From a virus: a stretch of 64,000 nucleotides of DNA. The notes below the pieces were generated by a model. That model saw nothing but the letters and a program-made list of their open reading frames with translations. It made no database searches and was not told the origin of the DNA. The translations under genes were made by a program, and so were the position numbers. Positions 1 through 64,000 of the stretch are shown here, one piece after another (the stretch's first letter is position 1; each line of letters starts with the position of its first letter). The stretch lies in IMG/VR virus record IMGVR_UViG_3300042261_000762, positions 1-64,000 of that record; one strand, 5' to 3'.

Positions 1-273
1 TGATTTTGTATGTTCTTTATAAAAATCTCTAAGTTCTTCCGAAGAGAAGATGACATGATCTGATACTTTTATAGATGATATGTCATCTTCTCTAGATGAT
101 ACTCTTTTCAATTTAGGTAAATCTATATCTCTAATCTCTTCGAGAAATACATCATTTGTAAATAATATATCAGCTCTACTTTTTACAAATTTACAATCAA
201 ATTGTCTAGCGTATTCTTTAAGTCTTTCAATTATATCATCTTGTGTTGTGGAAATATCTAATATTCTAATCAT
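1..273 (-). CDS. hypothetical protein, runs off the window start
   Basis: Open frame MIRILDISTTQDDIIERLKEYARQFDCKF... read by hand; co-oriented with the neighbouring minus-strand genes. Confidence 0.55.
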   Translation of the reverse strand, partial: MIRILDISTTQDDIIERLKEYARQFDCKFVKSRADILFTNDVFLEEIRDIDLPKLKRVSSREDDISSIKVSDHVIFSSEELRDFYKEHTKS

Positions 274-320
274 ATCCTTATTTGTTTTTCTAAATATAGA
301 AAAGAAAATGTAATAAGTTT

Positions 321-656
321 TTATATATTTTCATCTAGCATTCTGTCTATTAAACTTGTTCTTTTCCATCCAGTAAAGACATTTTCTGGTAGTTTCTTAT
401 CTTCAACATGATAACTTTTTGGTTTATTTTCGTAAATAGTTGAAGGACCATTTTCATTGTGTTTCATTCCATCTTTATAATAATCTATTTGTTCACCAGA
501 TACTTTAGAAACAACTTTTAGATATTGATAATCTGATGTGCATTTTATTATTTCATTTATCACATTTGTTTTAGGAACATAATTAAATAAATCATTTGCG
601 TCATATTCTAGAACATGATATTCTATACCAAAACAATTTTCTTTATATTGTTTCAT
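321..656 (-). CDS. hypothetical phage protein (HNENGP motif, C-terminal KRTSLIDRML tag)
   Basis: ORF track; part of a run of overlapping minus-strand ORFs. Confidence 0.75.
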   Translation of the reverse strand: MKQYKENCFGIEYHVLEYDANDLFNYVPKTNVINEIIKCTSDYQYLKVVSKVSGEQIDYYKDGMKHNENGPSTIYENKPKSYHVEDKKLPENVFTGWKRTSLIDRMLDENI

Positions 657-964
657 AACATTCTGTCTATTAATTTTATTCTAGTAATATTTTTAGTTTC
701 ACCTGGACTATAAAAATGATCCTCAAATTTTTCATGAGACACATTAAATCCACTCATTCCTTGATTTTTAGGAAAAAATATTCCTTTATATTGTTCATTA
801 GAATTTTTGAAGAATATGTAAATATACAAACTACCATTTAAGGAACTATCATAGTACTCCCCTTCTTCAAAGGAGTGGGAGTTTGAATATTTTTTACCTT
901 CCCATGTTTTTTTACATAATACTTTTTCTATCTTTTCCATATATAGTCCATTTAGCTTCTCCAA
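653..964 (-). CDS. hypothetical protein with C-terminal RIKLIDRML tag (true start probably the later MEKIEK)
   Basis: ORF track; paralogous tail FYSPGETKNITR vs FYTPEETKNIKR in the next ORF. Confidence 0.7.
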   Translation of the reverse strand: MEKLNGLYMEKIEKVLCKKTWEGKKYSNSHSFEEGEYYDSSLNGSLYIYIFFKNSNEQYKGIFFPKNQGMSGFNVSHEKFEDHFYSPGETKNITRIKLIDRML

Positions 965-1235
965 GCATTTTATTCATCAGTCTATTTCTTTTTATATTCT
1001 TAGTTTCTTCTGGAGTATAAAAATAATTATGAAAATCTTCTTCACCTATATAGAAATCTTTTCCTATTGTTAGAATTATAGGATTAACATATTTTAAGTC
1101 CAAACTAGCCAATATATTAGATAAGTCAGATACATAAGATATTTTATATTCTTTCCATTTTTGAAATCTATGTCTTTTCCTATTAATTCTTCTATCTAAT
1201 TTCTTTTTACAAATTATTATATCACCTACTTCCAT
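912..1235 (-). CDS. hypothetical protein with KRNRLMNKML tag
   Basis: ORF track; similar to the adjacent ORF. Confidence 0.7.
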   Translation of the reverse strand: MEVGDIIICKKKLDRRINRKRHRFQKWKEYKISYVSDLSNILASLDLKYVNPIILTIGKDFYIGEEDFHNYFYTPEETKNIKRNRLMNKMLGEAKWTIYGKDRKSIM

Positions 1236-1683
1236 TTAACATTTTCTCCGCTGTTTCATCTAAAATTTTATCAACCAATGATGTTCTTTTATAATTTTTC
1301 CATTCATCCAATGTTAGTGTTACTTCCATATTAGTAAAATCCCACCTCTTTATATTCACTATCTCATCTTTATAATCGTGATTCTCTTCTGATAAGGGTT
1401 TTTCATTTCTTATTTCTAGAAATACTCTTAAATATGGATCTTTCTGTTTAACCGGTAGAGCTGTTATTGGAGAGAAAACACCATAATTTACATTATATCC
1501 ACCAATAATACTAAAATAAACATTCTCATTCTCCGTGAGAATATTTCTTTTTGTTAAATTTTCATTCACATTCTTAACATCATCTGAGCTTATTTTCTTT
1601 ATACATCCTATTATATCATTTATATTCACTACATCATCTATAGATTCGAATATTCTCCACCATTTTTCTTCTTTTACTTCCAT
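1222..1683 (-). CDS. hypothetical protein with KRTSLVDKIL tag
   Basis: ORF track; TATATA promoter-like element just upstream. Confidence 0.7.
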   Translation of the reverse strand: MEVKEEKWWRIFESIDDVVNINDIIGCIKKISSDDVKNVNENLTKRNILTENENVYFSIIGGYNVNYGVFSPITALPVKQKDPYLRVFLEIRNEKPLSEENHDYKDEIVNIKRWDFTNMEVTLTLDEWKNYKRTSLVDKILDETAEKMLNGSR

Positions 1684-1731
1684 AACATTCTTTTTATTCG
1701 TATATATAAAATGTTAAAAATGTCATTTTTA

Positions 1732-1996
1732 TCAAAAAAATTTAGTTATTGAATTATTTTCTTTTAACATTTGATCTATCCATGTAGTTCTCATGAAGTT
1801 TTTTCTTTCGCCTTCTTCAAGTCTTTGACCGAACTGGAAATAATCTTCTTCATAATGATCTTCAAATTCTCTAATTATAGCTGGGCCAAAGTCATTGTGT
1901 GCTTCACCGTATCTAAAATAATATGCTCAAGTATGGTTGACCATTTGAATTTAAAATATTTGTCAACGTCATAGCTAATTCTAACCTATTGTTCAT
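1732..1996 (-). pseudogene. frameshifted small protein of the HNxxGPA family
   Basis: MNNRLELAMTLTNILNSNGQPYL continues after a frame change near 1927 as AYYFRYGEAHNDFGPAIIREFEDHYEEDYFQFGQRLEEGERKNFMRTTWIDQML, carrying the same motifs as its neighbours. Confidence 0.5.
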
Positions 1997-2648
1997 TATA
2001 CCAAATAACTTCTTTTCTGTTATGTTTCTGTCCCTTCAAATCTACAAGTGGATCAAATGGCAACCAAGTGGATCCTTCGTTCTCACATACAATAGTTTGA
2101 CCATTTCTTTCTTTACACCACTTACCAAGAAATTCATAATCTATTTTATTGTTAACGTAATATTTTCCACCATTACCGGAATAAGGAGGATCTATAAACC
2201 AAGTTGCTTTTATATTGGGACAATTTTCATAACTTTCGTTTTTAATTTCCCAATGTCTAATTTTGTATAAATCTGATGCTAATAATTTCCTATGTTCTTC
2301 ATCCCAATCACAAAAATTTCCAGGCGATTTCTTAGGAACAGAAGATCCTGGATTTAAGTATAATCCTATGGTCCATTTTTCTGAATCACTTAAATTATTG
2401 AATTCATCATTATTAAGGCATTGTCCTTTTTTAAGAATTGGTAGAGATAAAATATCTTTTTCGGAAGCTTCTTGGAGATATTTCCAAACAGAGTATATTT
2501 TATTGTTGATTTCGTATAGAATTACTTTTTTTTCAAAATATTCCATAGCGTAAGCGGCTGAACCAGCAAATGGTTCTATTATTGTATCGTGTTTTGGCGA
2601 CGGGTAATATTTAACTATTCTTTTCTTTCTTCCATAGTAATAAAACAT
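1986..2648 (-). CDS. DNA adenine methyltransferase (Dam/D12-like)
   Basis: Motif I IEPFAGS and catalytic DPPY. Confidence 0.85.
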   Translation of the reverse strand: MFYYYGRKKRIVKYYPSPKHDTIIEPFAGSAAYAMEYFEKKVILYEINNKIYSVWKYLQEASEKDILSLPILKKGQCLNNDEFNNLSDSEKWTIGLYLNPGSSVPKKSPGNFCDWDEEHRKLLASDLYKIRHWEIKNESYENCPNIKATWFIDPPYSGNGGKYYVNNKIDYEFLGKWCKERNGQTIVCENEGSTWLPFDPLVDLKGQKHNRKEVIWYNEQ

Positions 2649-2734
2649 AATTTGACTTTTATTTTTATATATGGAGTTTTTACTTTTTAGTTTTTGAAAT
2701 TAATATATAAGAAAAAGTAAAATCTGCCCCAAAT

Positions 2735-3511
2735 ATGGATGACTTAACAAAAGAAATTGCGAAATGGCTTATCCAAAGCTATCCTCTTCTACTTACTATC
2801 GTTGGATTTGTAATTATCTTTCTTTATATAATAAAAGAAGTGAAAATAATATTTTTCATGAAAGGAACTGAAGATGAAACTTTTGGTAAGAAAATATTAA
2901 AATTTCTAATGTTCTGGAGAAATTGGAAAAAAGGAAACACTACAGAACCAAAGAATGTTCATTACACAGACGAAGAAAGAGAAAGAGTCGTGAATAAACT
3001 TTTGATTCATAATTTGTTTATAGCAATAAATAATATGAAAACACAAATTCCATCTATGGAATTCGGTTATCAACGTAAAAGTGAAGTTTTAAGAAGTATA
3101 ATAAAAACTTACATAGAAACAATAGAAAAGTATGCTAATCACGTATTAAAAAGTAATAAATTAGACGAATTAACTACTAATCAACTGAACGAGTTGTTGA
3201 TTGGTGAAATAGATAGAGCTCACTACGAGATTTATAGTAAAATGAAAACAAATCTTGGTGATGCTTTATATCAAAAGATAATAGAGGATCCAGTAAAAGG
3301 ATTTAAGGTTAGAAATAATATATTTAGAGAAGTTTTCGTTAATGGAATACTTTTAATATCTTCACAGGCTATGTCAGTTTATAATTATGATAATTATGAA
3401 AGAGCATCTGAGATATTAACATCTATGTATATTTCTTTACAAGTAATAGTAAGAAATTTCGAAAAAGTGTTTAAGGATTATAACGGTGAATTAGATAAAT
3501 ATTTATTATAA
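2735..3511 (+). CDS. hypothetical protein with N-terminal transmembrane helix
   Basis: Hydrophobic LLLTIVGFVIIFLYII segment. Confidence 0.75.
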   Translation: MDDLTKEIAKWLIQSYPLLLTIVGFVIIFLYIIKEVKIIFFMKGTEDETFGKKILKFLMFWRNWKKGNTTEPKNVHYTDEERERVVNKLLIHNLFIAINNMKTQIPSMEFGYQRKSEVLRSIIKTYIETIEKYANHVLKSNKLDELTTNQLNELLIGEIDRAHYEIYSKMKTNLGDALYQKIIEDPVKGFKVRNNIFREVFVNGILLISSQAMSVYNYDNYERASEILTSMYISLQVIVRNFEKVFKDYNGELDKYLL

Positions 3512-3563
3512 TAAATTTAAACTTTAAAAAAAACAATTCAAAATTATAAGTATAAATCAAATT

Positions 3564-3734
3564 ATGAAATTATACGATAAACTAAAAGAATGTGACGCGG
3601 TAGAAGATTACAAAGACTACGCCGAATTAATATGGATGAAAGCCATAAAAATTAATGGTGTACATGTTGATAATCCAAATCACGAAATCACAGAAAATGA
3701 TAAAGACATTACAGTAGGTATATTAAGCCTTTAA
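3564..3734 (+). CDS. small S4-like RNA-binding protein (56 aa, absent from ORF track)
   Basis: MKLYDKLKECDAVEDYKDYAELIWMKAIKINGVHVDNPNHEITENDKDITVGILSL; IKING..V..P fits the S4 fold pattern. Confidence 0.5.
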   Translation: MKLYDKLKECDAVEDYKDYAELIWMKAIKINGVHVDNPNHEITENDKDITVGILSL

Positions 3735-3781
3735 ACGTAATGTCTTTATTATTGAACCTTACTTATATAAGTAGCGGTATA

Positions 3782-4093
3782 TTATCCTATTTCATCAGCT
3801 GGTTTTTGAACACCAGCATTTTTTTTGACCTCTGCCACAGCTCCCTCACCATTAGAATTACCATTATTAACAGTTCCATTAGTAGTTGTAGTTGGAAATT
3901 CTAATTTCTTCTTTTCTAAAGCAGCGGATTGCCATGTTTTTAATCCCAATAGACCGGCAGCAATAGAACTAGAAAATATAAATATATTTGGGTCATTGTT
4001 TAGAAAAGCAAAAAGAGCACCTGTCATAAATATAATATAACCTAATAATTTTGAAGCTGTAAAATACAAAGCGAATGATATATATGATTTCAT
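3782..4093 (-). CDS. small membrane protein (two TM segments)
   Basis: Two hydrophobic stretches followed by a low-complexity tail. Confidence 0.65.
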   Translation of the reverse strand: MKSYISFALYFTASKLLGYIIFMTGALFAFLNNDPNIFIFSSSIAAGLLGLKTWQSAALEKKKLEFPTTTTNGTVNNGNSNGEGAVAEVKKNAGVQKPADEIG

Positions 4094-4110
4094 AGTTGTG
4101 TTATTATTTT

Positions 4111-4980
4111 TTAGATTTTATCATAATTCGGATTGTCCGACTTGAAATCTCTTCCACTGGTGGAAAAGTCTTCAATTTCTTTCGTTGTTCTTGGATCTGA
4201 TTGTTGATATAACGGATCATTTATATTTTCTGTTTGGACTCTATCTCTCAACTTTTGCATATCGTGAATATAAGATTGCCAATAAACACGTTTAATATTT
4301 TCAAACTCTTCATTATAACATTCCACATTATCTGTATCTACAGTCCAAACCGGGAGATATCCTCTAACAGTTAAAGCAAATTTTATGAATTTATTTTTAT
4401 CACTTTGAAAATCTCCTTCTGTTGGAATTTCAATATTTTTATCATCTGGTAAAAGTAAAATTAAATCTATTTTTATACCAAAATAATCCATATTGAAGAA
4501 ATAATAATTAAAGAATAAATACATTATTTTTTCAGAACATAACCACACATCTCTTACATTATCTAAAAATATTTCAATATCAAAATTCATTTGCATAGGA
4601 ATAGCTTTAACTTTAGTTATAACTCTTTTCCATTCCTCTTTTATTCTACAATCTTTTGGTATATAAATATTAGGATTTGCAAATTCATCGCTCACAGAAT
4701 TAAAAGAAGTTAGTGTAATTATTCCTCTTGGTCTTATATCAGTATTTAGCTCTACTCTATTATCAACTATATCATCAAGATAAGAATCAAGTAAAAAACG
4801 TTCTTGTCCAAACATCCTATAAGAAAATGGAACAGTAATACATCTTTTCTCATCTTTGAAATAATTTATCCATCTAATTGATTTATTCAGTGTTCTACCT
4901 AAGGCTACTGTAACCATTCTAAAATAGACATTATCGTAGTTGAATTGTTCACCGATATTTCTAATTGTTTCACCAGGCAT
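4111..4980 (-). CDS. T4 gp15-like tail completion/sheath stabiliser protein
   Basis: ITVPFSY and IPMQMNFDIEIF...CSEKIM..F resemble the gp15 VPY.L.FEL.I...QI.EQILP.F pattern. Confidence 0.55.
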   Translation of the reverse strand: MPGETIRNIGEQFNYDNVYFRMVTVALGRTLNKSIRWINYFKDEKRCITVPFSYRMFGQERFLLDSYLDDIVDNRVELNTDIRPRGIITLTSFNSVSDEFANPNIYIPKDCRIKEEWKRVITKVKAIPMQMNFDIEIFLDNVRDVWLCSEKIMYLFFNYYFFNMDYFGIKIDLILLLPDDKNIEIPTEGDFQSDKNKFIKFALTVRGYLPVWTVDTDNVECYNEEFENIKRVYWQSYIHDMQKLRDRVQTENINDPLYQQSDPRTTKEIEDFSTSGRDFKSDNPNYDKI

Positions 4981-5077
4981 GTGTTGTCTTTTTTATTTAT
5001 ATATTAATTTTGCTTTCATCAAAAAATAGCGTAATTTTGTATTTTAAACTTATAAGGTTAAATAAGATATATAAAAT

Positions 5078-5953
5078 ATGATGCGAAATTCAAGAATTTT
5101 ACATTATCTATTGAAAGATAAGAAAAACTACCATAGAGACAAAGAATTATCCCAACAGTGGGATGTGTATCTTTATCTATTACATCAAGTAAGACAGTTA
5201 AGTTGGCAACTCATTAGAAAAAAATTTATATACTTTATAAAATATAAAAAACTTTATCTAACAAGAGTTCTTTTGATTCTATCAATATTTTTTGGAAGTG
5301 CATATTTTTCAATAAAATGGTTAGTAGATCACAATCCATTTTTCGAAGTAAAAAGAATAGCGAAAATAGCAACAGTAGATACGCTATATTGTCCAGATAC
5401 AATTCCATTAAACACCTACATAATTAGAACCGCACATATTGCGGAAACAACTCCTGAAAAAATACAGAAGAAAGTATCCTTTATAGTGTTTTATACAGAA
5501 GATAGTACCAAAACAGTAAAGAAATTTCTTGAAAGATTAGGAGAAATAGAATCAAGAAATGATTATAAATCCAGAAGAGTTGGATCTCAATATCTTGGAA
5601 GATGGCAAATGGGAGATGCTGCGAGAAAAGTTGTGGGTTTTGGTAATATAAGTTACGATAAATTTTTAAATACACCCGAATTACAAGATGCTGCTGTTAT
5701 TCTTTTATTAAAGTATAACTATGCTTATATGAAACCATATTTGAATAGATATAATAATAGAATAATAAGAGGGTATCACTTAACTACAAGCGGTATGTTA
5801 GCGATGGCACATAATGTTGGTGCTGATGAAGTTATCAAATTTTTGAATAGTAATTGTTCTTATGTCCCAAGAGATGGAAATGGTCCAGCAGATAGGTTTT
5901 TAATTTTGGGTAATTATAATATGAAAAGTATAACAAATGAAGAAGAGAAATGA
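5078..5953 (+). CDS. membrane-anchored lysozyme-like/lytic transglycosylase
   Basis: TM helix, then catalytic-type IES..DY and YLGRWQMG, AHNVG motifs. Confidence 0.65.
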   Translation: MMRNSRILHYLLKDKKNYHRDKELSQQWDVYLYLLHQVRQLSWQLIRKKFIYFIKYKKLYLTRVLLILSIFFGSAYFSIKWLVDHNPFFEVKRIAKIATVDTLYCPDTIPLNTYIIRTAHIAETTPEKIQKKVSFIVFYTEDSTKTVKKFLERLGEIESRNDYKSRRVGSQYLGRWQMGDAARKVVGFGNISYDKFLNTPELQDAAVILLLKYNYAYMKPYLNRYNNRIIRGYHLTTSGMLAMAHNVGADEVIKFLNSNCSYVPRDGNGPADRFLILGNYNMKSITNEEEK

Positions 5954-6399
5954 AACTAGATAAATGGCACGTTAATGAAAGTAATTTTACACATGATTCT
6001 ATAATGGATAGATTCTATTTTCTTGATAATAGTATTCAAAAATATTTTGAAGATAATTCTGTGGAAAATTTACATAAAGTCAGAATATACCTTAGAAGAT
6101 TAAGATTTACTATGGAAGTTTTTAGTGTTTATTTTAAGGAAAACGAAAATTATAAAAACTTTTATAAAAAGGTCAGTAAACTGCAAGATACGACAGGAAA
6201 AGCAAGAGATTTAGATGTTATTCAAGAATATGCAGTACAAAAAGGAATTGATGATTCTATAGTTAAAGAAGATAAAGAAGTATTATACTCTGAAGTTAGG
6301 GGGAAAATTGAAAAGTTCTTTAATTCAAAATCTTACGAAAAATTTAAAAAGATTACTGATTATAAAGAATTTCAAATAGAAAAATTCTTAAATTACTAA
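5950..6399 (+). CDS. CHAD domain (polyphosphate-binding) protein
   Basis: LHKVRIYLRRLRF and LQDTTGKARDLDV signature. Confidence 0.8.
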   Translation: MKLDKWHVNESNFTHDSIMDRFYFLDNSIQKYFEDNSVENLHKVRIYLRRLRFTMEVFSVYFKENENYKNFYKKVSKLQDTTGKARDLDVIQEYAVQKGIDDSIVKEDKEVLYSEVRGKIEKFFNSKSYEKFKKITDYKEFQIEKFLNY

Positions 6400-6449
6400 A
6401 AAAAAAAGAGAACTGAAAAGTCCTCTTTTTTTTTGACCACTCATGCAAT

Positions 6450-6536
6450 TGGTAGCGTGTATTGGATTCGAACCAATGTCCCTAACGGTTATTAGTGTCC
6501 TTACCCATTGCTGGATGTCCCCTAGACGAACACGCC
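6450..6536 (-). ncRNA. tRNA-like RNA without a normal anticodon loop; encoded CCA
   Basis: Acceptor GGCGTGT/ACACGCT-ACCA, T arm GGTTCGAATCC, enlarged D loop, anticodon arm CTAAT-aacc-GTTAG with a 4-nt loop. Confidence 0.65.
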
Positions 6537-6660
6537 GGCGAAGTTTCCCAAAGTTTTGGCTATCTATATCGCCACGTTTGGTATCCTTCGGATTCAATGA
6601 ATTTGATATTATATTTCTTCTAAATTTATATAACTATTTCTAAATAATTCATCAAATCAG

Positions 6661-6732
6661 TAGCCCAAAAAGGATTCGAACCTCTGTTACCGGAGAACCT
6701 CCAGTGTCCTTGTTCCGCTAGACGATTGGGCC
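6661..6732 (-). ncRNA. tRNA-like RNA with a collapsed anticodon loop
   Basis: Acceptor GGCCCAA/TTGGGCT, Glu-type D arm, T arm GGTTCGAATCC, anticodon arm CTGGAG-gtt-CTCCGG. Confidence 0.65.
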
Positions 6733-6864
6733 TTGTGTAATCTTTAATTCAATATATAAAAGAACTTTTCTTTATCGATTTTTGTGATACAAAGATACGT
6801 CCTTTCGTCGAAAGAAAAAAATTTCGACAAAATTTTTAATTCCTAATTAGTAAGGGAATTGAAA

Positions 6865-7200
6865 TTATTTTTCAACTATCCCGCCAAGGTATAAGTCGAA
6901 AGTGTTATCTGTGTAATAATTGAGTTCAAATTCACCATCATATAACTTGTTTATATTATATGATTCTATGTCTAACCCAGATACATCATTTATGAGAAGA
7001 GGAAATTTCTCATCTATTAAATTTTCTAATAATTCTAAATTCTTTTTAGATAAACTTCTTTTGTAGATTTTATGAATCTGCAATCTATAACCACTATTAT
7101 CAACGACTTTAAATTTACAAGAAAAATTGAATGTTATATCTACATCTAACTCTTTAGGTTCAAATTCAAAATCAAATTCATCTTCTATAAACCTTGTCAT
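6865..7200 (-). CDS. hypothetical protein
   Basis: ORF track. Confidence 0.6.
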   Translation of the reverse strand: MTRFIEDEFDFEFEPKELDVDITFNFSCKFKVVDNSGYRLQIHKIYKRSLSKKNLELLENLIDEKFPLLINDVSGLDIESYNINKLYDGEFELNYYTDNTFDLYLGGIVEK

Positions 7201-7259
7201 AACTATCTACAATCTTTAATTTTATTATTATATAATAAAAAAAGAAAGTTGTTTTAAAA

Positions 7260-7493
7260 TTATGACAATAACAAACCTGGGGATTGCCAACGTTTATCAG
7301 AAAAAATCTCCTTTAACTGTTCTTCAGATAAATTATTCGGATCCCAACCTTTAGATCTAGCATATTGAATCTTGAATTTTTCTCTCAAATCACTCATCTC
7401 ACTTTCACTAAGTGCTGAATCTTTTAACATTGGAGTACCAGGTGCTACAATTCTACCCATACCATTTTGATTTTGTGTTACAAAAGCTGTCAT
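7260..7493 (-). CDS. hypothetical protein
   Basis: ORF track; TATATA element upstream. Confidence 0.65.
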   Translation of the reverse strand: MTAFVTQNQNGMGRIVAPGTPMLKDSALSESEMSDLREKFKIQYARSKGWDPNNLSEEQLKEIFSDKRWQSPGLLLS

Positions 7494-7543
7494 AATAATT
7501 TTTTTCTTTTTGTTTATATATTAATATAAAAATGTCATTTTTG

Positions 7544-8527
7544 TCAATTTTTAATTTCTTTTAATAATTTATCTTTATTTATAGGAACAACACCTACTTC
7601 CTCACAAACCATTCCCCCTGCCATATTAGATATTGTTGCTGTAGTGATTTTATCTACACCATTTATAGTTAATAATGTAGCTACTGATATAACAGTATCT
7701 CCTGCTCCTGACACGTCTGCTATATTTCTTTTATGCCCATGTATATGTTTATGAACGAAATAATCTTTTTCTCTATACGATAATAGAATTCCTCTATCTC
7801 CTAGTGTTGTATAGAAGGTATCTACATTTTGTTTTTTCATAAATTTATCTATGTGTGTTCTAACATCATAAAAATTATCTATTGGAATATCAATATTTAT
7901 GCCTTTCTTAAGTTCATTGAAATTTGGCTTAAATATTGATATGTTATTGTATGAGAAGAAGTTTTTTGTTTTTGGATCAACGAATATAGGGATATTTTTA
8001 CTTTTATTGAATTTATTAATATAATCAAGAATTTCTGGAGTTATAATTCCTTTATTATAATCTTGTATTATTATTCCATCTATATCAATTTCTTTTAAGG
8101 ATTTTGATATTAGATTTTTAAGACATTCTATTTCTTTGTCATTTGAATCTTCTTTGGTCTCTTTATCTATTCTAATGAGCTGAACATTGTTTCCAATGAC
8201 TCTTGTCTTATTAGTAGTTTTTCTAAATTCGGAAGGTGAAATATATTTAGTAGATATATTTTGATTTTCCATTAAATTATACAATATCATACCATCATCG
8301 TCTGAACCAATTAATGAGCAAATAATAGGTTCAGCTCCTAATTCTTTTATATTTAAGGCTACGTTAGTAGCGCCGCCTAATTTATTTATCTTTTCTTTTA
8401 TATCAACAACTGGAACTGGAGCCTCTGGCGATATACGATCAACGTTGCCAATTAGATAAGTGTCTAACATTATATCTCCTATTATTAATATCTTATTATT
8501 CTTGAAATTATCAAATATTTCTTTCAT
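7544..8527 (-). CDS. rfaE: D-glycero-D-manno-heptose-7-phosphate kinase (HldE/RfaE domain I, PfkB family)
   Basis: IGDIMLD..RISPEAPVPV, DYNKG, VDPK, DVSGAGDTV. Confidence 0.9.
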   Translation of the reverse strand: MKEIFDNFKNNKILIIGDIMLDTYLIGNVDRISPEAPVPVVDIKEKINKLGGATNVALNIKELGAEPIICSLIGSDDDGMILYNLMENQNISTKYISPSEFRKTTNKTRVIGNNVQLIRIDKETKEDSNDKEIECLKNLISKSLKEIDIDGIIIQDYNKGIITPEILDYINKFNKSKNIPIFVDPKTKNFFSYNNISIFKPNFNELKKGINIDIPIDNFYDVRTHIDKFMKKQNVDTFYTTLGDRGILLSYREKDYFVHKHIHGHKRNIADVSGAGDTVISVATLLTINGVDKITTATISNMAGGMVCEEVGVVPINKDKLLKEIKN

Positions 8528-8621
8528 ATTTTTTTAGAATATTTTTTCTTGTTATATTTGCAGATTGAATATTAGTTTTTGAATTTTAGATTTTAATATA
8601 TAATCTAAAAAATTATAATTC

Positions 8622-9620
8622 TTGAAAACTAGATCTGACATTGATCCTTATAACGAAGAAAAATGGGACGATAAAACTTTAGATGAAATACCATTATATC
8701 TTTCAGAGGATCAACCGAAAGTTTATGCTAATGGTTCTCCATTACAAAGACCTTGGACTGGAAAAAATCTAGTATTATTTAATAATAAAGATAAATATTA
8801 TGTTTTAGGAGAGATAAGATATACTCCTAGAGATTTTTTTATGTTTTATACTCATAGTGATAGTATAGAAAGAAAAAGACTTAATGAGTTTAGAGGCGAA
8901 ATTTTAAGAGAACTGAATAACAGAGAAAAAATACACGTTTTAGATATTTTATCAAAAGAAAGATTGTTTACTAGAAATCTTTTTGATAACGAAAATGGAA
9001 GAACTTACATTGATATAATAAATAATTTAATAAATGAAGACTTTCTAGTTAATATAGATGGAGCAAAACCAGTTCATAAAATCGCAAGATTTTCAGAATA
9101 TAGAAAAGGTTCATCTGAATACGGTCAACTTTTCCAGGATCTTATGATGATACTGAGAGCCAAGAAAGAAGAAGATAAAGGAAATGATGAAATAATTTTA
9201 AATAGGGAAGAATTCAAAGATTTCGATAAACTATTAAATTTAACTAATGACATCAAGAAAATGAGAAAATTAGGAATGACTTTCGACGTTGAAATACTGG
9301 ATAATGATAATATTAGATTCTCTAATTTAGGGAATAAACAATCCAGACCTTGGGAAAATTTAGATTCAGATCCATATGGAGAAGAAATATGGAACGAATT
9401 TGCTAATAAAAATGTTATTTATACTGGCAATAGATTCCCAGATAGACATAATCAACCTGTAGATGTAATAGAAGTAATTGAAGGAGAATATCCACAATTA
9501 TTCAATCATGTTAGAAATGAGTTAGTTACTGTAGGTCCAAAAGGGGAAGATATATATAGTATAAGATTCAAAGATGGCAAAGATCATAAATGCTTGAAGA
9601 AATTTCTAAAAATAATATAA
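8622..9620 (+). CDS. hypothetical protein with two DPY(G/N)EExW motifs
   Basis: ORF track; TTG start after a TATATA element. Confidence 0.75.
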   Translation: MKTRSDIDPYNEEKWDDKTLDEIPLYLSEDQPKVYANGSPLQRPWTGKNLVLFNNKDKYYVLGEIRYTPRDFFMFYTHSDSIERKRLNEFRGEILRELNNREKIHVLDILSKERLFTRNLFDNENGRTYIDIINNLINEDFLVNIDGAKPVHKIARFSEYRKGSSEYGQLFQDLMMILRAKKEEDKGNDEIILNREEFKDFDKLLNLTNDIKKMRKLGMTFDVEILDNDNIRFSNLGNKQSRPWENLDSDPYGEEIWNEFANKNVIYTGNRFPDRHNQPVDVIEVIEGEYPQLFNHVRNELVTVGPKGEDIYSIRFKDGKDHKCLKKFLKII

Positions 9621-9624
9621 AATA

Positions 9625-10035
9625 GTGAAAGACAATAATAACGTCATATTATTAAAGAAATTGATCAGTGATACTCAAAATAATACTATAGTTTGGGTAA
9701 AAGCTAATAAACCTGAAATTGGTTGGTATAGTTATCACGAAACATGGAAAGGGGATAAGAAAATAACTGATGATAAGAAACTATCATTTGTTTTGAATTT
9801 TTGTGTAAATGATTTAGCTTATGCTGAAGTTAGAGTATTTTTCATAAACGACCTAATAGAAACAAGAGAAAAAATAGCAGATGTAGAACCAAAGTTCTTT
9901 AGTTGGAAAACACAAAAATTTATAAAGATATTAATAGACGCTGTTAGACACCAAAAAGAATCAAGTGACGCTAATAGATTAAGACAAATAGTTGGTCCAA
10001 TGCCAAATAAAAATTTTGACGAAGTTGTTTACTAA
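9625..10035 (+). CDS. hypothetical protein (similar N-terminus to 16536..16937)
   Basis: LISDTQNNTIVW vs LIEDTFNNKVEW. Confidence 0.7.
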   Translation: MKDNNNVILLKKLISDTQNNTIVWVKANKPEIGWYSYHETWKGDKKITDDKKLSFVLNFCVNDLAYAEVRVFFINDLIETREKIADVEPKFFSWKTQKFIKILIDAVRHQKESSDANRLRQIVGPMPNKNFDEVVY

Positions 10036-10141
10036 AATTTTTTTATTCCAAAATAACATCGTATCTTTGTATCATAAATCAGGAAATGATAAAAATATTA
10101 ATAATAGGATTTATAATTTATTTCTTATTCTTTAGAAATAA

Positions 10142-10178
10142 AAATGGAAAAAATTGACTTTTTTTATAAAATATATAA
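10142..10178 (+). promoter_or_regulatory. conserved promoter block of tRNA array 1
   Basis: AAATGGAAAAAATTGAC-T-run-AATATATAA, repeated before all four leaders. Confidence 0.7.
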
Positions 10179-10226
10179 ACAAGTAACAAAAATTAGAGTA
10201 TAAACAATTACAAAAAAATAGAAATC

Positions 10227-10322
10227 ATGACTTACACCAGTAAACATAGTAAACATTCATCCTTTAGCTCAAAGTGGTTTACCACATTCGGGGTTGAAAC
10301 GGAATTGCTATGTGTAAGCTGA
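10227..10322 (+). CDS. attenuator leader peptide 1 MTYTSKHSKHSSFSSKWFTTFGVETELLCVS
   Basis: 31-codon ORF; codons 5-18 are only S/K/H/F/W; contains antiterminator strand TTCGGGGTT (10287-10295). Confidence 0.85.
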   Translation: MTYTSKHSKHSSFSSKWFTTFGVETELLCVS

Positions 10323-10341
10323 TAATAACATAGTATAACGG

Positions 10342-10379
10342 AAAACCCCGAACTCAAAAAGTTTGGGGTTTTTTATTTT
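10342..10379 (+). terminator. attenuator terminator of array 1
   Basis: AAAACCCCGAAC-tcaaaaa-GTTTGGGGTTTT plus U tract. Confidence 0.85.
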
Positions 10380-10400
10380 ATAGTTCTTTAATATATTCAT

Positions 10401-10483
10401 ACGGCAGCAGGCATTGGTGAGCCAAACAGTCTCCAAAACTGCGACCTGAAAGGGTCCTAAGCGTTCGATTCGTTTCTGCCGTG
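10401..10483 (+). tRNA. tRNA-Trp(CCA), atypical long variable arm
   Basis: Acceptor ACGGCAG/CTGCCGT, loop ct-CCA-aa, extra arm GACC-tgaaag-GGTC. Confidence 0.75.
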
Positions 10484-10566
10484 CTAAGTTCTTTGAAATA
10501 TTGTAGTGTTCAATTCTTCTAAAAATGATTCGAACAATTTAATATATAAATAAAAAAATATATTAT

Positions 10567-11115
10567 ATGAATCAAATTAAAGAAGATATTTTAAGATTGA
10601 GAAATGAAGGAAAATCTTATTCTGAAATCCAGAAAGATTTGAATTGTTCGAAAGGAACTATTTCTTACTATTGTGGCGAAGGTCAAAAAGAAAAGAATAG
10701 GGATAGAACAAGAAAATTGAGAGAAGAAAACATAATGATTAAAAAGATTGATAATTTCAAATCGTTGAGAAATTTTAAAAATATAAAAGAAAGTTTGAGA
10801 AAATTTCAAAAAAGAGATGGAAATGATTACAATAAGAATATAAAAGAAACTTTTAATTGGAGGGATGTTTTAGATAAATTTGGAGAAAATACTTTTTGTT
10901 ACTTATGTGGAGAAGAGGTTAACTTATTTGAAGATACTTATAGTTTCGATCACATAATACCTCAAAGTAGAGGAGGTGATAATAGTTTAGATAATTTGGG
11001 TATCACTATGAAGAAAATAAATGACATGAAAACTGATATGACTCCCGATGAACTAGTGGAAATGTGTATCAAAATCTTAAAATTTAACAATTACAGTGTA
11101 GAAAAACTATTATAG
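10567..11115 (+). CDS. HNH homing endonuclease with N-terminal HTH
   Basis: CYLC...DHIIPQSRGG.N.LDN...N; HTH shared with 28889..29458. Confidence 0.85.
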   Translation: MNQIKEDILRLRNEGKSYSEIQKDLNCSKGTISYYCGEGQKEKNRDRTRKLREENIMIKKIDNFKSLRNFKNIKESLRKFQKRDGNDYNKNIKETFNWRDVLDKFGENTFCYLCGEEVNLFEDTYSFDHIIPQSRGGDNSLDNLGITMKKINDMKTDMTPDELVEMCIKILKFNNYSVEKLL

Positions 11116-11148
11116 TTCATTGACATATTGAAAACCATAAAAGATTAA

Positions 11149-11489
11149 AAGATTAGTTAAGTACCCTATCACATCCCCAATGCTGGGATCTTATAGGCGA
11201 AAATTCAGACTGTAAAGAAAGGCAGTTACTACTGGGCGGGACATAACTACCCGTTTGCGTTATAGTACAGCTAAGGCTATAATGAACTACTCTGCCATCT
11301 TCGGATGCAGGAGGAAGTCTATATTAAGTGTGTAATAACGAACACATCGGTATAGAGAGTCAAAGAAGTTAGTAATCTATGTTTAGATTGATAAATGCGT
11401 TCTATGGTAGATTAGAAGGGTTCGAATCCCTTACGGATTTATTTGACTATACTTGGGACCTTGAAAAGAGGTAGACGTAGGCTAATCTT
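11149..11489 (+). ncRNA. unidentified structured RNA of about 340 nt with an internal T-arm module
   Basis: Ends pair (AAGATTAGTT/GGCTAATCTT); many hairpins (CTG-taaagaaagg-CAG, CATC-ttcg-GATG, AAGGG-ttcgaat-CCCTT); no ORF; follows a boxA. Confidence 0.6.
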
Positions 11490-11496
11490 AATTTAT

Positions 11497-11574
11497 TGTG
11501 GATAAATAGAGCTCAGATCCGATACGCAACGGACACGCCTAGACCTCGGACAGGTTCCGACTCATTTATCCACA
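11497..11574 (+). ncRNA. small structured RNA hairpin
   Basis: TGTGGATAAAT.GAG / CTCATTTATCCACA terminal stem enclosing GC-rich hairpins. Confidence 0.45.
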
Positions 11575-11584
11575 TTTTATACAT

Positions 11585-11660
11585 GGTGTTCGTAGCTTAA
11601 TTGGCATAGAGCACGTCGTTGTGACCGACGCCGGTGAGGGTTCAAATCCCTTCGAACACA
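11585..11660 (+). tRNA. tRNA-His(GTG)
   Basis: G-1, cloverleaf, CGTCG-ttGTGac-CGACG. Confidence 0.9.
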
Positions 11661-11665
11661 CATAT

Positions 11666-11753
11666 GGGAAAGACATCCCTTAGGATAGGGAGATAATCTG
11701 AAAGAGATTATAATCAGCAAAAAACCAATTTGGTTCGAATCCAATCTTTCCCG
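11666..11753 (+). tRNA. degenerate tRNA (Phe GAA-like)
   Basis: Acceptor GGGAAAG/CTTTCCC, T loop TTCGAAT, irregular ctGAAag loop and long variable region. Confidence 0.5.
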
Positions 11754-11759
11754 CTACAT

Positions 11760-11833
11760 GGTGCTATTAGCTCAATCGGTAGAGCGCATGCCTGTGGAGC
11801 ATGAGGCAGTGGGATCGAAACCCACATAGCACC
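11760..11833 (+). tRNA. tRNA-His(GTG)
   Basis: G-1:C73, CATGC-ctGTGga-GCATG. Confidence 0.9.
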
Positions 11834-11899
11834 CAAAAACCGAATGGACTGTTATACTTTCATAGAGTCGGGTAATCAGATGATCGTAGAAAGTAAAAT

Positions 11900-11972
11900 G
11901 GTGCGGTAGCTCAGTAGGTAGAGCAAAGGACTGAAAATCCTTGTGTCGGGGGTTCAATTCCCTCTCGCACCA
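11900..11972 (+). tRNA. tRNA-Phe(GAA)
   Basis: Canonical cloverleaf, AAGGA-ctGAAaa-TCCTT. Confidence 0.95.
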
Positions 11973-11978
11973 CAAAAT

Positions 11979-12051
11979 GACTTCGTAGCTCAGTTGGTAG
12001 AGCACCACACTTTTAATGTGGGAGTCCTGGGTTCGAGTCCCAGCGGGGTCA
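11979..12051 (+). tRNA. tRNA-Lys(TTT)
   Basis: CCACA-ctTTTaa-TGTGG. Confidence 0.95.
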
Positions 12052-12056
12052 CAAAA

Positions 12057-12129
12057 GGATTCTAAGCTAATCTGGTGAAAGCGTAAGTCTGAAGAACTTA
12101 AGAGATTGGTTCGAAACCAATAGAATCCA
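12057..12129 (+). tRNA. tRNA-Phe(GAA)
   Basis: TAAGT-ctGAAga-ACTTA; acceptor GGATTCT/AGAATCC. Confidence 0.85.
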
Positions 12130-12133
12130 CTAA

Positions 12134-12260
12134 AACGGGAGACGGGGGTTCGATTCCCCCCAATCACATATACTCGACGCGTTCTATGGACAGAGTAATG
12201 AGAGTTCGATTCTCTCACGGGCTGAGGTTGATTGTGGCGTAATGGTAGCGTTCCCGCGTT
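12134..12260 (+). ncRNA. circularly permuted tRNA mimic (YrlA-like topology) with a second tRNA-like module nested inside
   Basis: T arm first (GGGG-ttcgatt-CCCC), then CAATCA ... TGATTG acceptor pairing, then D arm GCGTAATGGTAGCG; ends pair AACGGGAG/TTCCCGCGTT. Confidence 0.55.
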
Positions 12261-12343
12261 GGAGACACCCAATGGGAGTGGTTAGGCGTCTCGAAAGCGT
12301 TGAAGTCTGAAAAGATGTGAAGGTTCGACTCCTTCTGTCTCCG
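12261..12343 (+). tRNA. tRNA-Ser(CGA)
   Basis: ctCGAaa loop, long variable arm, G73. Confidence 0.85.
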
Positions 12344-12349
12344 CAAAAT

Positions 12350-12439
12350 GGAAGATAAACCGAACAGGTTAGTCGGCACCGCCTGGAAAGCGAGTGGCTC
12401 TGGGTCAACTGGGGTGAGTTTCGAATACTCTGTCTTCCG
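12350..12439 (+). tRNA. tRNA-Ser(GGA)
   Basis: ctGGAaa loop, long variable arm. Confidence 0.85.
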
Positions 12440-12456
12440 CAATCTGTCTTCCGCAA
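12429..12456 (+). repeat. 14-bp tandem duplication of the tRNA-Ser 3' end
   Basis: TCTGTCTTCCGCAA twice, immediately before the nuclease start codon. Confidence 0.9.
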
Positions 12457-13012
12457 GTGGAAAATAATCATATTTGTCCGAAGTGTGGATTTTATATTAA
12501 TAATAGCATTGACAAACATATAAACTATTGTAAAGGAAAAGGTCCTAGGAGAAGAATTAAGAGAAGAGAAGGAGGTCAAAAGTGGTTACTTGGAAAATCC
12601 TACGATGAATTATATGGAACTGAAAAGTCTAAAGAAATAAGAGAAAAAATATCCAATAATCTAATAGGTAAACCAACAGGAATATGTTCAACTGAAGAAA
12701 GAGAATTAGAAAGAAGAAAAAAAATTAGCGAGAAAATAATAGAAAGATATAAAAACGGTTGGGAAGTTAAATGTGGAAGATGTAAAAAAATAGATTATTA
12801 TAGTGATATAGCAGGAGATATAAAAGTAGATGGAAATTGGGAGTTGGAAGTAGCTAAGTTTTTATGTAGAAGATTGGAATAAATTTATTGAAGTAAAGGG
12901 TTACAAAACTAAATTAGATTATATAAAATGGGAACAATTTAAAGAGAATCTTGAAATATGGGATTCTAATAAATTGAGAGAGTTAGGAATAAAAGCAAAA
13001 TGGCTTAAATAA
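12457..13012 (+). pseudogene. homing endonuclease (NUMOD3-like repeats plus PD-(D/E)xK domain) with internal deletion/frameshift
   Basis: ORF stops at 12882; another frame continues FYVEDWNKFIEVKGYKTKLD...WLK, and the usual YxPD segment is missing. Confidence 0.7.
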
Positions 13013-13014
13013 AT

Positions 13015-13103
13015 GGAGAGTAAACCTAAGCAGTTCTTAGGGCCTGTCTGCTAAACAGAGTGTTCGATTGATATCGAATGTGGGGCGGCACCACTGCTCT
13101 CCG
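13015..13103 (+). tRNA. tRNA-Ser(GCT)
   Basis: CTGT-ctGCTaa-ACAG, long variable arm; atypical T loop. Confidence 0.8.
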
Positions 13104-13113
13104 CAATAATAAT

Positions 13114-13205
13114 GGAAAGAAAACCGATCGGGGTGTCGGCACCGCCTGGAAAGCGAGTGGCTCTGGGTCAACTGGGGTGGGTTTCAATTACTCTTCTTTC
13201 CGCCA
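13114..13205 (+). tRNA. tRNA-Ser(GGA), encoded CCA
   Basis: Central part identical to 12350..12439. Confidence 0.85.
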
Positions 13206-13210
13206 CCAAC

Positions 13211-13296
13211 GGTAGATGATCTGGAGCTGCCTCCAGCCCTGTCTTGAAAACAGTGGGTACGTGAAAGCGTATAGGGATCGACACCTTCTTCTACCG
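13211..13296 (+). tRNA. tRNA-Ser(TGA)
   Basis: CTGT-ctTGAaa-ACAG, variable arm TACG-tgaaag-CGTA. Confidence 0.8.
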
Positions 13297-13375
13297 CTCG
13301 TGTCGCAGATATCGACAGAAACCCCGAAAGGGTGACTAAAAATTCCTATCCGTGCAACTGGGAGGTTGCAAAAAA

Positions 13376-13452
13376 GCGTTCGTAGCTCAGTTGGTAGATT
13401 AAGCACCACTCTTTTAAAGTGGGGGTCGTCGGTTCGAGCCCGACCGGACGCA
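13376..13452 (+). tRNA. tRNA-Lys(TTT)
   Basis: CCACT-ctTTTaa-AGTGG. Confidence 0.9.
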
Positions 13453-13457
13453 CAAAA

Positions 13458-13530
13458 GACCTCGTAGCTCAATTGGCAGAGCTCTTGTCTCTTAAACAAG
13501 AGGTTGTGGGTTCGATTCCCACCGGGGTCA
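13458..13530 (+). tRNA. tRNA-Lys(CTT)
   Basis: CTTGT-ctCTTaa-ACAAG. Confidence 0.95.
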
Positions 13531-13599
13531 CTCGAGGAGACTGTTTGTTATTTTCATAGGACCGCAGATAACACGGGAAGAGTAGAAAATTACATTTAA

Positions 13600-13672
13600 G
13601 GGTTCATAGGTCAATTGGTTAAACTAGTAGACTCTTAATCTACGGCTCTGGGTTCGAATCCCAGTGAACCCA
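13600..13672 (+). tRNA. tRNA-Lys(CTT)
   Basis: GTAGA-ctCTTaa-TCTAC. Confidence 0.9.
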
Positions 13673-13689
13673 CAAAAAATAATATAGAA

Positions 13690-14409
13690 ATGAAATATCT
13701 TATAGGCATACAACCAACAGGCAAACTCCATATAGGTAACTATCTTGGATGCTTAGCCAAGGGACTTAGACTTCAAAAATCTGGTCACGATGTTACTTTT
13801 TTAATAGCTAATTATCATTCAATGACTACAGGTTCATATACTGATATAACAGAAAAAGAATTAAAAAGATTAGGATGTAAAAATGTAAAACGCCAAACAC
13901 CAGAATATACTGAAAAGTTCTTTGAATTGTGTTGTAAAATGAATATAGGACAGCTTCTTAAAATGCCACAATATAAGGATAAAAAAGAAAAGGTTGAATA
14001 TGATTTAGGATTACTTTTATATCCAGTGCTTATGGCAGCAGATATTATAATAAATGATCCAGATGTTATTATAATAGGAGCAGATCAAGTTGCACACATT
14101 GAATTGACAAATGATATAGTAAAAAGAATAGGAATAGATAAACATTTTGAATATGAATATGGTGATGTAGACAAGATAATGTCTTTAATAGATCCAACCA
14201 TTAAAATGTCAAAATCATCTGGAGAAAAACACGTTCTTTATATATTCGATGAAGATTATGTAGCGAAACTTAAAAAAGCCAATTCCAACGAAGAAGGATT
14301 GAATAATCTAAGAAAAATCGGAGATTACTTCAATGTTGAAAGAAATGATAGTAATTTGAAATATAAATTGGATATAGCGAAAGTTTTAATTGATGAATTT
14401 AATCAATAG
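13690..14409 (+). CDS. trpS: tryptophanyl-tRNA synthetase, compact (239 aa)
   Basis: GIQPTGKLHIGNYLG, YPVLMAADI, GADQ..H.ELT, KIMSL.DP..KMSKS. Confidence 0.92.
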   Translation: MKYLIGIQPTGKLHIGNYLGCLAKGLRLQKSGHDVTFLIANYHSMTTGSYTDITEKELKRLGCKNVKRQTPEYTEKFFELCCKMNIGQLLKMPQYKDKKEKVEYDLGLLLYPVLMAADIIINDPDVIIIGADQVAHIELTNDIVKRIGIDKHFEYEYGDVDKIMSLIDPTIKMSKSSGEKHVLYIFDEDYVAKLKKANSNEEGLNNLRKIGDYFNVERNDSNLKYKLDIAKVLIDEFNQ

Positions 14410-14480
14410 GGATCATAGGTTAATTGGTAAACTAGTAGACTTTTAATCTACGGCTCCGGGTTCGACCCCCGGTGATCCCA
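14409..14480 (+). tRNA. tRNA-Lys(TTT)
   Basis: GTAGA-ctTTTaa-TCTAC; starts on the last base of the trpS stop codon. Confidence 0.9.
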
Positions 14481-14485
14481 CACAC

Positions 14486-14557
14486 ACGTCTATGGTATAA
14501 TGCGTAGCACAAATGCCTCCAAAACATTTAGTCAGGGTTCGAATCCTTGTAGGCGTA
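14486..14557 (+). tRNA. tRNA-Trp(CCA)
   Basis: ctCCAaa loop, acceptor ACGTCTA/TAGGCGT. Confidence 0.85.
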
Positions 14558-14580
14558 CAAAATATAAAACAATATAAAAA

Positions 14581-15201
14581 ATGGACATAGATAAACAAGT
14601 TAGAGGAACTAGAATTATTCTGGAAGAAGCAAAGGAAAGAAGAATAATTCTTAATAAACTCATAGATATTGCAAATGATTATGGTTTTCAAGAAATCACT
14701 TTACCTAGTTTAGAATTATCTGAAATTTACGTAGATAAAGCGGGTGAAGAAATTCTAAATCAAATGTACACATTTAAAGACAAAGGAGATAGAAATCTAT
14801 GTCTTAGACCAGAAGGAACAGCAACAATTCAATTATTGGCTAATAAATATTGGAAAACGCAAAAAGATATTAAACTTTGGTATTTTGAAAAATGTTGGAG
14901 ATATGAAAGACCACAATCGGGAAGATATAGAGAGTTTTATCAATTTGGTGTTGAATGGTTAAATCCAAGAGAAGATGTAACTCCTACATTGATTGAAATG
15001 GCTAAAAAGATGATAGAAACTAAAACAAATGAATATACTATTTCTGAATCTGTTAAAAGAGGATTATCATATTACACAGGAGGAGTTGGTTTTGAAATTT
15101 CTGTAGATAAATTAGGTGCTCAAAAACAAGTTTGCGGAGGAGGATCATATAAAGAAGGAATAGGATTTGCTTTGGGGTTCGATAGATTAATGTTATGTTA
15201 A
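14581..15201 (+). CDS. hisS: histidyl-tRNA synthetase, catalytic core only (206 aa)
   Basis: MYTFKDKGDRNLCLRPEGTA, RYERPQSGRYREFYQFG, RGLSYYTG, GFALGFDRL; no C-terminal anticodon-binding domain. Confidence 0.88.
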   Translation: MDIDKQVRGTRIILEEAKERRIILNKLIDIANDYGFQEITLPSLELSEIYVDKAGEEILNQMYTFKDKGDRNLCLRPEGTATIQLLANKYWKTQKDIKLWYFEKCWRYERPQSGRYREFYQFGVEWLNPREDVTPTLIEMAKKMIETKTNEYTISESVKRGLSYYTGGVGFEISVDKLGAQKQVCGGGSYKEGIGFALGFDRLMLC

Positions 15202-15206
15202 AGTGT

Positions 15207-15240
15207 AAAAATGCTAGATTATCATCTAGCATTTTTTTTA
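15207..15240 (+). terminator. intrinsic terminator closing array 1
   Basis: AAAATGCTAGAT-tatc-ATCTAGCATTTT plus T run. Confidence 0.8.
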
Positions 15241-15306
15241 TTTAGATTGAATGGTGTTTTTCTAAACAATTGAATATTTTATTCATATATCTAAAAAAAT
15301 GCACAA

Positions 15307-15768
15307 ATGGAACTTAAAGAAATAATTGAATTATCTAATAATTTAGCTACAGAAAAAGGGTTCTGGCAAGATTATGATAACCTTCTTAAGACTATGAAAG
15401 GTCTTCCAAAACATTTCAATCAAGAAAAAATTGATAGGATAAAATTAGCTTTTTATAATGAAAAAATATCTTTAGTATCTTCTGAACTAGGAGAAGCTAC
15501 AGAAGCCATGAGAACTAATAAATATTGCATATTAGATGATCAAGGCATACAAAACATGGTAGATTTGTTAAAGGAAGAAAAAGCTGAATTTAAGTATCAA
15601 GGAGCTTATATTACTCATATTAAAGATACTTTTCAAGATGAAATAGCAGATTCTTTTATAAGATTATGTGATCTATGTAGTAAAATGGACATAGATATTG
15701 AAAAGTTTATAATGTTAAAACTACAATATAATAAAAGTAGAGATTCCAAACATGGGAAACGCTTTTAA
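15307..15768 (+). CDS. MazG-like nucleotide pyrophosphohydrolase
   Basis: SELGEATEAMR...DEIADSFIRLCD...K..YN.SR..KHGK. Confidence 0.8.
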   Translation: MELKEIIELSNNLATEKGFWQDYDNLLKTMKGLPKHFNQEKIDRIKLAFYNEKISLVSSELGEATEAMRTNKYCILDDQGIQNMVDLLKEEKAEFKYQGAYITHIKDTFQDEIADSFIRLCDLCSKMDIDIEKFIMLKLQYNKSRDSKHGKRF

Positions 15769-15778
15769 AAAATAATAA

Positions 15779-16495
15779 TTGAATATGAATTTAATAGATA
15801 AAAATTTATGGAATTATGAATTTCCCTGGGGCACTACTGGTTCTCCATTTTTCTGCAGTTCTCAAAAGGAACTTGTAACATGGGATAATAACGGCAGTGT
15901 TATTTTCAATGTAGGATACGATTCTACCAACCTTTATAAAGGTTGGTATAAAGACAATAATTGGAACACTGTGTATGCTTATACTCAATACGCTAATAGC
16001 TTGTGCATTACTAAAGATCAATATGGTTTTGGGACATATGAAATGGTTTGTAGATTGCCAAATTTCAGAGGATCTTGGCCTGCTTTTTGGTTTATAGATA
16101 TATTGGACTCTAAAACACAAGGCGGAATGGGAATTCCACCCGAAATAGATGTTTTCGAACATTTTAGAAAAGATAGTTGTTTAACTAGATTTCATGTTAC
16201 AACTACATATCACGGAGGACCAACTTATGAAGATGATTGGATGAAACAGAAAGCAAAATATAGTTTATGTCCTGTTGATAAAAATGATATGAAATTTAAG
16301 TTAATATGGAATGAAAATAGTTTTTCTGTTTATGTTAATGATAGAAAAACTTTACAAATTGACAAAGATAGTAGTGTTGGATTTCCTTATAAACCAATGA
16401 ACGTGATAATGAATTCTGGAATTGGTAATTGGGAACCGGATGTTAGTAAATTTTCTCCATTTGTAGTTAAATCATTAACTTATGATCCAGCTTAA
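15779..16495 (+). CDS. glycoside hydrolase family 16
   Basis: GSWPAFW and EIDVFE catalytic motif. Confidence 0.85.
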   Translation: MNMNLIDKNLWNYEFPWGTTGSPFFCSSQKELVTWDNNGSVIFNVGYDSTNLYKGWYKDNNWNTVYAYTQYANSLCITKDQYGFGTYEMVCRLPNFRGSWPAFWFIDILDSKTQGGMGIPPEIDVFEHFRKDSCLTRFHVTTTYHGGPTYEDDWMKQKAKYSLCPVDKNDMKFKLIWNENSFSVYVNDRKTLQIDKDSSVGFPYKPMNVIMNSGIGNWEPDVSKFSPFVVKSLTYDPA

Positions 16496-16535
16496 AATAT
16501 TTTTTTATTAAATTAATATTTGTTAATTTTGTATA

Positions 16536-16937
16536 ATGGCATTTAAAGTATCCATATTAGAAACTCCCGAATTGATGTTAGAATCTCTTATTGAGGATAC
16601 ATTCAATAATAAAGTAGAATGGATAACTGATAAGATGGATCATGGCAATAAAAGCACCGCTATAATCACAATATCAGGCACCATTAAATTCTTAAAATTT
16701 ACTTTTTATGAAATGGGTACTGCATCTTTTATAAAAACAGAATTTTATAAAGGACCAAATATAGATTCAGTTGAATTCGAATCTATTAATGCTCAAAAAG
16801 AAAGAGAAAGATTAGTACGATTAGCTAGTGCTATCAGGAGACAAAATGATATTAGAAGCAGTAGTGAAGATTATAAATTAATGAGAAGAAATAAAACTAT
16901 AGCCGAAATAAGGCGAAAATTATTAATAAAAAATTAA
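16536..16937 (+). CDS. hypothetical protein
   Basis: ORF track; TAATTTTG only 4 nt before the ATG (possibly leaderless). Confidence 0.7.
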   Translation: MAFKVSILETPELMLESLIEDTFNNKVEWITDKMDHGNKSTAIITISGTIKFLKFTFYEMGTASFIKTEFYKGPNIDSVEFESINAQKERERLVRLASAIRRQNDIRSSSEDYKLMRRNKTIAEIRRKLLIKN

Positions 16938-17078
16938 AATATATCATGATTTTGCATGATTTTAAATTATGAGTTGAGGAACATTCACATAAAGAATATT
17001 ATGAAAATTATGAAGAAAAATGGAGAAATTTAATAATATCAACATCTTGGGTTAAACCATATTTAGTAGAAAATAAAA

Positions 17079-17525
17079 ATGAATAAGATAAACATAAAAA
17101 ATAAGAAAGCATTTTTCAATTATGAAGTAATTGAAAAAGAAACAGCTGGTATAGTATTAGTAGGAACTGAAGTTAAATCTATAATATCAGGAAATATTAG
17201 TTTTACTGATGCTTATTGTGATTTTGTCAACGACGAATTGTGGTTGAAAAATTTTCATATAAGCGAGTATGATAAAGCTCTTGATAATCATGAAACTAAG
17301 AGAGATCGTAAACTTTTGTTAACCAAAAATCAATTGAATAAATTTAGAAAAAAATTCGAAGAAAAAGGGTTAACAATAGTACCTCTTGTTATATTTACTA
17401 ATCCTAAAGGACTTATCAAAATGGACATAGCTCTTGTTAGAGGGAAAAAGCAATATGATAAAAGAAATTCTATAAAGGAGAAGGATATTGATAGAGAAGT
17501 TAATATGAAAATTAAAAATTATTGA
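17079..17525 (+). CDS. smpB: SsrA-binding protein SmpB
   Basis: NKKAFFNYE, AGIVLVGTEVKS, RDRKLLL, GKKQYDKR. Confidence 0.97.
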   Translation: MNKINIKNKKAFFNYEVIEKETAGIVLVGTEVKSIISGNISFTDAYCDFVNDELWLKNFHISEYDKALDNHETKRDRKLLLTKNQLNKFRKKFEEKGLTIVPLVIFTNPKGLIKMDIALVRGKKQYDKRNSIKEKDIDREVNMKIKNY

Positions 17526-17526
17526 T

Positions 17527-17754
17527 ATGAAAGGATTCGAATTTGAAAAACGCGATTGGGATAGTTTTCATGATATTATATTAGAGGCTACTTGGGAAAC
17601 TTCCAAATTAGATTTGAACGAAGATGAATTAAAAAAACTATTCGAAGAACTCCCAGAATATCTTAAAAAAGACGTATATCATTGGGGTATGAGTGACACA
17701 GTAGTTGGTGATAATATTTATGTTTGGTATAGAAAAGAAAAATTACAGAAATGA
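17527..17754 (+). CDS. hypothetical protein
   Basis: ORF track, coupled to smpB. Confidence 0.65.
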   Translation: MKGFEFEKRDWDSFHDIILEATWETSKLDLNEDELKKLFEELPEYLKKDVYHWGMSDTVVGDNIYVWYRKEKLQK

Positions 17755-17981
17755 TGGAATACTATTACCCAATTTTTAGTTTAATTTTTTTCTTTATTCT
17801 TTTTATAGCCTTGCTGTTATATCTTATAACAAGGGACAATAGAACATACAATCAAAGTTATAATCGTAATGTTTATAAACAAAAGAAACCAGTTAAAAAA
17901 TCCGTTGAAGTTCCTATAAAAGCTATAAGAGTTAAAAAGGAAGTAATCGAAATGGAAGAAGAAATAATCTTAAATAAATGA
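17751..17981 (+). CDS. small membrane protein
   Basis: N-terminal TM helix; overlapping start and stop codons. Confidence 0.65.
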   Translation: MMEYYYPIFSLIFFFILFIALLLYLITRDNRTYNQSYNRNVYKQKKPVKKSVEVPIKAIRVKKEVIEMEEEIILNK

Positions 17982-18901
17982 GCAGTAAAAAATATTTTAT
18001 AAAACTTATAGAGAAATCTGTAGAGATAGCAAAAACTTACGGATTTGAAATATCCATAGAAGAGGCATTAGAGAAATGGAGCGAACCTCATAGATATTGG
18101 CATGTTATAAACCATCTAATAGATATGATTGAAGGAATAGACGAACTATTCAAAGAAAATAAGATTTCCGAAAAAGAATATCATATTCTCATAATTGCTG
18201 CCATATTCCACGATATTGTATATGACCCAAAAAGAAATGACAACGAAGAAAAAAGTGTTGAATATATGTTATCAACATTTAAGGGAGACATGAACGGTGA
18301 CGTAGAAAAGATAATTGAAATCATACTTGATACAAAAACACATGATTCAAAAAATGGAATAACAAAGAAATTCAATAAATTAGACACATGTATTCTAGAC
18401 GCCCCTTTTATTGATATGTTAGATTGGGAAAACAAAATATACAACGAATACAAATGGGCTGGATGGAAACAATATAAAAAAGGAAGAATCAAGTTCTTAT
18501 TGTCTAGTATTCAATCACATCCTCATAACGTATTAAATATTAAAAATTTAATAGATTATGTAGAAAAAAAGGAGCCTAAAGTTGGTATTTGTTATTATGA
18601 AATAGATAAACTCCCACCTATTAATGAGTTCATTATAAATAACAATAGGATAAATAGTTTATTCGATATTATCACTGTTGTTATTGTTTATAATAAAGAC
18701 AACTATGATAAAAATAAGATAAAAGAATATGGAGTTTGTTCTGATTATGAATTTGTTGCTCTGAGTGAAGATTCTTTTATTGGGTTTTTCAATAAACAGA
18801 GTGGTAATGTTTTTGTTGTAAAAGATATGAAATTAGTTGGAGAATATAATAAAGATATAGATTCCCAGATAAAAGAAAAAAATAAATTTTTCTACGGATA
18901 A
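17978..18901 (+). CDS. HD-superfamily metal-dependent phosphohydrolase
   Basis: EPHRYWH...H, AAIFHDIVYDP..DNEEKS. Confidence 0.85.
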   Translation: MSSKKYFIKLIEKSVEIAKTYGFEISIEEALEKWSEPHRYWHVINHLIDMIEGIDELFKENKISEKEYHILIIAAIFHDIVYDPKRNDNEEKSVEYMLSTFKGDMNGDVEKIIEIILDTKTHDSKNGITKKFNKLDTCILDAPFIDMLDWENKIYNEYKWAGWKQYKKGRIKFLLSSIQSHPHNVLNIKNLIDYVEKKEPKVGICYYEIDKLPPINEFIINNNRINSLFDIITVVIVYNKDNYDKNKIKEYGVCSDYEFVALSEDSFIGFFNKQSGNVFVVKDMKLVGEYNKDIDSQIKEKNKFFYG

Positions 18902-18938
18902 AAAGTTTATTTTTTTATTTGAATAAATTATTTTATCT

Positions 18939-19130
18939 TTGTACTTGTATTCGATGAAAATGTTAAATATTAAAAATCTCGAAAATAAAATAAAATTGTA
19001 TCTCATAAAACGCAAGTTGAAGAATGAGATGCGTAAGTTATATTTACACGCTAATTTTAAAGAATATTATACTGTAAAAGGACAGAAATTTATTTTAGAA
19101 GATCCATTTGGTGAAGAAAACTGGGATTAA
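18939..19130 (+). CDS. small protein ending in DPFGEENWD
   Basis: ORF track; start probably 18953. Confidence 0.6.
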   Translation: MYLYSMKMLNIKNLENKIKLYLIKRKLKNEMRKLYLHANFKEYYTVKGQKFILEDPFGEENWD

Positions 19131-19399
19131 AATGCAATCGATTAGAAATATTTGGAATTCCATTAAAGAAAGAAAGAAGAAGTTAATACAACATAGTTTC
19201 ATCTATTGTTTATTATGATAATAAAATTATTTTTATATTAAATTTTATATACATTTTTTCTAGTGTATTTTTAAGTACAATGTTAATAAAAAAGGATTCT
19301 TTTTATATAACTTAAAAAAAATTAAAGGACAAATAATTTCACAAGTAGATCCTTACGGTGAAGAAAACTGGAATATTTAACAATTAAAATTTTATAGAT

Positions 19400-19942
19400 A
19401 TGGTATCAATGTTTATTCCTAACGAACTTGCTGTGAAAGAGTATGAAAAGGATACTCAAAGGCTTATTAACATTTTAAGGAATAGTGATAGTAAATTTAA
19501 GGATACTCCTGAAGACAAAATTCATTTTGCCTACAGTTTATCTTTTTTCAAAAACAAAGGGGAATACACTCCTGAGTATTATGAAAATCTTTATCAAATG
19601 AAATTTGATGAAAGATACGAAGAAGAAGTAAAGAAAGCCAGAGTTAGTCTGTCAATGACAGCTGGATATTTCTACATTTCAGATAGAGTTGATGGTGTTT
19701 CAGAGTCCGTGAAAAACGCTCTGAAAATGATTACTGCCCAGAAAATGATCAATGAGCAGGCGAGAATCACAGAAAAGACTGGTGAAGAAAACGAAGAAGT
19801 TTTGAAGTCTATTCCAATTCCAAAAGAAGAGCAGAAACCTATGACTTTACAGGAACAGCTTGAGAAAGCTATTCAGGAAGAGGATTATATGGAGGCGGCT
19901 AGAATTAGGGACGAAATGAAAAAGACACACGAAAACGCTTAA
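19400..19942 (+). CDS. protein with C-terminal UVR (UvrB/C) coiled-coil motif
   Basis: LEKAIQEEDYMEAARIRDEM. Confidence 0.75.
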   Translation: MVSMFIPNELAVKEYEKDTQRLINILRNSDSKFKDTPEDKIHFAYSLSFFKNKGEYTPEYYENLYQMKFDERYEEEVKKARVSLSMTAGYFYISDRVDGVSESVKNALKMITAQKMINEQARITEKTGEENEEVLKSIPIPKEEQKPMTLQEQLEKAIQEEDYMEAARIRDEMKKTHENA

Positions 19943-19946
19943 TCCA

Positions 19947-20186
19947 ATGATAAAGGACGATAAAGAATATATTTATTGGTTAAAGATATTAAGAAATAAT
20001 AAGATAAGCAAAGAAACTTGGTCTCAATTAAGTGAAGAAGAAGCTTCTACTTTCTTAAATAAAATCAGAGAATTAAGAGAATATTACTACGATAATAAAA
20101 GTAGATTCACCTTAGAAAAAAGATTGAAAAAATATAAACACCTATTATCAATAGATCCTTATGGTGAAGAAGATTGGGATAATTAA
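19947..20186 (+). CDS. small protein ending in DPYGEEDWD
   Basis: ORF track. Confidence 0.7.
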   Translation: MIKDDKEYIYWLKILRNNKISKETWSQLSEEEASTFLNKIRELREYYYDNKSRFTLEKRLKKYKHLLSIDPYGEEDWDN

Positions 20187-20198
20187 AAATATAAAGTT

Positions 20199-20630
20199 AT
20201 GAAAGTTGGAGATATAGTAAAACCCATTAGAAATACATGTAATCACGCCTATATTATTGGTAGAAAATATGAGATTACTGCTCAATATGTTAATGGTGGT
20301 GGTGGACCTATATACTGGTCTTTGAGAGATGTAGAAAATGGTACCGTTAACGGTACTTATATAGCAGAAGCAGATTTGGCTCTTTTCTCTCTCAATAGAA
20401 AAGAAATAGAGAATAAAATTAAAGAAATGGAAATAGAGATAGATAAAAATAAGAAAATGATTGAATATCTCGAAACCGAAAATAAAGATGAAGTTGATTC
20501 CAATGAGTTCTTCGCTTGGTACATAGTACGAATTATGGAATCTGAAGATCCTCGTAGAAAAGAAAGAGTATCAAAACTATTAAATTCTATCAGTAATAAT
20601 ATTAATTTTGATCAAATAATTTCAAGATAA
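20199..20630 (+). CDS. hypothetical protein, tandem paralogue A (SH3-like N-terminus plus coiled coil)
   Basis: Colinear and highly similar to 20643..21071. Confidence 0.8.
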   Translation: MKVGDIVKPIRNTCNHAYIIGRKYEITAQYVNGGGGPIYWSLRDVENGTVNGTYIAEADLALFSLNRKEIENKIKEMEIEIDKNKKMIEYLETENKDEVDSNEFFAWYIVRIMESEDPRRKERVSKLLNSISNNINFDQIISR

Positions 20631-20642
20631 AAAATTAAAACT

Positions 20643-21071
20643 ATGAAAATTGGAGATATTGTAAAACCAGTTGCTAATACTGTTGGACATAATTATATTA
20701 TAGGAAAAAAGTACGCGATAGCAAATCCATATAATAATGGAGGTGGAATAGCTTGTTGGTATCTTAGAGATCTGGAAACAGGAATTAACGGCACATCTTA
20801 TATTGCAGAAACTGATTTGGCGCTATTCTCTCTAAATAAGAAGGAATTAGATGATAGAATTAAAAAGATGGAATTCGAGATAGAAAGGGATAAGAAAATG
20901 ATGGAATATCTTGAATCAGAGAATAAGGATGAAGTTGATTCTACAGAATTCTTCGCTTGGTATATCGTTCAGATTATGGAATCTACTGATCCAAAAAAGA
21001 AAGAAAAAATTAGTAAACTTCTGAATTCGGTTAATAACAACGTTAATATTGATAATATTTTAACAAGATAA
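20643..21071 (+). CDS. hypothetical protein, tandem paralogue B
   Basis: MKIGDIVKP...DLALFSLN...EFFAWYIV shared with paralogue A. Confidence 0.8.
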   Translation: MKIGDIVKPVANTVGHNYIIGKKYAIANPYNNGGGIACWYLRDLETGINGTSYIAETDLALFSLNKKELDDRIKKMEFEIERDKKMMEYLESENKDEVDSTEFFAWYIVQIMESTDPKKKEKISKLLNSVNNNVNIDNILTR

Positions 21072-21075
21072 AAGA

Positions 21076-21801
21076 ATGAAATCATCTTTAATTTCCAAAG
21101 ACTTAAAAACTATTCTTGCTAACTTTGGCATCTTGACTATTATATCAGAAGATATGGATTATCTTGACGCCAAAGATGAATCTACTATCACTTACATGCC
21201 AATAGATAAAGTTAGTAGATCGTTAGAATCGGGGAAAGACCCGTGGACTGCTACTAGTAGAGTAGCTATGAAGGTTGGTAGATTTTTCAATAAAATTCTT
21301 TTCATTGAAGATTCTAAAATTGAAAACTTAGCCAATAGATTTAAGACTTTTTATAAAATATCGAAAGGTGATTTTAGTGAAATATTTACTATAGTTCACG
21401 GTGAAGATATTAGATTCTGGTACAACGTGGCTAATTATGTACCAGGTGGGGGTTCTTTGAACTCGTCTTGTATGAGGGGAGCAACAACTCAGTTAGATTT
21501 ATACGTGGAAAATCCTGATGTTGTTAAATTACTTATTATGACAGAAAATAACAAATTATCGGGTAGGGCTCTCATGTGGACAACAGATAGAGGAGTTTAT
21601 ATTGATCGCCCATATTGTAGATATGATACTGATCAGCATATGTATAAGAAATACGCAGAGCATTTTAAGTATCATAGTTTCTATACCAGAACTGGGGCAA
21701 TCCAGGCTAGGGCTAGGTTACGAAAAACGTATGATAGCGCGCATAAACCTTATCTGGATTCTATGCAACTTAATGGTAGAGACATTACAGTATTTTTATA
21801 A
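21076..21801 (+). CDS. hypothetical phage protein (SCMR...GRALMW...DRPY)
   Basis: ORF track. Confidence 0.75.
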   Translation: MKSSLISKDLKTILANFGILTIISEDMDYLDAKDESTITYMPIDKVSRSLESGKDPWTATSRVAMKVGRFFNKILFIEDSKIENLANRFKTFYKISKGDFSEIFTIVHGEDIRFWYNVANYVPGGGSLNSSCMRGATTQLDLYVENPDVVKLLIMTENNKLSGRALMWTTDRGVYIDRPYCRYDTDQHMYKKYAEHFKYHSFYTRTGAIQARARLRKTYDSAHKPYLDSMQLNGRDITVFL

Positions 21802-21834
21802 AAATCCTTTTTAATTTTTAATATATAGTCGAGT

Positions 21835-22365
21835 ATGATTAAAAAGTACTCGACTTATATTTTCGAAGCTGTGAAAACACCAATAGAAGATAACGTATTA
21901 TTGAATTATAATCAATGGTATCAGGACAACTACGATGCGTTTAAGACTGATATTATTGATGAACTCAAAAATAAATTAGTCGGTAAGACTATTTATATTG
22001 ACGGTAAGTATCAAAAACCCTACAGGAATTATAGACCTGGAGAAAAAAGGGAAGAAGATCCTTTAGATATTGAGATTATTTATAAAGGTAAAAATGTCAA
22101 ACGTCTTTATAAAATTAAAGTCAAAGATGTACAATATGATGGTAGTCATACAAGAGAAGTACAGTGTGTTGAATTAATTGATGAAGATGGAAATAGATTT
22201 AAGTTAAAAAGAATAGTTACTAAAGAACAATATGATAGATTCGCTAAAAAAGCGGAGGGGGCATTAAAAGAAATCGAAGAAAAGAAAAGAAAGAAAGAAG
22301 AATTACGATTGAAACATGTGCATCACGATCCATATGGAGAAGAATTATGGGAGGATGATGATTGA
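21835..22365 (+). CDS. putative virion-internal protein (CTS-like N-terminus, DPYGEELW)
   Basis: MIKKYSTYIFE; TATATA element upstream. Confidence 0.7.
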   Translation: MIKKYSTYIFEAVKTPIEDNVLLNYNQWYQDNYDAFKTDIIDELKNKLVGKTIYIDGKYQKPYRNYRPGEKREEDPLDIEIIYKGKNVKRLYKIKVKDVQYDGSHTREVQCVELIDEDGNRFKLKRIVTKEQYDRFAKKAEGALKEIEEKKRKKEELRLKHVHHDPYGEELWEDDD

Positions 22366-22386
22366 TGGTAAAAATAAAGAAAATTA

Positions 22387-22737
22387 ATGATAACTGAATT
22401 TGAAAATTTTTTAAATGAGAAAGTTCTAATTCCGGATGAAACTCGTATTCTTAAAGAACTAGATGGTGCTAAATTCCTAAATGTAGAATATATCAATAAC
22501 GATGAAGGATGGGGAATTACTTATAGTAAAAATGGTAAAACTGGATCTATTGGTGGTTTTAATTTTAATGAAGATGTACACGAATTTTTAATTTCTCACA
22601 ATATAGATTATAGTGGAAGATCAGGATATGAGTATATGAGAAAACACAGAGCCGATCAAAAAAAGATACCATTTGATAGATACCAAAAAGATTTAATGCT
22701 GAATGGCATACCTGATGATATGCTAGAAGACTTCTAA
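22387..22737 (+). CDS. putative virion-internal protein
   Basis: MITEFENFLNE N-terminus. Confidence 0.7.
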   Translation: MITEFENFLNEKVLIPDETRILKELDGAKFLNVEYINNDEGWGITYSKNGKTGSIGGFNFNEDVHEFLISHNIDYSGRSGYEYMRKHRADQKKIPFDRYQKDLMLNGIPDDMLEDF

Positions 22738-22754
22738 AAAAGAATAAAAATGAA

Positions 22755-23159
22755 ATGATTAAAAAATTATATGAATTTCGTCCAGCAGAGATAATGGAAC
22801 CAATTACTAAGAAAAAAAGAGTTCCTGAAGAAGATAGCGGTGATTATTTCTTAATTACATGGCACGAAGGTGGAGACGAAATACATTTTCTTATGATGGA
22901 TATGATTCATTATGAGACTGTTGATAAATCTATAAGTGAACTTCTAAGAAGAGATGACCCTAAAGTTAAAAAATGGTCGGAAATAATATCAGATAAACAA
23001 AATTTTGCAGAGAATTTTTTAAGATTTTGTTATAAAAGTCAAACTTACCCAAAAGGTAGAAATAAAGATTTTTGGTTACAATCATATTGTAGTGATAAAT
23101 GGATATATAATGACTATAATATAGAAAGAATAATTTATATTCCAGAATTTGGTCAATAA
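22755..23159 (+). CDS. hypothetical protein
   Basis: ORF track. Confidence 0.7.
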   Translation: MIKKLYEFRPAEIMEPITKKKRVPEEDSGDYFLITWHEGGDEIHFLMMDMIHYETVDKSISELLRRDDPKVKKWSEIISDKQNFAENFLRFCYKSQTYPKGRNKDFWLQSYCSDKWIYNDYNIERIIYIPEFGQ

Positions 23160-23368
23160 ATTTTTTTATTAACGGAAATATTATTACTTTTGTATTAGAT
23201 AAATGAGTGAAGTTCTTTTAAGATTTTATTGTCCTAGTGTAATAAGATACGATCCATTAAATTAGCACACCTTGAGCGGTTGATACCCTTAACGTTTGGA
23301 TATACAGGGCCAAACACTCGGTAGAGCGGTGGAGAATCGGGAGTCCGCAACAATAAAATCTATAATAT

Positions 23369-23537
23369 ATTATAAGACGTTCTTTGATAGAGATATGCAC
23401 GAAGTTGAGCCAGTCTAAGGTCTGGCGAGAAAACAAATATAAAAAGCGAAACGCGTGAGATTTGTTCACCAAAACCTAGTGTGTAATTAGTAAATCACAT
23501 GTATCAAAATCAAAGGAAATCTAGATCGTCTTATAAT
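23369..23537 (+). ncRNA. unidentified rod-like structured RNA (about 170 nt)
   Basis: ATTATAAGACG/CGTCTTATAAT, CTTTGAT/ATCAAAG and further internal stems; downstream of a TAnnTTTG promoter and boxA. Confidence 0.55.
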
Positions 23538-23588
23538 TAAAAATTAAAAATAAAAAATAATATATAGTATAAAATACTATATAAATAT

Positions 23589-24059
23589 ATGAGCAAGTTA
23601 TTTAGATTTTCTAATTTTAAGGTTAACGAAAACGTTGATGGTTTATATCAGACTATAAAAGATATAATAGAACATTATCAACAGAAAATAGGAGCAAAAG
23701 ATTGGTTTGATTTTGCAGGTAAAGGAAAGTGGTACCATCATTTTAAGAATGATTTATGGTTAAACTTTATAGAAAATAAAGACGAAGCAGCCAAGAATAT
23801 AATAGATACAGCTAGAAGAGCAGGAATTGACATAGATAGTAGAGCAGAAAACCACGAAAGAGGAGAAGATTTAGTAATTCATCAAATAAAAGTATTGTTA
23901 TATAAAAATAGACAAAAAGATATAGATACAACAGTACAAGAAATAGTAAAATTATTAAACAACGATATAAAAGTACAGTGGAGAAGTTCAGCTTTTAATA
24001 CATATAGAAATCAAGAAATGGGCGAAGATAGAGATATAAACCTTGAAGACGCCTATTAA
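23589..24059 (+). CDS. hypothetical protein (CTS-like N-terminus)
   Basis: MSKLFRFSNFKVNE. Confidence 0.7.
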   Translation: MSKLFRFSNFKVNENVDGLYQTIKDIIEHYQQKIGAKDWFDFAGKGKWYHHFKNDLWLNFIENKDEAAKNIIDTARRAGIDIDSRAENHERGEDLVIHQIKVLLYKNRQKDIDTTVQEIVKLLNNDIKVQWRSSAFNTYRNQEMGEDRDINLEDAY

Positions 24060-24126
24060 AATGGAAAAAATACAATATTTTTATAAAATATATAAACAAA
24101 ACAACAATTATACGATATATAAAATT

Positions 24127-24204
24127 ATGAATAACATTTTACATAACAACTTACTGAACCTATTACTCCTCTTGGGGATAATTGGATTGGGTGTGTTATG
24201 CTAA
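24127..24204 (+). CDS. attenuator leader peptide 2 MNNILHNNLLNLLLLLGIIGLGVLC
   Basis: 10 of 25 codons are Leu, using five different Leu codons; antiterminator GGATTGGGT at 24184-24192. Confidence 0.88.
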   Translation: MNNILHNNLLNLLLLLGIIGLGVLC

Positions 24205-24231
24205 ATGAAGAATTTATCGCAGTAAAGCACT

Positions 24232-24266
24232 AACCCAATCCTTAAAAGATTGGGTTTTTTGTTTTT
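24232..24266 (+). terminator. attenuator terminator of array 2
   Basis: AACCCAATC-cttaaaa-GATTGGGTT plus U tract. Confidence 0.88.
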
Positions 24267-24287
24267 AACGATAAAGGAGAAAATGTT

Positions 24288-24542
24288 ATGAAAAGAGAAG
24301 AATTTATAAAATGGTTAGAAAATAGTACCGGTTTTACAAGAGAATATAACGATTGTGACGATACATATTGGGAAGAAGAAGTTGATTATGCTAATATGGT
24401 AAGAGATTATTTGGAAGTTGAAAACGATGATGTAGTATTAAGCTGGGAAGAATGGTATTGGGGTGGAATAAATTATAGAAAAGATAGATACGAATTTGAA
24501 GAGTTCATTGAAAGGTATAAAAATTATACATTGAAATTTTAA
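24288..24542 (+). CDS. acidic, Trp/Tyr-rich hypothetical protein
   Basis: ORF track; first gene after the attenuator. Confidence 0.7.
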   Translation: MKREEFIKWLENSTGFTREYNDCDDTYWEEEVDYANMVRDYLEVENDDVVLSWEEWYWGGINYRKDRYEFEEFIERYKNYTLKF

Positions 24543-24679
24543 AGATTGCTTACAGCAAAATAAAATCGACCACCATTGGGTTGAGTAGTGTAAGTGGTTA
24601 ACACGCCAGGGAGTATCCAGAGAGAACGGGAAACCTGGAGAATGTTGGTTCGAGTCCAACCTTTATAAAAAGCAATCTG
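24543..24679 (+). ncRNA. TTACAGCAA-clamp RNA enclosing tRNA-like D and T arms
   Basis: AGATTGCTT-ACAGCAA ... AAGCAATCT stem; inside are a D arm, a CCAGG/CCTGG stem and T arm GTTGG-ttcgagt-CCAAC. Confidence 0.55.
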
Positions 24680-24685
24680 TTCAAT

Positions 24686-24769
24686 GCGGATATGGCGGAA
24701 TTGGTAGACGCGCCACTTTGAGGGGGTGGTGCCCGCAAGGGCGTAGGGGTTCGAGTCCCCTTATCCGCA
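24686..24769 (+). tRNA. tRNA-Leu(GAG)
   Basis: Canonical, long variable arm. Confidence 0.95.
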
Positions 24770-24776
24770 CAAAAAA

Positions 24777-24850
24777 GGCTCCATAGGAGAATTGGTATAT
24801 CCACTTGACTTAGGATCAAGATTTTGTGGGTTCGAGTCCCACTGGGGCCA
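24777..24850 (+). tRNA. tRNA-Leu(TAG), short variable loop
   Basis: CTTGA-ctTAGga-TCAAG. Confidence 0.9.
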
Positions 24851-24855
24851 CAAAC

Positions 24856-24929
24856 GCCGTTGTGATGGAACTGGCATACATATTGAGCTCAAACCTCAAG
24901 TTTTGTGGGTTCGAATCCCACCTTCGGTA
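24856..24929 (+). tRNA. tRNA-Leu(CAA), short variable loop
   Basis: TTGAG-ctCAAac-CTCAA. Confidence 0.85.
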
Positions 24930-24934
24930 CAAAT

Positions 24935-25007
24935 GACTCTGTAGCCTAACTGGTAGTGGCGTCTGGCTTAAAACCAGAATATCTCGGTTCGATCCCGAGC
25001 AGGGTTA
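24935..25007 (+). tRNA. tRNA-Leu(TAA), short variable loop
   Basis: TCTGG-ctTAAaa-CCAGA. Confidence 0.9.
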
Positions 25008-25013
25008 CTAAAT

Positions 25014-25087
25014 GGCTCTATGGCGTAATTGCGTAGTCGCGCAAGTCTTAGGAACTTGATGTCCCGGTTCGAGTCTGGGTAGGGCCA
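25014..25087 (+). tRNA. tRNA-Leu(TAG), short variable loop
   Basis: CAAGT-ctTAGga-ACTTG. Confidence 0.85.
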
Positions 25088-25098
25088 CTAAAAAATAT

Positions 25099-26658
25099 AT
25101 GAAAATGAAAAAGTTTGTAGTTCCGATGTTTCCTTATCCCAGTGGTAATATTCATATGGGTCATATGAGAAATTACACTATATCTGATGCTATAGCTAGA
25201 TATTGGAGAAATAAAGGATATGAGGTTTGTCACCCTATAGGGTGGGATTCTTTTGGTATGCCAGCGGAAAACGCTGCAATTAAGAATAACATTCATCCAA
25301 AAGAATGGACAGACGCCAATATTAATAATATGAGAGATCAAATGAAGAGAATGAATATGTCATTTGATTGGGATAAAGAAGTCTCTACTTGTGAAATGGA
25401 TTATTGGAAATGGGAACAGAAATTTTTCATAGATGCGTGGGAAAAGGGATTTATAGAGAAGAAAATTGGTATAGTAAATTGGGATCCAGTTGATAAAACT
25501 GTAATGGCTTCCAATCAAGTTATTGACGGAAAAGGTTGGAGATCTGGAGCTAAGATTGAGAAAAAAGAAATGGTTCAATATTATTTCAAAACGACTATGT
25601 TTGCTGATGAAATGTATGAATCAATAAAAGATATTGAAAAAGATTGGCCTGAAATTATCACTAAACAACAGAAACAATTTATTAAGAACGGTATAAGAGA
25701 AGGCGATGAAGTTAGACCTTTTACAGATTGGTGTATTTCACGTCAGAGATATTGGGGAACTCCTATCCCTATGATAAATTGTCATGTTTGCGGAACAATT
25801 CCAAATAAAGATATTCCTGTAGTTCCTCCTTATGACGTTAAATTTGATGGACATGGAAATCCAATGGATAACCATCCAACATGGAAACATATTAAGTGCC
25901 ATAAATGTGGTGGTGATGCTGAGAAAGAGACTGACACAATGGACACTTTTGTTCAGTCAAGTTGGTATTTTATAAGATACATTTCTGAATTTAACGGGGA
26001 TAAATTCAATTGGGAAGAAATAAAAAGATGGTTCCCAATAGACTATTATATTGGTGGAGCTGAACATTCTACTGGGCATATGATATATGCTAGGTTTTTC
26101 TGGAGAATATTTAAGAAGATGGGTTATATTCCTGAAGAAGTTTCAATTGAACCTTTTGGTAAGGTTATAACACAAGGTATGGTAAAGAAGGATGGTAAGA
26201 AGATGTCTAAAAATTTTGGTAATGGTGTGTCGCCTGATGAAATGGTAGATAAATATGGATCTGATGTTGTGAGAATGTATATAATGTTTGCTGGTCCTCC
26301 AGAGCAAGATTTTGAGTGGATAGATGATAACATATCAGGATGTAGTAGATTTATAAAGAAATTTAGACATGGGTTTGAAAGAACAAAAGATATGGTATAT
26401 GTAGAAAATAAAAAGAATGAAGATTGGGCTAGAAATAGAATTGATATTATTCGTAAAAGAACAAATGAAGTTTATGAAAAAAATTACAAATTCAATACTA
26501 TAGTATCTACAGCAATGGAAACTTTTAATGCCATATCTAAAACAACAGATATAAATATATGGAAAGAAGGGTATGAAGTCATAATGAATGCTATTAGTCC
26601 TATATCTCCTGATGTTTGTAGAGAAATAAGAGACGAATTCCAAAATGGAAATAATTGA
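25099..26658 (+). CDS. leuS: leucyl-tRNA synthetase, minimal (519 aa; no CP1 editing domain, no C-terminal domain)
   Basis: MFPYPSG.IHMGH, GWDSFGMPAENAA, DWCISRQRYWG, DTMDTF..SSWY, KMSK. Confidence 0.95.
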   Translation: MKMKKFVVPMFPYPSGNIHMGHMRNYTISDAIARYWRNKGYEVCHPIGWDSFGMPAENAAIKNNIHPKEWTDANINNMRDQMKRMNMSFDWDKEVSTCEMDYWKWEQKFFIDAWEKGFIEKKIGIVNWDPVDKTVMASNQVIDGKGWRSGAKIEKKEMVQYYFKTTMFADEMYESIKDIEKDWPEIITKQQKQFIKNGIREGDEVRPFTDWCISRQRYWGTPIPMINCHVCGTIPNKDIPVVPPYDVKFDGHGNPMDNHPTWKHIKCHKCGGDAEKETDTMDTFVQSSWYFIRYISEFNGDKFNWEEIKRWFPIDYYIGGAEHSTGHMIYARFFWRIFKKMGYIPEEVSIEPFGKVITQGMVKKDGKKMSKNFGNGVSPDEMVDKYGSDVVRMYIMFAGPPEQDFEWIDDNISGCSRFIKKFRHGFERTKDMVYVENKKNEDWARNRIDIIRKRTNEVYEKNYKFNTIVSTAMETFNAISKTTDINIWKEGYEVIMNAISPISPDVCREIRDEFQNGNN

Positions 26659-26733
26659 AACTTTTTCTTTGATATATAATATACGAAACTATGGAGTAAA
26701 ATCCATAAAAATAAAAATAATAGATTAAAGATT

Positions 26734-26922
26734 ATGAATGGAAAAGTAAAATTTTATGATGAAAAAAAGGGATTTGGGTTCATTTTAGAGAATGAAACCG
26801 GCAAAGAATATTTTGCCCACGCAACCGGTTTAATCGACAAGATTACAAAAGATGATGATGTCGAATTTGAGATAATTCAGGGGAAAAAGGGGATGAATGC
26901 TATAGACGTTAAACTAATATAA
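26734..26922 (+). CDS. csp: cold-shock domain protein
   Basis: GKVKFYDEKKGFGFI...FAH. Confidence 0.92.
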   Translation: MNGKVKFYDEKKGFGFILENETGKEYFAHATGLIDKITKDDDVEFEIIQGKKGMNAIDVKLI

Positions 26923-26942
26923 ATCCAGTGAAAAAAAATCCT

Positions 26943-26976
26943 AAAACCCCGACAAAAATCGGGGTTTTGTTTTTTT
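26943..26976 (+). terminator. intrinsic terminator
   Basis: AAAACCCCGA-caaaaa-TCGGGGTTTT plus T run. Confidence 0.85.
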
Positions 26977-27036
26977 AATTCGAATATTAGTCGTATATTT
27001 GTATAGTTAAAAAGTTCATTGAAAAAAAGGATCCAA

Positions 27037-27164
27037 TCCTTGATCGAAGGTCAGCACCGATGGACGCTCCTATCCAGAGCAGCGGTAAGCAGGACTGACA
27101 TGTAGATATAGTGACGTGAGGGCGAAAGAACCCGACTATTCCAACTGGAAAATTGGACAAGGAT
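27037..27164 (+). ncRNA. unidentified structured RNA (about 130 nt)
   Basis: ATCCTTG/CAAGGAT closure, GC-rich interior; lies between promoter+boxA and tRNA-Leu. Confidence 0.45.
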
Positions 27165-27170
27165 ATATAT

Positions 27171-27254
27171 GCCGAGGTGGCGGAACTGGTAGACGCGACG
27201 GACTTAAAATCCGTTGACCGTAAGGTCGTAGGGGTTCGATTCCCCTCCCCGGTA
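27171..27254 (+). tRNA. tRNA-Leu(TAA)
   Basis: Canonical with long variable arm. Confidence 0.95.
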
Positions 27255-27383
27255 CAAGTTAGTTCTTTATTTTATTGATTGTTTTATTCGTGTAGGTCGG
27301 ACTGGACTAGGAGTCGCTACCATAGGTCCACATTGGACATTAGAGAGCCAATGTTATGTCTAAAAACCTAACATGATAAAACT

Positions 27384-27671
27384 ATGAGCAAGAAAGCTAA
27401 ACTTAAGAACAGGGAAAAACGTTTACAGGAAAAACGTTCTCGTAAAGCCGCCAATAAAGCAAGATATGCTGAATTGAGAAGGCTGGGAATCAATAGTAAA
27501 TCTAAAAGATTCCAGAAAAAGAAGAGATCAGTTATTTTAGGGGATCACCCTTTTGGTAACTGTGGAAATATTGGATGTAAAAAGTGTTTTCCTGACCTTT
27601 ATCAAATAGGAGTTGAATATAAGGTGAAAATAAAACAAGTTATATCTCCCATCAAACGATGGGAGATATAA
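27384..27671 (+). CDS. basic protein with CGNIGCKKC zinc-binding motif
   Basis: ORF track. Confidence 0.7.
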   Translation: MSKKAKLKNREKRLQEKRSRKAANKARYAELRRLGINSKSKRFQKKKRSVILGDHPFGNCGNIGCKKCFPDLYQIGVEYKVKIKQVISPIKRWEI

Positions 27672-27803
27672 TTTTCAAAAAAAGTTTGAAATAATTTTTT
27701 TAATAAGCAAACTTTTAGTAATTTTGTCGTATAAATAATGAGAGTAAAATCTCAAAATGGAAAAAATTGACATTTTTGATTAAATATATAAGGAAGTAAG
27801 AAT

Positions 27804-27872
27804 ATGAAAAACATGGTTTATAATATTAATGATTGTATTTATAATGATAAGCGTAAAATGCTGATTGGATGA
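27804..27872 (+). CDS. attenuator leader peptide 3 MKNMVYNINDCIYNDKRKMLIG
   Basis: Codons 6-15 are only Y/N/I/D/C; antiterminator CTGATTGG at 27861-27868. Confidence 0.85.
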   Translation: MKNMVYNINDCIYNDKRKMLIG

Positions 27873-27894
27873 ACTATGTTTGAAGAAGACACGT

Positions 27895-27929
27895 AACCCC
27901 AATCAGAAAAGATTGGGGTTTTTTGTTTT
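27895..27929 (+). terminator. attenuator terminator of array 3
   Basis: AACCCCAATC-agaaaa-GATTGGGGTT plus U tract. Confidence 0.88.
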
Positions 27930-28081
27930 AATAAAGTTCTTTGAATTACTGAAATATTAATAAAGTTGGGTTACGAAATGTCGAAAGATAGTAGTTATTA
28001 AATTAACCGTAATTAGTGGTTCCGATGTAATGACGGAGGAAACGACAGCCACCATAGGTCTGCGCCACCCAGCAAAAATAA

Positions 28082-28462
28082 ATGAAATTAAAAATGGAAA
28101 ATATAAAAGATTTCGCCGAAAAATTAGCAAATCTTACCGTATTAGAATGTTATCAATTGGCGAAGATAATGAAGGAACAATATGGTATAGAACCACAAAC
28201 AAAAGTTCTGGGAGTAAATATTTCTCCTGTTCCTATAAAGGTTGAAAAAACAAATTTTGATGTGATATTAAAATCTGTTGGAACAAGTAATAAATTAACA
28301 CTTGTTAAAACTTTGAAAGAAATGATGGGAAATAGTTTAATGGAAGCAAAAACATTAGTTGATAACGCTCCAAGCAAACTTAAGGAAAATGTGGGTAAAG
28401 AAGAAGCAACCGCACTTGAAGCTTCTCTAAAAGAAATAGGTGCAGAAATAGAAGTTCTTTGA
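28082..28462 (+). CDS. rplL: ribosomal protein bL12 (L7/L12)
   Basis: LTVLE...L...MKEQYGI, EKTNFDVILK, LMEAKTLVDNAP..LKE.V.KEEA..L...L.E.GAEIE. Confidence 0.93.
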   Translation: MKLKMENIKDFAEKLANLTVLECYQLAKIMKEQYGIEPQTKVLGVNISPVPIKVEKTNFDVILKSVGTSNKLTLVKTLKEMMGNSLMEAKTLVDNAPSKLKENVGKEEATALEASLKEIGAEIEVL

Positions 28463-28512
28463 TAGAATGTAAATATTAACAATAAAAGCCACCTTATGGA
28501 GAGGTGGCAAAC

Positions 28513-28587
28513 GGGTGTGTAGCTCAGTTGGTTTAGAGCATCTGTCTGATACACAGAAGGTCGAAGATTCGAGTTCTTCCATACCCA
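28513..28587 (+). tRNA. tRNA-Ile(GAT)
   Basis: TCTGT-ctGATac-ACAGA; identical copy at 29449. Confidence 0.9.
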
Positions 28588-28641
28588 CTGCAGACTGTTA
28601 AAATTTCATAGGCAGCAAATGGAGCGTAGAAATTTACAAAT

Positions 28642-28708
28642 GCCGACGAGCGGGGACAAGCCAGGTCTGTAAAACCTTTGCTAGGGGGTTCGATACCCTC
28701 CGGCGGCA
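28642..28708 (+). tRNA. tRNA-Tyr(GTA), very short (67 nt; reduced D arm, no variable arm)
   Basis: AGGT-ctGTAaa-ACCT, T loop TTCGATA. Confidence 0.7.
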
Positions 28709-28741
28709 CAAAAAAAGAAGTTCTTTAAAATATTGAAAAAT

Positions 28742-28814
28742 GGTAGTGTGTCCGAGTGGCTTTAGGTATTTGTCTGCAAAACAAACTACGGGGGTTCGAA
28801 TCCCTCCACTACCT
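28742..28814 (+). tRNA. tRNA-Cys(GCA)
   Basis: TTTGT-ctGCAaa-ACAAA, U73. Confidence 0.92.
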
Positions 28815-28888
28815 CAAAAATGTTCTTTGAAATCGTGATTTTTTGACTATAAAACTTTTATATATATAATAAAAAAATATAAAATATT

Positions 28889-29458
28889 ATGGTTAAATAT
28901 AAAGATGATATATTAAGATTGCGTGAAAGTGGTCTTTCTTATAATGAAATATCTAAAGAAATAGGATGTTCAAAAGCTTTAATATCGTATCATTGTAAAA
29001 GATATTCTCTCAGTGATATAGGTTTAAGTAATACTAATATAAATGAAAAAGAAAATGAAATAAAAGAGTATTATAAAGATCATTCCAAAAAAGAAACAGC
29101 AGATTTTTTCAAAATATCTGAATCTTCAGTTATTAGGTACTCTGATAAAAAAAGAATAATATTGGATGATAATGAAAGAAAAAAAAGAAATTACATTAGA
29201 GTTTCTAACTTTAGGCAAAGATTAAAAGAAAGAGCAATAGAATATAAAGGCGGAAAATGTGAAATATGTGGATATGATAAATGTAAAAGATCATTAGATT
29301 TTCACCATAGAGATCCAAATGAAAAAGATTTTGGGATAGGGCATTCTAAAGTTCTTAATTGGGATAAAATCAAAAAAGAATTAGATAAATGCGATCTTGT
29401 ATGTAGAAATTGTCACGGTGAAATTCACGATGAATGGGATAAAAATAGGGGTGTGTAG
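28889..29458 (+). CDS. HNH homing endonuclease with N-terminal HTH
   Basis: CEICGY...LDFHHRDP...CDLVCRNCHGEIH; its stop codon lies inside the following tRNA-Ile. Confidence 0.88.
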   Translation: MVKYKDDILRLRESGLSYNEISKEIGCSKALISYHCKRYSLSDIGLSNTNINEKENEIKEYYKDHSKKETADFFKISESSVIRYSDKKRIILDDNERKKRNYIRVSNFRQRLKERAIEYKGGKCEICGYDKCKRSLDFHHRDPNEKDFGIGHSKVLNWDKIKKELDKCDLVCRNCHGEIHDEWDKNRGV

Positions 29459-29523
29459 CTCAGTTGGTTTAGAGCATCTGTCTGATACACAGAAGGTCGA
29501 AGATTCGAGTTCTTCCATACCCA
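29449..29523 (+). tRNA. tRNA-Ile(GAT), duplicate
   Basis: Identical to 28513..28587. Confidence 0.9.
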
Positions 29524-29555
29524 CAATAAAGTTCTTAAAAATAGTTTGACATAAT

Positions 29556-29632
29556 GGACTCAGGGTCTGCTTGGCGTGGACGTCTCCCTGTCACGGAGTA
29601 CAATCAGGAGGGTTCGATTCCCTTTGGGTCCG
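29556..29632 (+). tRNA. tRNA-Asp(GTC)
   Basis: CTCC-ctGTCac-GGAG, G73. Confidence 0.85.
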
Positions 29633-29638
29633 CAAAAT

Positions 29639-29712
29639 GTCTCAGTAGCTACAATGGTTAGAGCGTCTGCCTGTTAAGCAGAGGGTTATAGGTTCGAATC
29701 CTATCTGGGGCG
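29639..29712 (+). tRNA. tRNA-Asn(GTT)
   Basis: TCTGC-ctGTTaa-GCAGA. Confidence 0.92.
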
Positions 29713-29747
29713 CATAAATATTGTTCTTTGAAAGTTTGAAAAATATT

Positions 29748-30664
29748 GACTTTGTTTGGGAAGTTTCTCACCTTCGGGTGGGTAAAGAATAATACATCGC
29801 AAGGTGTAAAAGAGAGGGATGGTCACATACCTCTACCACAATCCTTCGGGAAAGTGGCTCAACCAAACAAGCATCGTCCTACCGTAGCCAACTACGGTCT
29901 TCGATCACCAGTCGGAGATAGGATGTAAGAACGGAACTGGTCCTTTGGAAAGGATAAGTGAGGTAAGCCCCCAGCCGCAAGGTTGGGTAAGGAGCCTCAC
30001 TAATTAGGGAGTGACGCCCCGCCGCCAGTTGGTCAACCGTTCGTTGTCGGAAGGGATAAGGTGTAGTTAATCTGTTCGAGCATACCAACGCAAGGGCTAA
30101 TTAACAGTTCAATAGGTGAAAGGTTTTGAAACTGTAAAAGGGGAATGAACCTGGAGTCTAGAAGAATCGCACAGTAAGGCTAGTAACCTGAAACGTATGT
30201 GTGTGTAGTGCATTTTGTACCTCAAAAGGGTATAGACCACATGAGTGGGCACCACGCGGTGACAAACAGCAAATTTGCTCAGCTGGTAGAGCAATTCTCT
30301 CTTAAAGAATAGGTCGTTGGTTCAAATCCAACATTTGTTTAAAGGAAAGTCCCACTCAACGGTAAGCTGAAAGACGTTTAATTCTTGGCACCGCAAGGTG
30401 AACCAAGAACTCGGAAGGTCCCAAGCTGGAAGAGTTTAGTTGAAAGATGCACCTAATGGTTTAGCGACCATGAACTGCTCGCAAGGCAGGGGGTAATCAG
30501 ATAGCTGAATAGGTTTATCGGTAAAAGTTGAGCCACCAACTCAAAAAGGGCAACGTTGTCGGTAAACAGTCTTGGTGACTGTGGACAAGTTGAGAACCTC
30601 AGAATGGGAATTTTGAGGATAATGCAACAAAGGTATCGACGTCAAGGATGTAGTCTCAGTCCTT
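29748..30664 (+). ncRNA. GOLLD-like giant non-coding RNA containing a tRNA
   Basis: About 900-nt GC-rich stretch with no credible ORF, many GCAA/TTCG-capped hairpins, terminal AAGGA-TGTAGTCTCAG-TCCTT, inside a tRNA array with an embedded tRNA as described for GOLLD. Confidence 0.7.
30268..30340 (+). tRNA. tRNA-Lys(CTT) embedded in the GOLLD-like RNA
   Basis: ATTCT-ctCTTaa-AGAAT; flanked by the GAGTGGG/CCCACTC stem. Confidence 0.8.
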
Positions 30665-30671
30665 TATATAT

Positions 30672-30748
30672 GGCTCCTTAGCTCAGTTGGTTAGAGCATC
30701 TGACTGTTAATCAGAGGGTCCCAGGTTCGAGCCCTGGAGGAGCCGCCA
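30672..30748 (+). tRNA. tRNA-Asn(GTT), encoded CCA
   Basis: Canonical cloverleaf. Confidence 0.95.
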
Positions 30749-30768
30749 AACTTAAAAAATGAAAGGAA

Positions 30769-30890
30769 TGACATAAAATCAATTTGGATAATGGAAACCC
30801 AGCCTGTCTCACTAGCAAGGAAATGAAAGTCCGAATCTTTCTCCGCCAGACTCAAGGAATGGTGTGTGGGTAAAAGCCAAATGATTGTCA
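30769..30890 (+). ncRNA. unidentified structured RNA (about 120 nt)
   Basis: TGACA..AATCA.TTTGG / CCAAA.TGATT.GTCA closure and ACCCA/TGGGT inner stem. Confidence 0.4.
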
Positions 30891-30916
30891 AAAGAGTGTA
30901 ACGAATAAAGAAATAA

Positions 30917-30977
30917 AGAATACTTACAGCAAATTAAAAAACGTGAACTGTAAATTCAACAAAAAGAAAGTATTCTG
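30917..30977 (+). ncRNA. TTACAGCAA-clamp RNA presenting an isolated Tyr(GTA) anticodon arm
   Basis: AGAATACTT-ACAGCAA ... TGAA-ctGTAaa-TTCA ... AAGTATTCT. Confidence 0.55.
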
Positions 30978-31067
30978 TTCTTTGAATTATTGAAGTGAAT
31001 TGAAAAGATGTTACCAACCAACGCCCTCACAGGTGAAACTACAGTGTACAATCGCGATTCACTAAAT

Positions 31068-31153
31068 GGAGATACGATCCGTATGGGAAACGGAGTGGGC
31101 CGTGTGAGGTTCATCAAATCAATGTTAGTATGGTTCAAATCCTACTATCTCCA
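31068..31153 (+). tRNA. degenerate tRNA-like element, anticodon unclear
   Basis: Acceptor GGAGATA/TATCTCC-A, T loop TTCAAAT. Confidence 0.45.
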
Positions 31154-31158
31154 CAAAA

Positions 31159-31238
31159 GGGAGTATTGCATAGTGGCAATTGCTGGGGACTGTAAATCCC
31201 TTCCTTCGGGTTCGGTGGTTCGAGTCCATCTACTCCCA
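31159..31238 (+). tRNA. tRNA-Tyr(GTA)
   Basis: GGGGA-ctGTAaa-TCCCT, variable arm CC-ttcg-GG. Confidence 0.95.
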
Positions 31239-31246
31239 CAAAAAAT

Positions 31247-31320
31247 GGTCTGGTCGTTCAGCTGGTTAGGATGCCGCCCTGTCACGGCGGAGGTCGCGGG
31301 TTCGAGTCCCGTCCAGACCG
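31247..31320 (+). tRNA. tRNA-Asp(GTC)
   Basis: Canonical cloverleaf. Confidence 0.96.
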
Positions 31321-31445
31321 CAAATAGTGTCTCCAACACATTCACGTAAACTATCGGTTGTGTGGGCGAAAAATACCGAACACTATTAATCTTATGTCAA
31401 AAGCATAAGTCACATTGTAATAAACGCGAATAAAATCAATGTGTT

Positions 31446-31518
31446 GGTGCTGAAGTACAATTGGACGTGCACCGCCAGAACGGGGCGGGGGCTGTAGGTT
31501 CGAATCCTGCCAGTGCCA
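31446..31518 (+). tRNA. tRNA-like gene with a non-canonical anticodon loop (agAACgg, no U33)
   Basis: Good acceptor, D and T arms; CCGCC/GGCGG stem. Confidence 0.55.
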
Positions 31519-31690
31519 CTAAAAATGAAATAAAAACAATGAAAGGAATAGTATCATGATGATCTACAACTACAACATAATATCCGCACGGGATGCAATA
31601 TATCTATTCCTTTTATAAAGGAAAGCATAATTATAGGTATAGACGATCCCACAAAGATCGTCTTTTTTTTATAAAAAAAAATATCAAGAT

Positions 31691-31888
31691 ATGGATAGAT
31701 GGAAATTAGAAAAAAGAATAGAGAAAATAATTGATAGTAACTGCAAAGAAATCCCGTGGGAAGGTGACGAAGTAGATAAAACTCAATTAAAATACGATTT
31801 ATTAAATTTAATCGATGAGATTCAAACCGATAAATTAAAAGAAGGAATAATTGAATTGATGAGAAATCGAAATGAAAATGAAGATTGA
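31691..31888 (+). CDS. small hypothetical protein, paralogue of 32071..32319
   Basis: WKLEKRIEKII..NC.E..WEG.EV.K shared. Confidence 0.7.
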   Translation: MDRWKLEKRIEKIIDSNCKEIPWEGDEVDKTQLKYDLLNLIDEIQTDKLKEGIIELMRNRNENED

Positions 31889-31891
31889 ACA

Positions 31892-32089
31892 ATGGAACTA
31901 ACATTAAAAACGAGATTTGGAACTTTAACTGGGATTTTCGAACAAGAAATAAATGGAAATTATTCTTCTTGGTTTAAAGAGAAACCATATATAGTTGCTC
32001 AAGGTAAGAATATAAACGAAGCAATAGATAATTTATATGAAGCTATTGATGTTTTTAAAGAAATTTACATATGGAAAAATGGAAAATAG
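31892..32089 (+). CDS. HicB-like antitoxin domain protein
   Basis: Y.SWF.E.P.IVAQGKNINEAIDNLYEAI matches the HicB N-terminal pattern. Confidence 0.65.
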   Translation: MELTLKTRFGTLTGIFEQEINGNYSSWFKEKPYIVAQGKNINEAIDNLYEAIDVFKEIYIWKNGK

Positions 32090-32319
32090 AAAATAGAATC
32101 GAAGATATAATTGAAAATAATTGTATAGAACACAGATGGGAAGGAACTGAAGTTTACAAACAAAATATTAAAGACGAAGTTATGTCATTAATAGATGAAG
32201 TCAAAAGGGAATTACTTAAAGATTTTGTTTTCGATCAATTTTTCTTCGGTGGTGATACAGATAGTTTCGTACAAAAATTTATTGATAAAAATGAAAAAGG
32301 AAGTAAGGAAAATATTTAA
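32071..32319 (+). CDS. small hypothetical protein
   Basis: Paralogue of 31691..31888. Confidence 0.7.
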   Translation: MEKWKIENRIEDIIENNCIEHRWEGTEVYKQNIKDEVMSLIDEVKRELLKDFVFDQFFFGGDTDSFVQKFIDKNEKGSKENI

Positions 32320-32584
32320 GGAAGAAGTTTTCAAAAGAGACGGATATAAATGTGTCTTTTGTGATAAAGAATCAGTAGACGCTCACCACATAACAGACAG
32401 GCACGAAATGCCGAACGGTGGATATGTAAAAGAGAATGGAATTTCTCTTTGCGGCGATCATCACAGGATTGCAGAAAAATATCACGAATCTTGCGGAAAA
32501 ACTTATATAGAAGGTTTTCATCCTGATCAATTATATAGAAAAATAGGCAGTTCAAAAGAAATAGCAAAACAAAAAAGTATATAA
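32291..32584 (+). CDS. small HNH nuclease
   Basis: VFKRDGYKCVFC...DAHHI...NGISLC..HH; start reassigned to MKKEVRK. Confidence 0.8.
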   Translation: MKKEVRKIFKEEVFKRDGYKCVFCDKESVDAHHITDRHEMPNGGYVKENGISLCGDHHRIAEKYHESCGKTYIEGFHPDQLYRKIGSSKEIAKQKSI

Positions 32585-32792
32585 AAATGAAAGAAAAAAG
32601 TATATTGGAGCCCATATACATAAAAGCGATAGAAGAGTACTATGAACAAGGAGTATCTCTTGCTGGGATAACATCCCTCCTGTATTACAAAGGAGTTACA
32701 GGAATTCAGTATATGGAGCTTCGAAAAAATTGTGTTTAAAGAAATTCAAAGAATAGAATCAAGAAAATCTAAAAGTAAAAAGGAGACATAAA

Positions 32793-33245
32793 ATGAACGA
32801 ATTTAATACAGTAGCATTAGCCTACACAAACGAAAATGGTGAAGTTGTCGCTTGGTCAGCAGACACTTTCGGATCACCGAGAAATTATCCGAAGACATAT
32901 CAAGATTCTGAACAAGTTAGAGATATGCTTTCAAAAAAGTTATCAGATAGAGAAGAATTTGCAAACGGCGCCATTAATGTGGTATCTAAGGCTAATTCTG
33001 GAGCAGGAGCATTAATGGGAGCATCTTTAAGATCAGATAAGAACAAGTTTGCAGAACTTGGTGTTACTGGTTGGGCTTTGGCAGAACTTGAATTACATAC
33101 AGATTACAAGAGAGATCTTGATCTTCCGAAGTGGAGTCAAGTTGTCGAATGTGTTGACAATAAAAAATATAAATTAGTAAACAATTCATGCACATGTGAT
33201 ACTATGTGGGAAAGGCGAAATTCCAATAGTAACCAATTTGTGTGA
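32793..33245 (+). CDS. hypothetical protein
   Basis: ORF track. Confidence 0.7.
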   Translation: MNEFNTVALAYTNENGEVVAWSADTFGSPRNYPKTYQDSEQVRDMLSKKLSDREEFANGAINVVSKANSGAGALMGASLRSDKNKFAELGVTGWALAELELHTDYKRDLDLPKWSQVVECVDNKKYKLVNNSCTCDTMWERRNSNSNQFV

Positions 33246-33272
33246 TTATTGTAAGAAAAGAATATAAACAAA

Positions 33273-35300
33273 ATGAATATAAAAAACAGAAATATAGGAA
33301 TAGTCGCTCATATAGATGCAGGTAAAACTACACTAACTGAGAGAATATTATATTATACTGGTCAAAATCATAAAATGGGCGAGGTACATGATGGTAATAC
33401 TGTCACTGATTTCCTTCCACAGGAACAAGAACGAGGTATTACTATCATGGCTGCTGCCGTTACTACATATTGGAATGACCATAAAATTAATATAATAGAT
33501 ACTCCAGGACACATAGATTTTACTGGCGAAGTAGAACGTTCCCTTAGAGTGTTAGATGGCGCTGTTGTTGTATTCTGTGGAGTTGGTGGTGTGCAACCAC
33601 AATCAGAAACAGTTTGGCGTCAAGCTAATAGATACAAGGTGCCGAGAATAGCGTTTGTTAATAAGATGGATAGAACTGGTGCTGATTTTTTCAATGTAGT
33701 GAATCAAATAGAAAATAGACTCAAATCAAAACCTGTTATAATTCAATTACCCGTTGGTAGTGAAGATAACTTTAAGGGTATTATTGATTTAGTAAATATG
33801 AAATACATTACTTGGAAATCAGAAACTTTAGGTGAGGAATATGAAATTTCCGAAATACCACAAGAATATCTAGATAAAGCTATTTATTATAATGAACAAA
33901 TACTAGAATCTATTTGTGAGCATAACGATGATTTTATGCACAAATACTTAGAATCAGTAGAATTAATAACAAAAGAAGAAATATTAAAAAATCTTAGAGA
34001 TTTAACAATAAATTTTAAGATAGTTCCAGTGTTGTGTGGAACAGCTAAGAAAAATAAAGGAGTACAAACTCTCCTTGATGCTATTGTAGATCTTTTGCCT
34101 TCTCCTAAAGATAGGAATTATATCAAAGCTAAAAAAGAAGGAGAAGATATAGAATTAAGAACAGAAGACGATGAGGTTTTATCTGCTATTGTTTTTAAGA
34201 TAATGACAGATAAAAATGCAGGCAAATTATCTATGATAAGATTATATTCTGGAACACTTAAAGCCGGACAAACAATTTACAATGCTAGAACAGGAAAAGC
34301 CGAAAGAGTATCTAGAATATTTACAATTCAAGCTAATAAAAAGACTGATGTTAAATCAGTTGACGCCGGTGATATTTGTGCAATAGTTGGAGTTAAAGAT
34401 ATATGGACTGGCGATACTTTATGTGAAGATAAGAAAACATTCGAATTAGAAAACATAACTAACGCCAAACCAGTTATATCCATAACTGTTGAGCCTTTGA
34501 CAAATAAAGATACAGATAAATTAAGTTTTGCTTTACAGAAACTATCAGAAGAAGATCCTACTTTCTCAATAAAAGTTGATGAAAATGGACAAACTGTAAT
34601 AAGTGGAATGGGCGAACTTTATCTTGATGTTATATTGAGCAGAATGATAACCGAATTTGGAGTTGAATGTAATACAGGACAACCAAAAGTTTCATATAGA
34701 GAGAATATAACAAAACCAGTTACTCACAGAGAAAGATTATCAAGACAAACAGGCGGTAAAGGTATGTTTGCCGAGATTGAGTATAAAATAGAACCTGTTT
34801 CAGATGAAACAAAAGGATTATCTTTCGAATGGGCAGTTAAAGGCGGCAATGTTCCAAGAGAATATATGTCAACCATAGAAAAATCTTTCAAAGATTGTAT
34901 GGTTAGTGGACCATTAGCTGGTAATGAAATAGAAAGTTTAAAAGTTACTATACTCGATGGAATGACGCACCCTGTAGATTCTAGTCCTTTGGCATTTGAG
35001 ACTTGTGTGAAAATATCATTTCCAAAAGCATACATGAAAGGTGAACCTACTTTATTTGAACCTATAATGGATGAAGAAGTATCAACTCCCGAGGAATATT
35101 TGAGTGATATAATAGGAGAAATGAATAGACGTAGATCACAAGTGATGTCTATAAACACTTTACCAGATTCTACAATATTACTTAGAGCCAAATCGCCATT
35201 GTCTGAAAAATTTGGATTTATAACTACACTTAGAACTTTATCTCAAGGTAGGGCGTCTAATAATTTAACATTTTCACATTATGAAAGGGTAGAAATATGA
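33273..35300 (+). CDS. fusA: elongation factor G
   Basis: [35 protein letters not shown]; full five-domain length. Confidence 0.97.
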
Positions 35301-35944
35301 AAGAATATCCTCATATAGAATATGGTTATGGAATATATGGCGAAAACGTTTATGCTTTCGATAAACTTGACGGTAGTAATATTCGTGTAGAATGGGATAG
35401 AAAGGCAGCAAAGAAAAGCGATTATACTGGAGGGTTTAATAAATTTGGAACAAGAACTCAAATTATAAGCAAAGAAGATCAAAACTTTGGAGATTCTGTA
35501 GATTTATTTCTTAATAAATATTGCGAGCCTTTGAACAAAATATTCAAGGATGAAAAATATTTTAGAAATATAGATAAGATAACTTTATTCGCAGAATATT
35601 ATGGTCCAAATTCTTTTGCTGGAAGACACGAACCTGATGATGTGAAAGATGTTGTCTTATTTGATGTTTGTCCTTATAAGAAAGGATTTGTTATACCAAA
35701 ATTATTCGTAGAATATTTCGGACATTTACATATTCCTGATGTAATATATATTGGCAATTATAACAAAGAACTAATTCATAATATAAGAAGAGACAATGAT
35801 CTCAAAGAAGGTGTGGTATGTAAAGGTGTAAGAAAAACAAAGGGGAATGACATAGTTTGGATGACCAAGATTAAGACAAACGCTTGGATGGATAGACTAA
35901 AAAATAAATATGGAGAGGAAGCTCTAAAAGAGGAAATGAAATGA
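35297..35944 (+). CDS. ATP-dependent RNA ligase-like nucleotidyltransferase
   Basis: Motif I KLDGSN, III AEYYG, IIIa LFDV, IV EGVV, V KIK. Confidence 0.7.
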
Positions 35945-36132
35945 ACAATATAAAAGTTTATATAGATAAAGACGACGATATTGGTGAAATAGTTCATATT
36001 CATAATGTTATAGATAACACATATTTATCTTATCTTAAAAATAATAGAAGGATAACGGTAGAATGTAAAAGTAGAGAAGAGGCATGTAAGGAAATTAAAA
36101 GAATAATGATTAGATTAAGAGAAGTAGATTAA
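35941..36132 (+). CDS. small hypothetical protein
   Basis: ORF track, overlapping start. Confidence 0.55.
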   Translation: MNNIKVYIDKDDDIGEIVHIHNVIDNTYLSYLKNNRRITVECKSREEACKEIKRIMIRLREVD

Positions 36133-36170
36133 TTTTTTTTATAAATTAATATTTCTTATATTTGTATTAA

Positions 36171-36413
36171 GTAATCGTCCGATCTTACGCTGGTGAGATT
36201 CAAATAATCATTAGAGGAAGTTCGCGACTGTACCGCTTAAAGTTGGAGACCTAAACAGTCGTTTGCACAACTGAGACAGCAAGCCAAACAGACCGAGGCG
36301 GTGAGCGGGCCTAAAGGTCGGGTTGGTGCGCCCTCGATATATGGAGAGGGAGGTTTTTCAAAACCTAGATAAATGTAAGATTAGAAACAGGATCGCGGCT
36401 ATGAGATGATTAC
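36171..36413 (+). ncRNA. rnpB: RNase P RNA, minimal (about 243 nt)
   Basis: P1 GTAATCGTC/GATGATTAC; CR-I GAGGAAGTTCGCG; CR-IV TAGATAAATG; CR-V AACAGGATCGCGGCTAT; TAnnTTTG promoter before and terminator after. Confidence 0.8.
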
Positions 36414-36424
36414 AAAAGCGCAGG

Positions 36425-36453
36425 AAAAAAGAGGGATAGTCTCCCTCTTTTTT
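36425..36453 (+). terminator. intrinsic terminator after rnpB
   Basis: AAAAAAGAGGGA-tagtc-TCCCTCTTTTTT. Confidence 0.85.
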
Positions 36454-36479
36454 CATTTTAAATATTAATATATAGGTTT

Positions 36480-37820
36480 ATGGTAATAAATTTCAAGAAT
36501 TATATATTTGAATCTGTCAATAAACCTAACGCTAGAATTGTAATGTCTTTCAAATGCAACAGAAAATGTAGAGGGTGTTGCAATCAAATAGCTGAATTTG
36601 ATCATATATTGGCTAAAATTGAAGAAATAAAAGATTACGAAAAAGTATTCATTACTGGTGGTGAGCCAATGTTATATCCAGATAGATTAATGGAAGTGAT
36701 TAATATTTTGAGAAATAATGGAAATAAGAAAATTTATTTATATACTGCTTGGCCTTATCCAAAAAAGAAATTTTTAGAAATATTAAAACATCTTGACGGT
36801 GTAAATCTTACATTACACGCAGCTTTAGATAGAATGTTGTTCTATGATAATGGATACGATAAGATGAAATTTCCAGGAAAAAGAATGGTTTTGAAAGTCT
36901 TTGGAGTTAAACATTTAAATATTGAAGGAGACTGGGATGCCAAGACAGCCAAATGGTTAAAGGATTGCCCAATGCCGCCAAGAGAAGATCTCTATGTTTT
37001 GACTGAAAATTGTAATAATAATTTATTAGAGAAAGTGGCAGAATCTCCAATAGTCGATATAAATAAGTATAATACCTCATTAAGTAAAACTATAGATGAA
37101 AAGTTATTTTTTTTAGATAAAATAAATACAGATTTAATTGTAGATTTTGGATGTGCCGATGGTAAAATATTACAAGCTATAAGACAAAGAAAACCAAAAA
37201 TTTCTTTAATAGGTTATGACGTGTCTGATGATATGTTAAATATAGCCAAAACGACATTACCTGGTGCAAACTTCACTAATGATTGGATAAGTGTGAGATC
37301 TGCGGCTTATAATCACGATAATCCTACCTTGTTATTATCAAGTGTTATACATGAAGTATATTCTTATTCTGATTCTAAAGAAGTTAAAAAATTCTGGGAG
37401 GAAAAAGTTTTTGGTGGCATGTTTAAGTATATTGTTATTAGAGATATGATACCATCAGTTGAATTACAAAGACAAGATTTTCTAAACTTCAGAGAAGATG
37501 CTAAAAAAATAAATAAAAGAGCTAATAAAAAATATTTAAATTCCTTTGAAAATGTTTGGGGTCTGATAGATAATGATTATAGAACGTTATTACAATGGCT
37601 ATTAAAGTATAGATATACTGATAATTGGGAGAGAGAACTTAAAGAAAATTATCTACCATTAACTCTAGAAACTCTCTATAAGAAAATCCCTTCCAATTAT
37701 AGAATATTGTTTAAAGATAATTATATTTTTGAACCCCTTCAAAAGCATGTAATGAATGATTTTGGTATAAAATTAAATCATACCACTCATACAAAAATGA
37801 TTATAGAAAGAGTTAGATAA
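36480..37820 (+). CDS. radical SAM domain fused to a class I SAM-dependent methyltransferase
   Basis: CNRKCRGC, TGGEP; second half has VDFGCADG and GYD; CTS-like N-terminus. Confidence 0.8.
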   Translation: MVINFKNYIFESVNKPNARIVMSFKCNRKCRGCCNQIAEFDHILAKIEEIKDYEKVFITGGEPMLYPDRLMEVINILRNNGNKKIYLYTAWPYPKKKFLEILKHLDGVNLTLHAALDRMLFYDNGYDKMKFPGKRMVLKVFGVKHLNIEGDWDAKTAKWLKDCPMPPREDLYVLTENCNNNLLEKVAESPIVDINKYNTSLSKTIDEKLFFLDKINTDLIVDFGCADGKILQAIRQRKPKISLIGYDVSDDMLNIAKTTLPGANFTNDWISVRSAAYNHDNPTLLLSSVIHEVYSYSDSKEVKKFWEEKVFGGMFKYIVIRDMIPSVELQRQDFLNFREDAKKINKRANKKYLNSFENVWGLIDNDYRTLLQWLLKYRYTDNWERELKENYLPLTLETLYKKIPSNYRILFKDNYIFEPLQKHVMNDFGIKLNHTTHTKMIIERVR

Positions 37821-38334
37821 AACTCTTTATACATTCATATATACTCATTCTAACAGGAGCCCTATTATTTCCACCAAAATAAGGATAACCTTTTTTCTGA
37901 ATCTTGTGATCCTTTGTGTTATTTTTCATTTCTATTGTAGAATCACCAACTGATATAATATATTTATTATCTTGTATAACTATTTTTGCGTCATAAGTTA
38001 TATCAGTATTCACATTACAAATGTATTGACTTATATGTGGATCATTTCTTGTCCCATCATATACATAACCATATACTTTTATGTTATTTTGAGTTTTAAA
38101 ATCTGGGACCCAAGCCAATCTAACACTATTTTTATGTATAGCAAAAACCCCAAAAGATATACCACATAATTTATTTAAGTCATAATCATCGCTATTTCTA
38201 GGTGAATCCCACCAACATTCAGGTGAAAATTTAAATTTAATATTAAATTCTGTCTTATTGTAGAACCACCCGAAAAGTCTTTCTATCAAGAAAAAAGCAT
38301 AATGCCAACCTCTTAAAATTGTATATTTTTTCAT
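37813..38334 (-). CDS. hypothetical protein (beta-rich, YPYFGGN)
   Basis: ORF track. Confidence 0.7.
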   Translation of the reverse strand: MKKYTILRGWHYAFFLIERLFGWFYNKTEFNIKFKFSPECWWDSPRNSDDYDLNKLCGISFGVFAIHKNSVRLAWVPDFKTQNNIKVYGYVYDGTRNDPHISQYICNVNTDITYDAKIVIQDNKYIISVGDSTIEMKNNTKDHKIQKKGYPYFGGNNRAPVRMSIYECIKSFI

Positions 38335-38535
38335 AACTTTTTTTATTTTATATATTAAATATTTTTTTCAACAACTTTCGTAATATATTGATGATCAAAT
38401 ATGTTTTTTTGTAAAAGGAAAAACTATGTCCTTTTTTCGTTATATATAATGACAGAATCATAATTTTAGATTTTGTTTATCTATGTAGCAGAATCGGTAA
38501 ATTTAAAAAAAAAACTTTATTAGGGGAGGTAAAAA

Positions 38536-39558
38536 ATGAGAGTGCTTTTTGTCTTGAAAGACAGATTTTACAACAAAACACATTCAAAGTCTTACGGTCT
38601 AATAAATTCATCAAAACAAGTAGCAGATTATTTGGAGACTATTGGATATACTTGTAAAGTTGTCCAGGTCATTGATGCGAATTATATAGATAGAGAGATA
38701 TTTGAGTTCAGACCAGATATAGTTATTATAGAAGCTTTATGGGTATCTGGAGCAAAAATGAAAGAGCTTATAGAAATAAAAAGGTATAAACATATTAAAT
38801 GGATAGTTAGAATTCATAGTAATATCGGATTTTTGAGTGCAGAAACATTAGCCTTAAAATATGTTAATGATTATATTGAACTTCAAAAAGAGAATTTATT
38901 TGTGTCTTGTAATAATCTAGAATTTAATAATAATTTATCTAAAGCAATGAATTATGAATTTGTATATCTACCAAATATTATTGATATTCATTTTCATGAA
39001 CCAGATAAGGAATATACAAATTATATTGATATAGGATGTTTTGGTTCTTTAAGAATTCTTAAAAATCAATGTTATCAAGCTATGTGTGCTATGGAGGCTG
39101 CAGATAGAATGAGAAAAAGACTTAGGTTTCATGTTACTGTAGATGTTGATATAGATCAAAAGAGTGTAGTAAATCCAGTGCTTAAGAATCTAGAAGAATT
39201 ATTTAAGAATAGTCAACACGAATTAGTTAAACACATGTGGTTAGAACAAGCAGAATTTCATCATCTCATTAAAGAAATGCATTTAGGATTACAAGATTCT
39301 TACACAGAAAGTTTTAATATAGTAACTTCAGATTTTGTCAATGAGGGTGTTCCAATAATAGTAAGTCCTTCTATAACATGGATGCCTTGGTTTTTTAAGA
39401 CATCTACTGTACATTTTCATAGAACAGTAAGAAAAATTATTTGGGTATATAGATTGAGAAAAAGTAGAATATTAAGATGGTGGAGTAGAAGAAATCTTTT
39501 AGCATATAACGGTTCCGCTAAAATGAAATGGAGATTTTTCTTACATAAATTCGATTAA
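38536..39558 (+). CDS. putative GT-B glycosyltransferase
   Basis: RPDIVI, RIHS, G.LRILKN, ESFNIV..D....GVPII. Confidence 0.6.
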   Translation: MRVLFVLKDRFYNKTHSKSYGLINSSKQVADYLETIGYTCKVVQVIDANYIDREIFEFRPDIVIIEALWVSGAKMKELIEIKRYKHIKWIVRIHSNIGFLSAETLALKYVNDYIELQKENLFVSCNNLEFNNNLSKAMNYEFVYLPNIIDIHFHEPDKEYTNYIDIGCFGSLRILKNQCYQAMCAMEAADRMRKRLRFHVTVDVDIDQKSVVNPVLKNLEELFKNSQHELVKHMWLEQAEFHHLIKEMHLGLQDSYTESFNIVTSDFVNEGVPIIVSPSITWMPWFFKTSTVHFHRTVRKIIWVYRLRKSRILRWWSRRNLLAYNGSAKMKWRFFLHKFD

Positions 39559-39623
39559 ATAAAAAAATCCCACAAAAATGTGGGATTTTTATTTTATATA
39601 TACAAAAAAATAACCATTCATCC

Positions 39624-39710
39624 ATGAATAATGTTCTAAAATTTAGTGACTATATAAAAGAGAACGCCGATAGGGCAAGAGATAAAGGAACGGACTCAAG
39701 ATTCTGGTAA
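39624..39710 (+). CDS. 28-aa micro-protein MNNVLKFSDYIKENADRARDKGTDSRFW
   Basis: Own TATATA element; CTS-like N-terminus LKFSDYIKE. Confidence 0.5.
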   Translation: MNNVLKFSDYIKENADRARDKGTDSRFW

Positions 39711-39761
39711 AAAATGGGGAAAAAATATTAATATATAAAAGAAAAAATAATACTAAAGAAT

Positions 39762-40235
39762 ATGGGAAAATTAGAAAATTTGTTAGGTTTCGATGATTTT
39801 GAAAAAAGTTGGAAACCAAGAGAGCAAAAGTCCACCAAAAGAACAGATGTTGGTTTAGATATATTAAACGAAAACTTATATATGAAAGTTATGGATCAAG
39901 ATGCTGCTGGATGGAAGGAGAATGTTACTAAGTTCATTCAAAGCATAATGAAAGCCGTAAACGAAAATCAGATTAAGGATATTAAGGTAACTGATTCAAC
40001 TGCTTCTTTTACAATTCGTGGACGTAAACATAGAATAAACAAGGACGCTGGTTCTATTACTCTATGGAGAATGAAAGCTACTGCTTTTAGACCAACCTAT
40101 CACGATGAAGCTGGTCGTCTAAAACATGAGAAGAAACGTAAGAAAACACGTGAAGAGATTGAAGTAACAATTCCTATCAACAAAAATGAAGGAACTGCTA
40201 TTTATAATGCTCTTAAAGAAAGAGCTGAGGATTAA
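39762..40235 (+). CDS. hypothetical protein
   Basis: ORF track; terminator at about 40282-40312. Confidence 0.75.
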   Translation: MGKLENLLGFDDFEKSWKPREQKSTKRTDVGLDILNENLYMKVMDQDAAGWKENVTKFIQSIMKAVNENQIKDIKVTDSTASFTIRGRKHRINKDAGSITLWRMKATAFRPTYHDEAGRLKHEKKRKKTREEIEVTIPINKNEGTAIYNALKERAED

Positions 40236-40345
40236 TATCATTAATGGTGGTGTCCCTCTAATGCGTCCCTTTCTTATTATTACCGAACTACGTTAATAGT
40301 TCGGTTTTTTTTTAAACTTACCTTTCATTAATTTGTATATAATAC

Positions 40346-40546
40346 ATGATAGATATAATTGAAAAAGAACAAACAACAATCAATCAATTTGGATGCGAAA
40401 TCAGTATTGATTGTAAATACGTTTCATCTGTGGAAGATGAAAGACGTAATAGAATAGCATATGTCTATGAAATAGATAAAAAGACTCTATATGTCTTGAA
40501 TAAGAATTTCAAAACTCTAAAAATAGAATACGTCCCGAATGAGTAA
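40346..40546 (+). CDS. small hypothetical protein
   Basis: ORF track. Confidence 0.6.
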   Translation: MIDIIEKEQTTINQFGCEISIDCKYVSSVEDERRNRIAYVYEIDKKTLYVLNKNFKTLKIEYVPNE

Positions 40547-41894
40547 TAATCATCCAAAAATAACTAATTCTATTGATGTGATGATTTCTGATGCCATGCT
40601 TGGTCTTCAGTATTATGGCGAATTTTGCCAGTATATAAATTTTAAAAATTATCACGCTATTGGAACTTGTGGAGTTAGAGTAGATTTAGCTGGTATGCGT
40701 TATTTCTATAACGAAGAATTTGTTGATGAAATGACACAAGGAGAAATGAATTTCATCATGTTACATGAAGTTCTTCACCTTTTATGGGATCATCAAGCAA
40801 GAACAAGAAGATGTGGTTATGATCATGAGCTTAGCAATATAGTTCAAGATATGATTATCAATGATGTTATTAAAACTGATATTATTGATAAGATGGAGTA
40901 TAGTAATAAAATAAATAAAAGAAATTGTCATTTTGCTGATATTCCAAGAAAAGAAGTAATGGTAAAACATGCCGATGGTAGTAAGACCGTTGGTAGAGAA
41001 GTTTGGGTTTTAGAAAAACCAGCAGAATATAAAGGGAAATTGTCATACGAAGAAATGTATGAATGGATATACGGCGAGAAACAAAAATATGATGAATGGA
41101 AAGATCATTGTGAGTGCGATAAAAGCTTGCCATGTAAATGTAATAGAAAAGACGGCGGAACAAAAGAAGGCAATCAGAAATGTAAATGTCAAGAATGTCC
41201 TGTAAGTAATTATTTGCGTGGCATTTTTGAGAAAATGGATATGGGTTTATTAGAATGGTTAGATAAACATTTACCTAGTGATATTCCAGAAGATTATAGA
41301 AAAAGCATAATAGAGAATGTAAAAAATAATCTTAGAGCAAGAGGATTAGAATCTGCTGATATTCTTGCAACTTTAGATAAGATAACAAAATCTAAAAAAG
41401 ATTATATTAAAAATATAAAAATAGGTATAAATGAACTTTTTGGGAATTATAAAAATAAATCAATAACTAAAAGAAATAGAAGATCTATAGAAGGAGTAAA
41501 AGGTAAAAGAAAAGAATCTTACGCTCTTAATGTTCTGCTGGATGTTTCTGGAAGTATGGAAGGATATTTTGAAAAAGCGTTATCTTATATTTTTCAAAAT
41601 GGTATAAAAATAAATCTTATACAATGTGATACTGTGGTAAAAGATTACATGGTTATAAAAGATAAAGCCCATTTTAGAAAAATAAAAATAAATGGATTGG
41701 GCGGGACAATTCTTCAACCAGGTATAGATTTCATATCATCAAACAAAGATTTGAGCGATTTGAATACTTTAATATTAACAGATGGAATGACTGATGAACT
41801 TGATGTAACAAAACTCAAAAAGACTATGATTATAAGTCATAATCAGAAATGTAAAGTAATAGGCGAGGCAAGACAAATTGTAATAAAAGAATGA
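40539..41894 (+). CDS. HExxH metallopeptidase-like domain plus VWA domain protein
   Basis: HEVLH; MIDAS DVSGS, GGT, LTDG. Confidence 0.85.
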   Translation: MSNNHPKITNSIDVMISDAMLGLQYYGEFCQYINFKNYHAIGTCGVRVDLAGMRYFYNEEFVDEMTQGEMNFIMLHEVLHLLWDHQARTRRCGYDHELSNIVQDMIINDVIKTDIIDKMEYSNKINKRNCHFADIPRKEVMVKHADGSKTVGREVWVLEKPAEYKGKLSYEEMYEWIYGEKQKYDEWKDHCECDKSLPCKCNRKDGGTKEGNQKCKCQECPVSNYLRGIFEKMDMGLLEWLDKHLPSDIPEDYRKSIIENVKNNLRARGLESADILATLDKITKSKKDYIKNIKIGINELFGNYKNKSITKRNRRSIEGVKGKRKESYALNVLLDVSGSMEGYFEKALSYIFQNGIKINLIQCDTVVKDYMVIKDKAHFRKIKINGLGGTILQPGIDFISSNKDLSDLNTLILTDGMTDELDVTKLKKTMIISHNQKCKVIGEARQIVIKE

Positions 41895-42334
41895 ATTGGA
41901 CTTATAAGGAAATAAATTATTTTGATTTTTTGTTGGAATTTCCAGAAGTAGTAGATACTTTTTATTTACCAGCTGGTATAGATCCTTTATTCTACATAGA
42001 ATATGTAAAAGAAATTCATAAAACTAATCCAACTAAAAAACCTTTGATAATATTAGATAATGTGAAGTTATCAGAAGTTGTACATAGATGCATTAAAACA
42101 AATGAAGAAAAATTCGATATATTTAGAGGATATTTAAGTGTAAAAGTGAACAATGATGAAATTTTTCATGTAAAACCAACAAAAAATCTTTTAAGTTACG
42201 AAAGAAATAATTTGAAAGAATTAGAAGGAGAATTTACTATAATATCATCATTTCCACCGGGTTATTATAATTTTGATGAAGTGGAAATGAAAAACTTAAA
42301 AAGAGACCTTTTAATAGGTAAAATGTTTAGATGA
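41891..42334 (+). CDS. hypothetical protein with C-terminal KRDLLIGKMF
   Basis: ORF track. Confidence 0.7.
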   Translation: MNWTYKEINYFDFLLEFPEVVDTFYLPAGIDPLFYIEYVKEIHKTNPTKKPLIILDNVKLSEVVHRCIKTNEEKFDIFRGYLSVKVNNDEIFHVKPTKNLLSYERNNLKELEGEFTIISSFPPGYYNFDEVEMKNLKRDLLIGKMFR

Positions 42335-42588
42335 AAACAATTAATATAAATGGTGACATATTTCATTTACAAAATGACGAACTTCATAGAGAAGATGGTC
42401 CAGCTATAGAATTTGCTAGTGGTATTCAATGGTGGATGCAAAGAGGTAAATTACATAGAGAGAATGGACCTGCGATAGTCGATAAAAGAGAATTTATTGA
42501 ATATTGGCTAAATGGAGAATCAGCCACAGAAGAAGAAATAATCAACATTAAAAGAAATAAATGGATAGATAAAAGTTATGAAAATTGA
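42331..42588 (+). CDS. LHRxDGPA-repeat phage protein
   Basis: LHREDGPA and LHRENGPA; ends KRNKWIDK. Confidence 0.75.
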   Translation: MKTININGDIFHLQNDELHREDGPAIEFASGIQWWMQRGKLHRENGPAIVDKREFIEYWLNGESATEEEIINIKRNKWIDKSYEN

Positions 42589-43807
42589 CGAGAAAAGATA
42601 CACTCTATTATCAGATAGAGAAAGATTTTATTTTGATGTATTAGCATCAGGAAATTCCCTCTATTTAAGAGGAAGACCAGGAACAGCAAAATCTGCAATT
42701 GGACTATCAATGTCCAGAAAACTCAAGATCAGATATGTGGATAGAAGATTGAGTCAGATCGATGAGACAGATATTGGATTATACCCAGTATTAGATGATG
42801 GATTTAAGAATTTAGAAAAACTTGGAAAATTAATGGAATTTGGTTATCTAACAAATGAAGAGTTTAATGAAATGAAAAAACCAATCCTCGATAACATCAT
42901 CAACGGGCAAGTTGATATTCTTCATTTTGCTGTTCCAGATTGGGCATTTTCAGCCAACGTTGAACCAACTATCGTTCATTTGGAAGAATTGAATAGGGCT
43001 AATCTTCATGTAAGAAACGCTGCTCTTCAATTATTAAATGAAAGACAAATAGGCGATTTGAAACTAAATGATAATGTATATATCATGTCTTCTGGAAATC
43101 TTGGTGAAGAAGATGGCACTGAAGTTGATGAAATGGATTTGGCTTTAAGTAATCGTTTAGTCATAGTAGATCATGATTTGCCTTATGAAGAATGGATTAA
43201 TGAATTTGCTCAATATCATGTGTGGCAAATAATTATAGATTATATAAGAGCAAATCCCGGTGAATACTATAAATTACCAAATGAAAAAGAATTAAGATAT
43301 GCCACACCTAGAAGTTGGACAAATTTATCAAAATTCATAACCCATAAATGGGGAAGAGAACCAGACTTAAAGGAAAATGTTATTCCTTTCTTATTACATA
43401 GCGGGAAATGTTTTCTGGGGTCGAGTATAACAAATTTCACAAGATATTGTCAAGATATTTCTAATATTAATATCAATGATATTTTAATACGTTGGGAAGA
43501 AGTTAGAGCTGAAGTGGCTGGATTTAATAGATCAAGAATGTCGGAATTAATATCTAATTTGAGATACATGGATCTTAGGACACTAGACGAACTTCAATTT
43601 AGAAATTTATTAAATTTCCTATCCTCATTAAAAGACGATGATGAATTGACAAGTTACATAATTCATATACTTGACAGCACAAACGAATCCAATTATGATG
43701 TGAATAGTAGAATCATAAAACATTTTGATAAGAAAGTAAGAGAGTTAAGAAGTTATACAAGTCAAAATTTAAAGAAAGCTGAAACGACTGCTACTCCTCA
43801 GGTATAA
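42578..43807 (+). CDS. MoxR-type AAA+ ATPase
   Basis: Walker A GRPGTAKS, Walker B HLEELNRA, ALSNR, TPRSW. Confidence 0.88.
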   Translation: MKIDEKRYTLLSDRERFYFDVLASGNSLYLRGRPGTAKSAIGLSMSRKLKIRYVDRRLSQIDETDIGLYPVLDDGFKNLEKLGKLMEFGYLTNEEFNEMKKPILDNIINGQVDILHFAVPDWAFSANVEPTIVHLEELNRANLHVRNAALQLLNERQIGDLKLNDNVYIMSSGNLGEEDGTEVDEMDLALSNRLVIVDHDLPYEEWINEFAQYHVWQIIIDYIRANPGEYYKLPNEKELRYATPRSWTNLSKFITHKWGREPDLKENVIPFLLHSGKCFLGSSITNFTRYCQDISNININDILIRWEEVRAEVAGFNRSRMSELISNLRYMDLRTLDELQFRNLLNFLSSLKDDDELTSYIIHILDSTNESNYDVNSRIIKHFDKKVRELRSYTSQNLKKAETTATPQV

Positions 43808-43823
43808 AAAATAATTATTATAT

Positions 43824-44036
43824 ATGACAGTAAACTATGAAGATAATATATTATATGTTGATTATGTTAATATGAAACACAGAATGATTCTCTATAACAA
43901 TAGATCTAAAAGAATAAGATTGATCTTAGGACAAATTATAGATGAACAAAATTTTGATATAACTGTAGATACTATAAAACATTTACCGGAAGATATTAAC
44001 CTTAAAGTTAAAGAATATATCAGAACTATATTTTAA
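43824..44036 (+). CDS. small hypothetical protein
   Basis: ORF track. Confidence 0.6.
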   Translation: MTVNYEDNILYVDYVNMKHRMILYNNRSKRIRLILGQIIDEQNFDITVDTIKHLPEDINLKVKEYIRTIF

Positions 44037-44047
44037 TATATAGATTC

Positions 44048-45082
44048 ATGATTAAATTATTTGATAATTTCATTAATGAACAATACGAATTAGATCCTTA
44101 CGGTGAAGAAAATTTGGATGATAATGTTAAAGTTAGAATTGCCAAATGTAAAAAAGATTTCAAAATAGGGCGTGATAAGGTAGTGCTGTTTCATAAAGGG
44201 GATGAATATGAAATAGTAGATGATCACGATTGGGACGGATTTATGATTCTCAAAACTCAAATACATGGAACTCCACATAATCACGCAATACCATTAAATA
44301 ACATGTATAAAGATTCTTTTTGGAAACATTTTATTATTAAAGAAAATATTAAATCTGATGTAGATCCTTATGGTGAAGAAAATTGGAATGATTTGGAGCC
44401 AGTTGATGATGTAGTTCTAAGATTTCGAAATTATTATAAATGTGTTGAATGTGGCAATGAATGGGAAGATGAATGGGATTCTACTTGCGATGATGAATGT
44501 CCAAATTGTGGCACTATAATGACGCCATATGAAAGCGAAGATATAAATGAATCTTTTACAGAGGATGATCCTTATGGTGAAGAAATATGGAATGACATTA
44601 AACCGGATCCAATAAATAGAGATACTGAAATAGAAATTGGTGATAAGATATATTATCATTACGATAGAAATAATATCGAACCAGCATTCATGGGTGAAGT
44701 TGAAAGAATAATTAATCACCCTAAGTTTGGATTTGTTGATTATTTAATATCTGGAAAATATTCTCGAGAAATCAGTAAAATGAATTTGATTGGATGTGGG
44801 GCTAGAATAATAAAAAGGACAAATGAGACAATAAATATTGATCCTTATAATGAAGAAAATTGGAAAGATGAAGAGGAATTTAATATTGGTGATGAATTAA
44901 TTTGTAAAGAAGATATAATGACATCTACTGGCAAATATTGGCTGTTTCATCAAGGAAAAACGTATAGTATAATTAGAGTTACACATGATTGGATATTCGT
45001 TCTCACGAAATCTTTAGGACACGAAGTTAATATTCCTTTCACAAGAAAGGGCATTTGGAAAAGTTTCGATAAAAAAAATTAA
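44048..45082 (+). CDS. modular protein: four small domains each opened by a DPYxEE motif
   Basis: CTS-like start; includes a CxxC...CPxC zinc ribbon and two related SH3-like modules. Confidence 0.8.
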   Translation: MIKLFDNFINEQYELDPYGEENLDDNVKVRIAKCKKDFKIGRDKVVLFHKGDEYEIVDDHDWDGFMILKTQIHGTPHNHAIPLNNMYKDSFWKHFIIKENIKSDVDPYGEENWNDLEPVDDVVLRFRNYYKCVECGNEWEDEWDSTCDDECPNCGTIMTPYESEDINESFTEDDPYGEEIWNDIKPDPINRDTEIEIGDKIYYHYDRNNIEPAFMGEVERIINHPKFGFVDYLISGKYSREISKMNLIGCGARIIKRTNETINIDPYNEENWKDEEEFNIGDELICKEDIMTSTGKYWLFHQGKTYSIIRVTHDWIFVLTKSLGHEVNIPFTRKGIWKSFDKKN

Positions 45083-45121
45083 AAAGTTTTTTATTTCACA
45101 GATATTTCATATCTTTGTAGT

Positions 45122-45355
45122 ATGAAAATTAAGTACTACGGATACGATTGTATTTTTCTTCCAACTGGACATATAGGGAAGATTATGAATGAATTGGATT
45201 CATTCAAATCTTTATGCTGGGACCCGAATAAGAAAGAATCTTATTACAAAGAATATCCTCCTCAATGGGGTATTTATTGGTATGGTGGAGATCAAATACG
45301 ACAAAAAGGAATGCCAAATTATTGGCAAGATAAAGATTTAATTCAGATATTATGA
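45122..45355 (+). CDS. hypothetical protein
   Basis: ORF track; TATCTTTG 4 nt before the ATG. Confidence 0.65.
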   Translation: MKIKYYGYDCIFLPTGHIGKIMNELDSFKSLCWDPNKKESYYKEYPPQWGIYWYGGDQIRQKGMPNYWQDKDLIQIL

Positions 45356-45671
45356 AATCAAATGCTCAGAGATTAGGTGTGTTTTTATCAATTTTAACAA
45401 TAATTGTATGTGGAATTATTGGTGGAATGTTATGGTGCAAGATTTTTAGATTTTTGTAAAGGACACCCATATTGGATTTCTTCATGGATTTTGATTCTTC
45501 TTATTTTTGTAAATCCAGAAACATCTTATGATTTTTATAAAAAAATCAGTTATTTTTTTAGAATAATTTTTTAATTAAGCAAACTTTTTGTAATTTTGTA
45601 GTACAAATTAAGAAATGGAAAAAATTGACATTTTTTGGTTAATATATAACAAAGTATAAAAATTAAATATT

Positions 45672-45752
45672 ATGAACTTTCGAATAGAGAATATGATACA
45701 AGAACAGATGCAACAGATGGATAATCTGATTGGATGGACTATATCGTATTGA
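45672..45752 (+). CDS. attenuator leader peptide 4 MNFRIENMIQEQMQQMDNLIGWTISY
   Basis: 11 of codons 5-16 are I(ATA)/E/M/Q; antiterminator TCTGATTGG at 45725-45733. Confidence 0.87.
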   Translation: MNFRIENMIQEQMQQMDNLIGWTISY

Positions 45753-45774
45753 CAAAGTTCTAGATGATATAAAC

Positions 45775-45813
45775 AAAACCCAATCAGAAAACTGATTGGG
45801 TTTTTTGTTTTTT
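45775..45813 (+). terminator. attenuator terminator of array 4
   Basis: AAAACCCAATCAG-aaaa-CTGATTGGGTTTT plus U tract. Confidence 0.9.
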
Positions 45814-45820
45814 GACATAT

Positions 45821-45891
45821 GCTCCTATCGTCTAAAGGAAGGATTCGACTTTTTCACAGTCGGGATGCGGTCTCGGGATCCGCTGGGAGTA
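45821..45891 (+). tRNA. tRNA-Glu(TTC), atypical T loop
   Basis: CGACT-ttTTCac-AGTCG. Confidence 0.75.
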
Positions 45892-45930
45892 CAAAAGATT
45901 AAGTTCTTTGACATATTGGGAATAAATTAT

Positions 45931-46055
45931 AGGGAGGTAGTGTAATGGCTAGCACGACGTAATTCAACAAAAGTATTTTGACAAAAATATTTACAGCAAA
46001 TCAAAAGAAGAGGCATCATAAGCCGTATGTGGATGTTCGAATCATCCCCTCCCAA
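45931..46055 (+). tRNA. tRNA-Met(CAT)-like gene interrupted by an insert of about 50 nt carrying the TTACAGCAA motif
   Basis: Acceptor GGGAGG/CCTCCC, D arm, insert, GGC-atCATaa-GCC, T arm GGATG-ttcgaat-CATCC. Confidence 0.6.
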
Positions 46056-46136
46056 CAAATTGAGAAATGGACTCATCATTCCGAATTTAAACGGTCACAA
46101 AAAATTCCATTGACAGTCTGGAAAGACAGACGACAT

Positions 46137-46218
46137 AGCAACGTGCCGGAGTGGTCTATCGGGGATGTCTCATAAGCATCTGGCTTTGCCTTCGTGGGTT
46201 CAAACCCCACCGTTGCTA
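46137..46218 (+). tRNA. tRNA-Met/Ile2(CAT) with an extra variable arm
   Basis: GATGT-ctCATaa-GCATC, GGC-ttt-GCC arm. Confidence 0.85.
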
Positions 46219-46223
46219 CACAT

Positions 46224-46306
46224 CGCGGGGTCGAGTAGATGGCCCAGCTATCTGGTCTCCAGGTCTCCCCAAAAGGGAGTCGTAGGTTCGAATCCTACCC
46301 CCGCTA
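46224..46306 (+). tRNA. initiator-type tRNA body with a remodelled D/anticodon region (pseudo-tRNA)
   Basis: CGCGGGG/CCCCGCT acceptor and T arm intact; no CAT loop. Confidence 0.5.
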
Positions 46307-46320
46307 CTAAAAACAAACAT

Positions 46321-46396
46321 GGCCTCCTAGTGTAATGGTTGAGCATTTCTCCCTTTGAAGGAGCGGGTATTGGTTCGAATCCAGTGGGGGCTGCCA
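46321..46396 (+). tRNA. tRNA-Gln(TTG), encoded CCA
   Basis: CTCC-ctTTGaa-GGAG. Confidence 0.88.
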
Positions 46397-46399
46397 AAT

Positions 46400-46470
46400 T
46401 GTTCTTTGGTGTAACGGGAGCATAAGTGACTCTGAATCACTCAGTCCTGGTTCGAATCCAGGAAGAACAA
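46400..46470 (+). tRNA. tRNA-Gln(CTG)
   Basis: AGTGA-ctCTGaa-TCACT. Confidence 0.9.
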
Positions 46471-46493
46471 CAACAAAAATAGGAGATAAAAAT

Positions 46494-46751
46494 ATGAAAG
46501 GTATTACATTTAAAATCAACGGAGAACTTTCAGAAGAAGGTAAAAAGAAACTTCTGAAACACATTGAGGAAGGTAGAAAAAAAATGGAAGCCAGAATTGA
46601 AAAGTATAGAAAATACTTCGATCTTTTAGAAAAAATGAATAAAGATAATAGACACGAAGACTTCATTTATTTAGAGAATGGTAAACATTATATAGTATCT
46701 TGGGACAGTGGGAAATGGTCAGATCCGAGAGAAATTACATTTTTGGAATAA
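46494..46751 (+). CDS. hypothetical protein
   Basis: ORF track. Confidence 0.7.
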   Translation: MKGITFKINGELSEEGKKKLLKHIEEGRKKMEARIEKYRKYFDLLEKMNKDNRHEDFIYLENGKHYIVSWDSGKWSDPREITFLE

Positions 46752-47020
46752 ACTTAAAAAACGAACCTCGAACTTTTTATACATTAGAAACACATTGTAG
46801 AGGAAATCTAATAATTGAAAGAATAGAAGAAAAAATAAAACAAAAACAAAAGAACTTCATACATGGTTTTATGTTAAGAAGGAAAGTAGAGAGACCAACT
46901 TATGAAAAACTAATTGACGAGATAGAAAATCTTGGACTAGAGGGAGTTGGTAGAAAATATGGAGTAACTGGTAAAGCGATTAAAAAATGGGTTATTACAT
47001 ATCAAAAATATAATATATAA
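46700..47020 (+). CDS. HTH-tail fragment typical of homing endonucleases (start uncertain)
   Basis: RRKVERPTYEKL...VGRKYGVTGKAIKKW. Confidence 0.45.
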   Translation: MGQWEMVRSERNYIFGINLKNEPRTFYTLETHCRGNLIIERIEEKIKQKQKNFIHGFMLRRKVERPTYEKLIDEIENLGLEGVGRKYGVTGKAIKKWVITYQKYNI

Positions 47021-47025
47021 TGTAT

Positions 47026-47101
47026 TGATCATTAGCGCAATTGGTAGAGCGTTGGGTTTTGGTCCCAAAGGTTGGAGGTTCGAACCCTCCATGATCAACC
47101 A
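47026..47101 (+). tRNA. tRNA-Gln(TTG), encoded CCA
   Basis: TTGGG-ttTTGgt-CCCAA, U1-A72. Confidence 0.9.
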
Positions 47102-47113
47102 AAGTTTTTTATT

Positions 47114-47635
47114 ATGAAGAAATTATTTACTATATTATTCATTATTATATCATTCTGTCTAAACGCCCAAACAAAGGGAACTTTCACAGATAATCGTGAC
47201 AATAAAACCTACAGATGGATAAAAATAGGCGAACAAGTTTGGATGAGGGATAATCTAAAATATAAAGATACAATATTTTATGATTATAAATCTGAAAAAA
47301 AGAATGATACATTAAAACTAGTTGCTTCTTGTCCAGATGGATGGCATCTACCAACACTAATAGAATGGAATCAATTGTTTACTACTCTTGGAAGAGTAAA
47401 TGCTGCTAATAGATTGCAAGAAGAAAATAGTTTTGATTGTTTATTGAATGGTAGATATAATGCTGATATAAAATCAGTTGAAAATAGAGGAACACATGCA
47501 TATTACTGGACTTCGACTGTTAGAGATGAAAATACAATGTGGACAATATTTATATTTTATGGTTCTGGAATGACAAGTAAAATAGATGGTGATAAGAGAT
47601 ATGGTTATTCTATAAGATGTATAAAAGATAAATAA
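47114..47635 (+). CDS. secreted Fibrobacter succinogenes major paralogous (FISUMP) domain protein
   Basis: Signal peptide, FTDNRDNKTY..IKIGEQVWM..NL, CPDGWHLPT..EW, GYSIRCIKD; start reassigned. Confidence 0.85.
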   Translation: MKKLFTILFIIISFCLNAQTKGTFTDNRDNKTYRWIKIGEQVWMRDNLKYKDTIFYDYKSEKKNDTLKLVASCPDGWHLPTLIEWNQLFTTLGRVNAANRLQEENSFDCLLNGRYNADIKSVENRGTHAYYWTSTVRDENTMWTIFIFYGSGMTSKIDGDKRYGYSIRCIKDK

Positions 47636-47717
47636 TTTTCCTGAAATTTTTTTAATTCGTAAATAAGTCGTATTTTTGTATTGTTAAATCAGTTCATTGA
47701 ATTATTGAAAAATATAT

Positions 47718-47791
47718 GGCGGGGTAGAGCAGAAGAAGCTCGTCGGGCTCATAATCCGAAGGTCGTGGTTGAGCATTTCCCACCCCCGCAA
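47718..47791 (+). tRNA. tRNA-Met(CAT), aberrant T loop
   Basis: TCGGG-ctCATaa-TCCGA. Confidence 0.75.
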
Positions 47792-47796
47792 CACAT

Positions 47797-47871
47797 CGCG
47801 GGATGGAGCAGAGGTAGCTCGCAAGGCTCATAACCTTGAGGCCGAGGGTTCGATCCCCTCTCCCGCAACCA
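47797..47871 (+). tRNA. tRNA-fMet(CAT), encoded CCA
   Basis: C1xA72 mismatch, CAAGG-ctCATaa-CCTTG. Confidence 0.92.
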
Positions 47872-47874
47872 AAT

Positions 47875-47947
47875 GGTCTCGTAGCTCAGGGGTGAGAGCA
47901 GGAAGCTTATACCTTCAAGGTCGGTGGTTCAATTCCATCCGGGACTA
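47875..47947 (+). tRNA. tRNA-Ile(TAT)
   Basis: GAAG-ctTATac-CTTC. Confidence 0.88.
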
Positions 47948-47957
47948 CAAATAAAAC

Positions 47958-48031
47958 TGGAGTGTAACTCAGTTGGTTAGAGTTCGAAGCTTATACCTTC
48001 GCGGTCGGGGGTTCAAGTCCCTCCACTCCAA
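47958..48031 (+). tRNA. tRNA-Ile(TAT)
   Basis: CGAAG-ctTATac-CTTCG. Confidence 0.88.
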
Positions 48032-48035
48032 CAAT

Positions 48036-48155
48036 AGATAGTAAACCAGCTTCCCTATTCGCGACGGTGCCTATCCTACAAGGCCGGAACCATTAGCACC
48101 CGAGGGAACAATTAAGGTGGGAAGGGCGAGTCTCCCAATCTAACTGGAACTATCT
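48036..48155 (+). ncRNA. unidentified structured RNA (about 120 nt)
   Basis: AGATAGT..CCAG / CTGG.ACTATCT closure; TTCCCT/AGGGAA, GGTGC/GCACC and TGGGA/TCCCA stems. Confidence 0.5.
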
Positions 48156-48191
48156 TAAATTTTAATAAATAAATCAAAAAAACAACTAAAT

Positions 48192-48416
48192 ATGAAGATT
48201 CTCAGAAAAGGTGACGATTTCGTCAAAATGAATGACGCTACTGTTCAGGACATTGCGAAAATTGAAGATAAGATTAAAGATGGTTGGAAGTATTCTCCAA
48301 AGAAAGATTACAAGGATTTTTATAAAGCCGAAAAGACAGCGACAGAAGTAAAGACCGAAGAGAAGAAAGAGAAGAAGGCAAAGGAAAAGAAAGAAAAAAA
48401 TAAGAATAAAAAATAA
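48192..48416 (+). CDS. small Lys/Glu-rich protein
   Basis: ORF track. Confidence 0.7.
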   Translation: MKILRKGDDFVKMNDATVQDIAKIEDKIKDGWKYSPKKDYKDFYKAEKTATEVKTEEKKEKKAKEKKEKNKNKK

Positions 48417-48437
48417 TATATATCCATAAAAATTATT

Positions 48438-48983
48438 ATGTATAAGATAATTGTAAAAGGACCAGCTGGCGAATCAAATGTTTCTGATAGAAAAAAATTA
48501 GACGGCATTGATTGTCAGGACGAATTCTCTGAATATTTTCATGAAGCTTGGAATATAGGGGGAAAAGAAGATAGAAATCAGCAGAATTTGATTGATAAAG
48601 GAGTATCCGGTGGTTATATGAGGTTCGAATATGAACACAATAAACTATACGTAATAGTTGAGTATAATTCCGATGAAAAATTAAACGATGATGAAATCGA
48701 AGAGTTGAAAGACTACACCCAAGGTCAACTTTCCGACGGTATTGGTGAGGGATTTGAACAACAACCAGTCATGTATGAGAACGATAAAGAAATTTTTATA
48801 TCTCCCTGGTTTAGAGGACAAAAACTAAAAGTTGAACAAATTGAAGATGATACAATTGAACCAAAAAAGAAAGTCGCTGAAGATGATAATACATATTGGG
48901 AAGACCAATGTAAAAAAGATATAGAAAAAATGAACGCTTTAATGGACGAATTAAAAAAACTCCTCGATAAAGATAAAAAATAA
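48438..48983 (+). CDS. hypothetical protein (GQLSDGIGEGFEQ motif)
   Basis: ORF track. Confidence 0.75.
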   Translation: MYKIIVKGPAGESNVSDRKKLDGIDCQDEFSEYFHEAWNIGGKEDRNQQNLIDKGVSGGYMRFEYEHNKLYVIVEYNSDEKLNDDEIEELKDYTQGQLSDGIGEGFEQQPVMYENDKEIFISPWFRGQKLKVEQIEDDTIEPKKKVAEDDNTYWEDQCKKDIEKMNALMDELKKLLDKDKK

Positions 48984-48989
48984 CTAAAC

Positions 48990-49064
48990 GCTCCTGTCGT
49001 CTAATCGGTTAGGACATCGCCCTTTCACGGCGAAGATTTGCGGGTTCGAGTCCCGTCGGGAGTA
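48990..49064 (+). tRNA. tRNA-Glu(TTC)
   Basis: TCGCC-ctTTCac-GGCGA. Confidence 0.95.
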
Positions 49065-49076
49065 CAAAAAATTTAC

Positions 49077-49149
49077 CGCCCTATCGACTAACAGGCTAGG
49101 TCACCGCTCTCTCACAGCGGAAATTCGGAATCGTACTCCGATAGGGTGA
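49077..49149 (+). tRNA. tRNA-Glu(CTC)
   Basis: CCGCT-ctCTCac-AGCGG. Confidence 0.85.
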
Positions 49150-49362
49150 CTCCTTTCAATATTAAAGATATAGTAGATTTTGCACATTTAAGTTTTCTTG
49201 CAATATCTATTTTTTTAGACCCATCTTTGTATCTATTTTATCCCACACTTTTTTATCCATAGTTCGTTTTCTTTTGAGTAGATAAAAAAATTGAACTATT
49301 TCTATTTTATAAACAAGTACAATAATGTATAATATATACTATGTAAAAAGAATCAAGTTTTT

Positions 49363-49605
49363 ATGAGAATAATAGCACAATCTTTACTGTTTATACTCAA
49401 CAAGTGGAATTTATCAATGGATGAATTCAATCCTATTGGTAAATTTTTATGGTATATACCAAATTTTCTAAATAACGTTTTAACACAGATTTTTTATTTC
49501 TGTTTATTCCCGTTTGTCTGTTTGTATTTTTATCTACACGAGAAGTCACAACTATACATTTTAATGTATAAGTTATTTTTAATACTTTTGAAAATTAATC
49601 AATAA
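49363..49605 (+). CDS. small hydrophobic protein
   Basis: ORF track. Confidence 0.5.
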   Translation: MRIIAQSLLFILNKWNLSMDEFNPIGKFLWYIPNFLNNVLTQIFYFCLFPFVCLYFYLHEKSQLYILMYKLFLILLKINQ

Positions 49606-50428
49606 CTCTAATTGGAGCCTGTTTAATGTGGTCTAATTCTGAGAACGGTGGTTTATAAACATGCCATCTTCCTTTTGGATCTAGTAATACTATTTCCTTC
49701 TTACGATCTCCTGGTTCTTTCATTATAACATCAGATACAAGGAATCTATCCTTGAATTTATATCCTCTTCTCATTTCATTTCCAATCCCTTCAGGAGTCA
49801 TTATTATAGTTTTATTTAGAAGTTGATCTTTTACTAATTTTATTATTTGATTATCAGTCATTCTTCCGAAATCCTGTAGAGAAAACGAAACAGTATTATC
49901 TTCTCCTTGTTCTTCCCATTCTTCTTCACCATACGGATCTTCTTCATCGTGATTAGCTTCTTCTTTGCCATCCTCATTTTCTAAGACTCTTAAAAATCTT
50001 CTACATCTAGCCAATCCCTCTTGTTTTTTATGATTTCTAGCTAATTTATCTGGGTTCCTCATTATATTCTCTATAACTACTTTAATATCTTCCGCTAAAT
50101 CCGCGTAGTTATTTTCGGCATACTCTTGAGCCATGTGATCAACTAGGGTTTTAAGATCTTCGTCAGACATTTTATCCATAGCTTTGTTTGTCAAATCATG
50201 CATATTATAAAGAAGACCTAATTTTTTGGATCTTGCTATAAATATATCTAATTCTCTAAAGACTCCTCTCATCGGTTTCGACCAGAAAAATAATGCTTTT
50301 AATACTCCTAATAAAGCATGTGCTTTAGCAAAACTATATTCGAGTTTGACTCTTCTACCAAATCTTTTAACATCTTTCCAATTTAATTCTTCATTTACAA
50401 ACTCATCGTATCCTTTAATATTGTTCAT
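49595..50428 (-). CDS. putative virion-internal protein (CTS-like start, DPYGEEEW)
   Basis: MNNIKGYDEFVNE. Confidence 0.75.
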   Translation of the reverse strand: MNNIKGYDEFVNEELNWKDVKRFGRRVKLEYSFAKAHALLGVLKALFFWSKPMRGVFRELDIFIARSKKLGLLYNMHDLTNKAMDKMSDEDLKTLVDHMAQEYAENNYADLAEDIKVVIENIMRNPDKLARNHKKQEGLARCRRFLRVLENEDGKEEANHDEEDPYGEEEWEEQGEDNTVSFSLQDFGRMTDNQIIKLVKDQLLNKTIIMTPEGIGNEMRRGYKFKDRFLVSDVIMKEPGDRKKEIVLLDPKGRWHVYKPPFSELDHIKQAPIRVID

Positions 50429-50438
50429 GTTCTCTTAA

Positions 50439-50729
50439 TTATTTATATGTTGGAAGATTTTCCCAATATTTTTTTTGGAATATACTTAAAGGTTTTTCTT
50501 TCTTCAAAACATTTCCAAAATTAATAGGTTTTACTTTATTTCCATATTTGGCTAGAACTCTCCACTTATAAGGTTTCTTACCTATATATCTTTTTGGAAC
50601 ATTAAATCCTGGGAAGTCCTCACCGTTGTATCGTACGAAATTTGGAAAAATTTGAACATTTTCAAGTTTTCCTTCGTTTATGTTATTATAAGTATTAAAA
50701 TTTTGTACTCCCATATTTTTATATTTCAT
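50439..50729 (-). CDS. hypothetical protein
   Basis: ORF track. Confidence 0.7.
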   Translation of the reverse strand: MKYKNMGVQNFNTYNNINEGKLENVQIFPNFVRYNGEDFPGFNVPKRYIGKKPYKWRVLAKYGNKVKPINFGNVLKKEKPLSIFQKKYWENLPTYK

Positions 50730-50735
50730 TTTATA

Positions 50736-51404
50736 TCAATCCATTGGAATAGATCCTAATGGATCCATTAAAAAATATCCATCATTCCAGTTTTTAGTAA
50801 AATCGTTCCATTCCTTGTTAGGATCATTTACACGATGACGATATGATCTGACATGATGCATCTTATTTTTAGATAAACCTGTTCCTTTACAAAATCTACA
50901 TTTTCCTTTTCCTTCTGGATCTCTTCCAGTCCCATCGCAATATTCACACACTCCATTTAAGCTACCCTGTACTCTCTTTTTACCTTCACTTGTCATAACA
51001 GAATCTTGTTCTACATTATTTACATTATCTTTAGTTCCAAAATTAATTTTAACATATTTATAATATTTATTAACAATATCCTGAGCTGTTCTTTTAGAAT
51101 CTTTAGAATTATCTACCATTCTCTTAACTTCTGAAGCTTTCTCTGCTCCTAAATTAAAGAAAGAATTACAAACCTTATCTATATCTTGATCATTGGCATT
51201 AGGATTCTTTTTCAAAAGCATAGGTTTAAGAATAATTTTCATATGTTCTTGTATTTGTTGAAACTTATTTTCACTTCTTATATAGTCTGGATTATTAGAC
51301 ATATCATCTGATGTTACGCCCACTTCTTGTCTATTCATGGGCCATTCATTAGAATATGTTTGTTCTAGAACAAATTTGTCGAATTTTTTTATAAGTTGGC
51401 TCAT
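50736..51404 (-). CDS. hypothetical protein with a DnaJ-type CxxCxGxG zinc finger
   Basis: CEYCDGTG...CRFCKGTG; CTS-like start. Confidence 0.75.
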   Translation of the reverse strand: MSQLIKKFDKFVLEQTYSNEWPMNRQEVGVTSDDMSNNPDYIRSENKFQQIQEHMKIILKPMLLKKNPNANDQDIDKVCNSFFNLGAEKASEVKRMVDNSKDSKRTAQDIVNKYYKYVKINFGTKDNVNNVEQDSVMTSEGKKRVQGSLNGVCEYCDGTGRDPEGKGKCRFCKGTGLSKNKMHHVRSYRHRVNDPNKEWNDFTKNWNDGYFLMDPLGSIPMD

Positions 51405-51461
51405 TTAATTGTTCATATTTTATGATATATATAAAAAACTGAAAATCGTTTTTTAATATAT

Positions 51462-52478
51462 ATGTGCATGATAAGAAAATTTGAGTTATTCGAGTCCAAA
51501 GAACCATTTAATCCAAATATACATGAAGGAGATAGAATAATAATAACCAATGGAAAACATAAAAATCAAACTGGAGTGGTAATATTTGTGGAATCTCCAG
51601 AAGATTGTGGATTTATCGTAAACGATGTTGAAGTTAGAATGGATTATACTGAAAAGGAAATAGGGTTTAAATTTTCAGATATCGAAAAATTAGATCCAAT
51701 CGTTAATGTTACATCGGAAGACCCATACGGTGAAGAAGATTATAGAAACGATCCATGGGAAACATTTAGATATATAGAATACATAAGAGAAAACGAACTT
51801 AGGCTTGATGGTAAGCATGGATTCTTTATGTTCTTAAAACTCATAGACGATATGAAGATGCATTTTATTAAGACAAATCATTTTCTTAACGTTGGTAAAT
51901 ATCAATATTTCTTTACAACAGAAGCAATAAGAAGAAAAGATGAATTTATGGCATATTTCAAAGATTCTTTGTCTCTTAAAGTTACTTGTAGTACTGCTTT
52001 AAGAATAAAAGATGAAAGATTATCTTTTTATTTCGGTGTTAAAGGAAATAAATTGGAATATGGATTCCACGACGACATGAAAAGAGATATTTATAAGACT
52101 GGAATATTTGATATAAATACAAGATATTTAAGAAGTTTAAAATCTTATAAATGTTTAGTTCTTATCGAGAATATATTAAAATATTCTAACATATCTAATT
52201 TGAATCTTCTACAAGAAATTAAATCGCATTTTAAAGGGTGGTATGAAGGAAAAGGTAATGTATTAATATTGAATGAAAACATGATTAGAAAAACTCTTAA
52301 AAGAGAAGATATACATGATGATGCTAAAGAATCTGTAGCTTTATTACAAAAGTATGAAAAATGGTGTGAGAAATTTAAGTGGTGTAATAAAGTATATTAT
52401 TATATAGATAATGAGGAAGAGAATGAAGTAGATTTTTATATTAAAATAAAACCTAAAAAGAATGTTGAAGAAGTTTGA
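51462..52478 (+). CDS. KOW-motif protein with DPYGEE
   Basis: GDRIIITNGKHKNQTGVV. Confidence 0.75.
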   Translation: MCMIRKFELFESKEPFNPNIHEGDRIIITNGKHKNQTGVVIFVESPEDCGFIVNDVEVRMDYTEKEIGFKFSDIEKLDPIVNVTSEDPYGEEDYRNDPWETFRYIEYIRENELRLDGKHGFFMFLKLIDDMKMHFIKTNHFLNVGKYQYFFTTEAIRRKDEFMAYFKDSLSLKVTCSTALRIKDERLSFYFGVKGNKLEYGFHDDMKRDIYKTGIFDINTRYLRSLKSYKCLVLIENILKYSNISNLNLLQEIKSHFKGWYEGKGNVLILNENMIRKTLKREDIHDDAKESVALLQKYEKWCEKFKWCNKVYYYIDNEEENEVDFYIKIKPKKNVEEV

Positions 52479-52797
52479 ACAGTTTAATGATCCTTATGGT
52501 GAAGAAAACGATGATGTAATGTTAGAGCCACCTGAAGATTATTCTGGAGAAAATAGAAATCTGGAAGAAATTCTATCTGTTCTTGATAAAAAAGGATTTA
52601 TAGAGGGCGATGATTTATTCGATGAAGAGTATGATATTATTGATAATAATTTAGTTGATATAATATATAGAGGAGTAAATTTATCAGATAATTGTAATCT
52701 TTTTCAACTCGGAGAACTTATTGTTAGTCTTGATAAAGGAGATGAATATGGCCAAGGTTATTATCTGGCCAAAATAGATAGAATGGAAGAAGAATGA
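52462..52797 (+). CDS. acidic protein with N-terminal DPYGEE
   Basis: ORF track. Confidence 0.7.
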   Translation: MLKKFEQFNDPYGEENDDVMLEPPEDYSGENRNLEEILSVLDKKGFIEGDDLFDEEYDIIDNNLVDIIYRGVNLSDNCNLFQLGELIVSLDKGDEYGQGYYLAKIDRMEEE

Positions 52798-53114
52798 TAA
52801 AAAGATATAAAATATTTGAACAAATTGACGATCCTTATGGTGAAGAAGTTGATGAATTCACAGACGGAAAAGACGAATTTGATGTAGAAGATCTTGAATT
52901 TTTAAATGGAAACGCTGAAACAAAATTCACATTAAATTATAAATTGTTTAATGATTGCATTACGTTTGAAGTATTTTACGATGATATGGGATATAATTAT
53001 TATGAAATATATAATAAAAATGAACTCCCTGAGAATATAATAAATTTATTAGAAGAATACAATGATGAAATTAGAATAAAATTACAAGAAGATATAAGAA
53101 ATGGGAGATTTTAA
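52794..53114 (+). CDS. acidic protein with N-terminal DPYGEE
   Basis: ORF track. Confidence 0.7.
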   Translation: MIKRYKIFEQIDDPYGEEVDEFTDGKDEFDVEDLEFLNGNAETKFTLNYKLFNDCITFEVFYDDMGYNYYEIYNKNELPENIINLLEEYNDEIRIKLQEDIRNGRF

Positions 53115-53445
53115 GAAATATAACGAATTTTTATTAACTGAAAGAAAAAAGGATCTTTTTAGTATGGTTCTCAACGATATTAATATAAACGTTGATGAAG
53201 TAGTAAAATTGTTATCAGAAAAATATAATTTTGGATGTTGGTTCTTATACAATAATGAAAACAATATAGCAATTGGATATTATCAAACATCAGACGATAG
53301 TAAAGAAAACGTAAATAAAATAAAAGAATTTTTATTTGAAAATCTTCCATACGTACAAAAAGTCGATGTTTATCCCGATGATAATAGAATGATGCTAAGA
53401 TTTATAGAAATTGGTGATCCTGTGAAGTTTAAATTTTATTTTTGA
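53101..53445 (+). CDS. hypothetical protein (CTS-like start)
   Basis: FKKYNEFLLTE. Confidence 0.7.
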   Translation: MGDFKKYNEFLLTERKKDLFSMVLNDININVDEVVKLLSEKYNFGCWFLYNNENNIAIGYYQTSDDSKENVNKIKEFLFENLPYVQKVDVYPDDNRMMLRFIEIGDPVKFKFYF

Positions 53446-53484
53446 TATTATTTTAATTTTTTTTAATAAAAAAAATTATTAAAT

Positions 53485-53793
53485 TTGTTGAATGAAGAGT
53501 TAAAAATAGAAAAAATGAAAGTCTTATCAGAGAAAGAATTTGGGGTCATCTTTCACAAAAAGGAATCTTTGAAATTTAACAATCTGTATCTTACTTTTAA
53601 GTATCTTTGTATATGGTCGCCTTTTCTAGCGTTTATATGGTATATTGTGCCAAATCTTTGGTTATTTCCAACAATACTTCTTATTACAGTAGCTTCTTGG
53701 TTGTGTAGTGTTAAAATGAAATCTTTGAGAGATATAAATTACTTGGCAAGTAAATTCTTAAAAAATGAATATTTAGAAGAATACTTTAGATAA
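53485..53793 (+). CDS. small membrane protein
   Basis: Two hydrophobic segments. Confidence 0.6.
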   Translation: MLNEELKIEKMKVLSEKEFGVIFHKKESLKFNNLYLTFKYLCIWSPFLAFIWYIVPNLWLFPTILLITVASWLCSVKMKSLRDINYLASKFLKNEYLEEYFR

Positions 53794-53872
53794 AACAAAA
53801 AAAACCTTGCCCGGGCACCAATGCAGGAGACCAGGACTTAAAGTCGGTTTTTCTATTTAATATCGAAAGATA

Positions 53873-54214
53873 TTAAGATCTCACTCTTCTAGAACCTTCT
53901 CCCCAGTTTCTAATACCTGTTTCCGACCATTTTCCTCCTTCATAATTAAAATACATAGCATCAGGATGCTCGGCTATGAATGTTATAAACTTCTGAGCGG
54001 CTTCTGAATCTTTTTGTAACCATTTATCATATACCACTTTATATTTAGGATTTCTGGCTATCATTTGTTTACCTTTTTGTACTAATTCTTCGGGTGTCAA
54101 GAATCCAGCTCCTTTTCTGACAGCATTACCAACACCTTTCCAGTCTTCTCCTTTAAATGGATTGAATTCTTCGTTTGTATATGTTTCAAATGTTTTTAAA
54201 TGATTAAGTTTCAT
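53873..54214 (-). CDS. hypothetical protein (CTS-like start)
   Basis: LKTFETYTNE. Confidence 0.7.
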   Translation of the reverse strand: MKLNHLKTFETYTNEEFNPFKGEDWKGVGNAVRKGAGFLTPEELVQKGKQMIARNPKYKVVYDKWLQKDSEAAQKFITFIAEHPDAMYFNYEGGKWSETGIRNWGEGSRRVRS

Positions 54215-54231
54215 ATCTAGTTTTTTATTTT

Positions 54232-54867
54232 TTATTCATCGTCATCAAAATCGAAGTCTATATCTTCTATTTCAGATTTATTCTCGTCCCATTCGTCATC
54301 TTCACCGTAGACTTCTTGTTTGGCTTGATTCAATAATCTTTTTCTCGTGCCTTCACCAGGGTCGAGATTTCCTTTTTTCTTGGATTGATTTCTTCTCCAT
54401 TCTTTTAATAGTCTTTGATAAACTGCGTCTACTTCACTATCACCAATTTCGTCTTCTATTAAATCATCATCGTCTTCATCTAAATCATCTTCGTCATCAT
54501 ATGGACCATCTACAACCATATCGAAGTTTACTATGTATTTGACTTCATAAGTTTCAGATGCTCTTTCAAGATAATCTAGTGTTACTTCATACATTCTTTT
54601 CTTTTTTGCTCCTTCGGTAACTTCTAAAGTTAATTGTTCGTTAGGATCGATATATTGGAAATCTTGTTCAGTAACGTAAAATGACATAACAAGTCCTTCA
54701 TCAGGAACAAATTCAAATTTAGGTTTTTTAACTCTATCAAATATATCTCCAGCTATTTTCTTAGCTGTTTCTATGACTTCATTTGGAACATCATCCAACG
54801 ATCTAGCTTCCTTATCAGAATCAACGGCCTCATTAACAAAGTGTCTATATTTTCTGAGTATGTCCAT
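54232..54867 (-). CDS. acidic hypothetical protein (CTS-like start)
   Basis: LRKYRHFVNE; D/E-rich tail. Confidence 0.75.
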   Translation of the reverse strand: MDILRKYRHFVNEAVDSDKEARSLDDVPNEVIETAKKIAGDIFDRVKKPKFEFVPDEGLVMSFYVTEQDFQYIDPNEQLTLEVTEGAKKKRMYEVTLDYLERASETYEVKYIVNFDMVVDGPYDDEDDLDEDDDDLIEDEIGDSEVDAVYQRLLKEWRRNQSKKKGNLDPGEGTRKRLLNQAKQEVYGEDDEWDENKSEIEDIDFDFDDDE

Positions 54868-54947
54868 CTTTAATAATTCTTTTGTTTTGCTTTATATATT
54901 AATATAAAAAATTCATTTTTTTATTTTCTTGATAATTTTCTTTTTCT

Positions 54948-56006
54948 TTACTTAAGAAAGTCTGGATCCTTATTTTCGAAATAATCATATAGTAATGTAT
55001 AGATTTTATCTAATTTCCTATCCATTTTTTTACCAACTTTATTGAAATATCTTGTATATCTATCCAATGTGGCGTCTAATTCAACCTCTGTTATTTTTTT
55101 ATCTATGTCTATTTTGATTGGAATGTTTTTGAAAAAATCTTCTACACTATCAAATTCAGATATTCTTTTACCTAATTGTTTCATTACAGTAAAGAAAATT
55201 AATTTCTGGTCTGTTGTTGTTACGGGCGTTGTTTTGCCATCCTTTGTTCTGGCTTTTACATTAAACATTTTCTTCACATCAACATTTGATAAATCTCTAG
55301 CTAATCTAAATTCATAATTTTTTCTTTTAGTGAAATAATCTCTTAATTCTTGAACGTTCTTAATTTTTCTATATTTTAATTTGCCGTATAATTCTGCCAC
55401 AAAAGATCCTTGTTCTATATTTATCGATAGATAAACAAGACTAAGAAAATCTCTATATGGGAAAACATCAAAACTCTCTTTCAAAATATTATTTCTTAAA
55501 TATTTTGGATTGAATTTCATTTTAGTCTTACCCATTTTAACAAATTGTATAGCGTGATTTACTTCGTGATAAATATAATGTTTCCATATTTTATCTCTAA
55601 GTTTTCTATGAGTAAATGAAAAATGGAAAATATATCCGTCTTTTGTTAATTTGGAATGTAGCGGATCAAAAGAACCTTCAGATTTAGGATCAAATTTTTC
55701 TGTTTTACCACTGGAGTTTATTACATTTACAGAACTCCTATAATTTATTATTATTTTATATAAATTAATATCCAATTCGGGAAGTTCATCTATATTTATT
55801 ACATCTCTTTGTCTATGTCTCCCCAAGAGTCTTTGTAATAAAGGTAAATTTTTCTTATTTTCTTTATTTTCCTTTTGAAAAACGTAAGTCTTGTCCGGTT
55901 CAGCCTTGTTTAATTTATTAATAATAAAGTCAGATAAAACTTCAACATCTTTATTAACTCCAAGCCTTTCATTCACGAAACTATAATATTTATGAATAGA
56001 CATCAT
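54948..56006 (-). CDS. HExxH-motif protein (CTS-like start)
   Basis: IYHEVNHAIQ. Confidence 0.7.
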   Translation of the reverse strand: MMSIHKYYSFVNERLGVNKDVEVLSDFIINKLNKAEPDKTYVFQKENKENKKNLPLLQRLLGRHRQRDVINIDELPELDINLYKIIINYRSSVNVINSSGKTEKFDPKSEGSFDPLHSKLTKDGYIFHFSFTHRKLRDKIWKHYIYHEVNHAIQFVKMGKTKMKFNPKYLRNNILKESFDVFPYRDFLSLVYLSINIEQGSFVAELYGKLKYRKIKNVQELRDYFTKRKNYEFRLARDLSNVDVKKMFNVKARTKDGKTTPVTTTDQKLIFFTVMKQLGKRISEFDSVEDFFKNIPIKIDIDKKITEVELDATLDRYTRYFNKVGKKMDRKLDKIYTLLYDYFENKDPDFLK

Positions 56007-56025
56007 ATGTCTATATATAAAAATA

Positions 56026-57036
56026 TTATTTTAGAAAATCGTAATCTATAATGATATTAATTTTTATTAGAAGATCGCCTCTCTGATGGGGATTCATCAA
56101 TAACCCTTTTCCAGCTATACGTAAAAGTTCCCCGTCTTTTGTTTTTGGTGGAATTTTCAGAGCATATTTTTTACCATCGAGATGCTCATATTCAAAATCA
56201 TATCCATCAACTGCATATTGATAATGTAAATCTAAATGATAAATAAGAGTAGCTCCTTCTCTCGTGTAATGTGGATCATGATTATATTCCGCGTCAATAA
56301 TTAAAGTGCCAACTTTATTGGCATAATGTTTCGATTGATGTCCCATTCCTTTAATATATTTGACAAAACTTTTATCTACTGTAAAAACATTACCAAAAGC
56401 AAATTCCTCTTCTTTTGGAATTACTTTACTGCCATTACATTTTGTACAAGTTCCCGTATGAATTTTTCCAGTTCCATTACAATATTTACATTTGGTGAAT
56501 CCGTCGCCGCCCTTACCATCACAAGCATCGCATTCAAACTCATCTCCTTTTGGATCAAACCCCGTGAAATTGCAGTTATTACATTTTACATTGTGTGTAA
56601 ATTTAACTGGTATATTGCTATTATTATAAACATCTTTTAGTGTAACTTTAGTTGGAAAATGAATATCTAAATCTTCTGGAAATTCTTCTTTTCTATTAAA
56701 AATATCTCTAAAGAAAGGATCATTAAATGGACTTCCAAAATTACCAAAAGCTTCAAAAGGATTAAATCCACCACTACCACCAAATGTGAATCTAAATCCA
56801 CCAAAATTATTCGGGTTGTAATTTTTCCCATGCGGACTTTGAATATCATATCTACTACGCATTCCTTCGTCGCCTAACGTTTCATAAGCTTCTGAAAGAT
56901 CTTTAAATTTATTTTCATCACCTCCTTTATCTGGATGATGTTCTTTTGCTAATTTTCTATAAGATGAAATAATTTCCTTACTAGTTGCATCTTTATTTAA
57001 TCCTAATATTGAGTAATAATTTTTTTCACAATTCAT
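56026..57036 (-). CDS. dnaJ: DnaJ chaperone
   Basis: J domain with HPD, G/F-rich region, CxxCxGxG repeats, C-terminal domain. Confidence 0.95.
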   Translation of the reverse strand: MNCEKNYYSILGLNKDATSKEIISSYRKLAKEHHPDKGGDENKFKDLSEAYETLGDEGMRSRYDIQSPHGKNYNPNNFGGFRFTFGGSGGFNPFEAFGNFGSPFNDPFFRDIFNRKEEFPEDLDIHFPTKVTLKDVYNNSNIPVKFTHNVKCNNCNFTGFDPKGDEFECDACDGKGGDGFTKCKYCNGTGKIHTGTCTKCNGSKVIPKEEEFAFGNVFTVDKSFVKYIKGMGHQSKHYANKVGTLIIDAEYNHDPHYTREGATLIYHLDLHYQYAVDGYDFEYEHLDGKKYALKIPPKTKDGELLRIAGKGLLMNPHQRGDLLIKINIIIDYDFLK

Positions 57037-57943
57037 ATTTATACCATTTTCTTTTTAATATAGGAATATCTATATTTCTGATAATAGAAATCAATTTGTC
57101 AGCTTTACTACCGGTTATTTGTATAATAAAGGAATTGTGGGTTGGATATATCTTATTTTTTTTTATTTCTATAATTTCCCCTAAAGTTTCTTTTACCCAT
57201 TTTATAATATGGAAGCTACCTATTAATTGAATTCTCATATTGTTTTTATTTTTGTATATGCAACCATCACCGTCTATTAGACCAGCCATATAAGATAATT
57301 TATTTTCAAAATTATCTATATTTGGCGGTTTTAATGTCAAAGATTTTGCTGGGGTTATTTGAAAATTATTAAATAGATCGTTGATAATATCTCTAGAGTA
57401 CAATTCTATTATGGAATATTCTAAAATATTACCAGTAGCAGTCTTGTTAGTTTTATTTCTAATAGGGGCATCAGTCATTAAAGTTTTTTTAAAGAGTTCT
57501 AGATGATCTACATCTTTTTTTGATAATTTTATTCCTACCCCGTATGTTCCCTTTCTGATATATCCATCGGCGGCAATAAACCCAGCCCAATATGAGTTTA
57601 AATTGTTAATGTTATTAAAGAAATCATGAAGAACTCTATATTTATAATTTATATAGATCCTATTACTTTTTAATTTTAATAATGTTGCTCTGTTTAATAT
57701 AGAACTATAAGTTCTATTTCTTAATAAACTTTTATAATCTTCAAATGGCATTTTCCCATATTTATCAGATAAAATCTCATCTTCATCTTTACTCCATGTT
57801 TTTTTAAGATTTAAGGAATTCATTTTTGAACTAATTGATATTTCAGATCTGCCAAGTTCCACAGATAAATTCTTTATAGTTTTATAAATATAATTTTCTT
57901 TTAAAAATATTTCTTCGTCTAATGTCCATTTTCTTTTGTTCAT
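57026..57943 (-). CDS. LAGLIDADG homing endonuclease with N-terminal Myb-like repeats
   Basis: WAGFIAADG and MAGLIDGDG. Confidence 0.9.
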   Translation of the reverse strand: MNKRKWTLDEEIFLKENYIYKTIKNLSVELGRSEISISSKMNSLNLKKTWSKDEDEILSDKYGKMPFEDYKSLLRNRTYSSILNRATLLKLKSNRIYINYKYRVLHDFFNNINNLNSYWAGFIAADGYIRKGTYGVGIKLSKKDVDHLELFKKTLMTDAPIRNKTNKTATGNILEYSIIELYSRDIINDLFNNFQITPAKSLTLKPPNIDNFENKLSYMAGLIDGDGCIYKNKNNMRIQLIGSFHIIKWVKETLGEIIEIKKNKIYPTHNSFIIQITGSKADKLISIIRNIDIPILKRKWYKYEL

Positions 57944-58007
57944 GCCTCATTAAATTCTTTAAAAGTATATATTATTTTTATAAAATGGTTTTTTATATAT
58001 AGAATGC

Positions 58008-59009
58008 GTGATAACTAAGTTTAAATTATTTGAAGCCAATAAGTACACAGACTATGATCCTGATGGTAACTTTAACGTCGGTGATAGAGTCATTGTTAAT
58101 GGTCATTATGTTAATATAACTTTCAAGGGGGAATCAGGAACAATAATTAATTTTTATGAAGCCGGAGATAATAGTAAAAAAAGGGAGATTTTAATTAGAT
58201 TTGACAGTAGATTTAATACAGATTTAATGTCGGGTGATAACAATGAAGATCCAAGTGGGACTTCATATTATGTCACTAGTGATTTGGTAGAATTGGAAGA
58301 TAAAACTCCTGGGAAAATTAAATGGTATAGTAAGGGTCTTTGGGAGAAATATAATGAAATAGATCCATATAATGAAGAAGACTGGGATGACAAGAATCAA
58401 ATATTTGTAATGTATAAAGGTTTTATGGCGGGCGAAGGACAAAGCTATCATTTACATGTAGTTGTTAATAAACATTATGGTGGAAACACAAACGGTCAAT
58501 ATCTTTGGGATGTAGATAAAAGAGGAATGCCTGATGTTGTTAAATGCGTTTCAGTATATGATCCACGTAGACATAAATTTGCTAGTAGTGAAGAAATAGA
58601 GAAATATTTAGATTTAGAAAAATTAGAGTCGGTATTTAATTATAGAAATGGTGAAGTTAGAGAAAGTGTTAAATGGTATAAAAATGGAAATTTTGAAAAT
58701 GAGCCAGAATGTAAACATGGTAAACATGAATATGTATTAACTCAGAAAGCAACATTTGATAAAAACACATTAAAACCATATTATAAAAATGAAATAAAAT
58801 GTAAAAGATGTGGTAGTGTTAAAAAATATTGTAAGCACGCTTGGTCATATTATGATCTAGTTACACAAGATAGGAATGGAAATAATAAAGTAAAACATTT
58901 GTTAAGATGTACCAAATGTGGAGAGTATGAAACAGATTTATCAAAAATGCCAAAAGAAAAGGGTGATAGTTTTTCGACAAAAATTAAAAAAATAATCAAA
59001 AAGAAATAA
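58008..59009 (+). CDS. modular protein (SH3-like, DPYNEEDW, zinc ribbons)
   Basis: MITKFKLFE start; CKH...CxxCG repeats. Confidence 0.75.
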   Translation: MITKFKLFEANKYTDYDPDGNFNVGDRVIVNGHYVNITFKGESGTIINFYEAGDNSKKREILIRFDSRFNTDLMSGDNNEDPSGTSYYVTSDLVELEDKTPGKIKWYSKGLWEKYNEIDPYNEEDWDDKNQIFVMYKGFMAGEGQSYHLHVVVNKHYGGNTNGQYLWDVDKRGMPDVVKCVSVYDPRRHKFASSEEIEKYLDLEKLESVFNYRNGEVRESVKWYKNGNFENEPECKHGKHEYVLTQKATFDKNTLKPYYKNEIKCKRCGSVKKYCKHAWSYYDLVTQDRNGNNKVKHLLRCTKCGEYETDLSKMPKEKGDSFSTKIKKIIKKK

Positions 59010-59426
59010 TTGATAACGAAATTCAAAATATTTGAAAATAACACATTTAGTTTTAAGTTGGATGATATTCTATCACGAAATAGAATGCAAACAAATAGTG
59101 AAGCTGATCCTTACGGTGAAGAAGATTGGAATAATATTAATGAGGATTCTATAAAAAAAGAATTGATGGGAATAGTTTTAAATAGACACGTCGAGTTTAG
59201 AACTTTATCATCAGAAGGACCTTTATATAATAAAAAAGTTATCAAGGGTGTTGTTAAAGATGTTATTGTCAAATGGATACCCCATCATCTTGAATATTGG
59301 ATACTTTTTTTAATTAATGGTAAAAATCATTATGTTTATCCTAATTTAGATATAAAAGTTAAAGAAAATTTAATGGAACACATAGATATAGATCCTTATG
59401 GAGAAGAAAAATGGGATGAAGAATGA
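59010..59426 (+). CDS. small protein with two DPYGEExW motifs
   Basis: MITKFKIFE start. Confidence 0.75.
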   Translation: MITKFKIFENNTFSFKLDDILSRNRMQTNSEADPYGEEDWNNINEDSIKKELMGIVLNRHVEFRTLSSEGPLYNKKVIKGVVKDVIVKWIPHHLEYWILFLINGKNHYVYPNLDIKVKENLMEHIDIDPYGEEKWDEE

Positions 59427-62400
59427 TAAAGAAATTTAAAATATTTAAGATAAATGAAGGAATGTCATTAAATGACATAATATCCAAAGCTGAGAACAAA
59501 GGATACGGTGGAGATATTAGATATATCAAAAAAGATCTAGAGAATAATTTTCTTAATAAAAGAGTCAGAATATATAAAAAAGGCAAACCTTATGTAGAAA
59601 TAGATGTGGGAGCAATAGTTCGCGAAGGATTCACTTTTTATTTTGAGGCGTTGGAAGTTTTAGATATGGGAAATCGCGGCATGTATTGGAATTCTTATTC
59701 AGAAGCTGAGAAAAATACAATGATTGGTTTAGTAAAAGGACAAGATACTATTTTTATAAGAATAGACAGCGACGATGATATAGATATTATTGGTGAAGCG
59801 GATATTAAAAAGATAACAAGAAAGAAAGAACAGAGAAAATTAAGAGAATTAAAAAAAGACGTAGATCCTTATGGTGAAGAAGATTGGGGAGAAGACACTA
59901 ATAAAGTAATATCTAAATATGATATAAATAGCCCAGATGGACAAGAAAATTTATACAAAAAAGGCGAGGAATATGAAATCGAAACAAACGCAATACACGG
60001 TGATCTTATTGGAGTAAAAACAGAATTGTCATTTGGACAAAAATATGTTCATTATTTTAGAAGAGAAGACTTCAATGATTATTTTGATAGAATAACAGAA
60101 TCAATTGAAAATTTAGATCCTTATGGCGAAGAAAATTGGAATGATGATGAATCTCAGCTTTTTTTGGATTCAATTACTCGATACTTAGATATAAATGCAA
60201 AAATACATAATATTAAAGATAAATGGTATATTTATTTTGAAAAAGATGATGAATTTTATAAAATATGCAACAATGACGCTGGAAAAATACTTTTATATAA
60301 TCGCACAAATCATCATTCAATTGAATTAGTTGATAATGATATAGGTACAAAATTCGATTGGCTAAATATTAGATTAGCTATGCAAAAATTAGAACATAAA
60401 AAATCCTATGCAAAATTTCAAAATGAAAAAAGAGATTATAAAGACGTTGATCCTTATGGTGAAGAAATTTGGGCTGAAGAAGATGAATATAATTGGATTT
60501 ATATTAATGATCCATATGCTGAAGATGCTAATCCAACATTGAATTTATTAGAGCAACAAATAGGTAAATTTATTGTATTTAAGATTGATTGGACAAATGA
60601 ATATAAAGAAGGAGTTTTACAATCTGTTATGATTAATGTGCTTGGAGAAATAGAATTGGAGGTTGATAATCATTTTTATCTATTAGACGAAAGAGAAAGA
60701 ATAGGAGTAGCAAAGGAAAATATAATAACGGAACAGTATGATGAACAAGATCCATATGGTGAGGAAATTTGGAATGAAGATCCAAAATTTCAAATAGGAG
60801 ATAGAGTAGAATTTGCAAAAGATCCACCCAATAGATCATATTATTATCTGATTGAAGAATTTTTCCCGGATGATCGATCGTATAGATTGAGCATACACGA
60901 TAAAAATACCAATGAAAGATTTCCTGGTCATGTTTTGATAGATGAATTTAATTTAAAATTAGAAAATATAAAGGAAGAATTCAAGTGGAGAAATAAAAAC
61001 TATATTTATTATACTCAAACATTTATGGATAATAATAAAGTCAATAGAATAATGGAAAAAATTAGTCCTGAATGGATTACTAATAATCCTGTGGCTTTTG
61101 AAACATACAATAATAAATTATACTTAACTGAGGGACATCATAGATTTGAGGCTTGTTTAAGAAAGAATGATAAAAATTTATTAGAAACTTTATTTAAAAC
61201 TGCTTTATATTATCCAGTGAAAAGAGAACCTAGAAAATTTAAGAAAAAATATATTCCTGAAGATATTAAAATGATAAAAGAAAATAAAGAAATAACAGAC
61301 GAAAAGATAAAAGCAACCATTGATTTTATTTCTAAAACAATAAAAGGCACTGAATGGGAAGGTAAAGTTTATATGGCTGGCGGCGGCGTTAGAGACGAAC
61401 TCATGGGCAGAACTTCAAAAGATATAGATTTACTTATTAATGTACCAGACGGCGGAATAAACTTTGCTATATGGTTTACAAAGAAATTGAAAATATACAG
61501 AGAAGATAAAAATCCTGTTATCTATCCAAGATTTGGAACCGCTAAATTTACTCTAAGAAAACAAAAACATAACGGATTAGATTTATCAGGAATTGATATT
61601 GAATGTGTTATGCCAAGAAAAGAAACTTATACTGAAGGAAGTAGAGATCCAGAGGTAAGTCAAGGCACACTTAAAGATGATGTCGATAGGAGAGATTTTA
61701 CAGTTAATAGTTTGTTGAAAGATTTATCTACTGGGGAAATTCTAGACTTAACAGGAATGGGTAAAGAAGATATTAAAAGGGGAATAGTGAGAACTTCACT
61801 TAATCCTGATGTTATTTTTACTGAAGATCCTTTAAGAATGTTAAGAGCTATAAGATTCACAGTTAAATGTGATTGGGATTTACCTTTATTTATGATTAGA
61901 GCCTTAAAGAAGAACGCAAAACAACTTCAAATAATATCTTCAGAGAGAGTTCAAGATGAATTGAACAAAATGTTATTAACAGGTCATCCTGATAAGGCTA
62001 TAAGATTACTTCAGATAACGGGGTTGAGTAAATATATTTTCCCTGAACTTGATAAACTTATAAAAATGAAACAAAACAAGCATCATAAATATGATGCTAT
62101 GCGTCATTCTTTAGAAGTATTAAAGAATACTCCTCCAGATCTTGTAACAAGATTGTCTGCTTTATTACACGATATAGGTAAAAGTAAAACAAGAGAAATA
62201 ATTGATAATGAAGTTCATTTTTATGAGCATGAAAGGATTGGCGCATTTATGGTAAGGGATATATTAAAAAGGTTGAGATATCCAAAAGAAATAATAAATG
62301 CTGTTGTTATTGCAGTTGAAAATCACATGAAAACAAAACAGTCTGGAGATAAGGGAGATTTAAGTGATAGATCTTTAAGAAAATTGAAACAAGATTTGGG

Positions 62401-62737
62401 TCCACATCTTCAACAAACATTAGATTTAATTCACGCTGATAATATATCACATTCAGAAGAATCTAACATGCCAAATCAAGTAACTAATATCTTAAAAAGA
62501 TTTGCTGATTTGGAAGAAAGAGATAAACAAAAACAAAAACCAAATCCTTTAACTGGCAGCGAAGTAATGAAAATACTTGATATTAAAGAAGGACCAAAGG
62601 GTCCAGAAGATTCTAAAATGCGTCCTATTGTAGGAAAAATATTAAGATTATTGGGCGATATGTATTTAGATGACCCACATATGAGTAAAGAAGAATTAAC
62701 TGAAATAGTCAAAAAATCATACGAAGAATATAAATGA
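59423..62737 (+). CDS. cca: CCA-adding enzyme (class II nucleotidyltransferase plus HD) with an N-terminal string of DPYGEE modules (about 620 aa)
   Basis: GGGVRD..G..SKDIDL, FGTA, DVDRRDFTVN, EDPLRMLRAIRF, ERVQDEL.K, LLHDIGK; ParB-like EGHHRF..C upstream. Confidence 0.92.
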   Translation: MIKKFKIFKINEGMSLNDIISKAENKGYGGDIRYIKKDLENNFLNKRVRIYKKGKPYVEIDVGAIVREGFTFYFEALEVLDMGNRGMYWNSYSEAEKNTMIGLVKGQDTIFIRIDSDDDIDIIGEADIKKITRKKEQRKLRELKKDVDPYGEEDWGEDTNKVISKYDINSPDGQENLYKKGEEYEIETNAIHGDLIGVKTELSFGQKYVHYFRREDFNDYFDRITESIENLDPYGEENWNDDESQLFLDSITRYLDINAKIHNIKDKWYIYFEKDDEFYKICNNDAGKILLYNRTNHHSIELVDNDIGTKFDWLNIRLAMQKLEHKKSYAKFQNEKRDYKDVDPYGEEIWAEEDEYNWIYINDPYAEDANPTLNLLEQQIGKFIVFKIDWTNEYKEGVLQSVMINVLGEIELEVDNHFYLLDERERIGVAKENIITEQYDEQDPYGEEIWNEDPKFQIGDRVEFAKDPPNRSYYYLIEEFFPDDRSYRLSIHDKNTNERFPGHVLIDEFNLKLENIKEEFKWRNKNYIYYTQTFMDNNKVNRIMEKISPEWITNNPVAFETYNNKLYLTEGHHRFEACLRKNDKNLLETLFKTALYYPVKREPRKFKKKYIPEDIKMIKENKEITDEKIKATIDFISKTIKGTEWEGKVYMAGGGVRDELMGRTSKDIDLLINVPDGGINFAIWFTKKLKIYREDKNPVIYPRFGTAKFTLRKQKHNGLDLSGIDIECVMPRKETYTEGSRDPEVSQGTLKDDVDRRDFTVNSLLKDLSTGEILDLTGMGKEDIKRGIVRTSLNPDVIFTEDPLRMLRAIRFTVKCDWDLPLFMIRALKKNAKQLQIISSERVQDELNKMLLTGHPDKAIRLLQITGLSKYIFPELDKLIKMKQNKHHKYDAMRHSLEVLKNTPPDLVTRLSALLHDIGKSKTREIIDNEVHFYEHERIGAFMVRDILKRLRYPKEIINAVVIAVENHMKTKQSGDKGDLSDRSLRKLKQDLGPHLQQTLDLIHADNISHSEESNMPNQVTNILKRFADLEERDKQKQKPNPLTGSEVMKILDIKEGPKGPEDSKMRPIVGKILRLLGDMYLDDPHMSKEELTEIVKKSYEEYK

Positions 62738-63636
62738 AAGAATCTCTAATTACATATAAAGATTATAAAAGAAAAAGAAATTTCGCTATATGTGTTCATG
62801 ATGTGGTCGAATACGATTATTTAATGGATTTTTTAGAAGACAATAATTTTATATGGGGTGGATCAAGAACTCCCGTTAGGGATTTAAATCTCGCTAGATA
62901 TATTGGAGTTGAAGGAATATATATTTATATATCTTCATATAAAACTATTTCTTGGTCTGGATCATATCCCAAATCTGAAAAAGTTGTACAATTTAATGAT
63001 TTTTTTGTTAGAAGCAATATGAAAAAAATAGAAAGACCTGATCAAGATCCTTATAATGAAGAAGATTGGGGATATGAAACAAATGAACAATCTGACGCGG
63101 AACAATATGCAAAATTTCAAGATTATTATGGTAGATTAAAGGCTAAAAAAGAAGATGACGATTTATTTCCAATATTTAAAGTTGGAGATGAAGTAACTCC
63201 TGAAGATCCATATGGTGAAGAAGATTGGTCTGATAATTTTTATGAAAAAATGACAATTAAATTTTCAAGATTTTCTAAAATACAAGAAAATTCAAAGGAT
63301 GAAGAAATAATTTATATGAAAAATTTGTATGAAGAATATGATTATGTGTCTGATATTATAGAATATCTTAAACCGAAAATAATTGGTCATGAAATTAAAA
63401 TTCAAAAAAGAGATGAGAAAGGAGGGTGGAAAGATTTTATATTTGGATTAAATATTAATTATTATATTGAAAATATTTCAGGACATTATAATGATGATTT
63501 GAAAATAACATTATTAGTTAAACCAAAAGAAATTGGATGGGTTATGATTGATGAAAATTGTATATTAATAATAAAACCAATAGTTCGGGTTTTTTCTAAA
63601 AGCGATCCTTATGGTGAAGAAGTTTGGGAAATGTAA
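62734..63636 (+). CDS. modular protein with three DPYxEExW motifs
   Basis: ORF track. Confidence 0.75.
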   Translation: MKESLITYKDYKRKRNFAICVHDVVEYDYLMDFLEDNNFIWGGSRTPVRDLNLARYIGVEGIYIYISSYKTISWSGSYPKSEKVVQFNDFFVRSNMKKIERPDQDPYNEEDWGYETNEQSDAEQYAKFQDYYGRLKAKKEDDDLFPIFKVGDEVTPEDPYGEEDWSDNFYEKMTIKFSRFSKIQENSKDEEIIYMKNLYEEYDYVSDIIEYLKPKIIGHEIKIQKRDEKGGWKDFIFGLNINYYIENISGHYNDDLKITLLVKPKEIGWVMIDENCILIIKPIVRVFSKSDPYGEEVWEM

Positions 63637-63771
63637 AAAAGAATAGAAATAATGAGAGATTGGTTTTTTCTTTTATATTTTGGAATAATAGGATTTATAG
63701 CAATAATATTCATGTTCCTATCTTATATGGGAATTTTATTATATTATCCAATATATTTATTAATAAAAAAA

Positions 63772-64000
63772 TTATAATATAGGATATACTATTTCTGGAA
63801 ATACTTGAAGTATTTCTTCCTTCTTGTTTTCATAAGGAATCTGATTTAGTATATATCTCATAGCATTCAATTTAGCAAACCTCTTATCGTTGGAATCTAC
63901 AATAATCCAAGGCGATTTCTCTGTCGAAGTCTTTCTAAACATTTCTTCTTTATAAGCAGAGAAAGCATCCCATTTTTCCATAGCCTTAGCATCATTTGGA
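63772..64000 (-). CDS. ppk2: polyphosphate kinase 2, C-terminal part (gene starts beyond the window)
   Basis: KW..Y...KEEMF..T....PW..V.SNDK..A.LN.MR.IL..IPY. Confidence 0.85.
   Translation of the reverse strand, partial: PNDAKAMEKWDAFSAYKEEMFRKTSTEKSPWIIVDSNDKRFAKLNAMRYILNQIPYENKKEEILQVFPEIVYPIL

Follow-up and report, generated by a model that had tools for sequence, protein, structure and literature searches.

A probable leucine-specific leader-peptide attenuator ahead of tRNA-Leu genes and a leucyl-tRNA synthetase in a giant lake phage

The window analysed here is a 64,000-nucleotide stretch of DNA (positions 1 to 64,000 of IMG/VR record IMGVR_UViG_3300042261_000762), a fragment of a giant lake phage represented by a 104-kb contig. 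The locus under study begins with a promoter-like box and a short leader open reading frame rich in leucine codons (Leader 2), continues through an intrinsic terminator, an 84-codon ORF and a tRNA-like element to five tRNA-Leu genes, and ends with genes for a short leucyl-tRNA synthetase (LeuRS) and a cold-shock-domain protein (Table 1). An independent study yielded a further contig in which the stretch containing the putative attenuator is identical. No RNA run is listed as containing it, and two RNA runs from the window's own study share almost none of its sequence words.

Table 1. Features of the Leader 2 locus (positions refer to the window)
Feature	Position	Strand	Remarks
Promoter-like box AATGGAAAAAAT...TTTTT...AATATATAA	24060..24095	+	Exact 12-mer shared by the window's four leader units
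Leader ORF, 25 codons and stop, MNNILHNNLLNLLLLLGIIGLGVLC*	24127 (ATG) to 24202-24204 (TAA)	+	10 Leu codons; orthologous ORFs in L001/L121, L105 and L120/L122
Control-codon run (segment 1) TTA CTG AAC CTA TTA CTC CTC TTG	24151..24174	+	From codon statistics and folding
Segment 2 (antiterminator 5' strand) GGATTGGGT GTGTT	24184..24197	+	Inside the ORF; 9 nt past the Leu run, 4 nt ahead of the stop codon
Segment 3 AGCAC-TA-ACCCAATCC	24226..24241	+	Alternative pairing with segment 2 (antiterminator, dG -22.5) or segment 4
Intrinsic terminator AACCCAATC / CTTAAAA / GATTGGGTT then TTTTGTTTTT	24232..24266	+	Hairpin 24232-24256, 9 pairs, 4 GC; dG -11.2
84-codon ORF	24288..24542	+	Ribosome-binding site AAGGAG; matches no family; not present in the units of relatives
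tRNA-like element, closing stem AGATTGCTT/AAGCAATCT	24544..24679	+	Core 24579-24668; Rfam tRNA 35.6 bits; conserved in L001 and L121
Five tRNA-Leu: GAG (85 nt), TAG (75), CAA (75), TAA (74), TAG (75)	24686..25088	+	All with A73
Short leucyl-tRNA synthetase, 519 aa	25099..26658	+	Without CP1 editing domain and C-terminal domain
Cold-shock-domain protein	26734..26922	+	PF00313, 7.7e-15; final gene before the operon-end terminator
Strong bidirectional terminator	26942..26969		11 pairs; likely end of the transcription unit

The first-pass annotation described the leader as driving the tRNA-Leu genes and LeuRS. The terminator does lie upstream of all of them, but the 84-codon ORF and the tRNA-like element intervene. 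ARAGORN calls the latter (24579-24668) only under its intron option, as a doubtful intron-containing Ser(gga). Among the tRNA-Leu genes a long variable arm is confined to the first; the other four of the five lack it. The synthetase is assigned to bacterial-type leucyl-tRNA synthetases by TIGR00396, where its 570.5 bits exceed the equivalog cutoff of 548.4; Pfam recognizes the class I core only. Its top PDB matches are LeuRS structures (5e-136), and it aligns in a single stretch only to 3ziu, a CP1-less chain of 637 aa.

Leucine takes up 10 of the 24 post-start codons of the leader, compared with a background of 7.4% in the window's long ORFs (binomial p=3.5e-6); an additional Leu codon at 24139-24141 stands outside the control-codon run. 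No enrichment is seen when the leader is read at coordinates shifted by one, and its codons do not match any of the other three tRNA arrays of the window (p 0.5 or higher). This frame specificity extends across a pool of 31 units, where cognate-codon enrichment is 0.30 in frame but falls to 0.11 and 0.12 in the other two frames, and is 0.13 when foreign arrays are taken as reference; the relatives' units in the pool are partly orthologous, and pooled p-values overstate their independence. Under standard wobble rules every Leu codon of the leader can be read by the downstream anticodons GAG, TAG, CAA, TAA and TAG. The use of five of the six Leu codons, previously taken to mirror these anticodons, is real and fully readable by the array, but five types among 10 leucines are unremarkable on their own (P=0.2). 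In three of the four lineages that carry a Leu leader, all six Leu codons occur within seven Leu positions (P about 0.003 each). Five Asn codons of the leader have no counterpart in the tRNA array, which counts against the attenuator reading. The leader has no Shine-Dalgarno sequence, as expected for a Bacteroidota-type host, a host assignment that is itself unproven here.

A looser form of the upstream box, GAAAAAA-N7-TTT-N6-A[AT]TATATA, has only four copies in the 104-kb contig, and every one of them precedes a leader; among related phage contigs the box is widespread. We infer that it acts as a phage promoter; a sigma-70 scan returned 52 sites where 50 were expected. A strong terminator follows within 300 nt in 20 of the 28 boxes that have a tRNA array, but in only 3 of the 69 boxes that have none.

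The leader had been proposed to contain a perfect alternative partner for a terminator arm, and this is borne out: GGATTGGGT (24184-24192) complements ACCCAATCC (24233-24241) with a duplex dG of -16.3 (z=-5.3), a value equalled by none of 200 shuffles. Across 27 units of all types, segment 2 complements the terminator arm with a mean z of -3.4. Of the two nested stems suggested earlier, the GTGTT (24193-24197)/AGCAC (24226-24230) stem is present in the minimum free energy fold with one G.U pair; the inner TAAAT/ATTTA stem is absent from that fold, where UGCU/AGUA and UGA/UCG pair instead. In the free RNA the Leu run itself pairs with segment 2. The intrinsic terminator (3:4) lies between the leader ORF and the putatively regulated genes, the antiterminator (2:3) is mutually exclusive with it, and a 1:2 hairpin engages the control codons. 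The predicted energies are -22.5 kcal/mol for the antiterminator, -11.2 for the terminator and -14.3 for the 1:2 hairpin.

To place the ribosome on this layout, its footprint was masked from -18 to +12 nt around the first A-site nucleotide, a size that is an assumption. With the A-site at Leu codons 9-15 the masked RNA folds into the antiterminator (in a codon-by-codon scan, at codons 2-15), whereas a ribosome at codon 16 or at the stop codon, or no ribosome at all, yields the terminator. The stall zone permitting antitermination reaches as far as the run's last Leu codon. Under the assumed footprint, a stall at the control codons leaves segment 2 free and a ribosome at the stop codon covers it. 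Cognate codons are concentrated in the antitermination-permitting zone (odds ratio 3.7, p=4e-15), as judged with a co-transcriptional proxy, a transcript ending before the terminator 3' arm. Equilibrium folding with the complete terminator reproduces the switch in Leader 2 and a few other units only. Most sister units favour the terminator at equilibrium for every ribosome position, so the switch would have to be kinetic, beyond what folding can show.

The four-segment layout (1:2, 2:3, 3:4) recurs in the window and in three diverged Leu lineages (L001, L105 and L120). In each of the four, 9-10 nt separate the Leu run from segment 2, and the 1:2 hairpin has a predicted dG of -13.3 to -14.5. 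All three pairing segments show compensatory changes across the lineages: they read GGATTGGGT/ACCCAATCC/GATTGGGTT in the window and L105, TGATTGGGT/ACCCAATCA/TGATTGGGT in L001 and L121, and GACTGGG/CCCAGTC/GACTGGGGG in L120 and L122. These changes are listed explicitly instead of being counted as pairs, as MAFFT lost the register of the terminator arms on the four leaders. Searches based on LeuRS found one viral and two metagenome relatives only, and four Leu lineages in all are too few for a covariance model. Linkage of leader, tRNA-Leu array and LeuRS holds in the three lineages where it can be checked (the window, L001/L121 and L120/L122); in L105 the leader is accompanied by four tRNA-Leu. 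Leader 2 belongs to a larger family: related phage contigs have tRNA arrays headed by such units of leader and terminator with matching codons, about 27 in number. Within the window the three sister leaders (Leaders 1, 3 and 4) mix codons of several amino acids, and each matches only the tRNA array that it precedes. The synthetase genes follow the leader type as well, those for TrpRS-like and HisRS-like proteins lying in the S/K/H/F/W array.

The conservation of the leader bears on a different reading, in which the ORF encodes a functional hydrophobic micro-protein, such as a membrane peptide, and the terminator merely ends a small transcript. The first-pass annotation had named this scenario as the one that would overturn an attenuator, and the window peptide does end in a 17-residue hydrophobic tail, LLNLLLLLGIIGLGVLC. 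The orthologues MNNILHINLLNSLCLLGIKLIG, MNNILHTNLLNLLDLLGYNWIG and MKNNINTLVLLLNNLLLQSNRTGRVIQMC, however, retain no hydrophobic stretch of transmembrane length: D, K, Q, S, N and R appear at that place in the relatives, and only the Leu run and the tail encoded by segment 2 are kept. Sister leaders built on the same plan encode polar peptides such as SKHSKHSSFSSKW and NMIQEQMQQ, and a micro-protein leaves the segment complementary to the terminator arm unexplained. We regard this reading as extremely improbable.

A second alternative is a constitutive or leaky terminator, or an insulator, behind an unspecific ORF, with tRNA-Leu and LeuRS expressed from another promoter, by fixed read-through or in a general translation response. 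The equilibrium preference of most sister units for the terminator, whatever the ribosome position, is what such an element would give, and the window has an 84-codon ORF with its own ribosome-binding site between terminator and tRNAs, which could carry an unrecognized promoter of its own. Yet the box search of the contig found no further promoter box in that interval, and the interval is variable; in the relatives the terminator directly abuts the RNA genes. An unregulated terminator about 170 nt past a promoter makes little sense, and it would not account for a Leu run, frame, spacing to segment 2 and covariation of segments 2, 3 and 4 that are conserved in four lineages, or for the match of each of the window's four leaders to its own array only. 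We consider this explanation unlikely.

Synthetase and tRNA genes are typical cargo of T-boxes, and terminator/antiterminator alternatives are present here as well, which raises the question of a translation-independent sensor in which Leu codons of the leader pair with the anticodons of uncharged tRNA-Leu and stabilize the antiterminator. The T-box covariance model, with its specifier loop and T-box sequence, finds no match, and neither T-boxes nor other cis-regulatory families appear even at E<=1. The cognate codons, moreover, lie in one frame between ATG and stop, they are many instead of a single specifier, and the stop codon keeps its place with respect to segment 2. A T-box-type sensor is accordingly very doubtful. 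Leader 2 would resemble T-boxes ahead of aminoacyl-tRNA synthetase genes in inducing a synthetase at low tRNA charging through a terminator/antiterminator switch, but it has no T-box fold or motif, and sensing here would go through the translating ribosome.

The expectations for a leucine-type leader-peptide attenuator that can be tested at the sequence level all hold: a short ORF with a cluster of cognate codons, conserved in four lineages and predicted to be translated, precedes the genes it would regulate, followed by the exclusive pairings described above. The four-segment layout, stall zone, covariation, in-frame leucines and gene linkage thus lend computational support to the original proposal. 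Taking sequence elements, predicted energetics, geometry, covariation and conservation together, we consider Leader 2 likely to be a ribosome-mediated transcription attenuator specific for leucine decoding. Promoter activity, leader translation, coupling of translation to transcription, the response to leucine and co-transcription of the downstream genes are each part of what we infer.

In the proposed mechanism, transcription would start at the phage promoter box and a ribosome would then translate the 25-codon leader. Scarcity of charged tRNA-Leu of any isoacceptor would stall it in the Leu codons (codons 5 and 9-16), where it would cover segment 1 and leave segment 2 (24184-24197) free to pair with 24226-24241 before the terminator 3' arm exists. 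By this early pairing RNA polymerase would read into the 84-codon ORF, the tRNA-like element and the genes for tRNA-Leu, LeuRS and the cold-shock protein. When leucine is decoded fast, the ribosome would reach the stop codon and cover segment 2, the terminator at 24232-24256 would form, and transcription would stop at about 24257-24266. Without translation, segment 1 would pair with segment 2 and the terminator would form too. As the tRNA-Leu and LeuRS products would relieve the stall, the whole would constitute a negative-feedback supply circuit for leucine decoding during infection: the phage would probably produce leucine-decoding components of its own only while translation of leucine codons is slow.

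Over 23900-27800, none of the Rfam leader families (such as those for Leu, His, Thr and Trp) matches, whether at gathering score or at E<=1; Leader 2 would work like these leaders, yet it is no sequence member of their families. The enterobacterial leuL leader combines a short ORF containing a run of Leu codons with exclusive 1:2, 2:3 and 3:4 hairpins and an intrinsic terminator before the regulated genes. Leader 2 shares the Leu-run ORF, the exclusive hairpins and the terminator, and leucine stalling is predicted to give read-through. Unlike leuL, whose cargo is biosynthetic enzymes and which repeats one or two codons, Leader 2 is phage-encoded with tRNA-Leu genes and LeuRS as cargo, and leaders of its type sample all isoacceptors with five or six codon types. 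In Escherichia coli, an aminoacyl-tRNA synthetase operon, pheST, is under leader-peptide attenuation through the pheM leader. Here too a synthetase would be controlled by a leader rich in codons of its own amino acid, with feedback on the supply of charged tRNA, but the Leader 2 operon is viral, has tRNA genes first and is one of several parallel units for different amino-acid groups. The ilvGMEDA and thr leaders are multivalent attenuators with codons of several amino acids. Sister Leaders 1, 3 and 4 resemble them in mixing codons, whereas Leader 2 is monovalent; the mixture in the sister units corresponds to a tRNA array instead of a branched biosynthetic pathway.

In Anabaena PCC 7120, translational stress induces a silent trn operon (PMC8421152, PMC10272220), which resembles the Leader 2 unit as proposed here in being a supernumerary tRNA array turned on by impaired translation. 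Unlike Leader 2, that array is controlled by a protein repressor, TrcR, and attenuation, leader peptides and terminators go unmentioned in both papers (PMC8421152, PMC10272220). The huge-phage paper likewise does not mention attenuators, leaders or terminators, and our literature search found no published description of trp-operon-style control for tRNA genes.

In most discussions, the tRNA genes of phages figure either as constitutive patches for codon usage or as substitutes for tRNAs that host defences destroy, and to our knowledge their regulation is essentially unknown. If our reading is true, Leader 2 would sense decoding capacity directly and at the level of single isoacceptors, with negative feedback built in, since its codons are read by the very tRNAs that it would control, and a textbook mechanism would extend from amino-acid biosynthesis to the translation apparatus, and to viruses. 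Besides being monovalent, in agreement with its earlier designation as the single-amino-acid version, the leucine unit shows the most favourable predicted energetics of all units folded. This makes it the simplest member to test, as well as a candidate for a small, portable 'codon-speed' sensor. More tentatively, the unit may be one channel of a phage-borne surveillance of the tRNA pool, in which each amino-acid-sorted tRNA array would be an inducible cassette of spare parts. Depletion, loss of charging or cleavage of the corresponding host tRNAs, as by anticodon-nuclease defences, would turn on an array through the codon-matched leader at its head. The leucine cassette might then be a self-contained decoding module whose tRNA-Leu without a long variable arm and editing-less LeuRS could work with the host leucine system disabled.

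The Leader 2 unit is best supported, on its sequence and modelled folds, as a leader-peptide attenuator that would report the decoding speed of Leu codons of all isoacceptor classes. The first-pass annotation had read it as a leu-type attenuator ahead of five tRNA-Leu genes and a LeuRS; every element it named is found in the sequence, and its observation is confirmed with minor corrections. Comparative and structural evidence supports this reading: the elements, their predicted energetics and geometry, covariation, conservation and codon specificity. The box would act as the promoter, and co-transcription probably extends up to 26969.

Features of the Leu unit and of its surroundings in the window
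Feature	Position	Detail
Promoter-like box	24060-24095	
Leader ORF	24127-24204	25 codons, product MNNILHNNLLNLLLLLGIIGLGVLC
Conserved AAC in Leu run	24157-24159	
Segment 2	24184-24192	GGATTGGGT, within ORF
Terminator 5' arm	24233-24241	ACCCAATCC
Hairpin 1:2 (Leu run + segment 2)		predicted dG -14.3 kcal/mol
Hairpin 2:3 (antiterminator)	24184-24197 + 24226-24241	predicted dG -22.5 kcal/mol
Hairpin 3:4 (intrinsic terminator)	24232-24256	predicted dG -11.2 kcal/mol; then TTTTGTTTTT
84-codon ORF	24288-24542	no family match
tRNA-like element	24544-24679	core 24579-24668, Rfam tRNA 35.6 bits
Five tRNA-Leu genes		GAG, TAG, CAA, TAA, TAG, in order
LeuRS	25099-26658	519 aa, TIGR00396 570.5 bits, over cutoff
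Cold-shock-domain gene		3' of LeuRS
Strong terminator	26942-26969	3' of cold-shock-domain gene
GC-richer non-coding segments	27020-27170, 27260-27380	flank sixth tRNA-Leu
Sixth tRNA-Leu(TAA)	27171-27255	beyond operon-end terminator
tRNA with four-base anticodon (atgg)	6450-6536 (- strand)	ARAGORN, amino-acid identity not called
Exact box 12-mer	10143, 24060, 27756, 45614	the four leader units
Exact box 12-mer	61051	within coding region, no leader
Homing-endonuclease-like ORFs	10567-11115, 28889-29458	HNH/HTH, GIY-YIG
TrpRS/TyrRS-class ORF	13690-14409	239 aa
HisRS-like ORF	14581-15201	206 aa
Ribosomal protein L7/L12 gene	28082-28462	between Leader 3 terminator and array 3
GOLLD RNA	30199-30662	163 bits, within tRNA array 3
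tRNA-Lys	30268-30340	nested inside GOLLD

Segment 2 was claimed to be a perfect alternative partner of the terminator arm, and it is: the GGATTGGGT/ACCCAATCC duplex (dG -16.3, z=-5.3) is equalled by none of 200 shuffles, and the complete leader fold reaches z=-4.6 against shuffles. The proposed GTGTT/AGCAC extension appears in the predicted fold; the inner TAAAT/ATTTA stem does not. We folded the leader with a ribosome footprint masked from -18 to +12 nt about the first A-site nucleotide, a size assumed from standard toeprint distances. The antiterminator is the minimum-energy fold for stalls at codons 2-15, and the terminator forms with the ribosome at codon 16 or the stop codon; the ribosome-free RNA folds into 1:2 plus the terminator. 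This predicted switching is classical attenuator logic. At equilibrium the terminator prevails in most sister units, so the decision must be kinetic.

Leu codons make up 10 of the 24 post-start codons of the leader, compared with 7.4% in the long ORFs of the window (p=3.5e-6), and Leader 2 codons show no enrichment for the window's other three tRNA arrays. Five of the six Leu codons are indeed used, as had been pointed out, but this is not significant by itself (P=0.2). All six occur within just seven Leu positions in each of three other Leu lineages (P about 0.003 each, computed with window codon usage, where CTG and CTC are 2% and 4% of Leu codons). Across 31 units, the matching fraction is 0.30 for the reading frame of the ORF, 0.11 and 0.12 for the two shifted frames, and 0.13 when leaders are scored on foreign arrays; this frame control and the frameshifted statistics, which give no enrichment, confine the codon-array match to the ATG-to-stop frame. 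The ORF is probably translated; no Shine-Dalgarno sequence is found at it. Leader 2 also has five Asn codons, and the Leu array contains no tRNA-Asn. One or two Asn codons are kept inside the Leu run (LLNLL, LLLNNLLL) in the window and in the related loci L001, L105 and L120, and most leaders of all types start with MNN or MKN.

Orthologous Leu units are found in three lineages beyond the window, with leader peptides MNNILHINLLNSLCLLGIKLIG (L001, which is LR756501, and L121), MNNILHTNLLNLLDLLGYNWIG (L105) and MKNNINTLVLLLNNLLLQSNRTGRVIQMC (L120 and L122). The order of leader, tRNA-Leu array and short LeuRS is shared by the window, L001/L121 and L120/L122, the last with seven tRNA-Leu genes, AAG and CAG anticodons among them; in L105 the leader precedes four tRNA-Leu genes. 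All four lineages have predicted 1:2, 2:3 and 3:4 hairpins, an antiterminator more stable than the terminator, and 9-10 nt between the run's final Leu codon and segment 2. The three pairing segments covary between lineages: segment 2, terminator 5' arm and 3' arm read GGATTGGGT, ACCCAATCC and GATTGGGTT in the window and L105, TGATTGGGT, ACCCAATCA and TGATTGGGT in L001 and L121, and GACTGGG, CCCAGTC and GACTGGGGG in L120 and L122. A conserved micro-protein, the function under which the first-pass annotation would have given up its reading, is disfavoured because the peptides vary freely outside the Leu run and the tail encoded by segment 2, and the hydrophobic stretch of the window's peptide has charged or polar residues in relatives.

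Among the Leu units compared, the 84-codon ORF insertion 3' of the terminator is confined to the window's genome. A related contig from the same sample (run X1) has 294 unrelated letters in place of the 427 nt between terminator and tRNAs (24265-24693), indicating a variable insertion site. The tRNA-like element is conserved between attenuator and first tRNA-Leu in L001 (3001-3150) and L121 (about 3480-3620) and its closing outer stem is AGATTGCTT/AAGCAATCT; ARAGORN's sole call for it is a Ser(gga) tRNA containing a 16-nt intron. Of the five tRNA-Leu genes, four (24777-25088) are 74-75 nt long and have a variable loop of 5 nt where tRNA-Leu typically has a long arm; all five have A73, and the L001 TAG and CAA genes at equivalent positions keep long arms. 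The LeuRS lacks the CP1 editing and C-terminal domains, and may form a matched minimal pair with the short-arm tRNAs. Rfam (E<=1) returns nothing for the GC-richer segments around the sixth tRNA-Leu.

The longer box pattern occurs in the whole contig at the four leaders only, each of which leads into a short ORF, a stretch that complements the terminator arm, the terminator and a tRNA array. The box does not fit sigma-70 spacing; its pattern, (A/G)GAAAAAA-N7-TTTT-N5-AATATATAA, is a common promoter-like motif across a large clade of AT-rich phages. The codons of each leader match the array of its own unit but not the other three: 16/30 in Leader 1 (p 4e-4 at the amino-acid level; 9/30 by codon, p=0.1), 10/24 in Leader 2 (p 3.5e-6), 14/21 in Leader 3 (p 1e-3) and 12/25 in Leader 4 (p 5e-4). 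A box scan of IMG/VR viral contigs yielded more than 118 loci (L002-L119). For about 30 of the boxes a tRNA array lies no more than 1.5 kb away, and every one of these has a short ORF of array-mirroring composition; the types are Leu, S/K/H/F/W, N/D/C/I/Y/K, E/M/Q/I, T/A/P/G/V/R and others. Strong terminators lie within 300 nt of 20 of 28 boxes with an array, compared with 3 of 69 without, one of these three resembling a further leader. Averaged over 27 units of diverse sequence, segment 2 complements the terminator arm with z -3.4. In a co-transcriptional proxy, the cognate-codon run ends where the antitermination-permitting stall zone ends (odds ratio 3.7, p=4e-15, an optimistic value, the units being partly orthologous). 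Synthetase genes are sorted likewise, LeuRS following the Leu leader and the S/K/H/F/W array containing TrpRS-like and HisRS-like genes; the latter two ORFs are much shorter than normal synthetases. Locus L086 carries a leader-like unit, MYRNLYIECINEMNNIDDESKLTG (+ strand, from 11739), whose TGACTGG pairs with a terminator. No tRNA was detected in the 1.5 kb around this unit; either a tRNA array was missed there or the attenuator has other cargo.

The contig is 104 kb long (30% GC); the window covers its first 64 kb and has 40 tRNA genes, GOLLD RNA, ribosomal protein L7/L12 and several synthetase genes. Homing-endonuclease-like ORFs are scattered through the tRNA arrays, also in L001 (~3738 onward). 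The nearest database relative, LR756501, is an unannotated uncultured phage of 735,411 bp with ~82% identity across the tRNA-Leu/LeuRS stretch. The huge-phage study assigns those of its phages that exceed 634 kb to the Mahaphage clade, with Bacteroidetes as predicted hosts (PMC7162821). Freshwater metagenomes of two studies contain the Leu-unit stretch, and a contig of the second is identical to it with zero differences, which rules out an assembly artefact for this stretch.

Slow Leu decoding would let RNA polymerase enter the tRNA-Leu/LeuRS operon, from which it would otherwise be excluded, and the tRNA-Leu and LeuRS products would then relieve the stall; this response presumes coupling of leader translation to transcription. 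The enterobacterial leu leader is a leader-peptide attenuator, which the Leu unit resembles in working, and the pheST leader controls a synthetase, as the Leu unit would. By sequence, the unit belongs to none of the Rfam leader families nor to the T-box family. The nearest published inducible supernumerary tRNA array is the Anabaena trn operon, whose controller is a protein repressor, TrcR; attenuation is absent from both papers on it (PMC8421152, PMC10272220). In the literature searched, including the huge-phage paper (PMC7162821), tRNA genes under leader-peptide attenuation are not described. For such a regulator, both the cargo, tRNA genes with a synthetase, and the owner, a giant phage, are unusual.

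Follow-up and report, generated by a model that had tools for sequence, protein, structure and literature searches.

A putative leucine-decoding operon of a huge phage, with a leucine-free leucyl-tRNA synthetase that lacks the editing domain

Positions 24127-26969 of a 64,000-nt stretch of viral DNA (the window, from a genome about 32% assembled) are best read, with a probability of roughly 0.6, as an operon for leucine decoding in a huge, Mahaphage-like phage. According to this reading, an attenuated leader rich in Leu codons would govern a set of five tRNA-Leu genes, four of them short and one class II, and a proofreading-free leucyl-tRNA synthetase of 519 aa (mini-LeuRS) predicted to serve tRNA-Leu of both shapes. 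Most likely, the protein is an active LeuRS without editing whose synthesis needs no charged tRNA-Leu and is switched on when Leu-tRNA runs low. The locus looks like a self-starting leucine-decoding kit rather than a private enzyme-tRNA pair. Its features are listed in Table 1.

Table 1. Features of the mini-LeuRS locus and its surroundings (window coordinates)
Feature	Position	Strand	Description
Leader peptide ORF	24127..24204	+	25 codons, MNNILHNNLLNLLLLLGIIGLGVLC; ten Leu codons of five kinds (TTA x4, CTC x2, TTG x2, CTA, CTG)
Candidate antiterminator strand GGATTGGGT	24184..24192	+	perfect complement of ACCCAATCC (24233-24241, 5' arm of terminator); from sequence
Intrinsic terminator	24232..24266	+	9-bp stem (24232-24256) followed by T run
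84-aa ORF	24288..24542	+	between attenuator and tRNA array; no Pfam match
tRNA-like element	24579..24668	+	weak acceptor stem, oversized loop in anticodon region; Rfam RF00005 35.6 bits (gathering 29); missed by ARAGORN
Class II tRNA-Leu(GAG)	24686..24770	+	canonical, 85 nt, long variable arm, A73
Short (type I) tRNA-Leu(UAG)	24777..24851	+	5-nt variable loop, A73; 3-bp D stem and D loop as in class II tRNA-Leu
Short tRNA-Leu(CAA)	24856..24930	+	5-nt variable loop, A73; two U.U mismatches in acceptor stem
Short tRNA-Leu(UAA)	24935..25008	+	4-nt variable loop, A73; 95% identical to L002:4012-4085
Short tRNA-Leu(UAG)	25014..25088	+	4-nt variable loop, A73; 96% identical to L002:4090-4164
Mini-LeuRS gene	25099..26658	+	519 aa, no Leu; HIGH (as HMGH), KMSKN, Cys4 zinc domain and helical anticodon-binding domain present; CP1, leucine-specific domain and C-terminal domain absent
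Cold-shock-domain protein	26734..26922	+	62 aa; PF00313 E 7.7e-15; last gene ahead of terminator
Bidirectional terminator-like hairpin	26942..26969	+	closes the unit
Second class II tRNA-Leu(UAA)	27171..27255	+	canonical, 85 nt, 3' of terminator

Domain architecture and conservation of the mini-LeuRS

The gene codes for a bacterial-type LeuRS (class Ia) of about half the usual size with an intact leucine pocket. It matches PF00133 in Pfam (E 5.7e-45) and LeuRS structures in phmmer (E 5e-136). Neisseria gonorrhoeae LeuRS (877 aa) is aligned by phmmer in three blocks: 2-196/33-226, 207-363/429-585 and 365-514/632-795 (mini-LeuRS/N. gonorrhoeae). An initial annotation, made from the letters of the window, had stated that both the CP1 editing domain and the C-terminal domain are gone, and the alignment bears this out. 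Residues 196-207 of mini-LeuRS bridge residues 226-429 of the N. gonorrhoeae enzyme, so that CP1 (approximately 227-428) is reduced to about ten residues, NGIREGDEVRPF, ahead of DWCISRQRYWG; Pfam search of mini-LeuRS returned no match to PF13603. At the other end, the phage protein stops at the equivalent of residue ~795, and the C-terminal domain (796-877) is absent. The leucine-specific domain of 46 residues (N. gonorrhoeae 586-631) is missing as well, with K-K-D-G in its place directly upstream of KMSKN, and so are about 27 N-terminal residues found in most family members. The proposal that the enzyme is insensitive to editing-site inhibitors also stands, since without an editing domain there is no binding site for CP1-directed compounds. 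An AF2 model of mini-LeuRS (pLDDT 89.3) resembles bacterial LeuRS in Foldseek, with TMq of 0.85-0.89.

A search of five phage records, one of them the complete 735-kb LR756501, for CP1 or a C-terminal domain encoded separately found neither, and residues 745-819 of Nautilia LeuRS used as query gave no match in five phage records. For loss of the C-terminal domain no compensation is known (no trans-encoded domain was found in the 735-kb relative).

Invariant in an alignment of 27 members are H19, G21 and H22 of HMGH (19-22), K368-M369-S370-K371 of KMSKN (368-372), the pocket motifs MFPYPSG and EH..GH, four cysteines of the ZN1 zinc insertion (Cys228/231/267/270) and the peptide DWC.SRQRYWG, which is reported to touch A73 in E. 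coli LeuRS (PMC6614811). Comparison with an 86%-identical orthologue gives pN of 0.08 against pS of 0.74, indicating strong purifying selection. With pN this far below pS, a LeuRS pseudogene is ruled out. The family is widespread in huge phages.

Leucine-free composition and the leader

Not a single Leu occurs among the 519 residues of mini-LeuRS, while the median phage ORF contains 7.4% Leu and the next lowest one 2.6% (chance probability about 1e-17). All 47 members of the huge-phage clade have between zero and two Leu, compared with about 7% in the nearest cellular LeuRS. At 32 positions occupied by Leu in each of three Campylobacterota LeuRS, mini-LeuRS carries mostly I, M, F or V. The leucine-free clade is monophyletic in a phylogenetic tree and CP1-short forms are nested within it; the tree comes from a quick search, halted before completion, on rows of uneven amino-acid make-up and is used for these two points only. 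Clade members with a short CP1 module (P0039-P0041) are as leucine-free as the rest. Two further synthetases encoded in the window follow the same pattern: a TrpRS-like mini-TrpRS contains no Trp and a HisRS-like mini-HisRS no His, and His is absent from 105 of the 120 clusters of the mini-HisRS family. Since the LeuRS mRNA has no Leu codons, the enzyme would be translatable even without available Leu-tRNA.

The leader region contains the typical elements of an attenuator: at 24127-24256, a short ORF rich in the sensed codon is accompanied by an intrinsic terminator and by an antiterminator that cannot form at the same time as the terminator. In the minimum free energy fold (z -4.3), the GGATTGGGT segment is paired with the stretch of Leu codons instead of the terminator arm. 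Leaders with runs of Leu are located at the equivalent place in three other loci (L002, L005 and L008). Terminators follow them in L002 (3412-3441) and L005 (3873-3910), the two loci covered by the terminator scan, in which the layout of leader and terminator is kept despite different sequences. Together, sequence and folding point to leader-based attenuation of the operon. When charged tRNA-Leu is scarce, ribosomes would stall on Leu codons of the leader and free GGATTGGGT, which could then pair with the 5' arm of the terminator and allow read-through into the tRNAs and the synthetase. The Leu-codon-free mRNA would be translated without Leu-tRNA and the enzyme, once made, would recharge tRNA-Leu.

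Three synthetases wholly devoid of their cognate amino acid suggest a simple design rule, namely that a lack of the product does not stop synthesis of the enzyme that makes it. We tentatively extend this, at somewhat less than even odds, to the view that huge phages bear self-starting translation-rescue modules. Each would comprise a synthetase free of the very amino acid that it charges (LeuRS/Leu, HisRS/His, TrpRS/Trp) and its tRNAs, behind a leader sensing lack of exactly those charged tRNAs. Such modules might rebuild charging after host synthetase or tRNAs are disabled, either by host defence or by the phage itself, and stripping to the catalytic core might be part of the same design. We found no description of this rule in the literature searched, and no publication on a mini-LeuRS of phages, on synthetases without leucine or on type I tRNA-Leu in phages, in a search covering few subscription journals and no older T5 tRNA papers.

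tRNA-Leu genes and the probable substrates of the enzyme

ARAGORN calls and Rfam scores of 47.7-64.5 bits (gathering 29) confirm the four adjacent tRNA-Leu genes with variable loops of 4-5 nt (total length 74-75 nt) that had been noticed in the initial annotation. To our knowledge, the textbook rule allows only class II tRNA-Leu in bacterial systems, and short tRNA-Leu common to T5-like and huge phages call this rule into question. The same rule was stated in the annotation; type I tRNA-Leu(CAA) in Streptomyces is a published exception (PMC6614811). The annotation had overlooked the two class II genes of the locus. Also overlooked were the leucine-free composition of the enzyme, the Leu-codon leader with its attenuator, and mini-TrpRS and mini-HisRS without Trp and His, respectively. 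The class II tRNA-Leu(GAG) gene ends 7 nt ahead of the interval initially annotated. A T-arm matching that of the tRNA-like element precedes the array in L002 as well (3576-3592).

Across 29 short tRNA-Leu, the cloverleaf is 92.6% paired, and compensatory changes support 19 of its 21 pairs. A73 is found in 29/31 and A15:U48 in 25/31 short tRNA-Leu; for other isotypes the latter figure is 75/211. Short and long phage tRNA-Leu have in common the set of nucleotides that marks Leu identity in bacteria (A73, U8:A14, A15:U48). When short tRNA-Leu were compared with the other 315 of 316 phage tRNAs, their closest relatives were again tRNA-Leu, those of class II among them. The two shapes have complementary anticodon sets, the short tRNAs adding UAG and CAA, which are missing from class II tRNA-Leu genes of the fragment. 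Ala or Ser identity of the short tRNAs is rejected, as they lack G3:U70 and a long arm. Their Leu anticodons are likewise unfit for synthetases that read the anticodon.

Reduced LeuRS genes adjoin tRNA-Leu genes in 18 distinct huge-phage loci. In 13 distinct loci, involving two families of reduced LeuRS, short tRNA-Leu lie at most 10 kb from the LeuRS gene and are always accompanied by class II tRNA-Leu; in five loci, only class II tRNA-Leu are found near it. Sequences very close to the short tRNA-Leu match in 371 phage records, mostly T5-like, and in a 332-kb phage (G001, 99% complete) all tRNA-Leu are short. No LeuRS gene was detected in T5_ev212, Aeromonas phage TS3 or G001. Conversely, no tRNA genes were detected in G006, which encodes a 67%-identical mini-LeuRS, though they could sit in the missing part of this genome (185 kb, 86% complete). 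Matches listed in a metagenome scan were mostly full-length cellular LeuRS and gave no further information on co-occurrence.

Phmmer matches of mini-LeuRS include AgnB2 of Agrobacterium K84 (PDB 5ah5), a self-immunity copy of LeuRS, which is a known kind. Mini-LeuRS might be such an immunity copy or a decoy for toxins that target LeuRS, or might not charge tRNA alone, forming only Leu-AMP or needing a partner protein. In bacterial LeuRS, the C-terminal domain is reportedly crucial if tRNA is to be bound and charged (PMC3561953), and no trans-encoded domain was found in the five phage records. We nevertheless consider such a role unlikely: KMSKS, the peptide with the reported A73 contact and the anticodon-binding domain are invariant or conserved, the gene shares an operon with tRNA-Leu genes behind a putative Leu-tRNA-sensing leader, the family is widely retained in huge phages, and removal of Leu codons is best explained if the product of the enzyme is Leu-tRNA. 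The latter could also be imagined as a by-product of lost editing, in which an error-prone LeuRS makes Leu codons unreliable and its gene avoids them. Indeed, CP1 is absent, and Mycoplasma mobile LeuRS without CP1 is said to lack post-transfer editing (PMC3643597). However, other phage genes contain about 7% Leu, P0039-P0041 retain a short CP1 module without being any richer in Leu, and the same cognate depletion affects HisRS and TrpRS, which have no comparable editing issue. We give this explanation very little credence.

The initial annotation regarded LeuRS and short tRNAs as a co-evolved, possibly orthogonal set. If so, the modules contacting the variable arm (leucine-specific and C-terminal domains) would have been lost because the true substrates are arm-less tRNAs that host LeuRS cannot charge. 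The leucine-specific domain does favour tRNAs with a large variable-arm loop (PMC3643597), nucleotides of the variable arm are contacted by the C-terminal domain (PMC3561953, PMC6614811), a type I tRNA-Leu of Streptomyces was not charged by E. coli LeuRS (PMC6614811), and the two elements are neighbours in the 13 loci mentioned above. On the contrary, each of them occurs without the other (short tRNAs without LeuRS in T5-like phages and G001, mini-LeuRS without a tRNA gene in G006), class II tRNA-Leu always stand alongside the short ones near reduced LeuRS and are on their own in five loci, and identity nucleotides are the same in both shapes. Exclusivity is thus not upheld, and an orthogonal pair seems improbable to us. 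In the operon reading that we prefer, A73 and the core of the tRNA are the likeliest recognition elements for the catalytic-core LeuRS. As these are shared by both shapes, mini-LeuRS probably serves short and long phage tRNA-Leu and those of the host, that is, any tRNA-Leu. The short tRNAs would then represent the type I kind widespread in phages and lie beside the enzyme without being substrates reserved for it; their gene distribution suggests that the host enzyme can charge them too. Failure of E. coli LeuRS on Streptomyces type I tRNA-Leu (PMC6614811) makes some preference possible.

With CP1, leucine-specific and C-terminal domains all absent, mini-LeuRS would be reduced further than any other natural LeuRS known. 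If active, it would reveal how tRNA is bound by a class Ia core that has nothing added to it, and it would offer a natural starting point for small synthetases.

Comparison with known systems

A close analogue in architecture is M. mobile LeuRS (PDB 3ziu), likewise a natural bacterial-type enzyme without CP1, whose leucine-specific domain is replaced by a tetrapeptide (GKDG, compared with KKDG in the phage) and which is active in this form (PMC3643597). The comparison suggested in the initial annotation yields a match (E 4e-88 over query residues 3-510, 31% identity; Foldseek TMq 0.85, TMt 0.72). M. mobile LeuRS is, however, 637 aa long and extends about 86 residues past the aligned region (the C-terminal domain), where the phage enzyme stops. 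Mini-LeuRS therefore falls outside this kind of minimal LeuRS: it shares CP1 loss and the tetrapeptide but has not kept the C-terminal domain. Moreover, the phage clade is leucine-free, phage-borne and located behind a Leu leader, and the two are not close relatives.

Leucylation is compatible with a variable loop of 4-5 nt in Streptomyces coelicolor LeuRS, which acts on type I tRNA-Leu(CAA) as well as type II (Fan et al. 2019, PMC6614811), and in human mitochondrial LeuRS, which acts on type I. Both are full-length enzymes, unlike mini-LeuRS. In S. coelicolor, type I charging was assigned to the leucine-specific domain, absent from the phage enzyme, and tRNA-Leu identity was reported to be independent of A73 (PMC6614811), whereas nearly all of the phage tRNAs have this nucleotide.

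Among tRNAs, T5-like tRNA-Leu(UAA) (LR597659.1 36049-36125; OP820700.1 75706-75782) shares with the short genes at 24777-24851 and 24856-24930 a 74-nt body, a 5-nt variable loop, A73 and G1.U72. Its D loop and T arm differ very little from those of these two genes, to which it is approximately 80-82% identical over 62-63 aligned nt; Aeromonas phage tRNA-Leu(UAA) matches 24777-24851 to the same degree. They differ in that the CCA end is encoded in T5-like genes and not in those of the window. As T5-like phages have no LeuRS, their tRNA-Leu must rely on the host enzyme.

Finally, the leader resembles that of the E. coli leu operon, a leader-peptide transcription attenuator of an amino-acid operon, in its short ORF, run of Leu codons including rare ones, intrinsic terminator and alternative antiterminator pairing. 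In contrast to the E. coli leader, which governs biosynthetic enzymes, the one described here is phage-borne and would govern a synthetase together with tRNA genes, and the enzyme under its control is itself free of the sensed codons.

Leucine content and domain architecture of the phage LeuRS

The window, the opening 64 kb of a virus record in IMG/VR (104 kb, ~32% complete), has GC content of ~29% and contains 40 tRNA genes. Since it encodes EF-G, ribosomal protein bL12 and a CCA-adding enzyme (along with a cold-shock protein), and its LeuRS shares 86% identity with that of a 735-kb uncultured phage (LR756501.1), it is a fragment of a huge phage with much translation machinery.

None of the 519 residues of the window LeuRS (mini-LeuRS) is leucine; the median of phage ORFs is 7.4% and the next lowest value 2.6%. 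All 47 members of its clade, forms with short CP1 counted, contain 0-2 leucines, compared with ~7% in the nearest cellular LeuRS. The 32 positions occupied by leucine in all three Campylobacterota LeuRS carry I (8), M (7), F (7), V (2) or, singly, other residues in the window enzyme. Two further synthetase-like proteins of the window lack their cognate amino acid as well (see table), and zero histidine was found in 105 of 120 clusters of the mini-HisRS family. In the literature searched, neither mini-LeuRS nor type I tRNA-Leu of phages was found to be described, nor were synthetases free of their cognate amino acid.

The initial annotation had claimed absence of both the CP1 editing domain and the C-terminal domain, a claim that was confirmed by phmmer search against solved structures. 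The best match is bacterial LeuRS (E 5e-136), aligned in three blocks that skip residues 227-428 (CP1), 586-631 (leucine-specific domain) and 796-877 (C-terminal domain) of Neisseria gonorrhoeae LeuRS. A search of the complete 735-kb relative revealed no separately encoded CP1 or C-terminal domain. Lack of a benzoxaborole site, also proposed initially, follows trivially from the absence of CP1, as these compounds bind at the editing site (structures among Foldseek matches of the model). The AF2 model, of high confidence (pLDDT 89.3), can be superposed on bacterial LeuRS (TMq 0.85-0.89). Across 27 relatives, there is no variation in the HIGH, KMSKS and leucine-pocket motifs, in the DWC.SRQRYWG peptide or in four cysteines that bind zinc. 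Comparison with the 86%-identical orthologue (pN 0.08 versus pS 0.74, synonymous sites being saturated) shows strong constraint on the protein.

The mini-LeuRS family comprises ~47 clusters (510-547 aa, 61-78% identical to the window enzyme) and the contigs that carry its members reach 549 kb in length. In a quick, preliminary tree, the clade is monophyletic, has a long stem and adjoins sampled Campylobacterota LeuRS. Three clusters of leucine-free LeuRS (P0039-P0041, 645-647 aa) are nested within it in this preliminary phylogeny; these possess an abridged CP1 (~125 aa) with Thr-rich and GTG..VP..D.RD editing-site motifs, and likewise lack the leucine-specific and C-terminal domains. Their position would imply either repeated loss of CP1 or its regain. 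A second, distant family of ~420 aa, "micro-LeuRS", in which the zinc insertion is missing too, is common in other huge phages (L003 and loci L009-L065, contigs of up to 608 kb). Its leucine content is normal (4-8%), and mixed short and long tRNA-Leu are often found alongside.

Leader and tRNA-Leu genes

The leader ORF, in which the rare codons CTC and CTG are enriched, is followed by an intrinsic terminator. GGATTGGGT perfectly complements the 5' arm of this terminator, and in the MFE fold it is paired with the Leu-codon stretch instead (z -4.3). Judged from sequence and folding, 24127-24256 is predicted to be a classical attenuator arrangement. Leu-run leaders and subsequent terminators, different in sequence, precede tRNA-Leu arrays in LR756501.1 (L002) and in another reduced-LeuRS phage locus (L005); in a further one (L008), such leaders lie upstream of both its tRNA-Leu and its LeuRS. 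The second unit of like design in the window is located upstream of a Trp/His/Phe/Lys/Ser tRNA array and the genes for Trp-free TrpRS and His-free HisRS. Each of the two leaders is preceded by the same promoter-like TGGAAA-N16-TAAAAT.

Features of the window and of related loci
Position	Feature	Details
10145-10172	promoter-like sequence	second unit
10227-10374	second leader unit	31-codon leader rich in Ser, Lys, His, Phe, Trp codons, then 15-bp terminator
10401-10484	tRNA, anticodon CCA (Trp)	84 nt, G73; class II, Ser-like body, variable arm long and paired
13690-14409	TrpRS-like protein (PF00579)	239 aa, 0 Trp
14581-15201	HisRS-like protein (PF13393)	206 aa, 0 His
24062-24089	promoter-like sequence	Leu leader
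24127-24204	leader ORF	25 codons, ten Leu of five kinds
24184-24192	GGATTGGGT	
24232-24256	intrinsic terminator	downstream of Leu leader
24579-24668	tRNA-like element	Rfam 35.6 bits; acceptor stem weak, anticodon-region loop oversized
25099-26658	mini-LeuRS	plus strand
27171-27255	tRNA-Leu(UAA)	class II
28082-28462	bL12	
33273-35300	EF-G	
46137-46219 / 6450-6536	tRNA-Met(CAT); separate tRNA-like gene	83 nt, variable region 13 nt, unpaired; four-base anticodon call (ARAGORN)
59423-62737	CCA-adding protein	1104 aa; CCA-adding/poly(A) polymerase head and HD domain
L002:3576-3592	T-arm	matches 24579-24668 element, same position
L002:4219-4989	256-aa ORF	between tRNA-Leu array and LeuRS gene, overlapping LeuRS start
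L003:4989-6257	micro-LeuRS	

The four short tRNA-Leu genes noticed initially are real according to ARAGORN and Rfam. A canonical class II tRNA-Leu(GAG) lies 7 nt upstream of their array, and with class II tRNA-Leu(UAA) added, every Leu codon is covered by the resulting set of six: anticodons UAG and CAA occur in short tRNAs only, GAG in the long one only and UAA in both shapes. Leu codon usage of the phage is TTA 51%, CTT 19%, TTG 14%, CTA 10%, CTC 4% and CTG 2%. L002 and L005 contain other mixes of short and long tRNA-Leu, again complementary. CCA is not encoded in the window tRNA-Leu genes.

When 29 short tRNA-Leu were aligned (14 loci, the window being one of them), 92.6% pairing was obtained for the cloverleaf, with compensatory changes in 19 of 21 pairs; pair 13:22 is formed in none of them, as in class II tRNA-Leu. 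Of the leucine identity elements published for E. coli, A73 is present in 29/31 short and 49/49 long tRNA-Leu, A15:U48 in 25/31 and 49/49, respectively (other isotypes 75/211), and U8:A14 in all 31 short ones. The long variable arm itself can reportedly be dispensed with in E. coli (PMC9976931). Within the set of 316 phage tRNAs compared (each with the remaining 315), nearest kin of the short tRNA-Leu are other tRNA-Leu, class II included.

The tRNA-like element is situated immediately upstream of the tRNA-Leu array. The 256-aa ORF of LR756501, absent from the window, has a putative GIY-YIG-like N-terminal motif, judged by eye.

Partners of the enzyme and of the short tRNAs

The initial annotation also regarded the enzyme and short tRNA-Leu as a co-evolved, possibly orthogonal set, which our comparisons do not bear out. 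Short tRNA-Leu are present in 13 of 18 distinct reduced-LeuRS loci with any tRNA-Leu within 10 kb, and all 13 have class II tRNA-Leu too. In blastn search, the short array matched 371 phage records, mostly T5-like. The matched gene in T5_ev212 and Aeromonas phage TS3 is annotated as tRNA-Leu(UAA); its 74-nt body is followed by CCA, the variable loop has 5 nt, position 73 is A (A73), and its D loop and T arm are nearly the same as in the window tRNAs at 24777-24930. No LeuRS match was obtained in these two genomes with a query that does match in other records. A 332-kb phage (G001, 99% complete) has 25 tRNAs, including only two tRNA-Leu, both short, and no LeuRS was found in it. Conversely, a 185-kb relative (G006, 86% complete) encodes leucine-free mini-LeuRS, 67% identical to that of the window, and no tRNA genes at all.

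Co-location is therefore frequent, yet the enzyme and short tRNA-Leu separate in both directions. Since T5_ev212, Aeromonas phage TS3 and G001 carry short tRNA-Leu without LeuRS, these tRNAs appear to work with host LeuRS; the converse situation in G006 suggests that mini-LeuRS works with host (class II) tRNA-Leu. In vitro, a type I tRNA-Leu of Streptomyces was not a substrate that E. coli LeuRS could charge (PMC6614811), and in full-length LeuRS the domains lost here make contact with the variable arm or sense it (PMC3643597, PMC3561953), so that there may be a kinetic preference.

The simplest account is an operon that would sense Leu-tRNA and deliver extra tRNA-Leu along with a pared-down LeuRS that lacks proofreading and could itself be synthesised with no need for Leu-tRNA. 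Loss of the leucine-specific domain, additional to the two gaps noticed initially, leaves K-K-D-G at its site. This resembles Mycoplasma mobile LeuRS, in which GKDG was reported at the corresponding position (PMC3643597); both sequences replace the leucine-specific domain.

Follow-up and report, generated by a model that had tools for sequence, protein, structure and literature searches.

The locus described here is unit 3 of IMGVR_UViG_3300042261_000762, a giant freshwater phage with a 104-kb contig, and lies within the 64,000-nt stretch of that contig that was analysed (the window). A promoter-like box is followed in turn by a short leader ORF, an intrinsic terminator, the gene for ribosomal protein bL12, tRNA genes for Ile(GAT), Cys, Asp, Asn and Tyr, and a GOLLD RNA that carries a tRNA-Lys(CTT) within it (Table 1). 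Besides unit 3 the window holds three further leader units, making four per 104-kb contig, and aminoacyl-tRNA synthetase genes are present in units 1 and 2. We found no published account in the literature of a leader-peptide attenuator governing a tRNA array in a phage.

Table 1. Features of unit 3, with positions given in the window
Feature	Position	Strand	Remarks
TAATTTTG box	27719..27726	+	Read from sequence; resembles the Bacteroidota -7 promoter element (TAnnTTTG)
Conserved promoter-like box (GAAAAAA-TGAC ... ATATATAA)	27755..27792	+	Common to all leader units
Leader ORF, 22 codons	27804..27872	+	ATG 27804, stop TGA 27870-27872; four orthologues preserve the frame, even across a 3-nt indel
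Region 1	27809..27821	+	Pairs with 27869-27881 in untranslated RNA; 13-bp helix in minimum-energy and centroid folds
Control codons YNINDCIYND	27819..27848	+	Codons 6-15; every codon cognate to an array tRNA
Antiterminator strand CTGATTGG	27861..27868	+	Codons 20-22; pairs with CCAATCAG at 27899-27906
Intrinsic terminator	27895..27926	+	10-bp stem with 5 G-C pairs, then T-run
Conserved element	27940..28078	+	Between attenuator and bL12
Ribosomal protein bL12	28082..28462	+	Likely start at second ATG, 28094
tRNA-Ile(GAT), copy 1	28513..28588	+	ARAGORN/Rfam
tRNA-Cys(GCA)	28742..28815	+	ARAGORN/Rfam
HTH protein with HNH-like C-terminal motif	28889..29458	+	HTH_38 match; CxxC...HH...CxxCH read by eye
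tRNA-Ile(GAT), copy 2	29449..29524	+	ARAGORN/Rfam; identical to copy 1
tRNA-Asp(GTC)	29556..29633	+	tRNA call
tRNA-Asn(GTT)	29639..29713	+	ARAGORN/Rfam
GOLLD RNA	29785..30662	+	Rfam match 30199-30662; variable 5′ domain starts upstream
tRNA-Lys(CTT) inside GOLLD	30268..30340	+	In variable linker
tRNA-Asn(GTT)	30672..30748	+	ARAGORN/Rfam
tRNA-Tyr(GTA)	31159..31239	+	ARAGORN/Rfam
tRNA-Asp(GTC)	31247..31321	+	ARAGORN/Rfam
tRNA-like element (ARAGORN Val(AAC))	31446..31519	+	G33 in loop; 37 bits
Terminator closing unit 3	31641..31670	+	Only other strong + strand terminator in 27300-32000

The sequence-only reading had placed bL12 and a GOLLD RNA with its embedded tRNA-Lys(CTT) in this unit, and family searches confirmed both. 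The bL12 product matches PF00542 (5.8e-20, 71.8 bits; cut-off 25.9) and PF16320 (2.4e-07, 30.8 bits; cut-off 25), its C-terminal domain and N-terminal dimerisation domain both scoring above the Pfam cut-offs, and a 76% identical orthologue follows leader 3 in LR756501. GOLLD matches RF02032 over the full model (positions 1-416) with 163.4 bits against a gathering score of 150, and RNA-library contigs from close relatives span 29785-30620. The tRNAs were called with ARAGORN and Rfam; the "tRNA-Val(AAC)" was rejected as a normal decoding tRNA, given its G33 and the 5-nt anticodon loop of its LR756501 orthologue. The protein encoded between the identical tRNA-Ile copies has a paralogue (10567-11115) that matches HNH families, and from its motifs it is likely to be a homing endonuclease. 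The conserved element ahead of bL12 is nearly identical in relative G3 and absent from LR756501 and G1; it has no Rfam match and its fold is not significant (z -1.6).

The leader carries a run of ten control codons (tat aat att aat gat tgt att tat aat gat), every one ending in T as had been claimed from the sequence, and all ten read by the unit's own tRNAs; what the unit supplies is tRNA rather than amino acid. The ten codons read by the five G34 tRNAs account for 24.6% of coding codons, a share from which a fixed ten-codon run of this class has P ~8e-7. A search of the 104-kb contig in six frames (208,214 codon positions) turned up no other run of this class as long, the runners-up reaching 8. 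Immediately 3′ of the core stands AAG (27849-27851), for which a link to the Lys(CTT) tRNA, as put forward from the sequence, is possible. None of the four orthologous leaders lacks this AAG, and in the folds described below a stall any later than this codon no longer permits the antiterminator; the tRNA-Lys embedded in GOLLD is found in only two of four orthologous units (CTT here, TTT in relative G1). No clear ribosome-binding signal was seen ahead of the leader ORF, and the 5′ UTR counted from the box would be only a few nucleotides long. For Bacteroidota, the lack of a clear ribosome-binding signal is usual.

Upstream, the GAAAAAA-TGAC ... ATATATAA box precedes all four leaders of the 104-kb contig, which contains one poor match elsewhere (48393, not before a leader), and in five related phage genomes it is conserved ahead of nearly every unit. 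The TAATTTTG box, also found upstream of leaders 1 and 4, is a possible host-type promoter by resemblance. Downstream of the terminator, a recurrent GTTCTTTGAA motif with a TAAAGTTG box occupies 27936-27968; should it act as a promoter, part of the transcription would escape the attenuator.

The first terminator sits between the leader and the putatively regulated genes, as leader-peptide attenuators require, and within 27300-32000 no other strong plus-strand terminator lies inside unit 3 before the one that closes it. Since the CTGATTGG:CCAATCAG pairing uses the 5′ arm of the terminator, antiterminator and terminator are mutually exclusive. The antiterminator hairpin has a predicted energy of -13.5 kcal/mol (z -4.5) and the full leader -34.7 kcal/mol (z -5.8). 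A copy of the terminator 3′ arm is present near the ORF end in 21 of 21 units, and from one unit type to the next its sequence changes in step with the terminator arm. Taken singly, the antiterminator helices are short and do not in every case outscore shuffles. When the ribosome footprint was masked during folding, the antiterminator formed only for A-site codons up to 16, and the stall boundary fell at the end of the cognate run, or at most 2 codons from it, in seven of the eight units tested. In this in silico test, a ribosome on the control codons leaves the antiterminator free and one at the ORF end occludes it. Region 1 may serve as an anti-antiterminator, a role that is tentative because the modelled helix is kept in only three of four orthologues, being broken in the other, and shows no covariation. 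The T-box riboswitch was rejected as a candidate, its covariance model finding nothing either at the gathering score or with E relaxed to 1, and no other Rfam riboswitch family had a match in the unit.

Comparison among relatives ties each leader to the array behind it. In unit 3, 14 of the 21 sense codons are cognate to its own array as called by ARAGORN (13 without the doubtful Val) as against 1-3 for the other arrays, counts that are approximate because ARAGORN overlooks unusual tRNAs of such arrays. No permutation of leaders and arrays outdoes the observed pairing in four of the five genomes (1/24, 1/120, 1/6 and 1/24), and in the remaining genome it is among the top 3 of 120, which bears out the earlier proposal that the tRNAs of array 3 read this leader. 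In the orthologous leaders of three relatives the core consists only of Y, N, D, C and I, in an order shuffled through in-frame changes. A 735-kb relative has five leader units that jointly cover all 20 amino acids, and in a 501-kb phage Glu and Met have been gained in leader and array alike. More distant phages group the amino acids differently, and their leaders change together with the arrays. Among the cases seen across lineages, a Gln-only leader precedes a Gln-only array, Tyr has joined Ser, His and Leu in the leader and array of another lineage, and a Thr/Ala/Pro/Val/Gly/Arg leader stands ahead of those same tRNAs.

The analysis shows the anatomy, the covariation, the alternative folds and the match between leader and array; anatomy, folds and comparison strongly support reading unit 3 as a ribosome-mediated (leader-peptide) transcription attenuator of the trp style, whose output is tRNA genes rather than biosynthesis genes. 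We give this reading a probability of roughly 0.7, and from it we infer translation of the leader, its coupling to transcription and actual regulation of the unit. The RNA would start at the conserved box, and the leader would be translated close behind the polymerase, which would have to couple to ribosomes and respond to intrinsic terminators. If the Tyr, Asn, Ile(AUY), Asp and Cys codons were read fast, the ribosome would reach the last codons or the stop and cover CTGATTGG, the terminator would form and the RNA would end. Were any such codon slow, the ribosome would stall within codons 6-16, leaving CTGATTGG free to pair with the terminator 5′ arm, and transcription would continue through bL12, the tRNAs for those five amino acids and GOLLD, tRNA-Lys included, as far as the closing terminator. 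As phage tRNAs built up, stalling would stop and the unit would shut off, in a negative feedback. Untranslated RNA would terminate by default, probably via the region 1 helix.

According to the sequence-only reading, the U-ending codons tune leader 3 to G34/queuosine tRNAs, so that it would signal queuosine (Q) loss or colicin-E5-type cleavage and not general tRNA supply. We consider this very unlikely. It is true that, leaving aside the Lys within GOLLD, every tRNA of the array is a G34 tRNA both on the 104-kb contig and in LR756501, that Tyr, Asn and Asp tRNAs are Q-family tRNAs and colicin E5 targets, and that such damage would slow the control codons. However, the U-endings are those of the genome: because T-ending shares are already 0.84 for Tyr, 0.82 for Asn, 0.84 for Asp and 0.86 for Cys, T-endings in 8 of 8 such leader codons have P ~0.24, and among 14 non-redundant leaders of the family the G34-read codons comprise 84 T-ending versus 19 C-ending, or 82% T compared to 82-86% in genes. 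The bias once taken for design is therefore explained by AT-rich usage, the first of the two conditions that the sequence-only reading had named for its own refutation, with related leaders using C-endings, and Ile as ATT rather than ATA is the sole codon-level hint, a weak one. Nor does the set of tRNAs follow the Q class, as His, the fourth Q-family tRNA, is absent from leader core and array whereas the non-Q Ile and Cys are present, and in every genome examined the G34 tRNAs for His and Phe are served by unit 1. The gain of Glu and Met and the regrouping of Tyr in other lineages argue the same way, and no tgt gene was seen in the 104-kb contig, the 735-kb relative or the 501-kb relative. 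Slow decoding of any cause, tRNA cleavage included, would be sensed by the attenuator; nothing singles out the Q class, and the idea brings nothing beyond the attenuator reading.

A classical amino-acid sensor, in which starvation for Tyr, Asn, Ile, Asp or Cys (uncharged tRNA) is the signal and the array follows host nutrition, would share the architecture seen here and would be in keeping with the synthetase genes of units 1 and 2. Moreover, charged tRNA governs stalling, and therefore starvation must open the switch too; the sensor cannot distinguish tRNA shortage from amino-acid shortage. Still, the tRNAs, bL12 and GOLLD of unit 3 relieve no amino-acid shortage, and from lineage to lineage the leader tracks which tRNAs the array contains, even in the Gln-only case, which makes nutrition an unlikely signal. 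The least probable of the alternatives is that the terminator merely insulates an array with its own promoter from upstream transcription, the short ORF being untranslated or irrelevant. The promoter-like motif downstream of the terminator speaks for such insulation, as does the fact that the ORF is known here from sequence alone, but the codon run is a genome-wide extreme, frame and composition are kept while order changes, antiterminator and terminator covary, the codons at which a stall permits the antiterminator match the run, and the promoter box is confined, bar the one poor match, to sites before leaders.

Taking the leader-peptide attenuator as the preferred reading, a broader one, to which we give about even odds, is that the huge Bacteroidota phages around LR756501 operate a multi-channel feedback on decoding speed, in which the 20 amino acids are split over four or five promoter-leader-terminator units, each transcribing its matching tRNAs only when the host pool fails. 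Such failure could come from codon-usage mismatch, phage-induced tRNA loss or host anticodon-nuclease defence; some units would add synthetases to the response, and unit 3 bL12 and GOLLD. GOLLD, an RNA without known function, would then be a co-regulated part of a tRNA-supply response. To explain why phages carry tRNA genes and when they use them, current ideas invoke compensation for codon usage, the replacement of a host pool that has been degraded, and evasion of anticodon nucleases. A codon-matched leader before each array would mean that the phage gauges decoding speed per codon class and supplies tRNAs on demand, and textbook attenuation would thereby reach a new class of target genes. 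It would also place GOLLD and the phage bL12 under a defined regulatory signal, giving a first handle on the timing of GOLLD synthesis.

Among known systems, the trn operon of Anabaena sp. PCC 7120, a long tRNA array, is induced under translational stress (PMC8421152) and is under the repressor TrcR (PMC10272220). Like the arrangement proposed here, it is a silent accessory tRNA array that is turned on when translation is impaired, but it relies on a DNA-binding repressor at promoter repeats, lacks codon-specific sensing and is not phage-encoded; neither "leader peptide" nor "attenuat" occurs in either of the two papers. T-box riboswitches are likewise transcription attenuators that answer to a specific tRNA state and have translation-related targets, yet they bind uncharged tRNA directly via a specifier codon and need no translation. 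In the pheM-pheST attenuator of E. coli, a leader peptide controls a tRNA synthetase operon. There, too, leader-peptide attenuation is aimed at the translation apparatus and not at amino-acid synthesis, although the target is a synthetase instead of tRNA genes, a single amino acid is sensed and the system is cellular. Enterobacterial attenuators include the trp, his, leu and phe leaders as well as multivalent ones, namely the thr leader (Thr and Ile codons) and the ilvGMEDA leader (Ile, Val and Leu). Unit 3 resembles these in its short leader with a run of control codons, its terminator with an overlapping antiterminator, the predicted read-through upon stalling and the several amino acids on one leader. 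In contrast to them it is phage-encoded, combines five amino acids on one leader and would be one of four or five channels dividing the whole code; and its putative targets are tRNA genes, together with bL12 and GOLLD, rather than biosynthetic enzymes, so that the loop would close on tRNA supply.

From its sequence, the stretch carrying leader 3 appears to form a single plus-strand transcription unit, whose features are collected in the table. The sequence-only reading had placed bL12 and a GOLLD-like RNA in this unit, and both were confirmed. ARAGORN reported no extra tRNAs in unit 3 when introns were allowed or the threshold was lowered, and Rfam returned no matches there to riboswitch, T-box or known leader families.

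Features of unit 3 in order along the window
Feature	Position	Strand
Hairpin ending the upstream gene	27640-27671	
TAnnTTTG-type box	27719-27726	+
Conserved promoter-like box	27755-27792	+
Leader 3 ORF, 22 codons	27804-27872	+
Strong intrinsic terminator	27895-27926	+
Conserved ~140-nt element directly after the attenuator	27940-28078	+
bL12	28082-28462	+
tRNAs Ile(GAT), Cys(GCA), Ile(GAT), Asp(GTC), Asn(GTT), in this order	3′ of bL12	+
GOLLD RNA with internal tRNA-Lys(CTT)	3′ of the first tRNA block	+
tRNAs Asn(GTT), Tyr(GTA), Asp(GTC), then a tRNA-like element, in this order	3′ of GOLLD	+
Second strong terminator (no others besides 27895-27926)	31641-31663	+

The source of this unit is a 104-kb viral contig of 30% G+C, whose first 64 kb make up the window; the contig is estimated to represent about one third of its genome, and its closest public relative is LR756501.1, an uncultured phage of 735,411 bp. 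A published survey of huge phages predicted Bacteroidetes as the hosts of its phages larger than 634 kb (PMC7162821). Querying viral contigs with the bL12 protein returned zero relatives; relatives were instead retrieved with DNA patterns built from the attenuator and the promoter box. The unit-3 stretch is also contained in public freshwater DNA sequencing runs, from lakes and other sources. The window is also a translation-gene island (13690-15201, 25099-26658 and 33273-35300) with a full EF-G homologue and a cold-shock protein gene (26734-26922). Array 1 contains two short synthetase-like ORFs, one TrpRS-like (239 aa) and one HisRS-like (206 aa), and array 2 a LeuRS-like ORF of 519 aa.

Codons 6-15 of leader 3 (27819-27848) specify Tyr, Asn, Ile, Asn, Asp, Cys, Ile, Tyr, Asn and Asp and, as had been noted from the sequence, T is the last base of all ten and AAG comes directly after them. 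The five G34 tRNAs read ten codons that together account for 24.6% of coding codons, so that a fixed run of ten has a P of ~8e-7; among the 208,214 codon positions in all six frames of the contig, this run is the single longest of its class, the next longest being 8. The proposal that the U-ending choice is itself special did not survive comparison with codon usage. Because T-endings account for 82-86% of Tyr, Asn, Asp and Cys codons genome-wide, finding them at eight of eight positions has a P of ~0.24. Pooling 14 non-redundant leaders of this family gives 84 T-ending and 19 C-ending codons among those read by G34 tRNAs (82% T). The Ile codons of leader 3 are ATT rather than ATA, which agrees with the presence of Ile(GAT) in unit 3 and Ile(TAT) in unit 4. 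Among these related sequences Ile codon choice is 6:1 in Ile-GAT units versus 8:7 in Ile-TAT units (Fisher P 0.19); setting aside by hand the ATT that is structurally fixed in the antiterminator changes 8:7 to roughly 4:7 (P ~0.07 by our own estimate, again for related sequences). With counts this small, the tracking of the array's Ile anticodon by codon choice is suggestive only.

At the end of the leader 3 ORF, CTGATTGG (27861-27868) is complementary to CCAATCAG in the 5′ arm of the terminator (27899-27906), and the resulting antiterminator hairpin has a predicted energy of -13.5 kcal/mol (z -4.5). The fold of the whole leader (-34.7 kcal/mol, z -5.8) contains the terminator and a poorly conserved 13-bp helix (27809-27821/27869-27881), which in this model would favour termination of untranslated RNA. 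All 21 units collected carry a copy of the terminator 3′ arm near the ORF end, and this copy varies by unit type, always jointly with the terminator arm. Shuffle tests on single antiterminator helices were weak for several units, so it is position and covariation that carry the argument. We then folded the RNA made before the terminator 3′ arm emerges, masking a footprint of the A-site codon plus 11 nt downstream. The antiterminator of leader 3 formed with A-site codons 1-16 and with none later. Similarly, for units 1, 2 and 4, the LR756501 orthologue and two units of a 501-kb phage, the stall boundary coincided with the end of the cognate run or fell no more than 2 codons from it; for the fifth LR756501 unit the pattern was patchy. 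This geometry predicts classical attenuation logic, in which slow decoding of the control codons would lead to read-through and fast decoding to termination. The leader-terminator sensor alone cannot distinguish a shortage of tRNA from a shortage of amino acid.

The window contains four instances of the box-leader-terminator-array design, heading arrays for Ser/Lys/His/Phe/Trp, for Leu, for the unit 3 set and for Met/Gln/Ile(AUA)/Glu. Within the 104 kb the promoter-like box precedes each of the four leaders, and one further, poor match (48393) has no leader behind it. LR756501 has the same four units in the same order plus a fifth. Thr, Pro, Ala, Val, Arg and Gly predominate in the leader of this fifth unit, which stands in front of tRNAs for the same six amino acids, such that all 20 are covered. 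To score the pairing, leader codons cognate to each array were counted per genome and the true pairing was compared with all permutations. It ranked best in four of five genomes (1/24, 1/120, 1/6 and 1/24); in the fifth it was within the top 3 of 120. Since ARAGORN misses some array tRNAs, including intron-split ones (group I) and tRNA-like genes whose arms are unusual, these matches are, if anything, under-counted.

Group I introns lie in anticodon loops in the unit-3 arrays of two relatives (L030 7307-7520 and L025 3422-3667), where the interrupted genes are a tRNA-Asp(GTC) and a class-I-like tRNA with anticodon GTA. In the window, 28646-28712 combines an acceptor-like stem and a T arm with a CTGTAAA loop (anticodon GTA), is conserved in L025 (about 3712-3780) and was called by neither ARAGORN nor Rfam. 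A non-canonical tRNA-Tyr is a possible identity, and 31069-31155 contains another tRNA-like stretch of this kind. In the 501-kb relative two attenuators stand in tandem (L021 1710-2454): behind the first leader-terminator come two tRNA-Met genes, then a second leader-terminator that lacks a promoter box of its own, and finally the main array.

Comparison across lineages revealed which parts of leader 3 are kept. Its orthologues (LR756501 and two IMG/VR contigs) retain four or five residues at the start and seven at the end, the latter overlapping the RNA switch, and in-frame changes alter the order and length of the core, whose residues are only Tyr, Asn, Asp, Cys and Ile. Such a shuffled core of unchanged residue set indicates that frame and composition, rather than a particular peptide, are under selection. 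The amino-acid grouping differs in more distant phages, and leader and array shift together. For example, the 501-kb phage has Glu and Met added to both, and another of its leaders carries five Gln codons and precedes three Gln tRNAs; in another lineage Tyr is grouped with Ser, His and Leu in leader and array alike.

The same comparison bears on the suggestion that leader 3 senses queuosine modification, or colicin E5-type cleavage, of a tRNA class. This is not supported: His is never in the set, Ile and Cys are, the codon set varies between lineages, and no TGT family (tgt) gene was found in the contig (~1/3 of a genome), LR756501 or the 501-kb relative. A link between the AAG codon and the tRNA-Lys in GOLLD is possible, since AAG is kept after the core in all four leader 3 orthologues and is the last productive stall position in the masked folds. 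GOLLD with embedded tRNA-Lys is found in unit 3 of the contig (CTT) and of one relative (TTT), and is absent from unit 3 of LR756501 and another relative. The bL12 gene lies behind leader 3 in the contig and LR756501 and was not found at the other loci retrieved. In RNA libraries nothing matched beyond tRNA pieces and contigs of close GOLLD relatives; these leave the leader uncovered and are thus neutral on transcription and termination. The GOLLD region (29785-30620) is matched at ~90-95% identity by contigs of three metatranscriptome runs, which sampled wetland and sediment in two studies; these contigs represent relatives rather than the window's phage, reach a depth above the rest of the unit and extend over a GOLLD 5′ domain outside the Rfam model.

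Several further elements accompany the array. ARAGORN called 31446-31519 a tRNA-Val(AAC), which we reject because its cloverleaf has a non-canonical anticodon loop with G33 and its LR756501 orthologue (L001 5552-5622) has a loop of only 5 nt; it is instead a tRNA-like element conserved at the array end, leaving the GTT codon before the core partnerless in the array. The element at 27940-28078 is near-identical at L030 6080-6220, although the flanks there are more diverged; it is missing from two other relatives and has no Rfam match, and 27960-28078 folds no better than shuffles. The motif GTTCTTTGAA recurs just 3′ of tRNA ends and attenuator terminators (10488, 27936, 28822, 29723, 30977 and others), with 23 matches at ≤1 mismatch where 11.5 would be expected. 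Its possible roles are as a processing signal or promoter element, and a promoter-like motif 3′ of the unit-3 terminator could bypass the switch. Two identical tRNA-Ile(GAT) copies (28513-29524) bracket a helix-turn-helix protein with an HNH-like motif (28889-29458), whose stop codon falls within the second copy and which has a clear HNH paralogue in array 1 (10567-11115); this arrangement looks like a homing-endonuclease insertion with target duplication.

Literature searches turned up no description of tRNA genes controlled by a leader peptide, and neither 'attenuat' nor 'leader' occurs in the huge-phage paper (PMC7162821). As predicted from sequence and folding models, the mechanism of unit 3 would be the known attenuation principle; the novelty of these units lies in their target (tRNA arrays), in their occurrence in phages and in the way the whole code is divided among them. 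Of published cases, the Anabaena tRNA array comes closest; translational stress induces it by way of the repressor TrcR (PMC8421152, PMC10272220), a mechanism other than the putative attenuation of unit 3.
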